From Phaeosaccion multiseriatum (Eukaryota > Protista > Ochrophyta, other classes): DNA of 64,000 bases. Of the stretch, positions 1 to 64,000 are shown piece by piece. The stretch is from the NCBI GenBank assembly GCA_965112735.1, contig OZ218954.1, positions 3,844,001-3,908,000 on the forward strand. The letters run 5' to 3'. Made by a program: the position numbers and the translations under genes. The stretch's first letter is position 1. Each line of letters starts with the position of its first letter. The notes under the pieces were generated by a model, which saw only the letters and a list, made by a program, of their open reading frames with translations, did not search any database and was not told the DNA's origin.

Positions 1-3000
1 ACGTGGCCACCCTGTCCAACAAAGGCGCTGCCGTGGGCAAGATGATGGCGACGGTGCACCTCTACGGACTGCGGAGCAACGACTCATCCTCCCTGCTGCA
101 CTTCGAGGTGCCTGTGGACTCGTTTGGGGCGCTGTACGCGGCTCTGGGGGAGGAGCTGAAGCTCGACGAGGCAGGCCCCTCGCCCCCAACGTAAGGAAGG
201 AAGGAGGGAAGGAGCGAGTGAGGGAAGGGCAGACACGTCTGGAATTTGTCCATGTCTTTCTTTTGTCTTCACCCTCTCCTCACTTCCTTCTCTCCTTCCT
301 CCCCTCGTCTCTTCTCTCGCTTGCTGCCCTGCCTACCTTCCCATCAACCTACCTGCTGCCGCTGTCCACTCTCACATCCTCAGCAAGTATCCGTGGGCGA
401 TGTACAACGGAGACGGCTCCGCCAAGCTCGATTCTCTGGAGAAGGTCATGGAGACCCCCGTCCTGCTCATCTTCAAGGGGGGGGAGTTTATCTGGCCGGG
501 TATAGAGGTGGGTGGGGGGGAGGGTGGGGGGTGGGCACTCATAGATAGATATACATATATATATATAGAGAGAGAGAGGGAGGGAGGGAGAGGGAGAAAC
601 TCAGAGAGAGAGAGAGTGGGAGAGAAGTCAAGAGAAGAAGAGAGAGAGGTCGCTTTGGTGCTCTTGGATGGGGTGTGGACGTGGGGGGCGGGGCGATGTC
701 TGTCTTACCATGACACCTCTCGAAGTGCGGCTCTGATATCTTGCCTCTCGTGCCTCGTTCCCCCTTCCCCTCTCTCTCGACTCTCTCCCTCTCTGCTCTC
801 TCTCCCGCCCTCGCCTTCTCTGTCTGTGTCTGCACTCACTGACATGTACTCCGCTGCCCAGGAGGGGCACGTGACGGAGGTGAAGGGCTTGGCAGGGCTG
901 GGTTCCATCCGAATGACCACTCTCTCCCTCAAGGTACGCCAGCCTGTTGTCCAGCTTCCTCCTCTCCTCTCTCTTTCTCCTCTCTGCTCTCTTGTCTTCT
1001 TTTTTGTTTTCTTCTTTTTTCGCTCTACCTCCTCTCCTCTCCCCTCCTCTCTCCCTTATGTCTCTCTCAGCTCCATCAACTGCCATCCCATCCCCCCTCC
1101 ACTGCCGTTGCACCCCCCCCCTCCTCTTGCAGCCGCTGGTGTTCGAGATGGAGAACTTCCTCACAGATGACGAGTGCGCTCACATCATCGAAAGAGCCTC
1201 GCCCAACCTCGCCCCCAGGTGGGTCCTCACGTATATACCTCGCACACACATACACACACAGAGTACACACACACACAATACACACACACGCACCAGGCCC
1301 AGTGCACGGCTGCTGATGCTTGACTGTACTAACAGAACCGGCCTTCCACTGCCATCCACTCTTCCTTATCCTCTCCCATGCCTCTCCCACATCGACACTG
1401 CCTGTCGGTCCGTCTCTGTCTGTCTCTCACTCCCTCTCTCTCTCTCTCTCTCTCTCCCTCTGTCTCTCCTTCTCTGTCTGACTATTCTGTCTGTCTGACT
1501 ATTCTGTCTGTCTGTTCTCCCCGTCCACCGCCCTCCTCCCCATCCACTGCCATCCTCCCTCCTTCCCCCCACCCCAGCCCGGTGACCCTGATGGACAATG
1601 ACTTGGGCAAGAGTGACGACAACTGGCGGACCTCGCAGAACACATTCCTCCCCTCCAAGGGGGACGACAAGCTCGTGGCAGTGGACCAGAGGGTCGAGGT
1701 AAGTCAGATGGGGGAGGAGGAAGGGAGGGGAGGGGAGAGGGGAGGGGAGAGGGGAGGGGAGAGGGGACAGCACCCCATGTGCTCTGTCGATGTGCTCTCT
1801 TTCCAACCGAACCGAATGTGCCTTTCATTACAACTTGGGGGGTGCTTGGTGTCAGGACCTGACGCGGGTGTCCAAGCTGCACCAGGAGAGCGTGCAGGTG
1901 CTGCGCTACAGAGACGGACAGAGGTACTCTGCACACCACGTAAGTAGCACCACTTATTTGCTGCGTACGTATGTGCGTCGTATGCACGTACGTAAGTGCT
2001 CTCTCTCTCTCCTCTCTCTCTCTCGTCTCCTCTCTGTGTGCGTGTGGGTGTATGCAGATGCCCCCTCCCCCCCCCCCCCTGCTTGCCCTTCCCTCTCCTA
2101 ACATCTCTCCTCCCTCACACTCTATACCCTCTGCCGTCCCTCTGCTGCCATCCCCCTGTTGTCCACCTCCATCCCTGACAGGACTTCTTTAACCCCGTGT
2201 TTTACCAAAAGGACGCCAACACGCTGCGCAGCACCGACAACGGCCGCCGCAACCGCATGATCACCGTGTTTTGGTACCTCAGCACCGTGGAGAAGGTCAG
2301 TGCTGTCAGTGCTCTCAGTGCTGTCAGTGCTCTCGGTGCTGTCAGCGCTCTCACTGCTGTCAGTGCTCTCACTGCTTGCGAAAGCATGTATATGTATGTG
2401 TGTGTAGGCCTGTAAGTGTGTGTGTGTGTGTGTGTGTGTGTGAGTATGTGTGTGCGTGTGCACGTCCGCAATGGACCGATATCGATATCGATATCGATAT
2501 CGATATCGATATCGAAAAGATATAGCACACACCACCCTCTGACCTACCCTCTTTGTACTCGCCTCACCCCCCTCTGGTGCCATCCATGCCTCACCCCCCT
2601 CTGGTGCCATCCATGTACCTGCAGGGGGGCGAGACCATCTTCCCTCGCTCGGGGGGTGTAAAGGGGCGCGTGGACTTTGACAGCTGCGAGACGGGCCTAA
2701 AGGTCAAGCCCGTCAAGGGGAAGGTGGCCATGTTCTACAGGTACAGTAAGGCAGTGAGGGAGGAGGGCTTGCAGTAAGTCAGTAATGGAGACCAGGCTGG
2801 CGCACCAAGTCCGTGTGTGCGTGTGTGCGAGCTTGCAGTTGCAGTTTATAGAGGGTCAGGAGCTGCTCTGACCTGGCATATGCCCTGCCCTGCCCATATG
2901 CCTCCCTCCTGCTCACAGCATGACCCCTGATGGGCAGTTCGACGACTTCTCCCTGCACGGAGCTTGTCCCGTCATCGAGGTGGGTGGGTAGTAAGTCAAG

Positions 3001-4011
3001 GGAAGGGGGGTGGGTGGTTAGTAAGTCAAGGGAAGGATGAATGGGTGAGTGGGTGTCAGGACAAGAAGGTGGGTGGGTGTCAGGACAAGAAGGTGGGTGG
3101 GTGAGTGGGTGTCAGGACAAGAAGGTGGGTGGGTGGGTGTCAGGACAAGAAGGTGGGTGGGTGTCAGGACAAGAAGGTGGGTGGGTGTCAGGACAAGAAG
3201 GTGGGTGGGTGGACGGGGATAGTGCACAAGGGCAGCACGCACGCACGCACACACGCAACGCACACACGCACACACACCGGCCCCTCCCTCCTCTCTCCCT
3301 GCCACCCGTCTGTCCTCTGGTCTCTTCGAGGTGCACCGTGCACGGCCCCCTTGTCTTTCTCTACTTGTTTCTACTCTACCCTGCCCATATGCCTGTGTGT
3401 GTCCCGTATGCCTCTGCGCTGCTCAGCTCTGCGCTGCGCTGCTTGAATACTTGTCCGCCCTTCACTCCGCTGCAACTGCTCAACACGCGCTCCTTCTTCC
3501 CTCTTTCTCCTCCCCCCCCTCTCTCCCGCCCCGCTGCACGCACACACACCCACACACACGCACACACACTCCCTCACACCCGCACGCACACACACGCACA
3601 CACACACACTCACATACACACATACACACACGCACACACACTCCCACACACACACACACACACGCACACTCACATATGCTAGGGCGAGAAGTTCGCAGCC
3701 AACAAATGGGTGTGGAGCGCACCGGTAAGTCACCAAGTCGTCCCTCTGAGTCACTGAGTCACATTCTGCCGGACTGTACCAATTTTTGCTGTGCTCGTCT
3801 TTGTCTTCATCCCTCCACCCCTCGCCTCCTCGGTTCTGAATACAATTGTACCATGCGTGAAGTGCTCGCGTCCGTACGCTTCGCTCATGCCCTCTCCTGC
3901 CCGCTTGCGTGCCTGCCTGCGTACCTGCTGCGTGCCTGCCTGCCTGCCCGATGCCTGCCCATATGCCTTTCCACTCCCCAGAGCGCCTACACAGAGTACA
4001 AGAAGGTCTAA
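1..4011 (+). CDS. Prolyl 4-hydroxylase alpha-type 2OG-Fe(II) dioxygenase (5' end lies outside the window)
   Basis: Spliced exons ~1-190, 384-507, 862-933, 1133-1218, 1578-1698, 1856-1939, 2182-2295, 2625-2740, 2919-2979, 3683-3724, 3982-4011, all GT-AG and in frame. They give [19 protein letters not shown]...WRTSQNTFL...[21 protein letters not shown] (HxD)...[22 protein letters not shown]...[19 protein letters not shown], which are canonical P4H motifs. Confidence 0.92.
2296..2375. repeat. 9-bp minisatellite (GTCAGTGCT-like) starting at an intron donor
   Basis: gtcagtgct/ctcagtgct units repeated about 9 times directly from the GT at 2296. Confidence 0.85.
2477..2514. repeat. Self-complementary (CGATAT)n tract
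   Basis: cgatatcgatatcg... about 6 units; a perfect palindrome. Confidence 0.9.
2980..3210. repeat. Intronic ~24-bp minisatellite (GGGTGTCAGGACAAGAAGGTGGGT)
   Basis: About 6 units, preceded by a duplicated gtgggtgg..agtaagtcaagggaagg block at the donor. Confidence 0.85.
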
Positions 4012-4924
4012 GGGAAGGAGGAGGCCGCGAAGTAGTGAAGCAGTGACGCATTGAAGTAGTGAAGCAGTGAAGGAGTGAAGCATGAAGCACTGGCGCAGCC
4101 AAGGAGTAAAGAGTGAAGCAATAAGGGGGAGGGAATCACGCAGGCCGACTACCCCTCTAAGCGGAGAAGCAGTGAAGCAGTGAAGCAGTGAAGCAGTGAA
4201 GGAGCGAAGGAGGCGCTGCACACACGAGAAGGAATGTACCGAGACGTGGAGTGGAGTGGAGTGGAGTGTAGTGATGTGATGTGGAACACCGCGGAGCCTC
4301 CCTCCCAGGGCGTCTCTGCGGTCTATGCGTCTGCTGCCATCCCCTGTGGACAGCGGAGAGAGCGCTAGAGGGAAGTCCGTGTGCTGTCTCGACTCTCTCG
4401 GCGGAGGGGCCGCAGCAGCAAGGAGCAGCAGCAAGGAGCAGCATCGCTCGCATCATTGGTAAGATAATCGGGCATTGAAACATTGAAACGGGGGTTCGAG
4501 GCACCAGTCAGGAGGGGGGGTTAGCAAGTGCTACGACAAAATTATATCATGTATAATCTACGTAGTAGTATGTAAGGGAGGGAGGGGGGGGAGGGCATTG
4601 GCATGTGCATGAAGTAAATAGACAGAGAGGAGTCTTTCGGACCTTTATTATAATACATCGTGTGATAAATTATTTGATATTTTGACATTTTTCCCTCGCG
4701 GTACCCCTACGACGCCCGACCCCTTCCCATGCCCGCAGTCTCGTGCATCCTTACTCACAGGGGGGGGGGGGCAATCAGGGAGGCCCAATCAGGGTGGCCC
4801 AATCAGGCTCTCGCCAATATCGACCTCTACAGGGCGTGTCGAGCATCTCGATGTGGACTCTGGGTCTCTAAATATAAATATATACACGGCGGTGTTGAAA
4901 CCCCCATACCGTGTAAATACCGTG

Positions 4925-5063
4925 TTATGAGGCACCGCTGGCGAGGGTCCACCTGCCCAGCGCGGTCTTGCCTTGTCTTCCCTCGTGGCACATGTTGTCG
5001 GGGAGCATCTCCAAGCTCTTGGCCTCGAAGCCAAGTGGCTCCAGCAGACCTGAGGCACACACG

Positions 5064-5114
<51 letters not shown>

Positions 5115-6079
5115 ATGCATGCACGTAAACGCACACATATGCATGCACACACATGCACACACACACACGCGCAAGGGGGTTCGATGGGTCATTACAGTGG
5201 GCTGACGGCACAACCAAGGCACTATTTCAGCACCACGGCGACTAAATGTCAGGGCCTCCCCTCTCCCCTCTTCACTGGCTCTTACCCTTCAAGAGGCCAA
5301 TTGACATAGCAAAAGGAGGTCCACCCTCCTTCTCCACCAAAGGAAAGATGATGGTGACAAGCTCCCCCCCCTCTGCCAGCAGGGACTTGATTTTCACCGC
5401 CCAGAGTTCTCTCTGAGTGGGATGCAATGCGCAGAGAAACGTGTAATCCAGCACGACATGGTACTTGTCGGTCTCCTTCTCGGCTGTGAGCTCAAAGAAA
5501 TCTGCCTGGCTGAACTGCGCGTCCTTCTCGGTGAGGTGCGGTGCCGTCTCCTTCGCAAAAGCTTTGGCTGCAGCTACAGCGGTTGGACTGATATCAAGCC
5601 CAACGGCGCTGTAGCCTGCGGTGGCGAAGGCGATCACGTCATACCCTCTGCCACAGCCGGGCACGAGGGCCTTCCCCCCTCCATCTGCCTTGGGCAGCTG
5701 TCTGCAATGAGGACGAAGAAGAAGAAGAAAAAGAAGAAGAAGCAGCCAGGGATAGGATGAGTGGAGTCCCCCACCTCGGGGTTATATAGAGTTGTATTGC
5801 AATCCCCTAGCGGTTCTAGAGGGGTCCTATTGGTCGCCACGCTTACTTGTTCTCCAGGAGCGAGGTGAGCGCTGGGCTGGGGATCTTTGCATCGAAGAAC
5901 TGACCACGCTCCAATCCTCGTGCCCACATTTGTTCCCAAGAGTCTGACATAGTAGCGGATGTGCCGCTCCTTCTGCTGCTGTGCAATTGTACAGTGGCAA
6001 AACTTGTGGGAATTGGAGCGAAGGCAAGGGCCTCGGCCTGGATCAGGGCACAGAGAAGGGACGGGAAGACCCTTCGCAT
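4925..6079 (-). CDS. SAM-dependent thiol/halide methyltransferase (TPMT/HOL family) with predicted bipartite plastid presequence
   Basis: Exons 6079-5847, 5701-5286, 5049-4925. Motifs WEQMW..GQFFDAKIPSPAL, KALVPGCGRGYDV (SAM motif I), GLDISPTAV, ADFF, LDYTFLCALHP..RELWA, GGELVTIIFP..EGGPPF. N-terminus MRRVFPSLLCALIQAEALA-FAP. Confidence 0.9.
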
Positions 6080-6387
6080 GAAGCCTTCACGTCAGTATAG
6101 GATATCCAAGCGACACTCTCTGACGGGAGGAAGGGGGGGGCGAGGCGGGAATATAAGGCAAGGCGGCGGGAGAAAAGATCCGGTCTGTGAATTGTCCCGG
6201 AGCACCAACCCACACCCTCCGGGAAGATCACTTGTATTCCTCCCTTTCTCCCTCATTATCTCTCTCACCGACCTCACCCTGCTATCTCACCCACTCTCCC
6301 AACCTTCCGCCCGAGGTTTACCTCGATTCCTACTCCTCCAGCAGAAACAAGGGGAAGTGGAGGAGGCTGAGGGTGATTGCCTCTTTC

Positions 6388-8892
6388 ATGAGGAGCAGCG
6401 CCGTCGCGAAGATCTCTGGCCTCTTCTCCTCCAGTGTTGTTAGTGCATCTCTCGCTCTCGTCCTCGCCACCACTCCTCCAGTGTTATTAGTGCACAGCAC
6501 GGGGCAAGAGTACATATCAGAAGCAGGGCGGCCAACGCCAGCGTGGGCCATGGCGGACGCGATTGCGCGGCCGGCGAGGAGGGTGGTAATCGTGGGGGCA
6601 GGGCTCTCCGGTCTGGTGGCCTGTGAGAGCATCGTGGAGCAGTACCAAGCGCTCTTGAATCAGCAGGGAGGGGACCCACAAGTAGCAGCAGCGGGAGGAG
6701 AAGCAATGGACAGCTTGGAGGTGGTCGTGCTTGAAGCCCGACAGAGGGTGGGAGGAAGGACTCTCGCCCTCATCCTCGGAGGCGATGGCACCACTCCGGC
6801 GCCATCTGCGCAAGCCGCGGCCTCCGCCGCAGCCACCGCCGGAGTAGGAGGCAAGCCTCCCGGGGTGGGGGAAGGGGCTACGGCCGTTGACCTTGGCGCG
6901 GCGTGGATGTGGCCAGAGAGCAATCCCCGCCTCTACGCCCTCTCCAAGAGACTAGGTAGGGCATGAGCCAGAGCAGGCTCTCTCTCTCTCGAGAACCTGA
7001 GAGCAACAAGAGGGGCAGGCTCTCTCCCATTGAGTTGATTTACAGTTGCTTGAGTCTCTGTATTTTTATTGTTGTTACTGCTGCTGGGGTATCGGGCTGC
7101 GTGCTTTGGGTTTTCCCTGTGTGTCGTGGTGACCCCCCCAATCCGTATGGGCACTCAGGCTTCACACACACAGCCCCTCTGGTACCATCCATGACCAAAA
7201 CCATGCCTCTCATTGTTGCTTGGGACAGGGGTGGAGAGCTTCTGCGACGAGGGAGACCCCTCGCAGCACAGGTTCACAGATGGCTCACACGCGCTGTCGG
7301 TGGAGCTGGCCAGGCGAGTTGGGCAGGCCGAAGGGGGGGGGGGGCGGACAGGGGGGCAGGGGCAGGGGCCGGACGGCGAAGGGGTGGGGGTGAAGCTGGT
7401 CTTAGGGGCCAGGGTGACAACTGTGGAGCTTGTCCCCGAGGGAAGCAGTGGCAGTGGCAGCGTCCTCGTTTCTTACACCGAGGAGGAGGGGCAAGGAACG
7501 GAGAGCAGCAGCAGCAGCAGCAGTAGCAGTAAGACGCAAAGGTCAACGAGAGCCGATGTGGTGGTGTTTTGCCTCCCTCCACGGCTCCTGGGCAGCGGCA
7601 CTGTGCAGTTCCTCCCTGGGGGGCTGCCTGCCCACCTCGCCCAGACCATGCGTCGCACGGACACGTGGATGGCACAGCAAGGCAAGGCCGTGCTGGACTA
7701 TCCCGGTGGACCTTTCTGGAGAGGCAAGGTGAGCTGCGGTTTCCGAGGGGAGGTGAAGGGGGGGGGAGAGATCCGGGAGAGGCACACCTAAGGAGACGTT
7801 GTTGGCCCCAGCGAGGGACGGAAGCAGCGAGTATGTGTCGCACTATCACACCACCCCCCTCTCGGTCTGTTGGGTCTCTGAAGCTCTACAGCGCTGCACT
7901 CTCCCACTGCCTACTGCTGTACCACCAACTTCCCGTCTGCGTGCAGGTGCGTTTGCCTGTGGGGGGTGGGGGCGGCCCTCTTGACGTCATGTACGATGTG
8001 TCTGCGCCCCCCCGGGACGGACACTTGTCTTCCACCTCTGGAACGGGCGAGCGGGGCGTGCTGGCGGGTTTCCTCTCGCACAACCCCGCCTTCCGGGCCT
8101 TGCCCCTGGCGCAGCAACAGGAGAAGGTGCTGGCTCAAGTGGGTGAGTGGGGCAGCAGCAGGAGCAGGTGCTTGCTCAAGTGGATGAGTGGGGCACGCTT
8201 TCTTGCCTCTCGCCCTGCCGCCTGCATGCCCTCTCCGCCCTCTCCTCATCTCTACTTTGCGCCTTCTCCTACCTAACTCTATGGCTGCTGCTGCTGTATT
8301 ACCGACTGCTGCAGAGGGCTGGCTGGGGCCGGAGGCTCGGCAGGGGGGGGTGACTGTAGCCGTTTACGACTGGGCCATTGAGGAGAGCAGCGCGGAAGAG
8401 GAGGCCGTCACCTGGTAAGCGGGGTTCGAAGGAAGAAGGAGAGGAGGAGGAGGAGGAGGAGGCTGCTGCTCAGCACATGAATACTCGGTGTCAGGATGTT
8501 CGAGAGCTTTATCTTCTGTCCCCAGACCTTCTCTTGCTGCTGTGGCCCCGCCCCACTTCACGCGTCACCGTCACCCCCGTTTTGCTTGTGCTTCCTCCCA
8601 TTATTTCCTCCCCCCCGCCCCCTCCCTGTGGGGTCCCTGTGGCAGTACCGCGCTGGACCGTGCCAACCCCCACCCCTGGAACCACCCCCACTACGGCCCC
8701 CTCGGGGAGCAGATGGAGCTCTGGGGCGGGGCGGTGACCCTGGGGGGCTCTGAAAGTGTCTCTTCGCGCCTCGGGGGCAGCTTTCTGGAGGGAGCCGTGG
8801 TGGGAGGGGAGCAAGCGGCAGCAAGAGTCATGCGCTTTCTCGCCAGCAGCAGCGGCGGCGGTAGAAGTAAGTCACCGAAGGAGCAGCGCTGA
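6388..8892 (+). CDS. Flavin-containing amine oxidase (MAO family)
   Basis: Exons ~6388(or 6550)-6955, 7229-7728, 7947-8142, 8315-8414, 8646-8892. Rossmann motif VVIVGAGLSGL, LEARQRVGGRT, DLGAAWMWP, TWMAQQGKAVLDY..PFWR, C-terminal GSE....GSFLEGAVVGGEQAA. Confidence 0.85.
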
Positions 8893-9061
8893 GCTGGCTG
8901 AGGCGGTAGAGGGCAGCAGCAGGTGGTGATACAGTAGCTCAGGGAGGGCGCATTTTGATGTGCTCGAGGTCGACTCCATGCATTTTGTCATCATGATGAT
9001 GACGGTCATGCGCACGAGGAAGGGAACGAGGCCTTGACAGGGCCTGCCTCGTGCGAGAGTA

Positions 9062-9093
<32 letters not shown>

Positions 9094-9535
9094 CCGTGGG
9101 CAGCGGTGGGGGGTGGACGCTGTGCTGCTCGAGCGTGCCCACTAGTCTCGCTAGACTTGATGCTCGAGTGTAGCCACTAGTCTCGCTAGACTCGGCAGTG
9201 ATGTGAGTGATGGCCCTCACCGTGTTGGGCAGAGAATGCCATAGAGGGGAGGGCGGCGGTCAAGGGCAGGCAAGCGGCTCTACTGGGAGGGGGGGGGGGG
9301 GTTGCAACACACTCAAGTGTGTGTATGTATGTGTGCTTACATCGCTCCACTCGAGGCCGAGGGCGGAGGAGGCGGGCAGGACGTATGACGCATGACTTGA
9401 CTGAGTGGAGGAGCAGCTTTGGTAGGCCCCGCCCCGGCGAGTGGGAGGGAGGTGGGGGGTGGGTGCAAGCATAGGGGGGAGGAGAGTGCCTCGCCTTTCT
9501 ACAGGCCCCGCCGCACTGCCCAGCCAGCGCCGGCC

Positions 9536-9633
9536 AGTAGCAGCAAGTATCAGCTGTCTACAGTAGCAGCAAGTATCAGCTGTCTACAGTAGCAGCAAGT
9601 ATCAGCAGTGCTCTGTGTTTCAGCTGTCTACAG
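9536..9633. repeat. 26-bp tandem repeat (CAGTAGCAGCAAGTATCAGCTGTCTA)
   Basis: 2.5-3 copies in intergenic DNA. Confidence 0.75.
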
Positions 9634-10444
9634 CGAGCGGCGTGGGACGGCGGTGGCTGGCAGGGTCGGCTCGGCTCTCGTTTCTCTGGCGTCCAAGTCA
9701 GTGGCCTCCAAGTAAGTCACTAGGCAGGGGCCGTCGGCGGCCAGAAGCGAGAGACCAGGAGGTCTGCCACCAGCTTGAAAGAATCCACAAGCCAGCAGTC
9801 CCAACAACCCCCTTCGTGGCAGGGTCTTGCCGAGGGTCTTGCCGAGGGTCGCCATTTAGGACAGCTCAGCACACCCCAGCCACTGAGAGATGTGACCAGA
9901 GCAGCCTATCTCGAACCGCGCAGAGGGCACTTGGAGGGACGGAGGAGCGGTAGGTGACATGGGCTAGCTAGTCTGGCAAGGGAGGCAGTTACGGCAATTC
10001 TTTCTCTTTGAAATTGATAATCACCTAAGAAACTGAAAGTGTGATTGTGGGTGTGTGCGTGTGTGTGTGATAGGGGCCGTATGTCACTGAAGCTCTGTAT
10101 CACCACCACGTGAGGTTGAAGTTGGAATGTCCAAGCAGGGAAAAAACTTAAAAACGCAATGCTGCGGTGTGAGTAGGCTCAGAGGAGGAAGCTGGGCTAC
10201 ATGTATAATACTTGTACATCAGTGAGGTCCGGAACCTGAAGCGGGAGTAGCGAAATATGCCTCAACAACTTCTCTCCTTGTTCCGGATGTTGGGAATGAT
10301 CGTGATTTATAGCCCTTTCCCCCTTCTTACCCTACACCGGCTTATACCGACGCGAAGTGGTCCTCACTCTCACCCCCCCTCCCAATCCCTCTGTCTCTTG
10401 TCTCCCTCTCTCACATAAACTCCAACGAAACAAAAGAAAGAGTG

Positions 10445-13108
10445 ATGAGGCATTGCGAAAGGAAGGGGGGGAAAGTAGCGGCAGCAGCAGCAGTTTTACT
10501 CTGCAACCAAAGCCAAAGCTTCGTCGTACCCACTGCTCTCACAGCAGCACCGAGAAGCAGGAGCAGCGTGGGTGTAAGGAGACATGGCGGTCGCAGCAGC
10601 AGCAGCAGTAGTAGCAGAACTAGGAGCAGCTTGCTGGGCAGGGGGGTTCAGCCGCATTCCGTGGCTCAAGGGTGGCGGCAGCTGGCCCTTCCACGGCAAG
10701 GCCCTGGTGAGAGCAACTTTGCACCAACATCAGTACTGTCCTGTATTTGCCCCTCACTCACTCCCCTTACTCCTGATTTAACAGCGACAGTGGCTCACGC
10801 CGGAGCCGATCCGAAGGGCCTTCCTCCGGACAGCCTCGATCTAAAGGAAGCAGTTGATAAGGACCTCGTCAGGGTGCTGCTGCTGGGAGAGGTGGGTGGG
10901 GCGAGAGGGGGGCGGAGATTGTTGGGTAGGAACCGAACGGAAGACAGAAGGCAGGGAGCGAGGGGGGGAGAGACAGTCGACCCAGACGCTGCTTGTGAGC
11001 CTGTTCCTTGTTTCAGCAGTCCATCCCTTGTGTCTGTCTGGCGTCTCAACAGGTGCTCGTGTTGGCGGCGGCGGTGGTGTTGGCTGCCAATCTGAACATC
11101 AAACTCGTGCAGGACACTCTTCAGGGCCTCTCTGAAACGCAGGACGTGCTCGTTGGACTGGCTGGTGGTGTCCCGCCCTTCCTCGCCAGGTTGGACGTCT
11201 AGACAGCCCCCTCCAGTTTCTCTTTCTCTCCCTCTCCCTCTCACTCTCCTCCCTCTTCTCCTTTCTCTCCGTTGTCTCTCTTTCGTCCGTATTTTACTCA
11301 CGACCTACCGCTTTGTCTCCCTCCATCGCTGTCCTCCCCTCCCCGAATGCGTCCCTCTGCCCCCCCCGGCTGTCTTAATCCCTATTACGCATTTCCTCCC
11401 CTACCCACCGCAGTGCTGTGCTGGAGGCGTCCCGAGTGGGCTTCTTCAAGGAAATCGATCAGGTGCGGCAGAGAAGGGGACACGAAACTGAGACTGAAAC
11501 TGATCTGAGTGGGTCGTTGTATGGGGCTGGCTGACGAAGCTGAAAGGGGTGGGGGGTAAGCAGCAGTGGCAGTGAGTCGTCTCGCCTATGCTTCCCCTCC
11601 TTACCCCTCCTTCCGGTGGACAGGATACGCGGCTGTACGTGCTGCGGGTCTTCGGCTACGGGCAAACCTTCCCCCGCTTGCTGGCGCCGGCCTTGGGCCT
11701 CGCCGTCGTGGCTGGCGTGTGCGAGGAGACATTCTTCCGCGGTGTGCTACTCCACGCCCTGCTGCCCGTCGTCGGACCGCTGCTCGCGCTGGTGCTCTCC
11801 AGCCTGGCCTTTGGCTTTGCGCACACGCCCGTGCCGGGTGGGTGGGTGGGTGGGTGGGTGGGTGGTTACCTACGGCTAACAGACACCCATGATTGAAGGC
11901 CCTGCCCCCCTCCCTGCCCCCCTCAGGTGCGAGTGCCTATGTGGAGGTAGTGTACGGCGCGGTGTTCGGCCTCGTGTACCTCTCCACAGGTGGCAACCTC
12001 GCCGCTGCCATGGCCGCCCACGTATGCTTTGATCTTCTCACCTTCCTCGAGGTGCGTCGCACTGTCCCGCTTCCTTCCTTCTTTCCTTCCTTCGTGTAGG
12101 CCGGGCCGGAGCGAAGGAAGGGCGAGGGAGTGTTGCCCAGGGTCCATTGCTGCCCAATGCACCACCCGACTGTCTCCTCCACTCCTCTGCTGTGAAGGAG
12201 CGCACATTCGGGACCGCTTTCCAACTTCGGCCTACCCCCCCCCCCCCCTCAGGTGCACTACCGAGCGAGCTCGCGCCTGTCTGACTCCCTGGCGCTGCTG
12301 CAGGAGCGCGTGGAGAGGGATTCGGCGCCCGCACCGCTGCCCTCGAGAGTCGAGGTGAACAAGCGCCTGAGGGACATGGACAGGGCCTTCCGCCTCAAGC
12401 CGGGCTTCTTTGACATGGTGCGAAGGGCGGCAGGGGCGGTGGGGTAGGTTTTGTTAAGTGGATGGGTGTCAGTCAGTAGCAAAAGTACGACTCTTAACAG
12501 CATGGTGCTTTAGCCTACATGGTGCAATAGCCTACCGCATCTCATACTTCGTACCATATCGCCTGCAGAGACTGGAAGTGCATGAAGCAGCGATCGCTCC
12601 GTTGTCTCCTCTCCTTTTCCGTTACCGAGTCTTTCTCCCCTCTCTCCCCTTCTCCCTTCCGCCCTCCCCTCTTCTGTCCGCAGGCCAGGGCCGTCTTCGA
12701 ACAGGTCAGGAGCAGTGTGCGTGCGTGCGTGCGTGCGTGTGTGTGTGCATGTGTATGTGCGTGTATGCGTGTGTGTGAGAGAGAGAGTGTGTGTGCCTGT
12801 GTATATGCGAGCGAGAGATTTGATAGCTTACTGACTGCTACCTTCGCCTCCTTGTCATCTGCGCCTGTCGCCCATTCTTCTTCTCTCCTCTCTTTCTGCT
12901 TCAGCTGGACATGGACGGCAACGGAGGCATTGACATGCGAGAGCTGCAGTTGGGCATTCGCACCTTCGGAGCCTTCATGCCTGGCGACGACGTGGTGGCC
13001 CTGATGGGGAGGGCAGACCTTGATCGCAACGGACAGATCGACTTGTCTGAGTTCGTGCGGCTGCTCATCATCAACGCCAAAGACGTGGAGGCGCAGAAGC
13101 TGGAGTAG
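10445..13108 (+). CDS. CPBP/Abi (CAAX protease-like) intramembrane protease fused to a C-terminal EF-hand pair, paralogue A
   Basis: Exons 10445-10706, 10785-10891, 11053-11189, 11414-11462, 11624-11837, 11927-12051, 12253-12417, 12684-12704 (21-nt micro-exon), 12905-13108. CPBP motifs CEETFFRG, AFGFAH, AHVCFD; EF loops DMDGNGGIDMRE and DLDRNGQIDLSE. Confidence 0.85.
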
Positions 13109-14542
13109 CAGGGGCAGCCTTGGGTGATGCAGCAGGAGGAGGAGCAGGAGGAGAAGGAGAACTGGGCGGGCTCTTGATCAAAGAAGAGATGAGATGGCAA
13201 GATAGACCGGCGAGGGAGACAGGCGGCCGACAGAGGGTGAGGCGGTGATTTGCGAGAGGTGCTTGCTCACGGCTGCCGACCACCAGGAGGGCCTTCGGAA
13301 GCTGAAAGGAGGTTCACTTGACGAGGGTGTTGCAAGGCGGGTAAGCACGGCTTCGAGCATCCCCGCCCGAGCAGCAAAGAGAGAAGAGAACTCATTGAGA
13401 CTGGCGGGGCGTGGGGAAGTGTCGCACCTTAGCAGATCCCCCTTCGCAGGTCCTGTGATGGGGAGTGGTTCATGCTCCCGGGATGTAAAAAGTGACACAT
13501 GCAAAGGACCTTCCTCTTGATTGCAGTGGGTGCTACTCAGGTCAGGCAGTGCTCGCAAGTAAGACAATCAAGCGAGACCTTTATTGTTTATTCCAGCTGT
13601 TGTTGCCTTCAGACAGGCTACATTGCCCACAGAGAGGACATATGCCAGCTGTTGCCTTCAGAGAGGAGGGGGAGGTTTTTCTGGCGTGGCGAACCATAGG
13701 CCTTCCAAGTGGGGATGTCGGTACAGACATGGACGTCATTTGTGTTGCCTTCAGATAGGCTACACATCTTTCATCATCTTACCGTATCCAGTCCGTGCGA
13801 GGTACCCCCTCGTGGCTGTCGCCTCTGCGTCACTCTGCCTCGCGCATCTCTCCTAGCTACCCCAGCGCGGGCCAATCCCGCCCCTCGACGCCACCCTCCC
13901 CTCCCCTACTACTTCTCATGGGGCGGGCCGCAGTGATGACCGCGAGGGCTTCCGGTTTGGGTTCGTGTGGGTGCTTTTGCTGGAGAGGATGTCAGCTCCC
14001 GAGGTCGTATCCCCCTCCGTCTCGTCAGTCCTCCCCATCGAGCGATGCACAGTTGATACCAGCCATATCTCGTGCTGGGCCCTCTGGAGCGCCACCCTGC
14101 ACCACACTGCACACTGCCAAGCCTCACCCGCCCCCGGGGGCAAGCCGGGGAAGCCCCCGAAATTTGACCGCCTTTGTGAGTCCAAGAATATATTACCACC
14201 ACGTGGGGTTGAAGACAGAGTTGAGGGTTATACATTAGGAAAAGAGAAAAGAGAGGCGCTCGGTGCAGAGTTGTGAGTGGGCTCAGAGCGAGGTGGCTCA
14301 ACTACAGGTACAAATACATCAGTGAGGTCTGGGACCCGCAGCGGGAACGAGCTTGTACATTCCTCAACTTGTTTCGTTGTGTTCCGCCCGGACGGCAATT
14401 GGCTTGACATTATAAATCCCTTCCCTTCCCTCCAACGCAGACACTCTTCCCTGTCAGAAGCTCCTTGTTAAGATGGATTGTTTCTCATTTCCCCTCCCAC
14501 TCCCATGGCCCTCTCTCGGTATCAGGAGAGAGAACGAAACAT

Positions 14543-17216
14543 ATGCCGCGATTGTCAGCAGTGCTGCGTGCGGCAGCAGCAGCAGCAGCAGTCCTACTCT
14601 GCAGCCAAAGCGTCAGCCAACGAGTGATGGGCTTCGTCGTACCCACCGCTCTCACAGCAGCAAGAACGAGCAGGAGCAACATGCGTGTAGGGCTGAGACA
14701 TGGCGGCAGTAGCAGCAGCTTGGTGGGCAGCAGAGGGGCGCAGCAGCAGCTGTCACAGCAGCTGGCCCGTCCAAGGGCAGATCCTGGTGAGAACATCGCT
14801 TTTAGTTTTAAAAACGACTTCAGAAACTAACCCTCACAGCCCGAACCCCTCATTCGACAGCGACGGTGGCTCACGCCGCAGTCGGTCCTAAGGGCCCTCC
14901 CCCGGACAGCCTCGCTCTGCTGGAAGGAGTTGACAAGGGCCTCGTCAGGGTGCTGCTGCTGGGAGAGGTGGGTTGGGCGAGAGTGGGGCGGAGATTGTTG
15001 GGTAGGAACGGAACGGAAGACAGAAGGTGGAGAGCGAGGGGGGGAGAGAGTCGACCCAGACGCTGCTTGTGAGCCTGTTCCTTGTTTCAGCAGTCCTGCC
15101 CTCCCCCCCCCCCTTGGTGTTCTGCTCAGGCGCTCGTGTTGGCGGTGGCGGTGGTGTTGGCTGCCCTCCTGCGCATCAACCTCGTGCAGGACACTCTGCA
15201 GGGCCTCTCTGAAGGGCAGGACGTGCTCGTTGGACTGGCTGGTGGTGTCCCGCCCTTCCTCGCCAGGTTGGACGTCTAGACAGCCCCCTCCAGTTTCTCT
15301 TTCTCTCCCTCTCCCTCTCCCTCTCCCTCTTCTCCCTCTTCTCCTTTCTCTCCGCTGTCTCTCTTTTGTCTGTCTTGTACATCACCACCTACCATCCGTC
15401 TCGCTCCATCGCTGTCCTCCCCTCCCCGAATGCGTCCCTCTGCCCCCCCCGGCTGTCTTAATCCCTATTACGCGTGTCCTCTCCTACCCACCGCAGCGCT
15501 GTGCTGGAGGCGTCCCGAGTGGGCTTCTTCAAGGAAATCGATCAGGTGCGGCAGAGAAGGGGCCACGAAACTGAGACTGAAACTGATCTGAGTGGGTCGT
15601 TGTATGGGGCTGGCTGACGAAGCGGACAGAGGTGGGGGGGTAAGCAGCAGTGGCAGTGAGTCGTCTCGCCTATGCTTCCCCTCCTTACCCCCTCCTTCCG
15701 GTGGACAGGATACGCGGCTGTACGTGCTGCGGGTCTTCGGCTACGGGCAAACCTTCCCCCGCTTGCTGGCGCCGGCCTTGGGCCTCGCCGTCGCGGCTGG
15801 CGTGTGCGAGGAGATACTCTTCCGCGGTGTGCTACTCCAAGCCCTGCTGCCCGTCGTCGGATCGCTACCCGCGCTGGCGCTCACCAGCCTGGCCTTTGGC
15901 TTTGCGCACACGCCCGTGCCTGGTGGGTGTGTGGGTGGGTGGGTGTGTGGGTGGTTGCCTACGGCTAACAGACACCCATGATTGAAGGCCCTGCCCCCCT
16001 CCCTGCCCCCCTCAGGTGCGAGTGCCTATGTGGAGGTAGTGTACGGCGCGGTGTTCGGCCTCGTGTACCTCTCCACAGGTGGCAACGTCGCCGCGGCCAT
16101 GGCCGCCCACGTGTGTTACGATCTTCTCACCTTCCTCGAGGTGCGTCGCACTGTCCCGCTTCCTTCCTTCGTGTAGGCCGGGCCCGAGCGAGGGGAGGGC
16201 GAGGGAGTGTTGCCCAGGGTCCACTGCTACCCAATGCACCACCCAACTCTCTCCTCCACTCCTCTGCTGTGAAAGAGCGCACATTCGGGACCGCTTTCCA
16301 ACTTCGGCCTACCCCCCCCCCCCCCCCTCAGGTGCACTACCGAGCGAGCTTGCGCCTGTCTGACTCCCTGGCGCTGCTGCAGGAGCGCGTAGAGAGGGCT
16401 TCGGTGCCCGCACCGCTGCCCTCGAGAGTCGAGGTGAACAAGCGCCTGAGGGACATGGACAGGGCCTTCCGCCTCAAGCCGGGCTTCCTTGACATGGTGC
16501 GAAGGGCGGCATGGTAGTGGGGTAGGTGTGGTGCTAGAGATTACATGGTGTTATTGCCTACCGCATCTCATACCACATAGCGCATCTTATACCACATCGC
16601 CTGCAGAGACTGGAAGTGCATGAATGAAGCAGCGATCGCTCCGTTGTCTCCTCTCCTTTTCCGTTACCGAGTCTGTCTCCCCCCTCCCCCCCCCTCCCTT
16701 CCGCCCTCCCCTCTTCTGTCCGCAGGCCAGGGCCGTCTTCGAACAGGTCAGGAGCAGTGTGTGTGTGTGCATGTGTATGTGTGTGAATCCGTGTGTGTGT
16801 GAGAGAGTGTGTGTGCCTGTGTATATGCGAGCGAGAGAGTTGATAGCTTACTGACTGCATTCCTAACCTTCGCCTGCCTTGTCATCTGCACCGATCGCCC
16901 ATTCTTCTTCTCTCCTCTCTTTCTGCTTCAGCTGGACATGGACGGCAACGGAGGCATTGACATGCGAGAGCTGCAGTTGGGCATTCGCACCTTCGGAGCC
17001 TTCATGTCTGACGACGACGTGGTGGCCCTGATGGGGAGGGCAGACCTTGATCGCAACGGACAGATCGACTTGTCTGAGTTCGTGCGGCTGCTCATCATCA
17101 ACGCCAAAGACTTGGAGGCGCAGAAGCTGGAGCAGCAGGGGCAGCCGTTGGTGGTACAACAGCAGGAGCAGCAGGAGGAGGAGCAGGAGGAGGAGGAGAA
17201 CAAGGCGGGCGCTTGA
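14543..17216 (+). CDS. CPBP/Abi intramembrane protease fused to an EF-hand pair, paralogue B
   Basis: Same 9-exon structure as paralogue A; CEEILFRG, AFGFAH, AHVCYD; identical EF loops; retains a Q/E-rich tail. N-terminus [34 protein letters not shown]. Confidence 0.87.
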
Positions 17217-17722
17217 TCGAGGGAGAGAGAGTGAGACAGACCGGCGAGGGAGACAGGCGGCCGAGAGAGGGAGTGTAGCGGTGGTTTGCGAGACGTACTT
17301 ACCGACGGCTGCCGACCACCAGGAGGGCCTTCGGAAGCTGAGTGGAGTTTCACTTGACGAGGGTGTTGCAAGGCGGGTAAACACGGCTTCCAGCATCCCC
17401 GCCCGAGCCGCAAAGAGAGAAGAGAACTCATTGAGACGGGCGGGGCGTGGGGAAGTGTCACACCTTAGCAGATCCCCCCCGCAGGTCCTGTGGGGAGTGG
17501 TTCACGCTCCCGGGATGTAAAAAGTGATACATTTATATAGTATATATAGTACAGGACCTTCCCTACTCAGGTCAGGCAGTGCTGCGCAAGTAAGACAATC
17601 AAGCAAAGTATTTATTCCCTCTACCGTGTCCCGTCCGTGCGAGTTACACCCTCGTGGCTGTCGCCTCTGCGTCAACCGGCCCCGTCCGTGCGAGTTACCC
17701 CAGCGCGGACCCCTCCCCCCTC

Positions 17723-18810
<1,088 letters not shown>

Positions 18811-18820
<10 letters not shown>

Positions 18821-18910
18821 CTGTGCGCTCCTGGCCCTGTTTGTGCTACTCAGAGGTGGAACGCACCGCCTCTGCTGCTCGGTTCATTCTGCGTGTACCG
18901 GAGCGCATTC
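18811..18910 (-). mobile_element. Dispersed repeat ending in a (CAGA)n tail (putative SINE/non-LTR 3' end), copy 1
   Basis: tgtgcgctc..ctgtttgtgctactcagaggtggaacgcaccgcctctgctgctcg..cattctg matches the reverse complement of 63849-63950; both copies abut TCTG/CAGA repeats. Confidence 0.55.
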
Positions 18911-19539
18911 CTCTTGTTCGCTGCATGACGGCGGCTGCTGCGGCTGGGCTGCTCCTCGCCTTGACCTTCCTGTCTACGAGCAGCGGCGGCAGGTAACGTA
19001 GAGGAGGGGATTCTATTGACTTACAGGAATCAACCTAAGAACTGCGTACGTGTGTGCGTGTATCGAGGGCCCACGAAGGACCCTTCTACTCTCCCTCCTG
19101 GCCGAGGAAGGGGAGCGCTCGTCCGCCACCGCGGTTGAGCCGTCCAAGGAAGGCGCGCTCCCGCTTCAGAGCAAGCCATATCTGATGGCTGCAGCTGATG
19201 ATGATGACGCGTCGAAGTTTGGAGAGGACGTGGTGGTGCGCCTGGTGCGGGAGACGACGTGCTCGGCAAGGGCGTGGAGGAGGGATTGTGCCGGTCCGCC
19301 CGAGTCGTCCATGGGTCTTGAGAGTGAGTCTCCAGTGTGGCTGCGTCATGATGATTGTTTAACGAGCGGGTACCCTCCAGCTGAGCGGTATGCCCACTGC
19401 CATCTCCAGGCTCAGGCTCAGGCTCAGGGGGGGGGGGGCACATCCATATTCACAGAGGGTGACGATAAGTTCCGAAGAATCTCTCCACTTTCGTCGAGAG
19501 AACTCGCACCCTTTTTTTTGTTTTTATTTTTTCCTTCTC

Positions 19540-19734
19540 CCCCTTCTCGTCCTCCTCCGCCTCCGCCTCCTCTTCCTCCTCCTCGTCGTCGTCGTCCTGC
19601 TGCTGCTACTGCTACTGCTACTGCTACTGCTGCTGCTGCTGCTGCTACTGCTACTGTATCACCAACTGCTGCTGCTGCTGCTACTTCTACTACTACTGCT
19701 GCTGCTACTTCTACTACTACTGCTGCTGCTACTT

Positions 19735-19778
<44 letters not shown>

Positions 19779-19790
19779 GTATCACCAACT
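19540..19790. repeat. Compound trinucleotide tract (CCT/CTG/CTA)n
   Basis: Directly visible; contains two embedded CTGTATCACCAACTG motifs. Confidence 0.9.
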
Positions 19791-22700
19791 GTTCAATGTG
19801 AGAACTTTTCCGATTTCGCACTGCTCCTGTGCCTGTCCCTGCCGCCGCTGCCGCCGCCGCTGCCGCTACAGCTACCAACGCCTCTGCCCCTTCGGTGTCA
19901 ACTCTCGACCCCTCCCCTAGTGGCCGTTTGGCCACCCCTCCTTGTCCTCCTCCTCCTCTTTCTCCTTTTCCTTCTTCTTCTCCTGCTCCTCCTGCTCCTC
20001 CTGCTCCTCCTTCTCCTTCTCCTTCTCCTGCTCCTTCTCCTTCTCCTTCTCCTTCTCCTTTTCCTTCTCCTCCTCCTCCTCCTCCTCCTCCTGCTCCTCC
20101 TGCTCCTCCTGCTCCTTCTGCTCCTCCTGTTCCTCCTCCTTCTCCCTCTCCTTCTCCTTCTCCTCCTCCTCCTCCTGCTCCTCCTCCTCCTCCTCCTCCT
20201 GCTCCTCCTCCTCCTCCTCCTCCTCCTCCTCCTGCTCCTCCTCTCTCTCTTAATTGCCCACTCGCTGGGGCCGACATGAGGGTTCTTCTCCCTACCGCCT
20301 CTGTCACCACCTCTCCTGCTGGTCCCTGCTCTTCCTGTGCATCTATTGCCAAACCCTCCCCCTCCTCTGCCTGCTGCAGCTGCAGTATCACGAACTGCTG
20401 CTTCCGGCGGCACGGTTCGTCTCCCCCCTCCCCCTGACCAGCGGTGGCGCTTGAAGCTGGACCATGCGCAGACCGCAGACTAAGCTGCTCCTGTATCACC
20501 AGCTGCTGCCCTTGCTGCGCTGACTGTGCCTGCTGCTGCGGCGGGGTCGCTTCCATGCTCTGACTGCGGCAGTGGTGCTGCCGCCCCCTGCGCTTGATCG
20601 GGGACTGAAAGGAGGGGTTGGTAGTGGTGGTTGTTGTTGTGGTGGTGGTGGTGATGGTGGTGATGGTGGTGGTGGTGGTGGTGGTGGTGGTGGGGATGGT
20701 GTAAGGAGGAGGAGGAGGAGGGGGATGATGAGGAGAAGCAGTCGTAGCAGTGTCGATGGGAGGGAGGAGACAGAGGCAGAACAGGCCAGCATCACAACAG
20801 AGAGACATCTTTGACGCTCTTACGTAAGGACAACATCTCACCTTGCTCCTGTTCGCCTTCGAGGGCGACCGCACGGGTGACTTGGACGGGGATCTGGACC
20901 TACTGCCTGGGCCTGGGCTGTCCAACAGCTGCACCCCCTGCTGTATCACCAACTGCTGCCCCTGCGGCCCCTCCGCCACATCGACTCGGACACCGTCAGT
21001 TTCGTCTTTGGCGGAGCTGTGTTTGGTGAGGAGAGCGTGCGAGGGGACGGCGCCGGTGAGGAGGAAGGTCTCGAGCAGAGAGGGAGCGGCGCTCACAAAG
21101 GCGTCGAGGTCGGCGTGCAGCTGCGGGAGGGAGTGAGGGAGGGCGTAGCGGGGGAGGGAGGGAGGGAAAGACATGGACGTTGAAGGTGTCAGAAGAAGGT
21201 TGGGTTCATTCGCGGCCAGCAGCAGTTGGTGATATAGCAGCAACACTGGTACACTCGAAACTGGGGGACGAGGCCAGGCCGTGTCGGCTGCGAACAGACG
21301 GAAGGCAGAATGCCGACACTTCACTTGGCACATGAGAGGCTCATCCCTCGACAGATGTGTGTAGATACGTAAGGAGATGTGACAGATACGTAAGGAGATG
21401 TGATAGATGCGACAAGTCCCTCAGGAGCATCTCGCTCCAATCACCAAAGAAGCGAAGCAGATGGCGCTCTGCGAACGGATCGTTCTCCGAACAAGAGAGA
21501 AGGGCGAGAGAGAAGATAGAGGAGAGGGAGATATGCTGCTGCTCACCTCCTCTCTCTTGTCGTCCCCTATGCCGTCATCCACGCACACGGCGAGCACCTT
21601 CCACTTGACGGGATGGTTCGACGCCACATCGTGTGGCAGGGGGAAGCCGATGTACACCTAGACAAGGGAGGGGATGGGAGCAAAGGGGGAGGGGGTGGGA
21701 GCAGAGGGGAACGGCAAGGGGAAGTGGAAGGGGAAGGGAAAGGGGGAAGGGGAAGGGGGAAGGGTCAGGGACCGGCCCATGGGTGATGATTCGGGCTGCC
21801 ACGCTCCACCCCTCGGAGAAAGCGCGTCAGCAACAGCCTATCAGCCTAGGGGACTTGAAGTACAAACCCTTCTTTTGTCGACTTTCAGCACCCCATATCG
21901 TTGAGACAGACTCTACATATGTCTTGAAGTATGGGCGGGTAGGCGAGTCGTCATCATCTGCTCCTACTGCTGTCATCATCTGCTCCTGCTAATGTCATCA
22001 TCTGCTCCTACTGCTGTCATCATCTGCTCCTGCTAATGTCATCATCTGCTCCTACTGCTGTCATCATCTGCTCCTGCTAATGTCATCATCTGCTCCTACT
22101 GCTGTCATCATCTGCTCCTGCTACTGCTGCTTGTGCTTGGGCCCTACCTTGAGCAGCTCGTGCCAACACGCTGCGTAGCTCCGTCTGTACTCCTCAATGA
22201 GTTCACTGAAGGTGTTGTACTTCAAGTCCTGGTGCAACACATGTGGAAGCACATGAGAGGGCGAAAGATGCGGTTACAGAAGAGCCTTAACAGTAGAAGA
22301 TGCGTTTCCCCTTCCTCGTCCGCCCCTGTGGGGGAGCAAGAGGGGTCTTTGAACAGCCCGCCCTGTGCCATGAGGCCAGGAGTAGGACTCATCAACAAGA
22401 GAGAGAGAGACCAAGGTGAGTACGTAAGAGTACGGAAGAATATACCTTGTGCATGAGGGTGTTCCTCCTGCTGATGCCCAGGGCGCCCCACTTGCCCTTG
22501 AAGCGCACCGCCAGCACGATGTGGCGATACACCCTGCACTCACAGATGACGTACACAGGGCACGCCATAGGAGGCACACGGACGGAAGGGAAAGAGACTT
22601 GAGTATACACACACGACACCAACAGCAGCACCAGCTCACCAACAGCAGCAGCAGCCCAGCAGACTTAGAAGCCCCCCCCCTCCCCTTTAGCCTCATCAGA

Positions 22701-23782
22701 AACCCCTTTGGTCGGGCGTACGTCAATCTGGACCCATTGTAATGCAGCCCACATGCACGGCATGTAGCCTTCATACCGCTTGTACCATTCAATGCAACCA
22801 CTCGTACAATCTGTACACACCTCCCATCAACCGTTGACTTAAAACTGACGGGAAACCGCTCGAGCTCAGGCAGATCACACGTTAGGAAGGCGGCAAGGAA
22901 GACGGCCTCCACGCACTGGATCGGCAGAGACTCCCGGATTATCTGCTTGGCTGAGGAGGAGAGAGAGAGAAAGATAGAGAGAGAGAGAGAGGGAGAGAGA
23001 GAGGGGGGGGGGGGTAATGGGGCACAGGAGAACGGGACAAGGTGAGACGGCGATCAGGAGTAGGGGAGACTGAGGCAGAGCGCCATCTCTTCTCCCAGGC
23101 CGTCTGTCACGGCCATACGATCGCTACCTGTGTGGATGACGTGTCGGAACCCGCAGACCCTTTTCTTGGCGAAGAAGTCATGCCCGGTGTGGTCTGTGGA
23201 CGGCAAGGAGAAGGGAGCGAGCGCCAGCCACCGCCGTCAGTGCGAGGAAGGGGTTACTTAGGTCGGCCTGCTCGCATTCAGCCCTTTCTGTATCGGTCTT
23301 TCGTCGGATGGAAAAGCCGTCCACACTAGCGTTTGCCCTGTCTCGGCAACTACCACCCGCCTCTCCCTCCTCCTTCCTTCCCCTCCCCCCTTCCCTGCCC
23401 TGCTTACTAGTTGTAAGCGCCAGAGCGGCAGCGGCTTACTAGCTTACTCACTGTATTCCAGGGCGGTGACGTAGCTCTGCACTAGGCGAAGGTTGTCAGT
23501 CATTGACAGCTTGGACGTGGACAGGCGGCCGAGGGGCGGCACCGGAATGGGCACCTGCCGGGCAAGGGGGGGGGGGGGTGAGTGTTGCGTGCTCCTCCAG
23601 GCTCAGCAGGAGGGGAAATGGCCATCTTTGAGTGAGTGACTGCTCCAGCGACCCGTGACTTGTGCAGAGACCCCTCTCACCTCCGGAAGAACCTTGGCCT
23701 CCTGTATGCCGTAGATCTGCCCCCGTAAGATGTGATCCCCATGGCCAAGCACATTGCTGTCCAGCAGTCCCTTGGTCGCCAT
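19774..23782 (-). CDS. Vasohibin-family tubulin tyrosine carboxypeptidase with long low-complexity C-terminus
   Basis: Exons 23782-23681, 23554-23452, 23213-23128, 22950-22821, 22533-22446, 22228-22148, 21657-21547, 21120-20842, 20604-19774. They give LVQSYVTALEYNHTGHDFF..AKQIIRESLPIQCVEAVFLAAFLT..ERFPVSFKS..YRHIVLAV..KWGALGISRRNTLMHKDLKYNTFSELIEEYRRSYAACWHELLKVYIG, matching the vasohibin core. The 3' end is uncertain. Confidence 0.9.
21950..22125. repeat. ~21-bp intronic minisatellite (TGTCATCATCTGCTCCT...)
   Basis: About 8 units of two alternating types. Confidence 0.9.
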
Positions 23783-24111
23783 CCTCAGTTCACTTCGCTG
23801 CCACGAAGACTAGTTTTACTACTCCATGTGCCGATCTTATGCGGCTTGGAGGAGTGAGCTTACGCGGCTTGGAGCAGCGAAGACTGTGTAAGAAGACGCT
23901 TTGGCACAGGGGCGCGGACGAGCTGAAATTGTAACGCTATCGACGGGTTTCCGAGTGGATCTGGCTGGGTACCGCCGCCGGCGCGCCGCTGGTGGCATCT
24001 TTTCACGCGTGGAAGAAGGCGGAAGAGCATCACTAATACGCACCTTTTCTCCAGAGGAACGGGTCGGTTCTCTACTCGCATGACCCACGGACGAAGGGTC
24101 TAAAAGGAGCC

Positions 24112-27100
24112 ATGGAGCAGGGAGTAAGCTGGACGGGGAAGCGCATCGCTTCCCTGAGGCTCTACCATAGGGGAGGAGGAGGCGGTCTGCCCAGCAAAGG
24201 GATCTTCAGCAAGGAGCACATACCCTTCCTCGTCTTCTATGCGTGGGCAGCGCTGCAGTGCTGGCAGACGGTGGGACAGCAGTACGAGGAGGCCCTTCTT
24301 CGTGCAGAGGAGGAGGGCTGGGAGCTGCCCAACAGTGTGGACCACCAGCGGACCACGCTCAATGCAGTGCTGGCAGGAGTGGACATCAACGCTAAGGTGC
24401 GGAGGAGGGGACGCTCTGCTTGTGCATGGAGTGGGGCCTGGGTCGCGCTGTCTGTGACACTTTGGGGCCGGCGCTCAGCAGTTGTTCTCTCCCCCCCCTT
24501 TTGTTTCCTCTGTCCGACCAATGGCTGTGCCCGAGCTGGCTATACGTCATTCTTGGCTCATCCCCTTCCTCCAAACTCCTATCAACCTCTTTCTCCGTAG
24601 CTTTCCTCCCTCGCTTGTCCCCGCCAATTTATCTCCCGCTCACCTCCACCCCATGAACCTCCCCTCTGCTTTTCTTCTCCTCCCCCCTTCTCTCTTCCCC
24701 TGCAGGACGCAGAGCTGGGCGTGAAGATCGCGGAGCTTCCCTCCCAGTATATGCCCGGCTTCTGGCCGCTGTTGTGGCTCGGTGTGGGCCTCACGCTGCA
24801 CGGGCTCATGGTGCTGCTGCAGGTATGCGTGTGCAGCATCGGAGAGAATCAAGTGCACTCACTCACGAACTGAATTAATCATTCCCTCCGTAGCTCATTC
24901 ACTCACTCACTCACTCACTCACTCTTTCTTTCTATCCATAACTCACTCCACTTACTCCCCCACTTATCCACTGACCCACCCACCCGCTGCCTGACTGCCT
25001 GACTGACTGACTGCCTGACTGGTGCAGGTGTGGAGTGTCGGGGTCAAGTGTTTCATCAAGTACCGCGCCGTGCGGGATGTGGACAGCGCCACACACGTCA
25101 GGGTACGTACGTATGTACCTACATAAGGTGAAACATACATGGATGGTCTTAGTGCGTGTGTGTGTGCAGGCCGCATGCAAGCACTGCAAGCGTCACTCGC
25201 CTCCACTGTTTGTGGCCCTTTGGGGCTCAAGGGGAACGCTCAAGGGGAACGCTCAAGGGGAACGCTGCCGACTTGCCACAGAGTGGATAGAGAGAGAGAG
25301 AGAGAGAGGGGTCGTTGCAGAGGAAGGCAACGCAAGGCGAGGGAAGGGGGTAGGGACATGCCTACCTGCCAGCCCAAGCCTCCAATAAATGGAAGAGTGG
25401 ACAGGAGAGGCCTTGTGCTGACGCTCTGCCTACCCATCTGTCTGTCTGTCCATCGCTCTGCTGCCCCTCCTACCGCCTCTGCTGCCCCTCCTGCTGCTCT
25501 GTCCTTGCCTGCCTTGCCTGACACCAGGTAGAGCCCAAGGACCACACAGGCTCGAACAAGACGCTGCTGCTGCCCATCGAGCAGGGGCCCCTCGGGCCGT
25601 GCTTTGAGTTCCACCGCAGAAAGTGAGGAGCCGATGGCAGTGGACGGGCGGGATGGGGGTAAAGGAGAGGAGGGACAAGCAAGAGATGAGGATGGGCGAG
25701 AGGGGCGGGTTGTGTTCTTCTTTCGCTCGAGCTATAGGCATGCATGCGAGCCGGGCAGGAAGAGAACAGGAAGGGAGTCCCGCAGATAGACATCGACAGA
25801 CAGCCGCTCATTTCCAATCCGAGTAACCCTCTCACTCAGCGCGACAGTCGCTCACATACCCTATACCCTATACCCTATACCCTAAACCCTCCCTCTCCTC
25901 TCCCTCCCCCCCTCTCTCCACTCTCCCCCCTCTCTTCTCCACTCTGCCCCTCCCCTCTCCACTCTTCCCTCCCTCCCTCTCCGCTCTCCCCCCCTCCCTC
26001 TCCCCCATTCTTCCCCTCTCCATCCCCCCCCCCTCTCCAGATATGTGTTCGACCCCCGCTCCAACGCCTTCGTCAAGATCCGCTGTGTAGTGGACCAGAG
26101 CAAGGACTTCTATCGCTCGTGGCAGGGCCTGCCCTCCTATGCCGCTGTGGAGCACACGAGGCAGAAGTACGGCCTCAACAAATTCGAGATGGCCGTGCCC
26201 GACTTTGGCGTAATGTACAAGCAGCAGGTGGGTGTGATGTGCGTGTTGGGTGTATGGGGCAGGCAGTCACGGTTGGTAGGAGGAGGAGGAGGAGGAGGAG
26301 GACGAGGAGGAGGAGGAGGAGGAGGATGAGGAGGAGGAGGAGGAGGAGGAGGAGGATGAGGAGGAGGAGGAGGAGGACGAGGAGGATGAGGAGGAGGAGG
26401 AGGAGGAGGAGGACGAGGAGGAGGAGGAGGAGGAAGAGGAGGACGAGGAGGAGGAGGAGGAGGAGGACTTCTTTACCTTGCTTATTTCCCTCTCCGAAGG
26501 TGCCTAACCCCCAACCCCCCTCCGTCCCACCCAGATCCTGAACCCCTTCACCATCTTCCAGCTCTTCTGCACGGGGCTGTGGTTGCTGGAGAAGAACTGG
26601 CAATACTCGCTCTTCACGCTGTTCATGATCTTTGGCTTCGAGGCCACCAACGTGTGGCAGAGGGTGCGCAACATGAACACTCTCAAGGGTATGGGAAACA
26701 AGGTGGGTGGGTGCGTTGAGGAGGAGGAGGAGGAGGAGGAGGAGGAGGAGGAGGAGGAGGAGGGGGAGGAGGAGGAGGAGGAGGAGGAGGAGGAGGAGGA
26801 GGAGGAGGAGGGGGGGGAGGAGGAGGGGGAGGAGGAGGAGGAGGAGGAGGAGGAGGAGGAGGAGGAGGAGGAGGAGGAGAGGACTCTGTGAATGGACGGC
26901 AACGGATGGCCGCCTTGGGAGCTCTGTCCCTGACCCGTTGATCTGTAACTGTCATTGGTGTTGCGACAGGTGACGCCGCTCAAGGTGTTCCGCTGTGGCA
27001 AGTGGGTCGGCATCACCTCTGAGGAGCTCCTGCCAGGAGACGTGTTTAGCCTCACCCTCTCCAAGGTGGGTGGGTGGGTGTAGTATGTCAATGGGTGGGT

Positions 27101-27721
27101 GCGCGCGCTTACGTGGGGGAGAACGGGTACCTCAGGCTTTTGTTCTTCTTCCTTATCTCTATTGGCGTCCTATTTAGCCCCTCTTTCTCCTTTTCCTCCT
27201 CCCCCTATGTATGCCTCTGCTCCACCCCTCCTCCCCTCCCCCCTCAGGGCAACGACATTGTCCCCTGCGACTGTCTCTTGCTCAAGGGCAGCGCCGTACT
27301 CAACGAGGCCACTCTCACCGGAGAGTCCATCCCGCAGATGAAGGAAGGCATGCCGGAGGCAGGGGGACCCGGGGGGGAGGAGGCCGTCAGCCTTAAGAAT
27401 GCGTAAGTAGTCAGTCAGTCAGTCAGTCAGTCAGTCAGTCAGTCGCAGAGACAGAAGAGAGACAGGAAAGGCCTCTGTATGCACAGGAAAGGCCTCTGTA
27501 TGCACAGGAAAGGCCTCTGTTGCACAGGAGGGAGCTGTTACGTGTTGGGTCTTCGGGTCTGTTGGGGAGGATGCAGACTCAATGCGCCTTATGATTTCAC
27601 TGGGGTTTCGCTTTACTCTGCTGCCCTCTCTCTATCCCTGTCTCTCTGCTCTTTTGGTCGCCGCCTCAAACGCCGCCCCTATCCCTTAACGTGTGTGTGT
27701 GTGTGTGCGTGTGTGTGTGCT

Positions 27722-27752
<31 letters not shown>

Positions 27753-30700
27753 GTGAAACGCTCTTTGTGTGTTGCAGACTGCACAAGGTACATGCTTTGT
27801 TCGGCGGCACCAAGCTGCTCTCGTGCGGTACACAAACCACGCTGGAGGACGCCAGCGATGACGAGGGGGAGGAGGGTGAGGAGGGTGAGGAGGGGGCAGG
27901 CAGCGAAGGAGACCGAGACGAGGACGAGGAAGAGGAGGAGGGGGAGAATACAAGTCATGACGACGTGGAGGAGACGCCGAACGGCGGGTGTCTGTGCTAC
28001 GTACTGACGACGGGCTTCAGCTCCAGCCAGGGCAAGCTCGTGAGGATGATCGAAGGCTCCACAGAGAACGTCAGGAGCGACACAAAGGACACGGCACTGC
28101 TGCTGCTGCTGCTGCTCGTCTTCGCTGTCAGTGCGTCGGCCTATGTGTTGAGGGAGGGCATGAAGGAGGGCAACAAGCGATCCAAGTACCAGCTGCTGCT
28201 TCACTGTATCCTCATCATCACGTCGGTCATCCCTCCTGAGCTTCCCATGCAAATGGCACTGGCGGTCAACACTTCCCTCATGACGCTCATGAAGATGCAG
28301 GTATGGAGGGTTGATGTGAAGGTGAAGGGGCACAAAGGGCAAGGGGGGTTTGTGAGCACATTAGAACAAGGGTGCGGGTAGAGGAGGAAGAGGAGGAGGA
28401 ACAGAGGGAAGAGGAGGATGGAGGAGGAGGAGGAGGAGGAGGATGGAGGAGGAGCAGGAGGAGGATGGAGGAGGAGGAGGAGGAGGAGGAGGAGGAGGAG
28501 GTTAGCCAACCCCATCCAGCCCAACCCACTTGTGATCCCAATTTCTGACCCCCACATGTTGTTGTGGCTACCGACCCAATGACACCAATTCCCATTGCCT
28601 TATGCCCAAATCCCATTGCCTTATGCCCAATGCCCCATTGCCTTATGCACAATGCTCCATGGCCCTTGAAGGTGTTCTGCACGGAGCCCTTCCGCATCCC
28701 CGGCTCGGGCAAGGTCGACACGTGTCTCTTCGACAAGACGGGCACCCTCACCACCGACGAGCTTGTGGCCGTGGGCATCGCCCCCAGGAAAGGCGTGGCG
28801 CAGAGGGGGGGGGGTGGCCACAGGAGCTCCAATGGCGCTTCTGCGTCTGGTGTGTCTTCAACGGGTGGAGTGGGGAAGGGGAAGGAAGGAGGCTTCTTCG
28901 GCGGAGAGGGGGGGGGGGGGTGGAGAACAGCACATTGCTCGTGCCCATGGCCAAGGTGAGTGGTGAGCGAGTTGGTTGTTCGGTCATTGGCATCATCTCT
29001 CTACAATCGGGCGTGGGGAGGGCCGGTCCATCGGTCAGTCCTCTGTCTTGTGTTCGATAGCTTGAGTGGTTAAGGTCTATTAAACTGGGACTGAAACTGA
29101 AACTCAGGGTGGGGGCTGTGCCGGAATGAGGTGGACGACAAGCGCTGCTCGCACTCACATGTCTCTCGCTCTCTTTCTCTTTCTCTCTCTTGTCCCTCCC
29201 CCTCCCCCGCCCCCCCCTTCCTCTCTCTTCCTCTCCCAGGCCCCTCCCGAGGCTGTGCTGGTGCTCGGCGGCTGCCACGCCCTGGTAATGGTGGAGGGCA
29301 AGGCGGCAGGGGACCCTGTTGAGTCCGCAGCAGTGAAGGCCATCAAGTGGGAGCTTCCTCCCTCGGGCCGTGCCCAGAGCCTGGCAGCAGCGGTCGTGGG
29401 AAAGGGTTCGACTCTGGTGCGGCCCCGGGGGGACGCAGTGAACAAGCAGGGCACGGCTGCCAAGGGGGGGGGGACAGGAGTAGGAGTAGGAGGAGGAGGA
29501 GGAGGGGCAGCAGTTGGTGATACAGGTGGTGGTGATGCAGCGCAACAGAAGAAGGTGGTGGTAGAGACGACGGCGCCTGTGACTCCGCTGGTGGTGGACG
29601 GGGCTGCGGTGCCCGCTCTGGAGATTGTGGCTCGGCATCACTTCAGCTCCAAGCTGCAGAGGATGAGCACGGTGGCGAGGGTGGTGCAGTGGCAGGATGG
29701 CCAGGTACGGAGTGGGGGGAGGGAGGGAGGGAGGAGGGAGGGAGGGAGGGAGAGGCGGAGGGACCTTCCCCGCGCCCGTACGCCTGTGTGTCTGTCTGTC
29801 CGCCTGTGTGCGTCCTCTTTATGGCTTTCCCATGACTCCCTCCCTCCCCCCGATACTCTGCCTCCGTCCCTCCACATATGCCTCTACCCTCCCTCCCTCC
29901 ATCTCTCCCTCCCTCCCTCCCTCCCTCCCTCTCTCTCTCCCTCCCCTCCCTCCCATCAACTGCCATCCCTCCCAGCCGCTGAAGAACGGATGCTTGTGGG
30001 TGCTTGTCAAGGGCTCTCCCGAAATCATCGCCGAGCGTCTGCTGCCATCCGCCAAGCCCTCTGACTACGACAGCCGGGCTCAGGCCCTCGCCAAGGAGGG
30101 TATGAGGGTGCTGGCGCTGGCCTACAAGCGGCCAAAGGACACGCAGGACTGGGACAGGTGGGTGTGCATAAAGGGTTATGTGCTTCCTTCCGAGGGTTGG
30201 GGCGTGCCATGTACTCACCTCACCCCTCTCCTCTCCTCTCCTCTCACCTCACCTCACCTCCTCTTCCTCCCAATGCTCACCTCACCCCTCTCCTCTCCGC
30301 TTACTTGCTCTCTTCCTCCTAATACCCGCATGACCCGTCCCCTTCCCCCACCCTTTTGGCTCCACCCCCCCCCCCCGATGGGCCGATCTGTGCGCAGATG
30401 TGCGTCCTCTCGCGCTGCGGCGGAGTCCGACTTGCTCTTCGCAGGCTTTGTGGCCTACACGTGTCGAGTGAGGAAGGACACGGCCAACGTGGTGGGGGCC
30501 TTGGTGGAGGGTGCTCACCAAGTGGCAATGGTCACGGGAGATGCACTGCTCACGGCCGTGCATGTGGCCAAGGAGGTGAGGGAGGGAGGGAGGGAGGGAG
30601 GGAAGGAGGGGGTATGTGGAGGGAGGAAGGAAGGGAGGGAGAGAGAGAGGAGGAGGGAAGGCGGGGAGGGAGGGATGATTCGAGGGAAAGAAAGTGGGTG

Positions 30701-33700
30701 AAGACTGAAGGGTCCGGGTCCCTCCCGCTGATTAGATACTTGCCTGTCTCTTGTGCCCCTTTTCCTTACCCTTGTCCTCTGCAGGTGGGCATCACTGAGA
30801 CCACAGTGCCCCCCCGCACTGCGCCTCTCAAGCCATTTGTGATGACGAAGATGTCCCCCGAGGACCGCAAGAAGCTTGCGGCGCAGCAGGACAAGGAGGC
30901 GGAAACCGCAATGGCTGCTCCCCTCAAACCGCCACGGAAGGGCCCGAGCAGCAGCAGCAGCGGAGGAGGAGGAGGAGACATCCTCATCCTGGGCACACAG
31001 TCAGGCTCGTCTGAAGGGGGAGGAGCAGATGCAGCAGTTGGTGATTCGAAGCTGTGCTGGACCAATTACGAGGACGGGCGTTTCATGTACCCCTTCCAGG
31101 CCTCTGAGATGCGCCGTTTGGGCAAAGAGAACGACCTCTGCGTCACAGGCAAGATGCTGGCGACGGCGTTGGAGCACCAACCCGACACCGCCAAGCACCT
31201 GCACACCATCTGTGTGTACGCACGTATGACACCCGACGAGAAGGAGAGGGTCATCCACTTCCTCAGGGCGGAGGGGAGGGTCTGCCTCATGTGTGGGGAC
31301 GGGGCCAATGACGTGGGGGCCCTCAAGAGTGCGGATGTAGGGGTGGCGTTGCTCGGAGGCTTTGGCGACCTCAACGTAGAGAGAGGCGACGAAGAGAAGA
31401 AGAAGAAGGAGAAGGAGGACAAGGCGGCGGCTCTGGCATTGGCTGCGAAGGGAGGGGGGGGGGGCACTGCTCTCATCACAGCGGAGGAGCAGCGGCGGCT
31501 GCTGGGGATGAAGGCCGGGGAGCTGAAGCGTAAGCTAATGGAGGTGGGGGTGGACCTCGCTATCCATCCCGAGTGTGTGGAGAAGGCTGACCTTGTTGCG
31601 CTCTATCGAAGAGCGGTGTCAAGGAGGGCAGTGGCGGCTCACGACGCGAAGAACGAGCTCGATCTGGCCAATATGACGCCACAGCAGAGGAAGGCCGAGG
31701 CACGAAAGAAGGCACAGGAGGCGCAGCAAGAGAAGATAGCTTTGTTCCAGGCCAAGGTGTGTGGGGGGAGGGGAGGAGAGGGGTGGCAGTGGATGGAGGG
31801 GGGTGAAGGGTGTGGTAGAGGACTGTGACTGTTTGCCCGATGGAATGTGCCCCCACCATGGCTGCTGCTGGCTTTTTGTTGACCACCTTTACACCTTTGA
31901 GCTTGTACTAACTGCCTGGCGCCCTCCCTTCCCCCCTCCCTCTCTCCTCCTCTTCCCACCTACCTCCTTCCCTCCCTCCCTCCCTCCCTCCCTCCCCCCT
32001 CCCTCCCTCCCTCCGTCACTACCTGGTGTCCTACCCTTGACGCCCTTCATGCTCTTGATGCAATTGATCATTTGGTGATGGATCATTATCACATCATCAT
32101 CATCATCATCATCATCAGGTGGCGGAGCTTGAGGCGAAGGGCGAATCGTGGGCCGCAGCCAAGGCCATGAAGGCCGTGTGGGCAGAAGAGAAGGCGAAGG
32201 TGCAAGCCAAGGTAGGCTAAAGCCAACAACATACCCACACACTCACACTCAAACTCAAACGCACCGGGGTACAACACCCACCGGAATTACATCAAGAAGT
32301 AGTCCGGCACACTCCTCCTCTCTCTTGTTTCGCCTCTCCTTGAGCCATCCACCCAACCCTCTACTCCTCTCTACCCACAACCCTCATCTCTCCACCCTCT
32401 CCCCTCTTATCAACCACCCACCCAACCACCCACCCACCCACCCACCCACCCACCCACCTGCACACACGCCCCGCTACAGGCCGCCCTGGCCAGGAAGAAC
32501 AACACAATGGAGAACCACGCCGCGCGCATGGTGAGTCGTCCCTGCCTCTCACATGCCTGGCTCTACACCTCAAACATGCCTGCCTCTACACCTCTAACAT
32601 CCCTGCCTCTACACCTCTAACATCCCTCCCTCTACACCTCTAACATCCCTGCCTCTACACCTCTAACATCCGTGCCTCTACACCTCTAGCATCCTTGCCT
32701 CTACACCTCTAGCATCCCTCCCTCTACACCCCTAACATCCCTGCCTCTACACCTCTAACATCCCTCCCTCTACACCCCTAACATCCCTGCCTCTACACCT
32801 CTAACATCCCTCCCTCTACACCTCTAACATGTTCGGTTATGCGTCCAACACATCAGGCTCCTGCGAATCATCCCTTGAGTCATGCCTACACCTGAAACAT
32901 GCTACGGTTACCTCATCTCTTTCTCTCTCCCTCTGACCCTCTCCCTCTCCCTCCCTCCCTTCCTCCTCCTGTCTGCCAGGCCTCCATGATGGACGATGTA
33001 GAGGAGACGGAGATGCCAATGGTGAAGATCGGCGACGCGTCAGTGGCCGCCCCGTTCACGTCCAAGCTGCCCTCCATCCGGGGCTGTGTGGACATCATCC
33101 GCCAGGGCCGCTGCACGCTCGTCACCTCCATTCAGATGTACCAGGTATATGGGTATATGGGTAGATACGCACTACTCATGGCGTTGGCGTTGGCATTGGG
33201 CTGTCCCATCCGCTGCCATCCATCCACTGCCATCGCCTCCCACCTTCAGCTCCTCACCTCACGCTCTCCTTGTCTGTCTGCTTGTCCCCCCCCTCTCTCT
33301 CTCTCCCCTTCCCACCCCTCCCTCCCTCCCCCCCCTCCAGATCCTGGCTTTGAACTGCCTGATCAGCGCATACTCTTTATCCGTGTTGTACCTGGAAGGT
33401 GTCAAGTACGGGGATCGCCAAATGACCGCACAGGGCATTCTCATGGCCGTTTCCTTCCTCTCCGTCAGGTAGGAGGCATACCGGAGGCATACCGGAGGCA
33501 TACCGGAGAGAGGCGTACGGGAGAGAGGCGTAGACGCGAGTGACGAGCCCTTCATTCCCTTACCCTTACCCTTACCCTTACCCTTACCCTTACCCTTACC
33601 CTTACCCTTACCCTTACCCTTACCCTTACCCTTGCCCTTTACCCCCTCCCTCTTGCTCGTGCTGCTCCTTCCTTGGGTGGTGTATTTTGTCCTGTCCTTT

Positions 33701-35848
33701 CCTTTCTTTCCCTCCACAGCCGAAGCAAGCCCCTGGACAAACTCAGCTCCGTGCGGCCGTTGAATAGGTGAGTGAGTGAGTGAGTGAGTGAGTGGGTGGG
33801 TGAGTGAGTGAGTGAGTGAGTGAGTGAGTGAGGGAATGAATGCATTGGGGAGTGAGTGAGTGAATGAATGCGTGGGGGAGTGAGTGAGTGAATGAGTGAG
33901 CGAGTAAGTGAGTGAGTGTGTGAGTGAGTGAGAGAGTGAGGGAATGAATGAATGCATTGCGGAGGGAGTGAGCGAGTGAGTGAGGGAGGAAGGGAGTGAA
34001 TGAATGCGTAGGGGAGTGAGTGAGTGAGTGAGTGAGTGAGAATGAGTGCGTGAGTGTGAGTGTGAGTGAGCGGGTCCCGAATACGCCCCTCCCCTCCGCT
34101 AGCCCCTCACCTCCCTCCCTCCCTCCCCCCTCCCCTCCCCTCCCCCCCTTTAGTATCTTCCACCCCGCTCTGATCATGTCCATCCTGGGGCAATTCGCCC
34201 TGCACATGGGGGTGATGGTGTACCTGTCTTGGTCCTCCAAGGCCTTTCTGCCCGACGACTACGAGCCCGACCTCGATGGAAAGTTCCAACCCAACCTCTT
34301 CAACAGCTGCGTCTTCCTGGTGGGGGCCGTGCAGCAGGTGAGGGAGGGAGGGAGAGATAGATAGGAGGGAGAGGTGTGGTGTATTTTGGCGTAGGGAAGG
34401 AAATGTATTGACTTACTAGGGTGGTTGAATGTCTGTCTCGGAGAGTGAGGATGACAAAGGAACCAACCCACAGAAGGTATGAGGCTCGGAGAGTGAGGAT
34501 GACAAGGGAAGCACAAGGGTAGGTATCGGGCTCACGCTCCCACCCAACCTCAACTACATGCACGCTCACGTACTCACGCACGCACGCGCTCTGGTGCGTC
34601 CCTTCCTACCTATCCATCTCCCTGCCCCCCTCTCTCCCTCTCTCCCTCTCTCCCTCCCTCTCTCCCTCCCCTACCTCCCTCCTTCGCCTGTCCACTCCCC
34701 TCCCCCCCTCTCAGGTGAGCGTGTTTGTGGTGAACCTCAAGGGCGCTCCGTTCATGAATGGGCTCATGGAGAACAGGCCCCTCCTCTACTCTCTGGGGGC
34801 CACCTTCGCGCTCGTGTTCATGTCGGCCTCGGAAACCATCCCCAAGCTCAACAAATGGCTGCAACTCGAGCCCTTCCCCACGGATCAGTTTAGAACCAAC
34901 GTGCTCACCGGTACGTGTGCGTATGTGTGTGTGTGTTCGAATCTCTCCATCCCTCTCCCCGTCTTTAGTGTCTCTTCCCTCCTGTACTTCCCCTGCCCTC
35001 GCTCGCCAGCCCCCCCCCGCCCCTTCCTCCTCTCTGTCCCCTTCGGTGTGCCATGTGTAGCAGTCAGGTCAGCAGCCACAGCAGTACCATACGCCACTAC
35101 GCCTCATGTCAAAACCTCCTCCCTCCCTCCCCCCCTCCCTCCTCCCTCACCCTCTCCATCCACTGCCATCGTTCCCTCCTTCCCTGCAGCTCTGGGTCTG
35201 GATTTTGTGGCATCCCTATTGTGGGACAGACTAATGGTGGCCATCTTCGCCCCCCGCCTGCTCTATGAGAGCATGAAGGGCACCACCATGAAAGATGTCA
35301 TGCAGGTAAGGAGGGAAGCTTGTGGGGAGGAGGAGGAGGAGGAGGAGGAGGAGGAGGAGGAGGAGGAGGAGGAGCAGGAGGATGAGGAGGAGCAGGAGGA
35401 GTAGGACGAGGAGGGGGGGGAGGAGGAGGAGGAGGAGGAAGGGGCGGAGGAGGAGGAACATATACTTAACATACACACACACACACTCTCTCTCGCCTCC
35501 TTTGCATGATGCCTTTGCGTGATGCCTTTGCGTGATGCCTTCCTTCAGGTGGTAAGGACGCTCGGGATGTGCTACTTCATCATTAACTTACTCGCCAATG
35601 CGGAGGACCCGGACGAGTGGGAGAGGATGCTGGCAGAGGAGGAGGCAGCGGCAGCAGCGGCGGCGGCGGGGGTGGCGGGAGTGGCAGTGGGTGGCGAGGC
35701 CGTGGGGGAGGCAGTGACGGGCGCGCTGGCGGGGGCAGCGGGGGGGATGGCAGTGGATGGAGGGGCGATGCGCGGCAGCGGCGCTTCGTCGGGCGAGTTC
35801 ACAGCCGAGGCGCTGCTGGAGCAGGCTCAGATGGGGGTGAGGGGTTAG
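24112..35848 (+). CDS. ATP13A1: P5A-type ATPase (ATP13A1/Spf1 orthologue)
   Basis: About 22 exons. [81 protein letters not shown] (P5A PPELP), [10 protein letters not shown] (phospho-Asp), [62 protein letters not shown]; stop at 35846-35848. Confidence 0.95.
32578..32830. repeat. 21-bp intronic minisatellite (CCTCTACACCTCTAACATCCC)
   Basis: About 12 units. Confidence 0.9.
33558..33632. repeat. (CCTTAC)n hexamer repeat
   Basis: About 12 perfect units in a P5A intron. Confidence 0.9.
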
Positions 35849-36218
35849 GGTGGAGGGGTGAGGGTGGAGGGGAGGGGCAGAGAGGGACGGACAGCACACG
35901 CTAGCTGGGGAGTATAGGAGAGGAGAGGGGAGGAGTGGAGGGTGTGGAGAGGGAGAGGCACCGATGCCCAGAGCGTGGGGATGGCACACGATAATCACAC
36001 AGGAATCACACAGGGCGTCTCGTTGGCGGGAGAACAACGCATTAACGTTAATGCTAACGTTACTCTCACAGGTTGGCGCCGCATGGGGCCAACTCCTGTG
36101 AGCAAGCAACACTCTTCCTTTCCTAAAGGAATGGGCCTCTGCCTCTGCGGCTCCTCGGTGTCCGTCCGTCTCCCCGTCTCCCTGGCTGACCGTCTTGTCA
36201 GTCGATGTCTGTCTGCCT

Positions 36219-36261
<43 letters not shown>

Positions 36262-36577
36262 AGTCAGTCTGTCTGTCTGTCTGTCAGTCAGTCAGTCTGT
36301 CTGTCTGTCTGTCTCTCTCTCTGCGTGTGTGTGCGTGTGTGTGTGGTTACTCGCCCACCTCTCCGCCTCTGCGCTGCGTTGGCCTACCCCTCCCTGCTGG
36401 ACGGACCTGCTGACGGCGTGTGTGGCAGAGGTGTGGACCACCCCTTACAGCGGCGTCCCCTCACAGGCTATCCCCATATACCTCTACGCTGTTACCATAC
36501 ACCTCTACACGCTATACCCATACACCTCCACACTGCACCGCTCTACCGTATGGTGTGCTAACACGGCACGATTGGCC

Positions 36578-38277
36578 CTACGCCCCCGTGTACCCGCCGC
36601 CCGCGCCACCCGCCCCCACCCCCTCCTCGTCATCATCGTCCTCGTCCTCTGTGTTCATAAACTCAAAGAGCGAGCACCCGTTTTCTGTAACGTCCAAGAA
36701 GACCCTGTCCTCGTGCCTCTGAATCTCGCTACTCCTCTGCGCCAGCTCCTCGATGTGAGCAAGGTCCTTTCCCAAGTTCACGCACCCATCCGCGTCGGCA
36801 AACAAGACGTCCCCGGGGCGAATGTGCAGGCCTGTGTGGAGTGAGTGGGTGTGCGTGCGTGTGTGGGTGAGTGTGTGTGTGGGGTGGGGGGGGCGTCAGC
36901 CCCAATCGATGCCGCATGCCCCACTAGTATAGTAAACCACCTTCCTCCCTCCCTCCCTCCCTCCCTCCCTTCCTTCCTTCCTTCCTTCCTTCCTCCTTGC
37001 CTGCCTCCACGCCCCTTCCCTCCCCTCCTCTCCTCTCCCCTCCTTCCCCCTCCCCTCCCCTCCCCTCCCCTCCCCTCCCCTCTCCTCCCCTCCCCCCCCC
37101 CCCCCTCTTCTCCCCTCCTCTTCCCTCCCCTCCCCTCTCAGGACTCACCTCCGATGGTGACAGGGACATTCCTGTGCTCTTGATGGGGCAAGCGCGGCTC
37201 CGGCGATGAGAGCATGCCGGCGTTGGGGCTGATGGACAACGAGTACACGGGGAAGTCTGAGCGACTCAGGGTGTGCACGTCTCGGCAGGCTCCGTTGATC
37301 ACCATTCCGGCCAGACCACGCCTCTTGGCCTCAGCACTGGCGAGACGGATGGAGAGAGACGAGGAGGCGAGGAGAGGGAGAGACAGGCAGGGAAGGCAGA
37401 GGAGGCAGACAAGGCAGAGAAGGGCGAGAGAGAGAAAAGGGGGTTAGGGGGGGCAGAGCTGAGGGAGGGAGGGATGGCAACTTAGGGATCTTGCTCCTTG
37501 CTCAAGGGGAGGGAGGGTCACCCCACCGGGGAGGGAGGGTCACCCCACCCCACCTCGCTTGGGACCCACACGACGATACACATGCAAGCATGCACGCACG
37601 CACGCACGCACGCACGCACCAGAAGAGCTCTCCGGCGACGGCATAGCGCGACTCCTTGGCGTCGATGACGAGCACCTGCCCTGGACATGACTCCTGCACA
37701 GATGGCACATGATGGCAGTAGCATGGAAGCAGCGACACATGAAGAGATGCCTTAGTTAGAGGAGTCCATCCTCCTTCCCTCTTTCTTCCTGCTCACCCAC
37801 TTACTGACCTTGAGTGCATCCACCACGAAGCGGAGGTCGGGTACGAGGTCCTTGTCCGTGCTGGACACCGGGCACACCGTCACCGCACGCCCCACCATGG
37901 CCTTGGGCACGGCTCCAAGGGCGGAGCGGCGAGGCAGATGCAGCACTGCGTTGCCCACCGAGGTGTCTGCGTCGCACAGGCTCGTGGTGTCGCACTGTAA
38001 AAGGGTCTGTGCATTATATATGGCAGGGTATAGAATGAAGTCGTTAGTTTGTTTGCACGGGCCCAAGGGGAGTTGAGGAAAAGAAAAGTCATGATGCGAC
38101 GTACTTACCCGTCTCAACACCAGCCACTTGGCCTCGTCTGCAGCAGCAGAGAAGTCCCTCCTCTTTGCCATGGCTGCTGCTGGTGCTGTTATTTGCGGTG
38201 TTGGTGTTCTTATCCTTGCTCTGATCCGGCTGCTCCTTGCCCCACCGCCGATGCTACTGATCATCCTGCTGCTCCTG

Positions 38278-38321
<44 letters not shown>

Positions 38322-38402
38322 GCAAAGCCTGCCGCCATCTCGCGCCGATAAAGAGTGGCACAGTCTTGTGATGGAGAGGCATCCCCTTCTCATCGAAGAC
38401 AT
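36578..38402 (-). CDS. RraA / HMG aldolase-oxaloacetate decarboxylase family protein, possibly mitochondrial
   Basis: Exons 38402-38109, 38006-37809, 37693-37620, 37336-37149, 36831-36578. CDTTSLCDA, MVGRAVTV, PGQVLVIDAKESRYAVAGELFCAEAKRRGLAGMVINGACRD, FPVYS, NVPVTIGGLHIRPGDVLFADADGCV. R/S-rich N-terminus. Confidence 0.88.
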
Positions 38403-38719
38403 CCCTCGTCGCTCGTGCTTTGTTTTTATTTGCCGCACGAGAGACGTCTTGATTTCCCGAGGCCATCCAGTGCCATCGGATCGCCATCGGGGAAGCCTCT
38501 CTTTGGCGCGGGTCTGCGTCTCTAGCTTTCCAAAGAGATCAAAAAGGAAAAGGAAAAGCTCTTCTTGCTTTCTCACTTCGCGGCGGAAAGCCCTGCACAA
38601 GCTCCTTCCATCCCTCTGCTTCCTCTCCTAACTACTTTCTCTCTTTTCCTCTTCTTTCTTCGTTGTGCCTTGTTCAACCACAGTCCACCACAGCCAGGCT
38701 TTTAAGCTTCTACTGCACC

Positions 38720-41700
38720 ATGCTCGACAGGCCCTTGTCGGCGCTGGCTGTGGGGGGGCACTATACTCCGAGCAGCAGCAGCTGGACCTCGCACGTTTCC
38801 CAATGCCACCTTTGTAGCACCACCAGCGCCTTTCGGAGGAGGAGAAGGATGAGGGATGGTACGAGTTTTATCATGGCAGGTCGTGGCCACTTCACACGCA
38901 GAGACGGCGTATTCTCTAGGAAAGGAACAGCAAAGGACCATGCGGTGACCAGCGACTTGATCGTTTGGCGCGGAAGGAAGAGGCCGCTTCAGCAGTCGGC
39001 CAGTTGGCCAGGCCCTGGTGCTCGGACTAGAGGCGCTCCCATCCACAGGGGCGTGCGCCTGTCCATGGCGAGCGCAGGCGACCCAACTGGGAGGAAAGAA
39101 CCGCAGGAAGCGAACTCCTCTTCAGTGGGCAGGAAAGAAGAAGAGCTAGGCAGCCGAGCCATGACGAAAGCTGAGGGGCAAAAGTCGGCACAGATTCGCC
39201 TGCGCAAGGGCATAAAGCGCTGCGGCCGGGACCAAGACTGGAAGGGGGCGCTGAAGCTGCTGGAGGAGGCCAGACAAGGAGGCACCCCCCCCAGTGCCCC
39301 CGTCTACGGCGCGTTGATCAGTACCCTCGCACGTGCCGAGCAGTACACGAGAGCGCTAGACCTGTTCGAAGAGATGGGGAGCAAGGGTTTCCAGCCTGAC
39401 ATCACCACGTACAACGCTGCCATGAATGCCTGCAACGCGCTGGAGATGCCCAAGCTGGGCCTGACCATACTCCGGGATGTACGGGAGCGCGGAGTGGGGC
39501 TTGACGCGGACACCTTCCGCATCGCTCGCGTCGTGTGCGCACAGGCGGGGGGGGGAGCGGACGCGCTGCTGCGTGAGCTCAAGCAGCAGCAGAGGAAGCA
39601 GTACGTGAGTTGTATTTGTAGAACGAATTGGCTTGGTAGTTAGGTCGTTTGCGTTTTTTATGTGAGTCAGTGGGCCAGTAAGTGAGTCAGTGAGTCAGTG
39701 AGTGAGCGAGTGAGTGGGCGAGTGAGTGAGTGAGTGAGTGAGCGAGCGAGTGAGTGAGTGAGTGAGTGAGTGAGTGAGTGAGGGAGGGAGTGAGTGTGGA
39801 AGGGCGTATTCTTCATCGACTTACTTGGGCCAGGAGCTCTGTCCTTCCTATTGGTTACTCAATCATTCCTCAGTGTCTTTATATCCCCTGGTTGGTGACG
39901 CAGTCCTTCCTCCGTTTCTTTACATCTTTTGGTCACTCATGTACACACGGCGCCTATCTGTCTGTTTTTCCGCCTATGCTTGTCTTCCATCTACTCCCCA
40001 TAATACATACAGCTCACGCCGAACAAGCTTGCGGAGTTCGACTCAAGGAAGAGCCTCGTGGACAAGTTCCGGAGGCTTGGATGGCAGCAGCAGCAGAGAG
40101 GAGGGGCGGGGGGAGGGGGGATGGCACCGGACGGGGGAGCGTGTGCGGTGCAAGAGCTGATCCGAACGGAGAGGCGCAAGAGAGAGAGAGGCGGCCCCAT
40201 CACCCTCACGGTGCACAGTTACAGCGCGGCGGTGGACGCGTTGGTGCGCGTGGGGGCGTACGACGCTGCCAGAGAGACAATGGGACTGATGCTCGAGGAT
40301 GGTGTGGCACCCAATGAGGTCACATACAACTCCTTCCTGACTTGGCACAGCCGCTTGGGGGAGGTGGACGCGGTGTTGAGCTTGATGGAGGAGATGCGAG
40401 GGGCGGGGCTCGAGCCGGGCAACCACAGCTACGCATCGCTTCTGACGGCGTATGGGAGGGCCAAAGGAGTGGGGAGCGGGGAGGGAGTGGAGAAGATGGA
40501 GAAGATGGGGCAGGTTCTGCAGCAGATGGAGGGGGAGGGGGTGAGGCCCAATGCCTTCACGCTCAGTGCCGCGGCCTTCGCCTACGGGACGGCGATCACG
40601 ACCCCGGGGGACGTCGAAAAGGTTTTGGAGGAGGTGGTTGGTCGAGCAGTCAAGGAGAAGAATGGTGAGGGTGATGGTGTTGGTCATGATGATCACCATG
40701 CCGAAGCGGAACCAAAGGGCGAAGCCAAGAGGGAGGAGGAAGAAGTCAGGTTGGTGTACAAGGCGCTGCTGGCCTCCCTGGCGCGGAGGGGTGACTTGGC
40801 GGCGGCGCAGAAAGTCGTGGTCGACATGAGAAGTCGAGGTGTGGCGCGGCCCGACCTCAGCACATACTCCTCCCTCCTCAAGGCGTGCGATCGTAGCGGG
40901 CAGTGGAGCAAGGCATTGGACTTGCTGGGACAGATGAAGAGCCTCGACGGACTCCGACCCAACGTGTTTACCTACAACCAGGTGCTGTCCATTTGTGCGA
41001 GGGTCCCGCTGCCAGCCAAGGTGGCCGAGCTCATTGCTGAGATGCAGAGGACACAAGAGATGGCACCAGACGCTGCCTCTTACAACGCGCTCATTCAAGC
41101 TCTAGGGGCGGCCGGGGTGGGGGAGAGGGCGGAACGGGTGGTCGTGGCCATGCGGTTGCGTGGAGTCATGCCCACCAAGCAAACCTACTCTGCCCTGCTT
41201 ACAGCGTACGGCAATACCGCGAGGGGCAAGCGTGTGTCGGCGGAGAGGGTTCTCTCGGTGCTGGACGAGATGCGGCTCCAGCACAACAGGCAGCAAAAGA
41301 GCAGTCCGGGAACGGCTCCCCAGCCTCATCCTCCTTCTACTTCTCCTTCCCCTCCCCCCCCTAAGACGAGGGCTGCCTCCCCTCCGGGCCCCTTTTGCTA
41401 CCACTGCGCCATCTCGCTGTGCGGCAAGGCAGGGGACGTGCCCCGCGCCACGAGTGTGCTCCAGAGGATGGCAGCGGATGGCGTGCCCCTCACCGGCGTG
41501 ACCTTCGCTGTGCTCACCTCCGCCTGCTGCCAGGCTGGGGACTTGCCCTCCTCACTTGAAGTGCTGGGCAGGGAGGACTTTCGACCCAATGCCGAGGTCT
41601 TCACCGCCGTCATTCGGCTGTGTGCGGAGTGCATTACAAAGGCAGTGGACAGTGGTGATGGCGAGAGGGTAACAACAGAGGGCAACGCAGCAGAGGACAG

Positions 41701-42655
41701 CAAGGGACATGTTGGTGGTGATGGTGGTGGTGGTGGTGGTGGTGGTGGTGGTGGTGGTGGTGAGCAGACTAGTGCTTTGGAGCAGCCGCAGCAGCTGCTG
41801 GACACGCTGGAGGGACTGTGGGAGGCCATGCTCAACGCGGGGATGGGCCCCACTGCCGACACATGCGCTGCTGTGGTCAGCGCTTGCGGCAGGGCGGGGC
41901 AGTGGGCGAGGGCCAAACGACTGGCCAATGAGATGCGTGAGGTGGGGCGAGGAGGAGGAAGAGGAGAGGGAGGAGGGGGGTTGGGTGGGGATGTGCTGGC
42001 GTTACCGTGCTACACGGCTCTCATGGCCATGCATGCCGAGGCCGGAAACCATGAGGAGGTGCTGGCACTGCTTGAAGAGATGCGGCGCGAGGAGGGTGTG
42101 GAGCCTGACCGCACAGCCTACTTCACCGCCATGGCGAGCTTGGAAGCTGGAGGACGGGGAGGGGCAACGAGAGGGGGGGACATGAGCGGGTTGGAGGAGG
42201 AAAGAGGGGGCGGGCCTGAGCCTCAGACTAGGGTGTACGAACTGTACGCAGAGGCCGTGGAGAGGGGGGCGGTCACGCACTGGGCCTGGAGAGGGGGCGA
42301 GCAGGAGGAGGAGGAGGAGGAGGAGGGGCGAGGAGGGGAAGGAGCAGGGGAAGGAGCAGGGGCAGAGCAGGCCGAGGGCCGTCCTCCTCGTCGTCCTTCG
42401 AGGGAGTGGACAATGGATCTACAAGGATTCTCCCCGGGGGCCGCCAGAGCCGCCTTGCACCACGCCCTGTCGGTGGAACGAGTGATCGGAAACCTGCGCA
42501 TCGTGACTGCGCGAGGGGGGAGCGAGGGAAGCTCCTCCTCCTCCCCGGGGCTGCTGTGCACCGTCCTGAGGGAGGAGTATGGTCTGGTCGCGACGAGGGA
42601 GGAGGGGGAGAGGGACGGAGACTACGACGTGCTGGGGGTGGACGTGAAGGAGTGA
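38720..42655 (+). CDS. Pentatricopeptide repeat protein with C-terminal SMR-like domain
   Basis: Exons 38720-39604 and 40013-42655. Many PPR motifs (PDITTYNAAMNAC, PNEVTYNSFL, PDLSTYSSLLKAC, PNVFTYNQVL, PDAASYNALIQA, PDRTAYFTAM). C-terminal WTMDLQGFSPGAARAALHHAL...LRIVTARG. Confidence 0.9.
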
Positions 42656-43043
42656 AGGTGGAGGGTAGAGTGGGGTGCTGCTAGCGGTTAATGAAATGAC
42701 TCTCTCTGTCTTTATGTAAATAGAGGAACAGCAAGCTATGGAGAGGAAAGACATTTACGTAATCCCCCCCCCTCCCCTTACGTAAGTGTAACTGTAATTC
42801 GGGACATGCAGGTAGGGATCAACAGAGAAAAAGAGAAGAGTCCCCTCCTATAAAAAAAGATGATGATGTCCACATCTTTCTCTTGTCTTTAGGGAAACCC
42901 AAGAGCACCGCAGCAGTAGCAGCAGCAGCCAATACTGCACGGACCATCGCTCAGCAGGAAATCGGAAATGTAATTAACTTGGAGAACTTACCTCCTCCTC
43001 AACCATGTCTGTACTTAGTAGTTATCGGAGCGTGTGGTCAGCC

Positions 43044-44061
43044 ATGCCGGAGGACGCGGACTACGCCAAGGACGAGGAGTACGAGTTCTTTGACTGGAGC
43101 CTGGGGGAAAACGACGACGAGGACGAAGAGGAGGAGGAAGTGGAGGACGAAGCGGCGAAGGGAGGAGGGGATACGGAGCAGAAGGACCACGACGAGGACA
43201 TTGAGGAGTACGCCGAGGATGAGCCGCCATTCACACCACCTCTGGACTTGTCAGGTGAGCTGTGTGTTGCATTGTTCTGGGGAGGAGGGGCGGAGGGCTC
43301 GTGATGGGAATTGGCTGTGCAGTCACCGAGTAGTTGGCTTTCTGTCTCCTATCACTGGGGCCCTAGACACCATGCTCCGCGGCTCCGCCGTCTTGACGGT
43401 TTCCGCCTCACCAGCCCCCCCCCCCCCCAACATGCTACCCTGAGACTGAGTGTGAGCCTGACCCTCCTGGCCCTGACCCTGGCCCTGACCCTGGCCCTGC
43501 TCCTGACCCTGCTCCTGACCCCGACCCTCCCCTGCTCTCTTCTTCCCCTGCGGACAGAGCGAGATATCTCTGTGAAAGACGTCCGCGCCTTCTTGGAGCA
43601 GCTCACAGACGCGTCCCTCGTCACCGACCTTGTGGCGCTCAACCTCGCGGGGAATAAGCTCGGTGGGTGGGTGGGTGGTGGGTGGAAGAGCATGGGTGGA
43701 TGTGTGCGTGGGTGGTGACTGCAGTGAGAGGGCTTGCAGCCGCGAAGAAGGGAGGAGGAGGGGGATGAGATACAGACGGGGAAGGGCAAGGGAGGAGCTT
43801 GTGCAGAGGGCGCCTATGTCAACTCCCTTACACCGGCACCCTTCTCCCCCCTCCCCCACGCACGCACGCACGCACGCACGCACGCCCACCCCGTCCGCAG
43901 GGCGAGATCTCGAGCCGATGGAGCCTCTCCTCGCGCTCATTCGCCGCTCCAAAAAGAGCCTCACGGGCATCAATCTGGCAAGGTGAGTGGGGACTACTGG
44001 GGAGTGGCTCAGTGCTCAAGGGCACAGCGTTCAGTATATGGGTCAAGGGAGCGGCAGCAGC

Positions 44062-44114
<53 letters not shown>

Positions 44115-47100
44115 CAGCAGGAGTGCTAAGAATAGCAACAGTGGCGAGTGTAGCAAGAGTCACAAACACACTCTCATCTCCTGGCTCGGCGGCGCGGGGC
44201 AAGCCCGGGGTCTTCGCTCAGTAACTCCGACTTAGACTCCTCGTCTCTCACACGCCGTCACCACCACTCACCCACTCACCCACCCACCCGCTCGCTCTTG
44301 CTTGCCTTCCCTCTTCCCTGTGCCACACCACACAACCAACACGCCACCATCCAATAATGCCACACAGGAACCACATGTGCTTCCATCAGCCCAACCCCGG
44401 GGTGGCCCTGGCCGAGTGCCTGGGCGGGCTCAAGCACCTTAAGGCAAGTGCAGTGCCGTGCAGTGCCGTGCAGCGCCATACAGTGCCGTGCAGTGTCGTG
44501 CAGTGCTGCTATAGCGTGTGTCTCTGCCCCGTCAGTACGTCCGTCGGTCCCGTACGAGGCCTACAGAGAGAGGGAGAGAAAAAGCGAGAGAGGAGAGAGA
44601 GAGAAGAGGAAGAGAGGGGGACGGAGAGGGACAAAGAGGGAAAGGGACGGAGAAAGAGAGAGAGAGAGCCCGCCTTGCTGTGCTTTCGCCGCACCTTACC
44701 GTACCACCAACTGCTCTACTGCATGGCTGTACCACCAACTGCTGTACTACAGGTGCTGGACATGTCGGCCTGCTGTCTGTTGGGTGCGGATCTTCGCCAC
44801 TACCGCGCTCTCAACGCTCTCGGCCCCTCCCTCCGCCGTCTCACACACCTCCGCCTCGCGCAGAACGACTTGCACTCGGAGGGCTGCGGGGTGCTGGCGG
44901 GGTGGGTGGTGCGCCATCTGAGTAGGCTGCGCTACCTGGACTTGTCGAGGTGAGTCGGTCGATACGACAAGTCGAACATCAATATATTGGCCTATCATGA
45001 TGGAGTGTTGTTTGGATAGCATTGATGACGTTTCGTCCGTCGACTGCCATCCTCTGCCATCCACTGCCATCCACTGCTGTCCCTCTCCTCAGGAACCCGC
45101 TGACGAGGGACAGCCTTGGACACTCCACCACCTCCGGTACCACGCCCCTGCTCCAGTCCCTAAGGGTACGTACATGCGTCTTACGTAAGGCTCCCTCCGA
45201 ACAGTTAGAAGCATATGGAGGCCGATGGAAGGGACGACTCTCTCTCTCCGTCTGTCCTGTCTCTCTGTCTGTGGTGTGTGCCCTCCTTCCTTGGCCTCTG
45301 TCGTTGGCCTGTCGCTCTGCGGCCTATCTCCCCCTCTCTCCCTGTGGTCCAATGACGAACTCACCCATGGCCCAACGACCCAATGACTTACTGACTCTCT
45401 CTCTCTCACAGCTGGCGAAGCGGCTGCGCGAGTTGACCCTACGGCACTGCGAGCTCCGCGACGAAGAAGGCGAGCTCTTGGCCGGAGTACTCACGCACTC
45501 AGTCACTCTCAAGGTGAGGGATGCCATTCATTGACTTAATAGGAATCACCTAAGAAACTGGGGGTATGGGTATGGGGGACAAGAGCGTGTGGGGGCGTAA
45601 GGGGGGTATGGGATGTGGGGTGTGGGTGTGCATGTGAGCGATGCAGCGCTTCAAGTGCAGCAGCTGGCAAGGCACACCCAATCGCCGGAGAGACACACCT
45701 CAATTCGACTCTCGTGCGTCCTGCGTCTCCTCCCCTGCCTGCCCATATGCCTGCCCATATGCGTGCCCATATCCCCCTGCCCATATGCCTGCCCATATGC
45801 CTGCCCATATGCCTGCCTGCCTTGCGCTCTCTCTCTGTGTTGTGTGTCACAGTCCTTGGATGTGAGCTGCAACGCCCTGGGGCAGCTTGGGGCGAAGGCC
45901 CTGGCACAGGCAATACGGAACAACGCTTCTCTGCTGCGCTTCCGAATAGACAACAATCGCATCGAGGTGAGCGGCGCAGTCAAGCACTTTGGAAGTCAAG
46001 CACGTAGAAAGTCAAGCACTTAGGTAGGGAGGTAGTGAGGCAGTGAGGTGGTGAGGCAGTGAGGCAGTGAGGCAGTGAGGCAGTGAGGCAGTGGGGCAGT
46101 GAGGCAGTGAGGCAGTGAGACAGTGAGACAGTGAGGCAGTGAGGCAGTGAGGCAGTGAGGCAGTGAGGCAGTGAGGCAGTGAGGAAGTGAGGTAGTGAGG
46201 CAGTGAGGTAGTGAGGCAGTGAGGCAGTGAGGCAGTGAGGCAGTGAGGCAGTGAGGCAGTGAGGCAGTGAGGTATTGAGGCAGTGGGGCGGTGAGGCAGT
46301 GAGGCAGTGAGGCAGTGAGGCAGTGAGGCAGTGAGGCAGTGAGGCAGTGAGGCAGTGAGGCAGTGAGGCAGTGAGGAAGTGAGGAAGTGAGGTAGTGAGG
46401 CAGTGAGGTAGTGAGAGGCAGTGAGGAAGTGAGGCAGTGAGGCAGTGAGGCAGTGAGGCAGTGAGGCAGTGAGGCAGTGAGGCAGTAAGGCAGTGAGGTA
46501 TTGAGGCAGTGGGGCGGTGAGGCAGTGAGGCAGTGAGGCAATGGGGCAGTGAGGCAGTGAGGCAGTGAGGCAGTGGGGCAGTGAGGCAGTGAGGCAATGA
46601 GGCAGTGAGACAGTGAGGCAGTGAGGCAGTGAGGCAGTGAGGCAGTGGGGCAGTGAGGCAGTGAGGCAGTGAGGCAGTGAGGCAGTGAGGCAGTGGGGCA
46701 GTGAGGCAGTGAGGCAGTGAGACAGTGAGGCAGTGAGGCAGTGAGGAAGTGAGGTAGTGAGGCAGTGAGGTAGTGAGGCAGTGAGGCAGTGAGGCAGTGA
46801 GGCAGTGAGGCGGTGAGGCGGTGAGGCAGTGAGGCCGTGAGGCAGTGAGGTAGTGGGGTCGTGAGGTAGTGAGGCAGTGAGGCAGCTGATGCGGAGCCAA
46901 ACTCGGAAGGCGTCGGGGCGGGGGGGATGGACATGAGTGACGCACCGTAGACTGCCATCTCTGACTCCTCCGAGTCTCTCTCTGGCCGTTCCACGTACAC
47001 ACTTCCTTCCTTACGTACTTCCTTACGTACTTCCTTATGTAGGACCAAGGCGTGCTCTTCCTGTCAGCCGCCATCGGAGCGGGCGCCACTTCCCTGGAGG

Positions 47101-47381
47101 ATGTGGACCTCTCACACAACGGTTTGACACCCGCCTGCAGGTCAGAGGGAGGGGGGGGGATATCGATCTCGACTCGGCGTATCGACTTGCTCGATATCGA
47201 CCACGGTGCCTGAGCCTGATCCTGGTTTTGACCCTGACCCCCTCACCCCCACCCTCACTGCTCACTCTCATCCTCACCCTCAACTCTCACTCTCACCCTC
47301 ACCCTCACGCTCACCCTCACCCTCACCCAACCCTCACCCTACCCTTACCCTCACCCTCACCCTCACCCTCACCCTCCTCCT

Positions 47382-47438
<57 letters not shown>

Positions 47439-50400
47439 CCCCTCACCCTCCCAGAGAGCCGCTAATGACGGCGCTGAAGATGAGCATGAGTGTGATGGAG
47501 GTACACATAGAAGGGGCGGGTCTGAGTGAGGAGGAGGAGGACGATGTGCACGCGTGCGCCATGGCCAACGCCTTCGTCGTGGACATGATGGAGGTAGGTG
47601 GTGCCCCCCACGAGACACAGAAAACCCCGTATGTTAGGGGGAAACGGCCTGAATCTAAGGGCCTTACGTAAAGGCCTTCTGTAAGGGGGAGCAACCCTTA
47701 GGAGTCAGTTCGCCACGCGCTGAAGCCCAACCCTTGCTTCCCCCCTCTCCCCCCCTACCTGCCCGCCTTCGCTCCCCTCCCTTGCTTCCCTCCTCCTTCC
47801 CTTCCTTTCCCTTCCCTCCCCTTCCCTTCCCTTCCCTTCTCTTCCCTTCCCTTCCCTTCCCTTCCCTTCCCTTCCCTTCCCTTCCCTTCCCTTCCCTTCC
47901 CTTCCCTTCCCTTCCCTTCCCTTCCCTTCCCTTCCCTTCCCTTCCCTTCCCTTCCCTTCCCTTCCCTTCCCTTCCCTTCCCTTCCCTTCCCTTCCCTTCC
48001 CTTCCCTTCCCTTCCCTTCCCTTCCCTTCCCTTCCCTTCCCTCCCCTTCCCTTCCCTTCCCTTCCCTTCCCTTCCCTTCCCTCCTCCTTCCCTTCCCTTC
48101 CCATGTCCGCTCTCCTCAACCAACCTTCATCAAACCGTCTTCACTTAATCACTCTCCTTGCTTAATCAATCACTCTCCTTCCTCAATCAATCAATCAACC
48201 AACCAACCAACCAACCAACCACTATACAATGATACTCAACCAACCAACCAACCAACCAACCAACCAATCATACTCCTTGCCCAACCAACCAACCAAACAA
48301 ACAACCAACCCCCCAACCAATACCTCACTCACTGGACCAATCATAACCTCATAAGGACCCTGTCCATGTGGACCTCCAGCGCCAGCCCGAGGTGGTGGCG
48401 GAGTGCATCCTCTTCAAGCTTCAGATGGGAGGAGTGTTTCCGCTCCCCCTTGTGCAGGCACTCAAGCTGAACCCGTCCTTCATGCAGCCCGGCCCCCTGC
48501 GCACGTTGCTTGTGGACCTTGCTCCCGTCACCAAGAGAGACCTCCTCGTGGAGACGCAGGGGGCCCTGGAGGTAGGAGGGTATAGGAGATGGGGTAGGGG
48601 GGTATAGGAGATGGGGTAGGAGGGTATAGGAGATGGGGTAGGAGGGTATAGGAGATGGGGTAGGGGGGTAGAGGAGATGGGGTAGGGGGGTGTAGGAGAT
48701 GGGGTAGGGGGGTATAGGAGATGGGGTAGGGGGGTATAGGAGATGGGGTAGGGGGGTGTAGGAGATGGGGTAGGGGGGTAGAGGAGATGGGGTAGGGGGG
48801 TATAGGAGATGGGGTAGGGGGGTATAGGAGATGGGGTAGGAGGGTATAGGAGATGGGGTAGGGGGGTATAGGAGATGGGGTAGGGGGGTATAGGAGATGG
48901 GGTAGGAGGGTATAGGAGATGGGGTAGGAGGGTATAGGAGATGGGGTAGGGGGATAGAGGAGATGGGGTAGGGGGGTATAGGAGATGGGGTAGGAGGGTA
49001 TAGGAGATGGGGTAGGGGGGTATAGGAGATGGGGTAGGGGGGTATAGGAGATGGGGTAGGGGGGTATAGGAGATGGGGTAGGGGGGTATAGGAGATGGGG
49101 TAGGAGGGTATAGGAGATGGGGTAGGGGGGTATAGGAGATGGGGTAGGGGGGTATAGGAGATGGGGTAGGAGGGTATAGGAGATGGGGTAGGGGGGTATA
49201 GGAGATGGGGTAGGAGGGTATAGGAGATGGGGTAGGGGGGTATAGGAGATGGGTAGGGGGGTATAGGAGATAGGGTAGGAGGGTATAGGAGATAGGGTAG
49301 GAGGGACGGGTGGGAGGCGAGGTACGCAGGCGCGCGCGCACACACACACACACACACGCACACATGCCTGTCTGGTATCGTATCGGCGACTCAACCCCCA
49401 CCTCCCCCGTTACCCTTTTTTCCTTGCCCTCAAAACTGCTACCTGGTGTCTGCAACGTATGACGTGTTCGAATGTATGTGACAGCGCATGATGGTGGCCA
49501 AGAAGGAGTCTCGTCGCTGGATGAAGAAGAGGGGGAGCAGCCTCAGGAGGCAATCGAGGGGGGGTAACCACGGAAGGTTAGTGATGTGCTCCGGTGCAGT
49601 GGACGGTGTGTGACACGATGCCATCGTGGGTTCGTTGAAGACTGACTGACTGACTGACTGACTGACTGACTGACTGACTGACTGACTGACTGACTGACTG
49701 ACTGACTGACTGACTGACTGACTGACTGACTGACTGACTGACTGACTGACTGACTGACTGACTGACTGACTGACTGACTGACTGACTGACTGACTGACTG
49801 ACTGACTGACTGACTGACTGACTGACTGACTGACTGACTGACTGACTGACTGACTGACTGACTGACTGACTGACTGACTGACTGACTGACTGACTGACTG
49901 ACTGTCCCACTGGTGTACCACTGGCACTCACCATGTGTGTGTGTTATTTTTATACGGGTGACTTGACTTGCTGGAACAGGAGTAGCAACCGTCTGAGGAC
50001 GGGCAGCAGCCGAGTCAGAAGCATGGAGCGTATGATGCAGGGAAAGGAGAGGCCCTCCAGTGGCGTCATCAGCAGCGTCAGCTTCCAAGGGTGCGTGTGT
50101 GCATGGCTGTCTGTTTATGTGTGTGTGTGTGTGTGTGTGTGTGCATGTGTATGTGCGCGCATTTTTTCTTGCTTTCCTTTCCCGTTTCCTCCTGTGCTCA
50201 CCTCCCCTCTCTTCCTTTTTTTTTTTGGATCTGCCAACAAACTGCAACCTACACAAACTCAAACTGCCCCACCCCACAGGGTGGACGATGGTACTACGCT
50301 GAGGGAGTCGGGATCCATCGCAGAGGCATATGGGGAGGGGGAGGAGGGCGAGGAGCGAGACTTCAAGACCGTCCCACAGCGGAGTAGGAACGACGCGGAG

Positions 50401-50472
50401 GTGGAGGCAGAGTGGGAGAAGGAGGAGAGAGACGTCCGGACAGTCCTCGAGGACGACGATCTGGGCCTCTGA
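43044..50472 (+). CDS. RNI-like leucine-rich repeat protein with acidic N-terminus
   Basis: About 14 in-frame exons (43044-43254, 43559-43662, 43901-43982, 44368-44443, 44753-44949, 45093-45164, 45412-45513, 45853-45966, 47043-47140, 47456-47593, 48357-48571, ~49485-49576, 49980-50090, 50280-50472). LNLAGNKLG, LDMSAC, LRLAQNDLHSEG, LDVSCNALGQLGAKALAQAIRNNASL, VDLSHN. Confidence 0.78.
46030..46885. repeat. 8-bp satellite (GAGGCAGT)n, ~850 bp
   Basis: About 100 units in an LRR-gene intron; a related (GAAGCAGT)n tract lies at 4031-4200. Confidence 0.95.
47790..48101. repeat. (CCCTT)n microsatellite
   Basis: Directly visible. Confidence 0.95.
48572..49300. repeat. ~22-bp G-rich minisatellite (GGTAGGAGGGTATAGGAGATGG)n
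   Basis: About 33 units starting exactly at the intron donor. Confidence 0.95.
49640..49904. repeat. (GACT)n microsatellite
   Basis: About 66 perfect units. Confidence 0.97.
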
Positions 50473-51735
50473 CTCGATCTGAAGCTAAACCTCGAGCACG
50501 ACAATGTGAGCCTTTATTCCTGACTACAGATGCCAAGATCGGGATGAAAAAAAAAAAGCGAAATGAAACTGAAATTGGAAATGGCATCAAATTCAAATGT
50601 TTCAAAAACTGAAACTGGAATCAAATTGTAACTGAAACTGATGTAACACGCACCCACCTGGGGATCCCTTGAAGCTGCAGAGAAGAGAGGCAGAGGAAAA
50701 GGAAAAAGGAAGACAGCGCGCAAGGAATAGCAGGCTAGAGGAGCCTGCCGCTGTCCGGCTCTGTCCGGAGAGGCGGGGCGCACCACATCTTCTAGGCGAG
50801 ACTTTACGTGGGCTTTGTGCTTCATCAAAAGAGCCAGGTGCCAGCACGGGTAGAGAAAAGAGGCACTCGCTATAGGGCGGTTTGGCGCCAGTACTAACTG
50901 CCCCGCTGCATTGCACTGAGGAGCTGCACTGCTGCTACCCTTGTCGCGCAATTCCGTGGCGGAGAAGCGCAGCACGCTGACACACGGGGAGAGAGTCCTG
51001 TTTGGAGGGGCGCCGTCGGCAACTGGACGACACCTCGTAAGCAGCCAAGCACAGTAGGTAAGAGGCGCAATCGCACGTTGCAATGGTGGGGGGAGAGTCG
51101 GATGGCGCAGTGGATGATTGGAGGCATTCCTTCCGCATTGTTTTGTTTGTGTTTTTCCTCCTGCTCTCCTGCTACTCCACCACCGCTCCTCCTGCCGCTG
51201 CTCCTGCCGCTGCTCCTGCCGCTGCTAGTGCCGTCTCCTGTAATGAACCGCCCCGCCCCTACCACCCTGTCTTCCTCTTGGCATGAGATTTATTTCGTCC
51301 CATGCTGTGCCGGCCTGTCTGGTGCTGCCTTGCCCCCCAGGGTAGGCGAGGGTGAAGTGCATGCACCATGCGTTGATGGCAGTGGTGTAGGTGGTGGGCG
51401 GTGAAGCATAGCTGATGGCTGCATGGGCGTGAGCCTCCTGCTTGAGCTTTGTGCCCCCCTCCCTTTCCCCCCAACAACATTGATGGTCATCCCGTTGCCC
51501 CTGCGGTTATGACGAGGGTGATGTGTGCGAGCGAGAGGGAGGGAGTCTTGCTCTAACTGCTGCTGCTCTCTCCTCCTCCTCTCCTCTCGTTCCTCTCTTC
51601 TCTCTCCCCTCCCTTACCTCTCCTCTCCTCTGCTCCTCTGCTCCCTCATCTCCTCTTCCTCTTCTCTACCCCCGTCTCCCCTCTCCCCTCTCCCCGCCTC
51701 TCCTTTGCCGTAGGAGAGTCAAAGCGTCGCCAACC

Positions 51736-52028
51736 ATGAACGAGGCAGGGGCCGGCGCCCCCCCCCCGGCGGTGGGAGCGAAGGCGAAGGGAGACGCAGC
51801 ATCTGAGGGAGAGGGGGGGATGGCAGTGGATGGAGGAGCCTCAGGAGTGGTAGGCGGAGGGCTGGGCGAAGGAGCCGCTGCAGTGGCAGCAGCGGCAGCC
51901 CCAGTTGGTGATACAGCGACAGGGGGGGGGGCAGGGGCAGGAGCAGGAGATGTAGAAGGAGGGGCTGGCACAGGAGCGCAAGCAGCTGAAGGCACAGAGG
52001 AGCCCCAGCCGCAGCAACCCCAGCAACC

Positions 52029-52064
<36 letters not shown>

Positions 52065-55000
52065 GGAGCAACAGCAGCTGGAGCAACAGCAGCCGGAGCA
52101 GGTAGTGGTACAGCAACCGCTGGTGATGCGGCCGGGGGGCGTGCAGGCTGAGCAGCCCCCTCCTCCTGCAGAGACCGAAACCGCCGCTGCAGGGAACACC
52201 CTCAACCCCTCTGCTAGAGACCCCGAGCAGGGGCAGGGGCAGCCACAGGACCCGCAGCAGTTGGTGACACAGCAAGAGGCTCCGGAGGAGTTGGCGGCAC
52301 AGCAGCAGCAACAGCAGCAGCAACAGCAGCAGCAGGGACAAGGCGGGGAAGGAGGAGACCCGGCACAGTGGACCGCTCGGCAGCGCGTGCATCAGCAGCC
52401 CAGCGCAAGGGAGCAGCAGCAGTTGGTGATGCAGCAGCAATTGCGCGAGCAGCAGCAGCAGCAGCAGCAGATGGTGCTGCAGCAGCAGGAGCAACAGCAG
52501 CAGCAGTTGGTGCTACAGCAGCAGGAGCAGCTCAGGCTGGAGCAGGAGCAGTTGGCCATACAGGAGCAGCGCCAGCGGGAGATGGCCATGGAGCAGCAGC
52601 CCAAGATAGGCTTGAGAGAGAGAAACAGATCGTGAGTCCTGCGTAGTGGGTAGAGAGGACTGAGGAATGCCCAAGAGAGGACTGAGGAATGCCTAAGAGA
52701 GGACTGAGGAAGGCCAAAGGGAGGGCTGAGGAATGCCTAAGAGAGGACTGAGGAATGCCTAAGAGAGGACTGAGGAAGGCCAAAGGGAGGGCTGAGGAAT
52801 GCCCAAGAGAGGACTGAGGAATGCCTAAGAGAGGACTGAGGAATGCCCAAGGGAGGGCTGAGGAAGGCCAAAGGGAGGGCTGAGGAAGACCAAAGACAAG
52901 CAGCAAGTCCAGGGCTGGGGCGGGGCTGAGCGACTGACTGACTGACTGACCGACCGACCGACTGACTGACTGACTGACTGGCTGGCTGGCTCTCGCTGGC
53001 TCTGATCTCTGTGACGTCATGTCCCTTGGCCCTGTCTCAAGCATTTGCGGCCGACACTCTTGACACACTCTAAACACACTCGCTCACACCCTCTCTGTCC
53101 CCCTCTCCTCTCTGCCCCCGTCTCTGCCCCCCCTCCTCTCCTTTCCTCTTTGTTCCTCTCTGCCCCCCCCCCTCAGCGCCCCTCTGCGCGAGCTTAAAGT
53201 GGAGGACGCGCTTCTCTACCTCGATCAAGTCAAGATGGAGTTTCAGGTAATGGGTGGGTACATAAGGGTACATGAGGGTACATAAAGGGTGTATGGAATA
53301 CATAAGGGTATATGGGTACGGGAAGGGGTGAGCTGGGCTGACAGGGGCTGACAGGGGCTGACAGGGGCTGACGAGGGCTGTGGGGGGCTGTGAGGCAAGG
53401 CTGAGTGTGCTTGGGGGTGCTGTCTTGGTGTCTTTGGGTGTCTTGGACGTACCCCACTCTTGCCCACTTCTTGCGTCCGTCATGCCCACACCGGATGGGT
53501 GGGTGGACCCATCCATGCACGGGAAGCCCACCCCAATGTCGATGGGATCGATGTTTGTTCGAGGTCAATGAAGTGAAAGCGTATCGTCCCATCCTCACAA
53601 CCCAATCCCTGTGTTTGTGTATCCCCCCCTCTCTCTCTCTCTCGCTCTCTCTTCCTCTCTTGCTTCCCACCCGCTCTCTGTCGCTCCCTCCCTCTCCCCT
53701 CGCCTCTCTCTCCACCTCTCTCTCCCTCTCCCCCGCCACTCTTCGTCTCTCTCGTCTCTCCTTTCCCCTCACAGGACAAGCCGTTCGTGTACAACGAATT
53801 CCTTGACATAATGAAAAACTTCAAGTCGCAAGAGATCGACACCCCCGGGGTGATCACCGCCGTTAACAACTTGTTCCGTGGTTACAACAACCTCATTCTG
53901 GGCTTCAACACCTTCCTGCCGGACGGTTACAAAATCGCCATGAGTGACATTCAGCGCATGGAGGAGGAGAGACAGGTCAAGGAGCGGAGCCTCGCTGCTG
54001 CTGCTGCCTCGGGCCAGGGAGGAGGGGCAGGAGGAGGAGGGGAGGGAGATGGTGGGGGCGGGCATATGGGTGGTGAGGGAGGCAAGCAGGCGGCGGGGGG
54101 CGGGCGGCCCGGGGGTGGAGGTGCTGCACCGGGACCCGGGGGGGAGGGCATTACGTCTGCCACTCTCCACGCCGCTCACGCCGTTATGTATGAGCAACAG
54201 GGGGGCGGGCAGGGGGGAGCAGGGAATGGGGGGCGAGGGGGGGCGGGGGGGGGATTTGCGGGGCCCGGGGGAGGAGGAGGAGGTGCCCAGGGGGGTGCGC
54301 AGCAGATGATGAACCCGGGGGGGGAGGGCTACGCGAACATGATGGGAGGGGGGCGGGCGGGGCAGCAGCAGGGTGGCGGACAGATGGCACCCGGTGGCAA
54401 GAAGGAGGTGAGTGGTTGGAGGGGGAGGACGGAGGCGGGCAGGGCAGGGTAGGGAGGGCAAGTGTAGAGGCGTATGGGTAGAGCAGGGTGGGGAAGGAAG
54501 GGAGGGGGGGAAGGCATCTCCCTCCCTTCCTTCCTCCCTCCGTCGCTCTCCTTCCCCTTCCCGTGCACCCTTTTCAACACGGGAAGGATCTTAACGAATA
54601 ACGAACGAGCACACGGACGGCATGGGTATATGGGTATGGGTTTGTGCATGCACACTTCGAGACAGACACTCCCCATCCACTGCCATCCCCCACCCGTTCC
54701 TCTCCCCTGACCAACTCGAGGCCCACCCTCTCTCCCCTCTTGCTTTGTCTTTTAACACTCACAGGGCATGCTCATGCACCCGCACGCCATGCATCCGGAG
54801 GGAGGCGCCCCGGGGGGCGCACAGCACTCGGCCTCTCCCCCGGGGGGCATTGTGGGGCAGCAGGGGGCGGGGGACGCGCAGATGATGCACCAAGACCCCA
54901 AGAAAGGCGCTTTCGGGGTGAGTGAGTGCGTGAGGGAGTGAGGGAAGGAGAGGGAGGGAGGGGGGGGGGGTGGGAAGGAAGAGACTGAATGAGTGAGGGA

Positions 55001-56684
55001 GAGTGGGAGGGGGGTGAGGTTTTGGGAGGGAGGAGTGTTGAGAGTCCTTGCTGATTTGGCATCGACTCGACTCCACTAACCTGTCTTCTCTTCCCTCTCC
55101 TCCTCCTCTTCATGCTCGTCCTCTCCGTATCACCAACCCCCCCACCACCCTCCCCGCTCTTGCCTTCGCCCGAGTGCAGCAAGAGACTGCGGATCAGCCT
55201 GTTGAGTTCGATCACGCCATCAGCTACGTCACCACCATCAAGCGCCGCTTCAGGTGAGCGTGAGCATGAGCGGGAGCGTTTCACCCCTGACTTGAGTTGT
55301 TTGGGTGTTCCACTCTGGTGCAAGGTGCAAGGGAAGAATTTAAAAAAACAGCGGCAACAACTCCGTTTGTTCGCGCGCGCGCGTGTGTGTGTGTGCATGT
55401 GTGTGTGTGCCCCTCTGCCCCCCTCCTCCTAACCCCTCCTACCCCCTCCTTCCTGTCATGCGTGTGTGCCACCAACTGCTGTACCACCAACTGCTGTACC
55501 ACCAACTGCTCCACTACTGCCAACTCTCCGCAGTGGCAAGCCGGAGACGTACAAAGCCTTCCTGGAGATCCTGCACACGTACCAGAAGGAGCAGCGCGGC
55601 ATCAGGGAGGTGCTGGAGCAAGTGTCCTCCCTGTTCCAGGACCATCCAGACCTGCTCACTGAGTTCACTTACTTCCTGCCTGACGCAGTGCAGGTGAGGG
55701 GTGTCAGAACAGAGGGAGAGAGAGCGTGTCACGATAGAGAAAGAGGGAGGTTGTGAGGGCAGAGAGAGAGGGTGTCAGGACAGACGGAGGGAGGAAGAGA
55801 GAGAGAGAGAGCGTGTCAGAACAGAGGGAGAGAGAGCGTGTCAAGACGGAGCATGTCAGAATAGATGGTGTCAGGACAGCGTGTGTTGATCTTGCTCTGT
55901 GTGCCTCATGGGGAATCGGTTGAAGAGGGAAGAGAAGGTGTGGCGCATGTGGCGTCGTTTGGTCCTCTTTCATCTATCGTCCTGACCCTCGACTCTCTGT
56001 CTCGACCACATCGACCGCGAACATCGACCTCGACTTTCCCCCCTCGACTTTCGCTGACTTAGGAGCAAGCCAAGGAGCGGCTGGACCGCGCCGCTGCTGA
56101 GGCGGAGCAGCGCAAGGCCAACAGAGAGGCAATGATGCACGCCAACGCCATGGGGGGGGGTGGCGGGCAGGGGGGCATGCACATGCGGCAGGTACGAACA
56201 TTAGTGAGGAGTGGGGAGTGAGGAGTGAAGGCTCTGGTGCAGGCAGGCTTGTGTGTTGTGTGTGTGTGTGGTGCAAATCGCTCTCCGGAAGGGGTGGTGC
56301 AGTGGAAGATTCAGGGCACTCACTCACTCACTCACACACACACACTGCCTTGCTGGCCTGCTTGCTTGTCGGCTTGCTTGCCTGTTGCCTGCCTGCTGCG
56401 TGCTTGCTGCTTGTGGCGTGTTTTGCTGCCATCCTTTCTCGCCATGTGCTGCCATCCTTTCTCGCCATGTGCTGCCATCCTGTCTCGTCATGTGCTGCCA
56501 TCCTTTCTCGCCATGTGACGTGTGACGTGTGCCATGTGGCAGGGCATGGGCGGTTACCACCCCCACATGGGAGGGATGGACCCTGCACACGAGGCAGACA
56601 CTCACCGCAGGGGCCAGGGGCAGCAGTGGAGGGGGCAAGGCACCGGGGGGGCGGGGGGGAAGTCCAAGAAACAGCGCAAGAAGG

Positions 56685-56715
<31 letters not shown>

Positions 56716-59700
56716 GGTCGGTTGTGCTGGGTATAGCGGATGTTCAAGTTCAAACTGAAGTTCAAATTGAACTTCAAACTGAAGCTGAAGCTGGAGCTGA
56801 AGCTTGTCAGGGTGGGGACGATGGTGATTTGAGGTGTGGGGTGTACGTTTGCTTCTCTTCTCTTTGCCCCCCCGTGCCTTTGGCTGGCCTGCGGGAGGGG
56901 AGCGACTGCTGGTGTTGGTGGTGTTGATGTGTGTCATTGGGCACAAATGTGTGCGTTGGAAGGATGAATGATGATGATGCAGCTCTTCACTCCTCCTCAC
57001 TTCACGTCACTCGGACGTCACACATCAACCCATATACGTGATATCTTATCCTCCCTCCTTTCTTCCTTTCTTCCCTCTCTCCCTCATCCCCTCCTTCATC
57101 CCTCTCCTTCCTCCCTTCCTTCATTCCCCTCCTTCCTCCCTTCCTTCCCTCCTCTCTCCCTCCCTCCCCTCCCCTCCCCTCCTTTAGATGGCCGCCAATT
57201 CCAAGTACTACTCCGGGGGGGCTATGGGGTATCACATGCATGGCATGCACGGAGGCATGCCCCCGGGGGGAGGACCCATGGGCCCCGGGGGGCCAGGAGG
57301 AGAGGGCTGGGGCTTCCCCGAGGGGTACTACGCACAGGGCCCAGGGGGGCAGGGTATGGGGGGCATGGGGGCCGGGGGGGGAGGAAAGGGTCCCGGAGGG
57401 GGGCGCAAGAAGACCAAGGCTGACAAGGCCGCTGCAGCTGCGGGGGGAGGAGGGGGGATGGGCATGGGGGGGCTTCATGGCATGGGGGGCGGAGGGAGAG
57501 GTGGGGGGGGGCAGCAGGGAGGGGGGAATCGCCATATGGGCGGCGGGGGAGGGGGGGGAAGGATGGCAATGTCCGACTCTCCTCCTCAGCATCACGGCGG
57601 GGGCGGAGGGGCAGGCTACGGCGGGGTTGGCGGGGGTGGAGGGGGCGGGGGGGCGGCCTACAGCATCGGCATTGAGCGTCGCTTCTTCGAAATGGTGCGC
57701 GATACGCTTGCCAATAGAGACTCGTGGGGGGAGTTTGTCAAGTGTTTGGAGCTGTACAGTCAAGAGGTCATCGGACGGCAGGAGATGCTCAGCCTCGTGG
57801 GGGACCTCTTCCCCAAGCAGGTAGGGTTTAGTAAGTTTATGAAGGGGGGGGGGGGGTTAGTATATCAATGGGTGGGTGTAGTAAGTCCATGTGTGGTGTA
57901 GTAAGTCAATGGGTGGGTGTAGTAAGTCAATGGGTGGGTTTTGTTTAGTCAGGGGGTGGGGGCTGGTGGGTGTGGCTGGATGGATGTGCGTGGGTGAGTG
58001 GGTTTGGGTGAGTGTGGGTGAGTGTGGGTGAGTGTGGGTGAGTGTGGGTGAGTGTGGGTGGGTGAGTGTTGGTGGGTGAGTGTGGGTGCGTGGGTGGGTG
58101 GGTGAGGTCTGAGGTGGAGGGGGAAATCCTTTACACTCATTCTTTTCTTCTGCTTAACCCCTTGCTCCGCTCCCATCTCCTCCTCCGTGCCCCCCCCCTC
58201 CCTTCCTTCCCCATCCACTGCCACCCCTCCTCCCCAGGGTCCTCTCCTGGACGACTTCCGCAAGCTTCTCTCTGCCCGCAACACGGCTGAGACCCTGCAC
58301 ACAGACATGTGGTACAGCACGCCTCTTAGTGAGATCGACTTCACACAGGTGCGTCCACAGAACATGACATGACCCAACACACCAACCCCAGCGCTTAGCC
58401 TACTACCCCTTCCCCTCCCCTCCCTCATCCACTGCCATCCTCCCCTCCCCCATCCACTGCCATCTTCTCTCTGTATCCAGTGCCTTCGCTGCACGCCCTC
58501 CTACCGCTGCCTGCCGTCGGACTACCCCCGCCCCCCCTGCTGCCAGCGCTCGGCCTCGGAGGACCAACTGCTGAACGATGAGTGGGTGTCGGTGCCCAGG
58601 GGCAGCGAGGACTCCGCTGAGTTCAAGCACATGCGCAGGAATCAGGTACGTACGTGGTGTCAGGAGGGGCAGGACTGTCAGGACGTTACCCCGCCCCCGA
58701 CCCTGACCCCGACCCTGACCCTGACCCCGACCCTGAGTCTGACTCTGACCCTGACTCTGACCCTGACTCTGACCCTGACTCTTAGCCCTCTCGCTGATCC
58801 TGACCTGTCAAGTCCGTTCGTCCGTCCGTCGAGAAAATAATAGAGTGTTGTCGTCCCCCTTGTCCTCCACCTCCACCCCAACCCTCACCCCCTTCTTTAT
58901 GCCGTCTCGCTCTGTGTGTGTCGGTATGCCTCTATCCAGTTCGAGGAGCTGCTGTTCAAGGTGGAGGACCAACGCTTTGAGCTGGACATGATCATTGACA
59001 CGTGCTGCTCCTCCGTAGCGCAGCTGCAGCCCCTCGCGGAGGAGATCGCTGCCCTCGCCGCACAGGTGAGTGAGTGAGTGAGTGAGTGAGTGAGTTGGTT
59101 GTGTTACTTGCACAGAACATGCACTGACTCATCTGCTGCTGACTCACTGCGCTAGCTCAAGTTGTCGTCTTTCTCCAGCGCCTCGTAGTGAGGGTAGCTC
59201 ACCAACCTCCCTTCCTCCCTTGCTTCTCCCCCTCCCTCCCTCCCTTGCTTCTCCCTCTCCCTCTCCCTCTCCCTCTCTCCCTCTCTTCATCGCTCGCGTT
59301 CTCTCTCTGTCTCTCTATCTCTCTCCCTTTCTCTCTCTCTCCCTCCCCCCCCCCCCTCTCTCTCTCCTCAGGAGGCCGAGGCTCTGTCGTCCGGTGCGGT
59401 GTGCAAACCTCCGTGCTTCCAATACCGCCTCGACAAGCGCGCTCTCTCCTCCGTGCACCTTTCCACCATCTCACGAGTCTACGCGGAGCACGGCCCGGAG
59501 GTGAGCTCAGCGCAGTCACACCGCACCATACCTCAGACCCAAGCCGATCCCCAGTCACACCATACCCCCTACCCCAAGCCGATCCCCAGTCACACGATAC
59601 CCCATACCCCAAGCCGATCCCCAGTCACACCATACCCCCTACCCCAAGCCGATCCCCAGTCACACGATACCCCATACCCCAGGCCGATCCCCAGTCACAC

Positions 59701-60757
59701 GATACCCCATACCCCAAGCCGATCCCCAGTCACACCATACCCCCTACCCCAAGCCGATCCCCAGTCACACGATACCCCACACCCCAAGCCGATCCCCAGT
59801 CACACGATACCCCATACCCCAGGCCGATCCCCAGTCACACGATACCCCATACCCCAAGCCGATCCCCAGTCACACCATACCCCATACCCCAAGCCGATTC
59901 CGAGTTGCACCATACCCCATACCCCAAGCCGATCCCCAGTCACACGATACCCCACACCATCACTCTCTCTCCACACCTCACACCCCCCCCTCCACCCTTC
60001 ACGCGCTCCCTCCCCTCTTCCCTCTTCCCTCCCCCCTTTCTTCTCTCGCAGGTTCTGGAGCTGTTGCGTAAGAACCCTGCCGGCGCCATCCCCGTGATTC
60101 TGAAACGCCTCAAGCAGAAGGCGGAAGAGTGGAAGAAGGCAAGTGCTTGGAACAAGGACTTGACCGTGCTGTGCCAGCAAGTGCTATGCTAGCAAGTGCT
60201 TACAAGAAGAGCTAACAAGGGCTAACAAGGGCTAACAAGGGCTAACAAGGGCTAACAAGGGCCAGACCGTTGTGTTGTGTTGTGTTGTGCCCCCCCTCGC
60301 CAAGTGCAAGTTCAAGTGCAAGTTCAAGCGCAAGTGCAACACCCTTATCTTACCACAAAACAACCCCCTCCGCCCGTAACTGTTCCTCCGTTACGACCCC
60401 CACAGGCCCGTCTGGAGCTGTCCAAGGGCTGGAAGGAGGTGGTGGACAAGGGCTGTCTCTTCTCCAAGGCGCTGGACAACCGCAGCTATTACTTCCGAGC
60501 AGAGGACAAGGCCAAGTGCAAGGGAGAGAAGTTGCTTGCCAACGCCAGGGAGGCCGCCGCCGCCGCCCTTCCTCCCTCCGCTTCGAGCCAGGCGTCGGGC
60601 AAGGTGAGCGTCGTTGGGCATGGTTGGGTGTCTTGGCTGGGCCTTTGGTTGGGGTTGGGGGTGCACTTGGATGGCAGCAGACGTCGCCATGTTCGTGTTG
60701 TTGCTGCCCTGTCGGTGCGCGCCTTGATGCTCATGCTCTGTGTGGTGCTCATCTTGC

Positions 60758-60799
<42 letters not shown>

Positions 60800-63656
60800 G
60801 GTTGTTGCTGAGAAGAAGGCTCGCGAGGAGCGACTGAAGCAGGCGGAGCTGAGAACCAAGCAGGAGCAGACGCCTCCCTTCTACATGTGCGAGCACCTCT
60901 CCTTCCCCCTGCAGACGGTTTCAGCCCTGCCGCCCTCGGACAAGGCCGGCAAGAGGCAGATGGGCAGGCCGCTGCTGGCGCTGTGTGCCGACGCGGAAGC
61001 CCTCCTGGCGCACGCTCTAGAAATGAGCCTCCTCGGCACAGCACCGCACTCCACAGGTCAGTCGGGCAGGGAAGGAAGGAAGGAAGGAAGGAGGGAAGGA
61101 AGGAGGGAAGGAGGGGAGGAGGGAAGGAGGGAAGGAGGGCAGGGAAGGAAGGGGGGAAGGAGGGCAGGGAAGGAGGGGGGGAGCGAGGGAGGGAGGGAAG
61201 GAAGTGTATGGTGTCAGGAAGGAAGGATGGAGGGAGGGAGGAGGGAAGGAAGGAGGGAAGGGAAGGAGGGCAGGAGGGAAGGAGGGAAGGAGGGAGGGGG
61301 GGAGGGGGGGAGGGAAGGAGGGAAGGAAGGGGGGAAGGAAGGAAGGAAGGAAGGAAGGAAGGAAGGAAGTGTATGGTGTCAGGGAGAAAGGATGGAGGGA
61401 GGGAGGGAGGAGGGAAGGAAGGAGGGAAAGAAGGAACGAAGGAAGGAAGGAAGGAAGGACGTAGGAAAGAAAGGAAGGACAGCTAGCCAGTCCGTGAGTC
61501 AGTCGGGCAGTCAGTCAGTCAGTCAGTCAGTCAGTCAGTCGCGATTCGCTGGCTCCCGTCTGTGTTGCTGTTTCACGACCCTCACCGCTCCCCTCTCCCT
61601 GCTCCGCCCCTCTGCACTGGCCCTCTGTACAGGCCCTCTCAAGACGGCGACGGTGGCGCTGTCGACCGCAGGAGGGAATGGAACCCGCGTCACGGAGGTG
61701 ATAAAGTTTGTGGCTGAGCTCTTCACGGGCGCTGGCACTGGCAGTGGGGCTGATGCGGAGGAAGGCTCTCCGTTGCCGCAGCTGCCCACCCTCCCTCCGC
61801 CCAGCGGTACGTGGGGAGGACACGCTTTTTAGTTTCAGTTTCAGTTTTTGCTTGGTTTTTTTTTTGCAACCACCGACTAGAGTTCCTCCTTGTAGCGTCG
61901 GTCGGTGCTCTGACATGAGGATGAGATGACGTACTCCTCTGACTTCCCTCCTCTTACTTCCCTCCTCTGACATGATCCATCTCCGTTCCTCGCAGATGAA
62001 GGCGCCGAGAAAGACGCCGCAGTAGCAGCGGCGGGCGGTGATTCAACAGCAGCAGCGGCCGATGGCAACGCTCAGAGCACCACCGAAGAGAAGGGCAAGG
62101 CCCCGGGAGGGAAGGACACCGCAGCAGCTGCAGCAGTTGGTGATACAGCAGCAGCAGCGGCAGCAGCGGCGGGTGCCGACGAGTCTGTATCACCAACTGC
62201 CGCGGATCCCCCCCTGCCCCACGGCCAGCGCTTGTTGCTCTGCTCTGGTGAGCTGTACGTGGTGCAGCGCCTCTTTGGGCTGCTTGTGGAGCGCCTCGGT
62301 CGCGCTGCTTACCTGTGCGACGAACTTGCGATGGACGAGGCGAGGAGGGTCAGCGAGTCCAAGGGAGACGCAGGAGGAGACGCAAGCGCCGCGGCAAAGA
62401 AAGCGGCAAAAGCAGCGGCAGTTGGTGATACAGCGGCCGCGGCCGGTGGCGAGGCGGCGACTGCTACTGCTGGAGGAGCTCTGAACGGACACGCGGAGGC
62501 TGCGGAGAAGGGCGGCAAAGGAGGCGCCCCTGAGGGAGGCAGTGCCGCTGCTGAAGGGAAGGAGGAAGACGCGGCAGGTGCGGCAGTTGGTGCTACCGAC
62601 AAGGCCGAGCTTCCCTACGAGTGCTTCCTGGCGCTGCTGTATGGCTGGATCAGCGGCTCGGTGTCCACAGAGAGGTACGAGGAGGGCTCGCGGCAGCTCA
62701 TGGGTAACCAGGGCTACGTGTGCTTCACCATGGACGCCGTTGTCGCCAACCTGTTGAAGAACGCGCATGTGGCGGCGGAGAGTGAGGTTTCGGGGGCCCT
62801 TGTGCAGCTGTATCGGTACCACGCTGCGCAGAATCGGGACGGAATGCGCCCCAAGCAGTACCTCAAGGAATGCAAGGAGCTTCTCAAGGGCAGGGAGGGG
62901 GAGGGGCTGGAGATGTTCCGAGTGCAAATTTACCCGGGGGGGGATCCCGGGGGGGCAGTCAAGGAGGAGGCGAAGGAGGGGAAAGCGAAGGAAGCGAAGA
63001 TGCTCGTGGAGGTGTTGGGCGATCTGTGGAAGGAGGAGAAGGAGGAGAAGGAGGCAGAGGCAAAGGAGAAGGAGGAGGAGGCCAAGGAGGAGGAGGAGGG
63101 CGAGGAGGAGGGCGAAAAGGCGAAGAAGGTCAAGGAGGAGGAAGAGGGACATGGAGCCGGCGAGGGGGAGGAGGAGGGCGAGGAGCACAAGGCCAACAAG
63201 GCGGCGGAGGAGGAAGAGAGTAGTAGCAAGCAGCGCGACAGTGCGGAGGCGGAGGGGACGGCAGCAGACGGCGATGCTATGGACACCGCTGGGGATGGGC
63301 CAGCGGGCGAGGGTGCTGAGGAGGGGGGCGACGTAGACACCGCAGAGGCGGCAGAGGCCACCTCAGAAGGTGCAGCAGCAGCAGCAGCAGGGGGCGGGGG
63401 AGGGAGCAAGAGTCGGAAGCGGCCCATGAGCGCAAGCGGAGGAGACTCTGACGGGCGGGCAGGGGCAGGCGGGGCAGCAGCAGATGAGGCCGCGGGGGAG
63501 AAGGAGGGAGGCGCCTCGGGCTCGGGGACAGCAGGGACGGGTGCTGAGGAGGAGGCGGGGGGGGCAGCAGCGGGCACGGCAGGGGGTGATGCAGAGGATG
63601 CCGGAGAGGGCGAGGGGGAAGAGGGCGGAGAGCCGGCCAAGAAGAAGAGACGGTGA
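51736..63656 (+). CDS. SIN3: Sin3 transcriptional corepressor (PAH1-3, HDAC-interacting domain, Sin3_C)
   Basis: PAH1 [61 protein letters not shown]; PAH2 [45 protein letters not shown]; PAH3 [23 protein letters not shown]; [45 protein letters not shown]; [14 protein letters not shown]; ALDNRSYYF; YVCFTMD; ends PAKKKRR*. Confidence 0.96.
52652..52893. repeat. 22-bp intronic minisatellite (GAGAGGACTGAGGAATGCCTAA)
   Basis: About 11 units. Confidence 0.9.
59537..59955. repeat. ~35-37-bp intronic minisatellite (CCCCAAGCCGATCCCCAGTCACACGATACCCCATA)
   Basis: About 11-12 units in a Sin3 intron. Confidence 0.92.
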
Positions 63657-63848
63657 TGGGATGTTGCATTGGCATGCATGCATGCATGCATGCCACAGTT
63701 TGCAATACATGCAGCTGTTGGTGATATACCTGCAGCAATACAATACTGCACACCGCGTATAGTTCTATTGGGGGTTGCGGTATCATGGGCAGGCGTGTAG
63801 GCCGGATGGGATGGGATACATGCAGACCGCGTTCCATAGACCCACAGA

Positions 63849-63950
63849 ATGCAGTTCTATAGACCCACAGAATGCAGCGAGCAGCAGAGGCGGTGCGTTC
63901 CACCTCTCAGTAACACAAACAGTGCGATGAGCGCACAGACAGACAGACAG
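63849..63950 (+). mobile_element. Dispersed repeat ending in a (CAGA)n tail, copy 2
   Basis: gagcagcagaggcggtgcgttccacctctcagtaacacaaacag..gagcgcacagacagacagacag is the reverse complement of 18811-18910. Confidence 0.55.
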
Positions 63951-64000
63951 AGGTAGGAAGTACTTGCACACAGTGCACAGGTCTCACGTGGAGCGAAGGG

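Follow-up and report, generated by a model that had tools for sequence, protein, structure and literature searches.

Two adjacent genes on the plus strand of the window, a stretch of 64,000 nucleotides of Phaeosaccion multiseriatum DNA, each fuse a CPBP membrane core to a pair of EF-hands (positions 10445–13108 and 14543–17216). Each feature named in the initial annotation was confirmed at the positions it gave. We see about an even chance that the explanation we consider best is correct, namely that these genes are tandem paralogues from an ochrophyte family of plastid-led CPBP glutamic intramembrane proteases that carry an EF-hand pair and are controlled by calcium. We infer that the protein resides in the plastid, how it is oriented in the membrane, that it binds calcium, that it is proteolytic, and that calcium controls this activity; calcium gating, proteolysis, and the plastid reading are plausible because the catalytic and calcium residues are conserved, the leader contains the expected Phe, and a same-face topology is predicted. 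Judged from sequence, the family is a candidate link between plastid calcium signals and protein cleavage, and it is a testable one because the same fusion was found in brown algae and their relatives.

The CPBP core and the EF-hand pair

Both genes have nine exons, with coding lengths of 427 codons plus stop in copy 1 and 448 codons plus stop in copy 2. The 16 introns all follow the GT..AG rule, their acceptors are rich in pyrimidines, and reading phase is kept from exon to exon. After the leader exon, exon 2 of copy 1 (10785–10891) begins the mature protein (..LVRVLLLGE; LVRTLVQGE in relatives), exon 3 (11053–11189) encodes membrane helices 1–2 and is colinear with residues 37–66 of the Tribonema protein P0003, and exon 4 (11414–11462) encodes a positively charged peripheral helix, AVLEASRVGFFKEIDQ, with 60% identity to residues 142–156 of the Ectocarpus protein P0104. 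The corresponding exons of copy 2 (14861–14967, 15130–15266, and 15497–15545) match those of copy 1.

CPBP proteins include Rce1 and plastid members. The three CPBP motifs, described as intact in the initial annotation, were found in both copies. Exon 5 of copy 1 (11624–11837) carries motif 1 (EExxxR) as EETFFR and motif 2 (FxxxH) as FGFAH, and exon 6 (11927–12051) carries motif 3 (HxxxN/D) as HVCFD; in copy 2, exon 5 (15709–15922) reads EEILFR and FGFAH, and exon 6 (16016–16140) reads HVCYD. Searched alone, exon 5 of copy 1 matched Pfam PF02517 (Rce1-like) with 45.2 bits (profile positions 4–54) and exon 6 with 22.5 bits (positions 64–92), each above the curated cut-off of 22.4 bits. The same profile matched every full-length relative (best E-value 6.8e-29), and motif 1 is invariant among them. 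Both copies encode a CPBP core with a complete predicted catalytic set.

Exon 7 (12253–12417 in copy 1, 16332–16496 in copy 2) encodes a K/R-rich helical linker, as had been proposed, which joins the membrane core to the EF pair. Exon 8 (12684–12704 and 16726–16746) is a 21-nucleotide micro-exon, identical at 21 of 21 bases between the copies, that encodes ARAVFEQ, the entering helix of EF-hand 1, and holds a family-invariant Phe. Its existence, first suggested from the letters of the DNA, is confirmed by homology as well as by splice signals. In exon-wise blastp comparisons with P0104, exons 4, 5, and 6 matched residues 142–156, 157–227, and 229–269, and exons 7 and 9 matched residues 270–312 and 320–376, leaving 7 residues for the micro-exon. 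Because exactly 7 residues, including the invariant Phe, separate the exon-7 and exon-9 matches in both P0104 and P0003, we regard the micro-exon as real.

Exon 9 of copy 1 (12905–13108) encodes the canonical loops DMDGNGGIDMRE and DLDRNGQIDLSE, followed by a TAG stop (13106–13108); exon 9 of copy 2 (16932–17216) encodes both loops as in copy 1 and then a 27-residue Q/E-rich tail. Each loop is 12 residues long, has ligand residues at positions 1, 3, 5, and 12, and places Gly sixth. Two stretches of the exon matched EF-hand_1 (34.2 bits; cut-off 25.4) and EF-hand_5 (36.7 bits; cut-off 25.9), in agreement with the two canonical loops claimed initially, and the pair model EF-hand_7, searched without the micro-exon, scored 28.8 bits, slightly below its cut-off of 30. 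In an alignment of 12 sequences, the CPBP residues E129, E130, R134, F158, H162, H198, Y201, and D202 were invariant, as were F268 in the entering helix and D272 and E283 at positions 1 and 12 of EF loop 1, and the equivalent residues of EF loop 2, D308 and E319, were at least 90% conserved.

Structure prediction, a check named in the initial annotation, was carried out on P0009, a brown-algal relative. Its AlphaFold2 model (mean pLDDT 91.1, pTM 0.86) has six membrane helices and one peripheral helix; residues 7–194 align to SpdC (6u0o_A) with a Z of 12.7 over 170 residues, and residues 1–193 align to residues 34–241 of MmRce1 (4cad_C) with a Z of 9.6 over 165 residues. The modeled P0009 has a CPBP membrane fold, the comparison being made on P0009 and not on the window protein. 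Identity as Rce1 proper was rejected, given a modeled core of six membrane helices and a peripheral one, an alignment confined to MmRce1 residues 34–241, and an apparent plastid-type leader. By these comparisons the core would be a CPBP (Rce1/Abi-type) glutamic intramembrane protease with six membrane helices and one peripheral helix, in which a helical linker right after the last catalytic helix leads to a pair of predicted canonical EF-hands resembling a calmodulin lobe.

The same architecture could instead serve as a calcium-dependent scaffold or regulator, in which the CPBP core would bind another membrane protein as its partner and the EF pair would modulate that binding without any cleavage, a reading that we consider unlikely. 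Non-catalytic roles of CPBP proteins are well documented: CflP and Abx1 act without catalysis, and CflP associates with CovS in a role independent of its conserved catalytic residues. The best structural match to our model, SpdC, also acts without catalysis in its complex with the hydrolase SagB, with which it was crystallized according to the title of PDB entry 6u0o, and the plant BCM proteins act without catalysis in the post-translational coordination of chlorophyll metabolism (PMC7083845). However, 12 divergent members of the present family all have the Glu-Glu pair, the Arg, the two His, and the Asp, and neither copy has lost any of them; an active enzyme would be expected to show this pattern, although CflP shows that conserved residues alone are no proof.

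Divergence of the tandem copies

The initial annotation had called the locus a tandem duplicate, and the genes are recent tandem paralogues. The entire duplication spans positions 10100–17590 on the plus strand and consists of two units with a period of ∼4.1 kb, each including ∼340 bp of 5′ flank and ∼450 bp of 3′ flank. The copies are 93–98% identical over exons 2–9 and introns 2–8, and exon 1 and intron 1 are far more diverged. The 67-Mb genome has no copies beyond these two.

Over exons 2–9 the dN/dS between the copies was 0.90, which is near-neutral. In motif 3, copy 1 has Phe at a site where copy 2 retains the family-invariant Tyr, which is also present in 25 of the 25 relatives having a residue there. 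Therefore, at least one copy may be under relaxed constraint. That copy 1 has been decaying since the duplication, with the ancestral function left to copy 2 alone, is in our judgment unlikely. Such decay would fit the dN/dS value, HVCFD in place of the invariant Tyr motif, the Thr in EETFFR, a Leu replacing the common Pro in LPAL, a His replacing the common Gln, and a TAG where copy 2 has CAG, with 22 further open codons behind that stop. Yet copy 1 has no frameshifts or internal stops, its splice sites are all intact, and its catalytic and calcium-binding residues are all present. Copy 2 is derived as well, for example in exon 6, where Val replaces the usual Leu, and the shorter tail of copy 1 is normal because the proteins of relatives also stop shortly past EF-hand 2.

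Leader and predicted topology

In heterokonts, the two-part plastid leader consists of a signal peptide, an aromatic residue (usually Phe) at +1 after cleavage, and a hydroxylated, basic, and acid-poor segment; a Phe after the hydrophobic stretch together with an acid-free segment is typical of leaders directed to the stroma. A pattern resembling this leader, with the hydrophobic stretch, FVVP, and S/R-rich segment noted initially, the last free of acidic residues, is present at the N terminus of both copies, as judged by eye, with a short hydrophobic stretch (∼10 residues). Exon 1 of copy 1 (10445–10706; donor GTGAGA) encodes the start codon, VAAAAAVLLC, SQS directly before FVVP, and then 58 S/R-rich residues with no acidic residue among them. 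Exon 1 of copy 2 (14543–14786) encodes a diverged leader in which FVVP follows a 21-residue stretch. Phe also comes right after the hydrophobic stretch in relatives that represent five or more algal classes (TLFVSP, NAFVPS, and MTFVPP, or F directly after AEA, AKA, or CQS). The leader would comprise a signal peptide and a transit-peptide-like segment and probably takes the protein into the complex plastid.

We consider it improbable that the fusion protein instead resides outside the stroma-facing plastid membranes, in the endoplasmic reticulum, the outer plastid membranes, or the periplastid space, where it would sense calcium signals of the cytosolic type. The shortness of the hydrophobic stretch and the longer, Arg-containing segment ahead of the Phe in copy 2, which has five additional residues there, are compatible with such a location, but the recurrence of the Phe across algal classes and the acid-free segment of copy 1 argue against it, as does the existence of plastid CPBP proteins of cyanobacterial descent (PMC7542359).

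The orientation of the protein was derived from the aligned ranges, a review description of MmRce1, and the positive-inside rule. MmRce1 has eight membrane helices, lumen-facing termini, and a cavity that opens to the cytosol (PMC5874806). Nothing in the algal protein corresponds to helices 1 and 8 of Rce1, and therefore both of its ends should sit on the side of the cavity mouth. Lys and Arg are dense in segments 66–91 (mean 4.2) and 196–226 (mean 5.2) and nearly absent (about 0) from the three loops of the opposite face. From the comparison with this archaeal Rce1 and from the charge distribution, we infer that the EF pair is on the face equivalent to the cytoplasm, which is also the one onto which the catalytic cavity opens. 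With the protein in the thylakoid or inner envelope of the plastid, this face would be the stromal one. Most likely, binding of calcium would alter how the EF pair is seated on the linker or at the mouth of the cavity, and the altered seating would, by analogy with the EF-hand-bearing rhomboid Rho4, switch substrate access or activity.

Family distribution and known systems

The fusion is not unique to this genome, a possibility ruled out by a conserved heterokont (ochrophyte) family in public protein sets. A phmmer search of 1.84 billion representative proteins with exon 5 gave 83 matches, and the best matches to the full query were proteins of 270–426 amino acids with the CPBP-linker-EF order seen here. 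Members that carry an organism name belong to Tribonema, Phaeothamnion, Mallomonas, Ectocarpus, Pylaiella, Scytosiphon, Choristocarpus, and Chrysoparadoxa; one further member is an MMETSP transcript, and the fusion also occurs in many environmental sequences. We take the gene family to be specific to heterokont (ochrophyte) algae. Public entries bear automatic names only, such as “CAAX protease self-immunity-domain-containing protein” for Tribonema minus KAG5185288.1, and a full-text literature search found no published description of a CPBP and EF-hand fusion. The initial suggestion of an undescribed module thus holds for the literature but not for the protein sets, in which the architecture recurs among ochrophytes.

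Colinear relatives with the same domain order bear out a single gene that fuses the CPBP core to the EF pair. P0009, 77% identical to the Ectocarpus protein, has both domains in one unbroken frame on three contigs of ∼2.2 kb, each from a different sequencing run and most likely transcripts, whereas in Ectocarpus introns divide the gene into at least seven coding blocks over 6.8 kb; thus, both domains appear to share one mRNA in this brown-algal relative. A gene-model artefact, with the EF-hand exons in a separate transcript, is very improbable given these short contigs, the exact colinearity down to the 7-residue micro-exon, an intron position at the linker/entering-helix junction common to the window gene and Tribonema, and the same arrangement in both tandem copies.

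To our knowledge, few molecules that read calcium signals within plastids have been described, and the number is smaller again for algae whose plastids are complex, kelps and their relatives among them. It is possible, if doubtful, that this family represents the first glutamic (CPBP-class) intramembrane protease switched directly by calcium, converting stromal transients into the cleavage of membrane substrates in complex red-type plastids. If so, it would be an independently evolved plastid counterpart of calcium-activated rhomboid signaling, and, provided that calcium control holds, regulation of intramembrane proteolysis by EF-hands would have arisen independently a second time. What plastid CPBP proteases cleave and how they are regulated is unknown even where the protease is essential, as with AMR4 of the malaria parasite (PMC7542359), and the family offers an entry point with a defined predicted calcium-binding domain, defined catalytic residues, and orthologues in the brown-alga model Ectocarpus, which should be amenable to genetics.

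Among known systems, Rce1, the type II CAAX prenyl endopeptidase (MmRce1, PDB 4CAD), shares the three CPBP motifs, the fold, and the glutamic-type set (Glu, two His, and Asn/Asp). It differs in having helices 1 and 8 and Asn rather than Asp in motif 3, and it resides in the endoplasmic reticulum, whereas the algal protein has an apparent plastid-type leader and a C-terminal EF-hand pair and nothing to suggest prenylated CAAX substrates. SpdC (PDB 6U0O) resembles the P0009 model in its compact core of similar size. However, SpdC, Abx1, and CflP are bacterial, many such proteins are non-catalytic partners of membrane proteins, and none has an EF-hand domain; the response of CflP to Mg2+ operates through its abundance and not through a binding domain.

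Arabidopsis SCO4, Plasmodium AMR4, and plant BCM1 and BCM2 are likewise membrane proteins of the CPBP family that are taken up by primary or complex plastids, but no EF-hand has been reported in them. SCO4 and AMR4 belong to a plastid CPBP clade of cyanobacterial descent, and AMR4 requires its catalytic Glu for function, its substrate being unknown (PMC7542359). Drosophila Rho4 and mammalian RHBDL1 and RHBDL3 provide the likeness of an intramembrane protease with fused EF-hands on the cytosolic side, and Rho4 is activated by calcium, which the title of the paper by Baker and Urban (2015), cited in PMC13597478, attributes to substrate gating. These rhomboids, however, are serine proteases unrelated in fold and catalytic class to the glutamic CPBP core, they carry their EF-hands at the N terminus rather than the C terminus, and they are proteins of the animal secretory pathway rather than of the plastid.

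Gene models and domain content

Three-frame translation and splice-site inspection revealed one gene on the plus strand, present as two head-to-tail copies of nine exons each with a period of ∼4.1 kb. Copy 1 extends from an ATG at 10445 to a TAG at 13106–13108 (427 codons), and copy 2 from an ATG at 14543 to a TGA at 17214–17216 (448 codons). All 16 introns in the two copies are of the GT...AG type, with a pyrimidine-rich tract before the AG and consistent phases. In copy 1, intron 1 is 78 nt long; its copy 2 counterpart has 74 nt and does not permit in-frame read-through.

The exons were searched singly against databases. In Pfam, PF02517 (Rce1-like, CPBP) matched exon 5 over profile positions 4–54 (45.2 bits) and exon 6 over positions 64–92 (22.5 bits; cut-off, 22.4), and exon 9 matched EF-hand_1 (34.2 bits) and EF-hand_5 (36.7 bits) over two stretches each. 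Bacterial CPBP models of NCBIfam matched below threshold only, and a sequence search of the protein cluster atlas returned a single sub-threshold EF-hand cluster and nothing else. The three CPBP motifs are whole in both copies (EETFFR in copy 1 and EEILFR in copy 2; FGFAH in both; HVCFD in copy 1 and HVCYD in copy 2). The two EF loops, DMDGNGGIDMRE and DLDRNGQIDLSE, are canonical: in each, positions 1, 3, and 5 carry acidic or amide ligands, position 6 is Gly, and position 12 is Glu. The initial annotation had described intact EExxxR, FxxxH, and HxxxD motifs, a helical linker, a 21-nt micro-exon encoding ARAVFEQ, two canonical 12-residue EF loops, an N-terminal hydrophobic stretch followed by FVVP and an S/R-rich segment, and a tandem duplication. 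These observations were confirmed in every detail.

Several non-coding features lie in or near the genes. A very long and pure (GTCT) microsatellite (∼275 copies, 98% matches) occupies 17723–18824 directly 3′ of copy 2 and accounts for the extreme AT skew of that interval. A block with a CACGTG core, ACCACCACGTG[A/G]GGTTGAAG, is kept in both copies (10108–10130 and 14197–14219); it lies ∼330 bp 5′ of the start codon, amid flanks that are otherwise poorly conserved, and is a possible promoter element. GT/GC-rich and GGGT microsatellites directly follow the donor sites in intron 8 (12715–12802 and 16757–16822) and intron 5 (11836–11865 and 15922–15954), and their lengths are unequal between the copies.

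Conservation of the fusion in heterokont algae

With exon 5 as the query, phmmer returned 83 matches among 1.84 billion representative proteins. The best whole-query matches are proteins of 270–426 residues in which the CPBP core comes first, then a linker, then one or two EF loops, as in the window genes. The members named among the matches listed come from Tribonema minus (KAG5185288.1), Phaeothamnion confervicola, Mallomonas annulata, Ectocarpus, Pylaiella, Scytosiphon, Choristocarpus, and Chrysoparadoxa, together with one MMETSP transcript. Judged by these sequences, the family belongs to heterokont (ochrophyte) algae and extends over several of their classes.

Compared by blastp one at a time, the window exons are colinear with the Ectocarpus protein P0104, exons 4, 5, 6, 7, and 9 aligning to its residues 142–156, 157–227, 229–269, 270–312, and 320–376, respectively. 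The seven residues left over, 313–319 (SYGIFQQ), are the exact counterpart of the micro-exon, whose Phe does not vary within the family (F268 in the numbering of member P0003). When the hydrophobic exon 3 fragment was added to the family alignment, mafft misplaced it, and those rows were disregarded. Tribonema shares the position of the intron preceding the micro-exon (FVKN|AIGVFGM), and neither Tribonema nor Ectocarpus has the one that follows it, indicating that the micro-exon arose from a lineage-specific intron.

The brown-algal relative P0009, 77% identical to the Ectocarpus protein, is encoded by a single uninterrupted frame on three contigs of ∼2.2 kb, each from a separate sequencing run, whereas the Ectocarpus gene is split across 6.8 kb. 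The P0009 contigs thus most likely represent spliced transcripts that encode both domains. A fold search of the protein cluster atlas found no large cluster in which the two domains are fused; this library holds only clusters of at least 50 members, so the result says little. Taken together, the comparative evidence argues strongly that the fusion is real.

In the Tribonema orthologue (contig JAFCMP010000135.1), the second coding exon is near-duplicated nearby (4111–4203 and 4372–4437; 22 residues, 91% identical).

Predicted fold and membrane orientation

We predicted the fold of P0009, standing in for the window protein, with AlphaFold2 and a 26-sequence family alignment, and the resulting model is confident (mean pLDDT, 91.1; pTM, 0.86). 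It contains helices at residues 7–30, 43–65, 69–86, 92–126, 128–141, 151–167, and 173–202, followed by two short linker helices and then the EF pair. Calmodulin-like and EF-hand proteins filled the Foldseek matches of this model in the PDB, with no CPBP protein among them, and calmodulins likewise swamped a search of PDB sequences with the family profile. A wide structural search aligned the core to known CPBP proteins: SpdC (6u0o_A; Z 12.7, 170 residues aligned over model residues 7–194) and MmRce1 (4cad_C; Z 9.6, model residues 1–193 on chain residues 34–241). The core also matched a bacterial CPBP cluster in the atlas fold search.

MmRce1 is built on eight membrane helices and two peripheral helices; both termini lie on the luminal side, and the cone-shaped catalytic cavity is open towards the cytosol (PMC5874806). 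The modeled protein lacks counterparts of the first and last MmRce1 membrane helices, so that its N and C termini would both lie on the cavity-mouth side. The charge distribution independently gives the same orientation: Lys and Arg are dense in segment 66–91 (mean 4.2) and in the linker that follows the membrane core, 196–226 (mean 5.2), and almost absent from loops 31–42, 124–129, and 168–172. From the structural comparison and the charges we infer six membrane helices and one peripheral helix; both termini would lie on the cytoplasm-equivalent side, and the EF pair would share the face on which the cavity opens.

Proposed activity, alternatives and known systems

In the CPBP motifs, Glu-Glu, Arg, both His, and Asp do not vary even among divergent members; positions 1 and 12 are invariant in EF loop 1 and at least 90% conserved in EF loop 2. 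This pattern points to a putative active enzyme with selection acting on its calcium binding. The simplest interpretation is a calcium-switched plastid membrane protease, in which calcium would bind the tethered EF pair and thereby switch substrate access or activity. The initial annotation had proposed a Ca2+-gated intramembrane protease in the plastid; this proposal, whose functional core is putative, is plausible and better supported than that annotation could show. The main rival is a calcium-dependent scaffold that acts without catalysis. Several CPBP proteins act non-catalytically, namely CflP, Abx1, SpdC, and the plant BCMs.

A lesser rival places the protein outside the stroma-facing membranes of the plastid. 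The copy 1 leader consists of MRHCERKGGK, VAAAAAVLLC, and NQSQS|FVVP in order, and the 58 residues past FVVP are Ser- and Arg-rich with no acidic residue; copy 2 has the same FVVP behind a longer segment. Brown-algal relatives likewise have a hydrophobic stretch followed at once by Phe (TLFVSP, NAFVPS, and MTFVPP), the same pattern occurs upstream on the transcript-like contigs (TVLFIAPS and AAPFIQP), and Phe follows the hydrophobic stretch in other clades (AEA|F, AKA|F, and CQS|F). Stroma-directed leaders of algae with complex red-type plastids show this hydrophobic-then-Phe pattern, and by eye the window leaders resemble it, suggesting that the fusion protein may be targeted to the plastid.

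The other lesser rival, decay of copy 1, bears on the tandem pair. The repeat units span roughly 10100–13560 and 14190–17590. Exons 2–9 are 87–100% identical between the copies and introns 2–8 about 94%, with far greater divergence in exon 1 and intron 1. For exons 2–9, dS is 0.054, dN is 0.049, and dN/dS is 0.90, indicating young copies and near-neutral divergence. At a number of conserved positions copy 1 carries derived residues, most clearly the Phe of HVCFD, which is Tyr in copy 2 and in all 25 relatives with a residue there. Its TAG (13106–13108) corresponds to a CAG in copy 2 (17133–17135), and behind it 22 further codons remain open to a TGA at 13175–13177, parallel to the copy 2 tail; the TAG is therefore probably a recent nonsense change that trims a Q/E-rich tail. 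Neither copy is broken. The 67-Mb genome (22 contigs) contains these two copies only and, besides them, about three CPBP (PF02517) genes of more remote relationship (C5:1755462–1756001, C8:2637465–2637584, and C14:1074800–1075269); in P. multiseriatum the family is present as a young tandem pair.

Full-text searches of the literature on CPBP/CAAX proteins and on related plastid and rhomboid proteases yielded no description of a CPBP-EF-hand architecture. The initial annotation had allowed that the architecture might already be common and characterised; it is recurrent in heterokont algae but uncharacterised, its public records carrying automatic names only. This union of a putative CPBP protease and a predicted calcium sensor is maintained throughout a major group of algae. 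Although its core is a genuine CPBP domain, the protein is not Rce1 proper: its helices are fewer, its leader is of putative plastid type, and there is no sign of prenylated substrates. Plastid CPBPs of cyanobacterial descent are represented by SCO4 and AMR4 (PMC7542359). A precedent for the calcium-switch logic exists in Drosophila Rho4 and the EF-hand-bearing RHBDL1 and RHBDL3 (PMC13597478), which belong to the rhomboid class, unrelated to CPBP.
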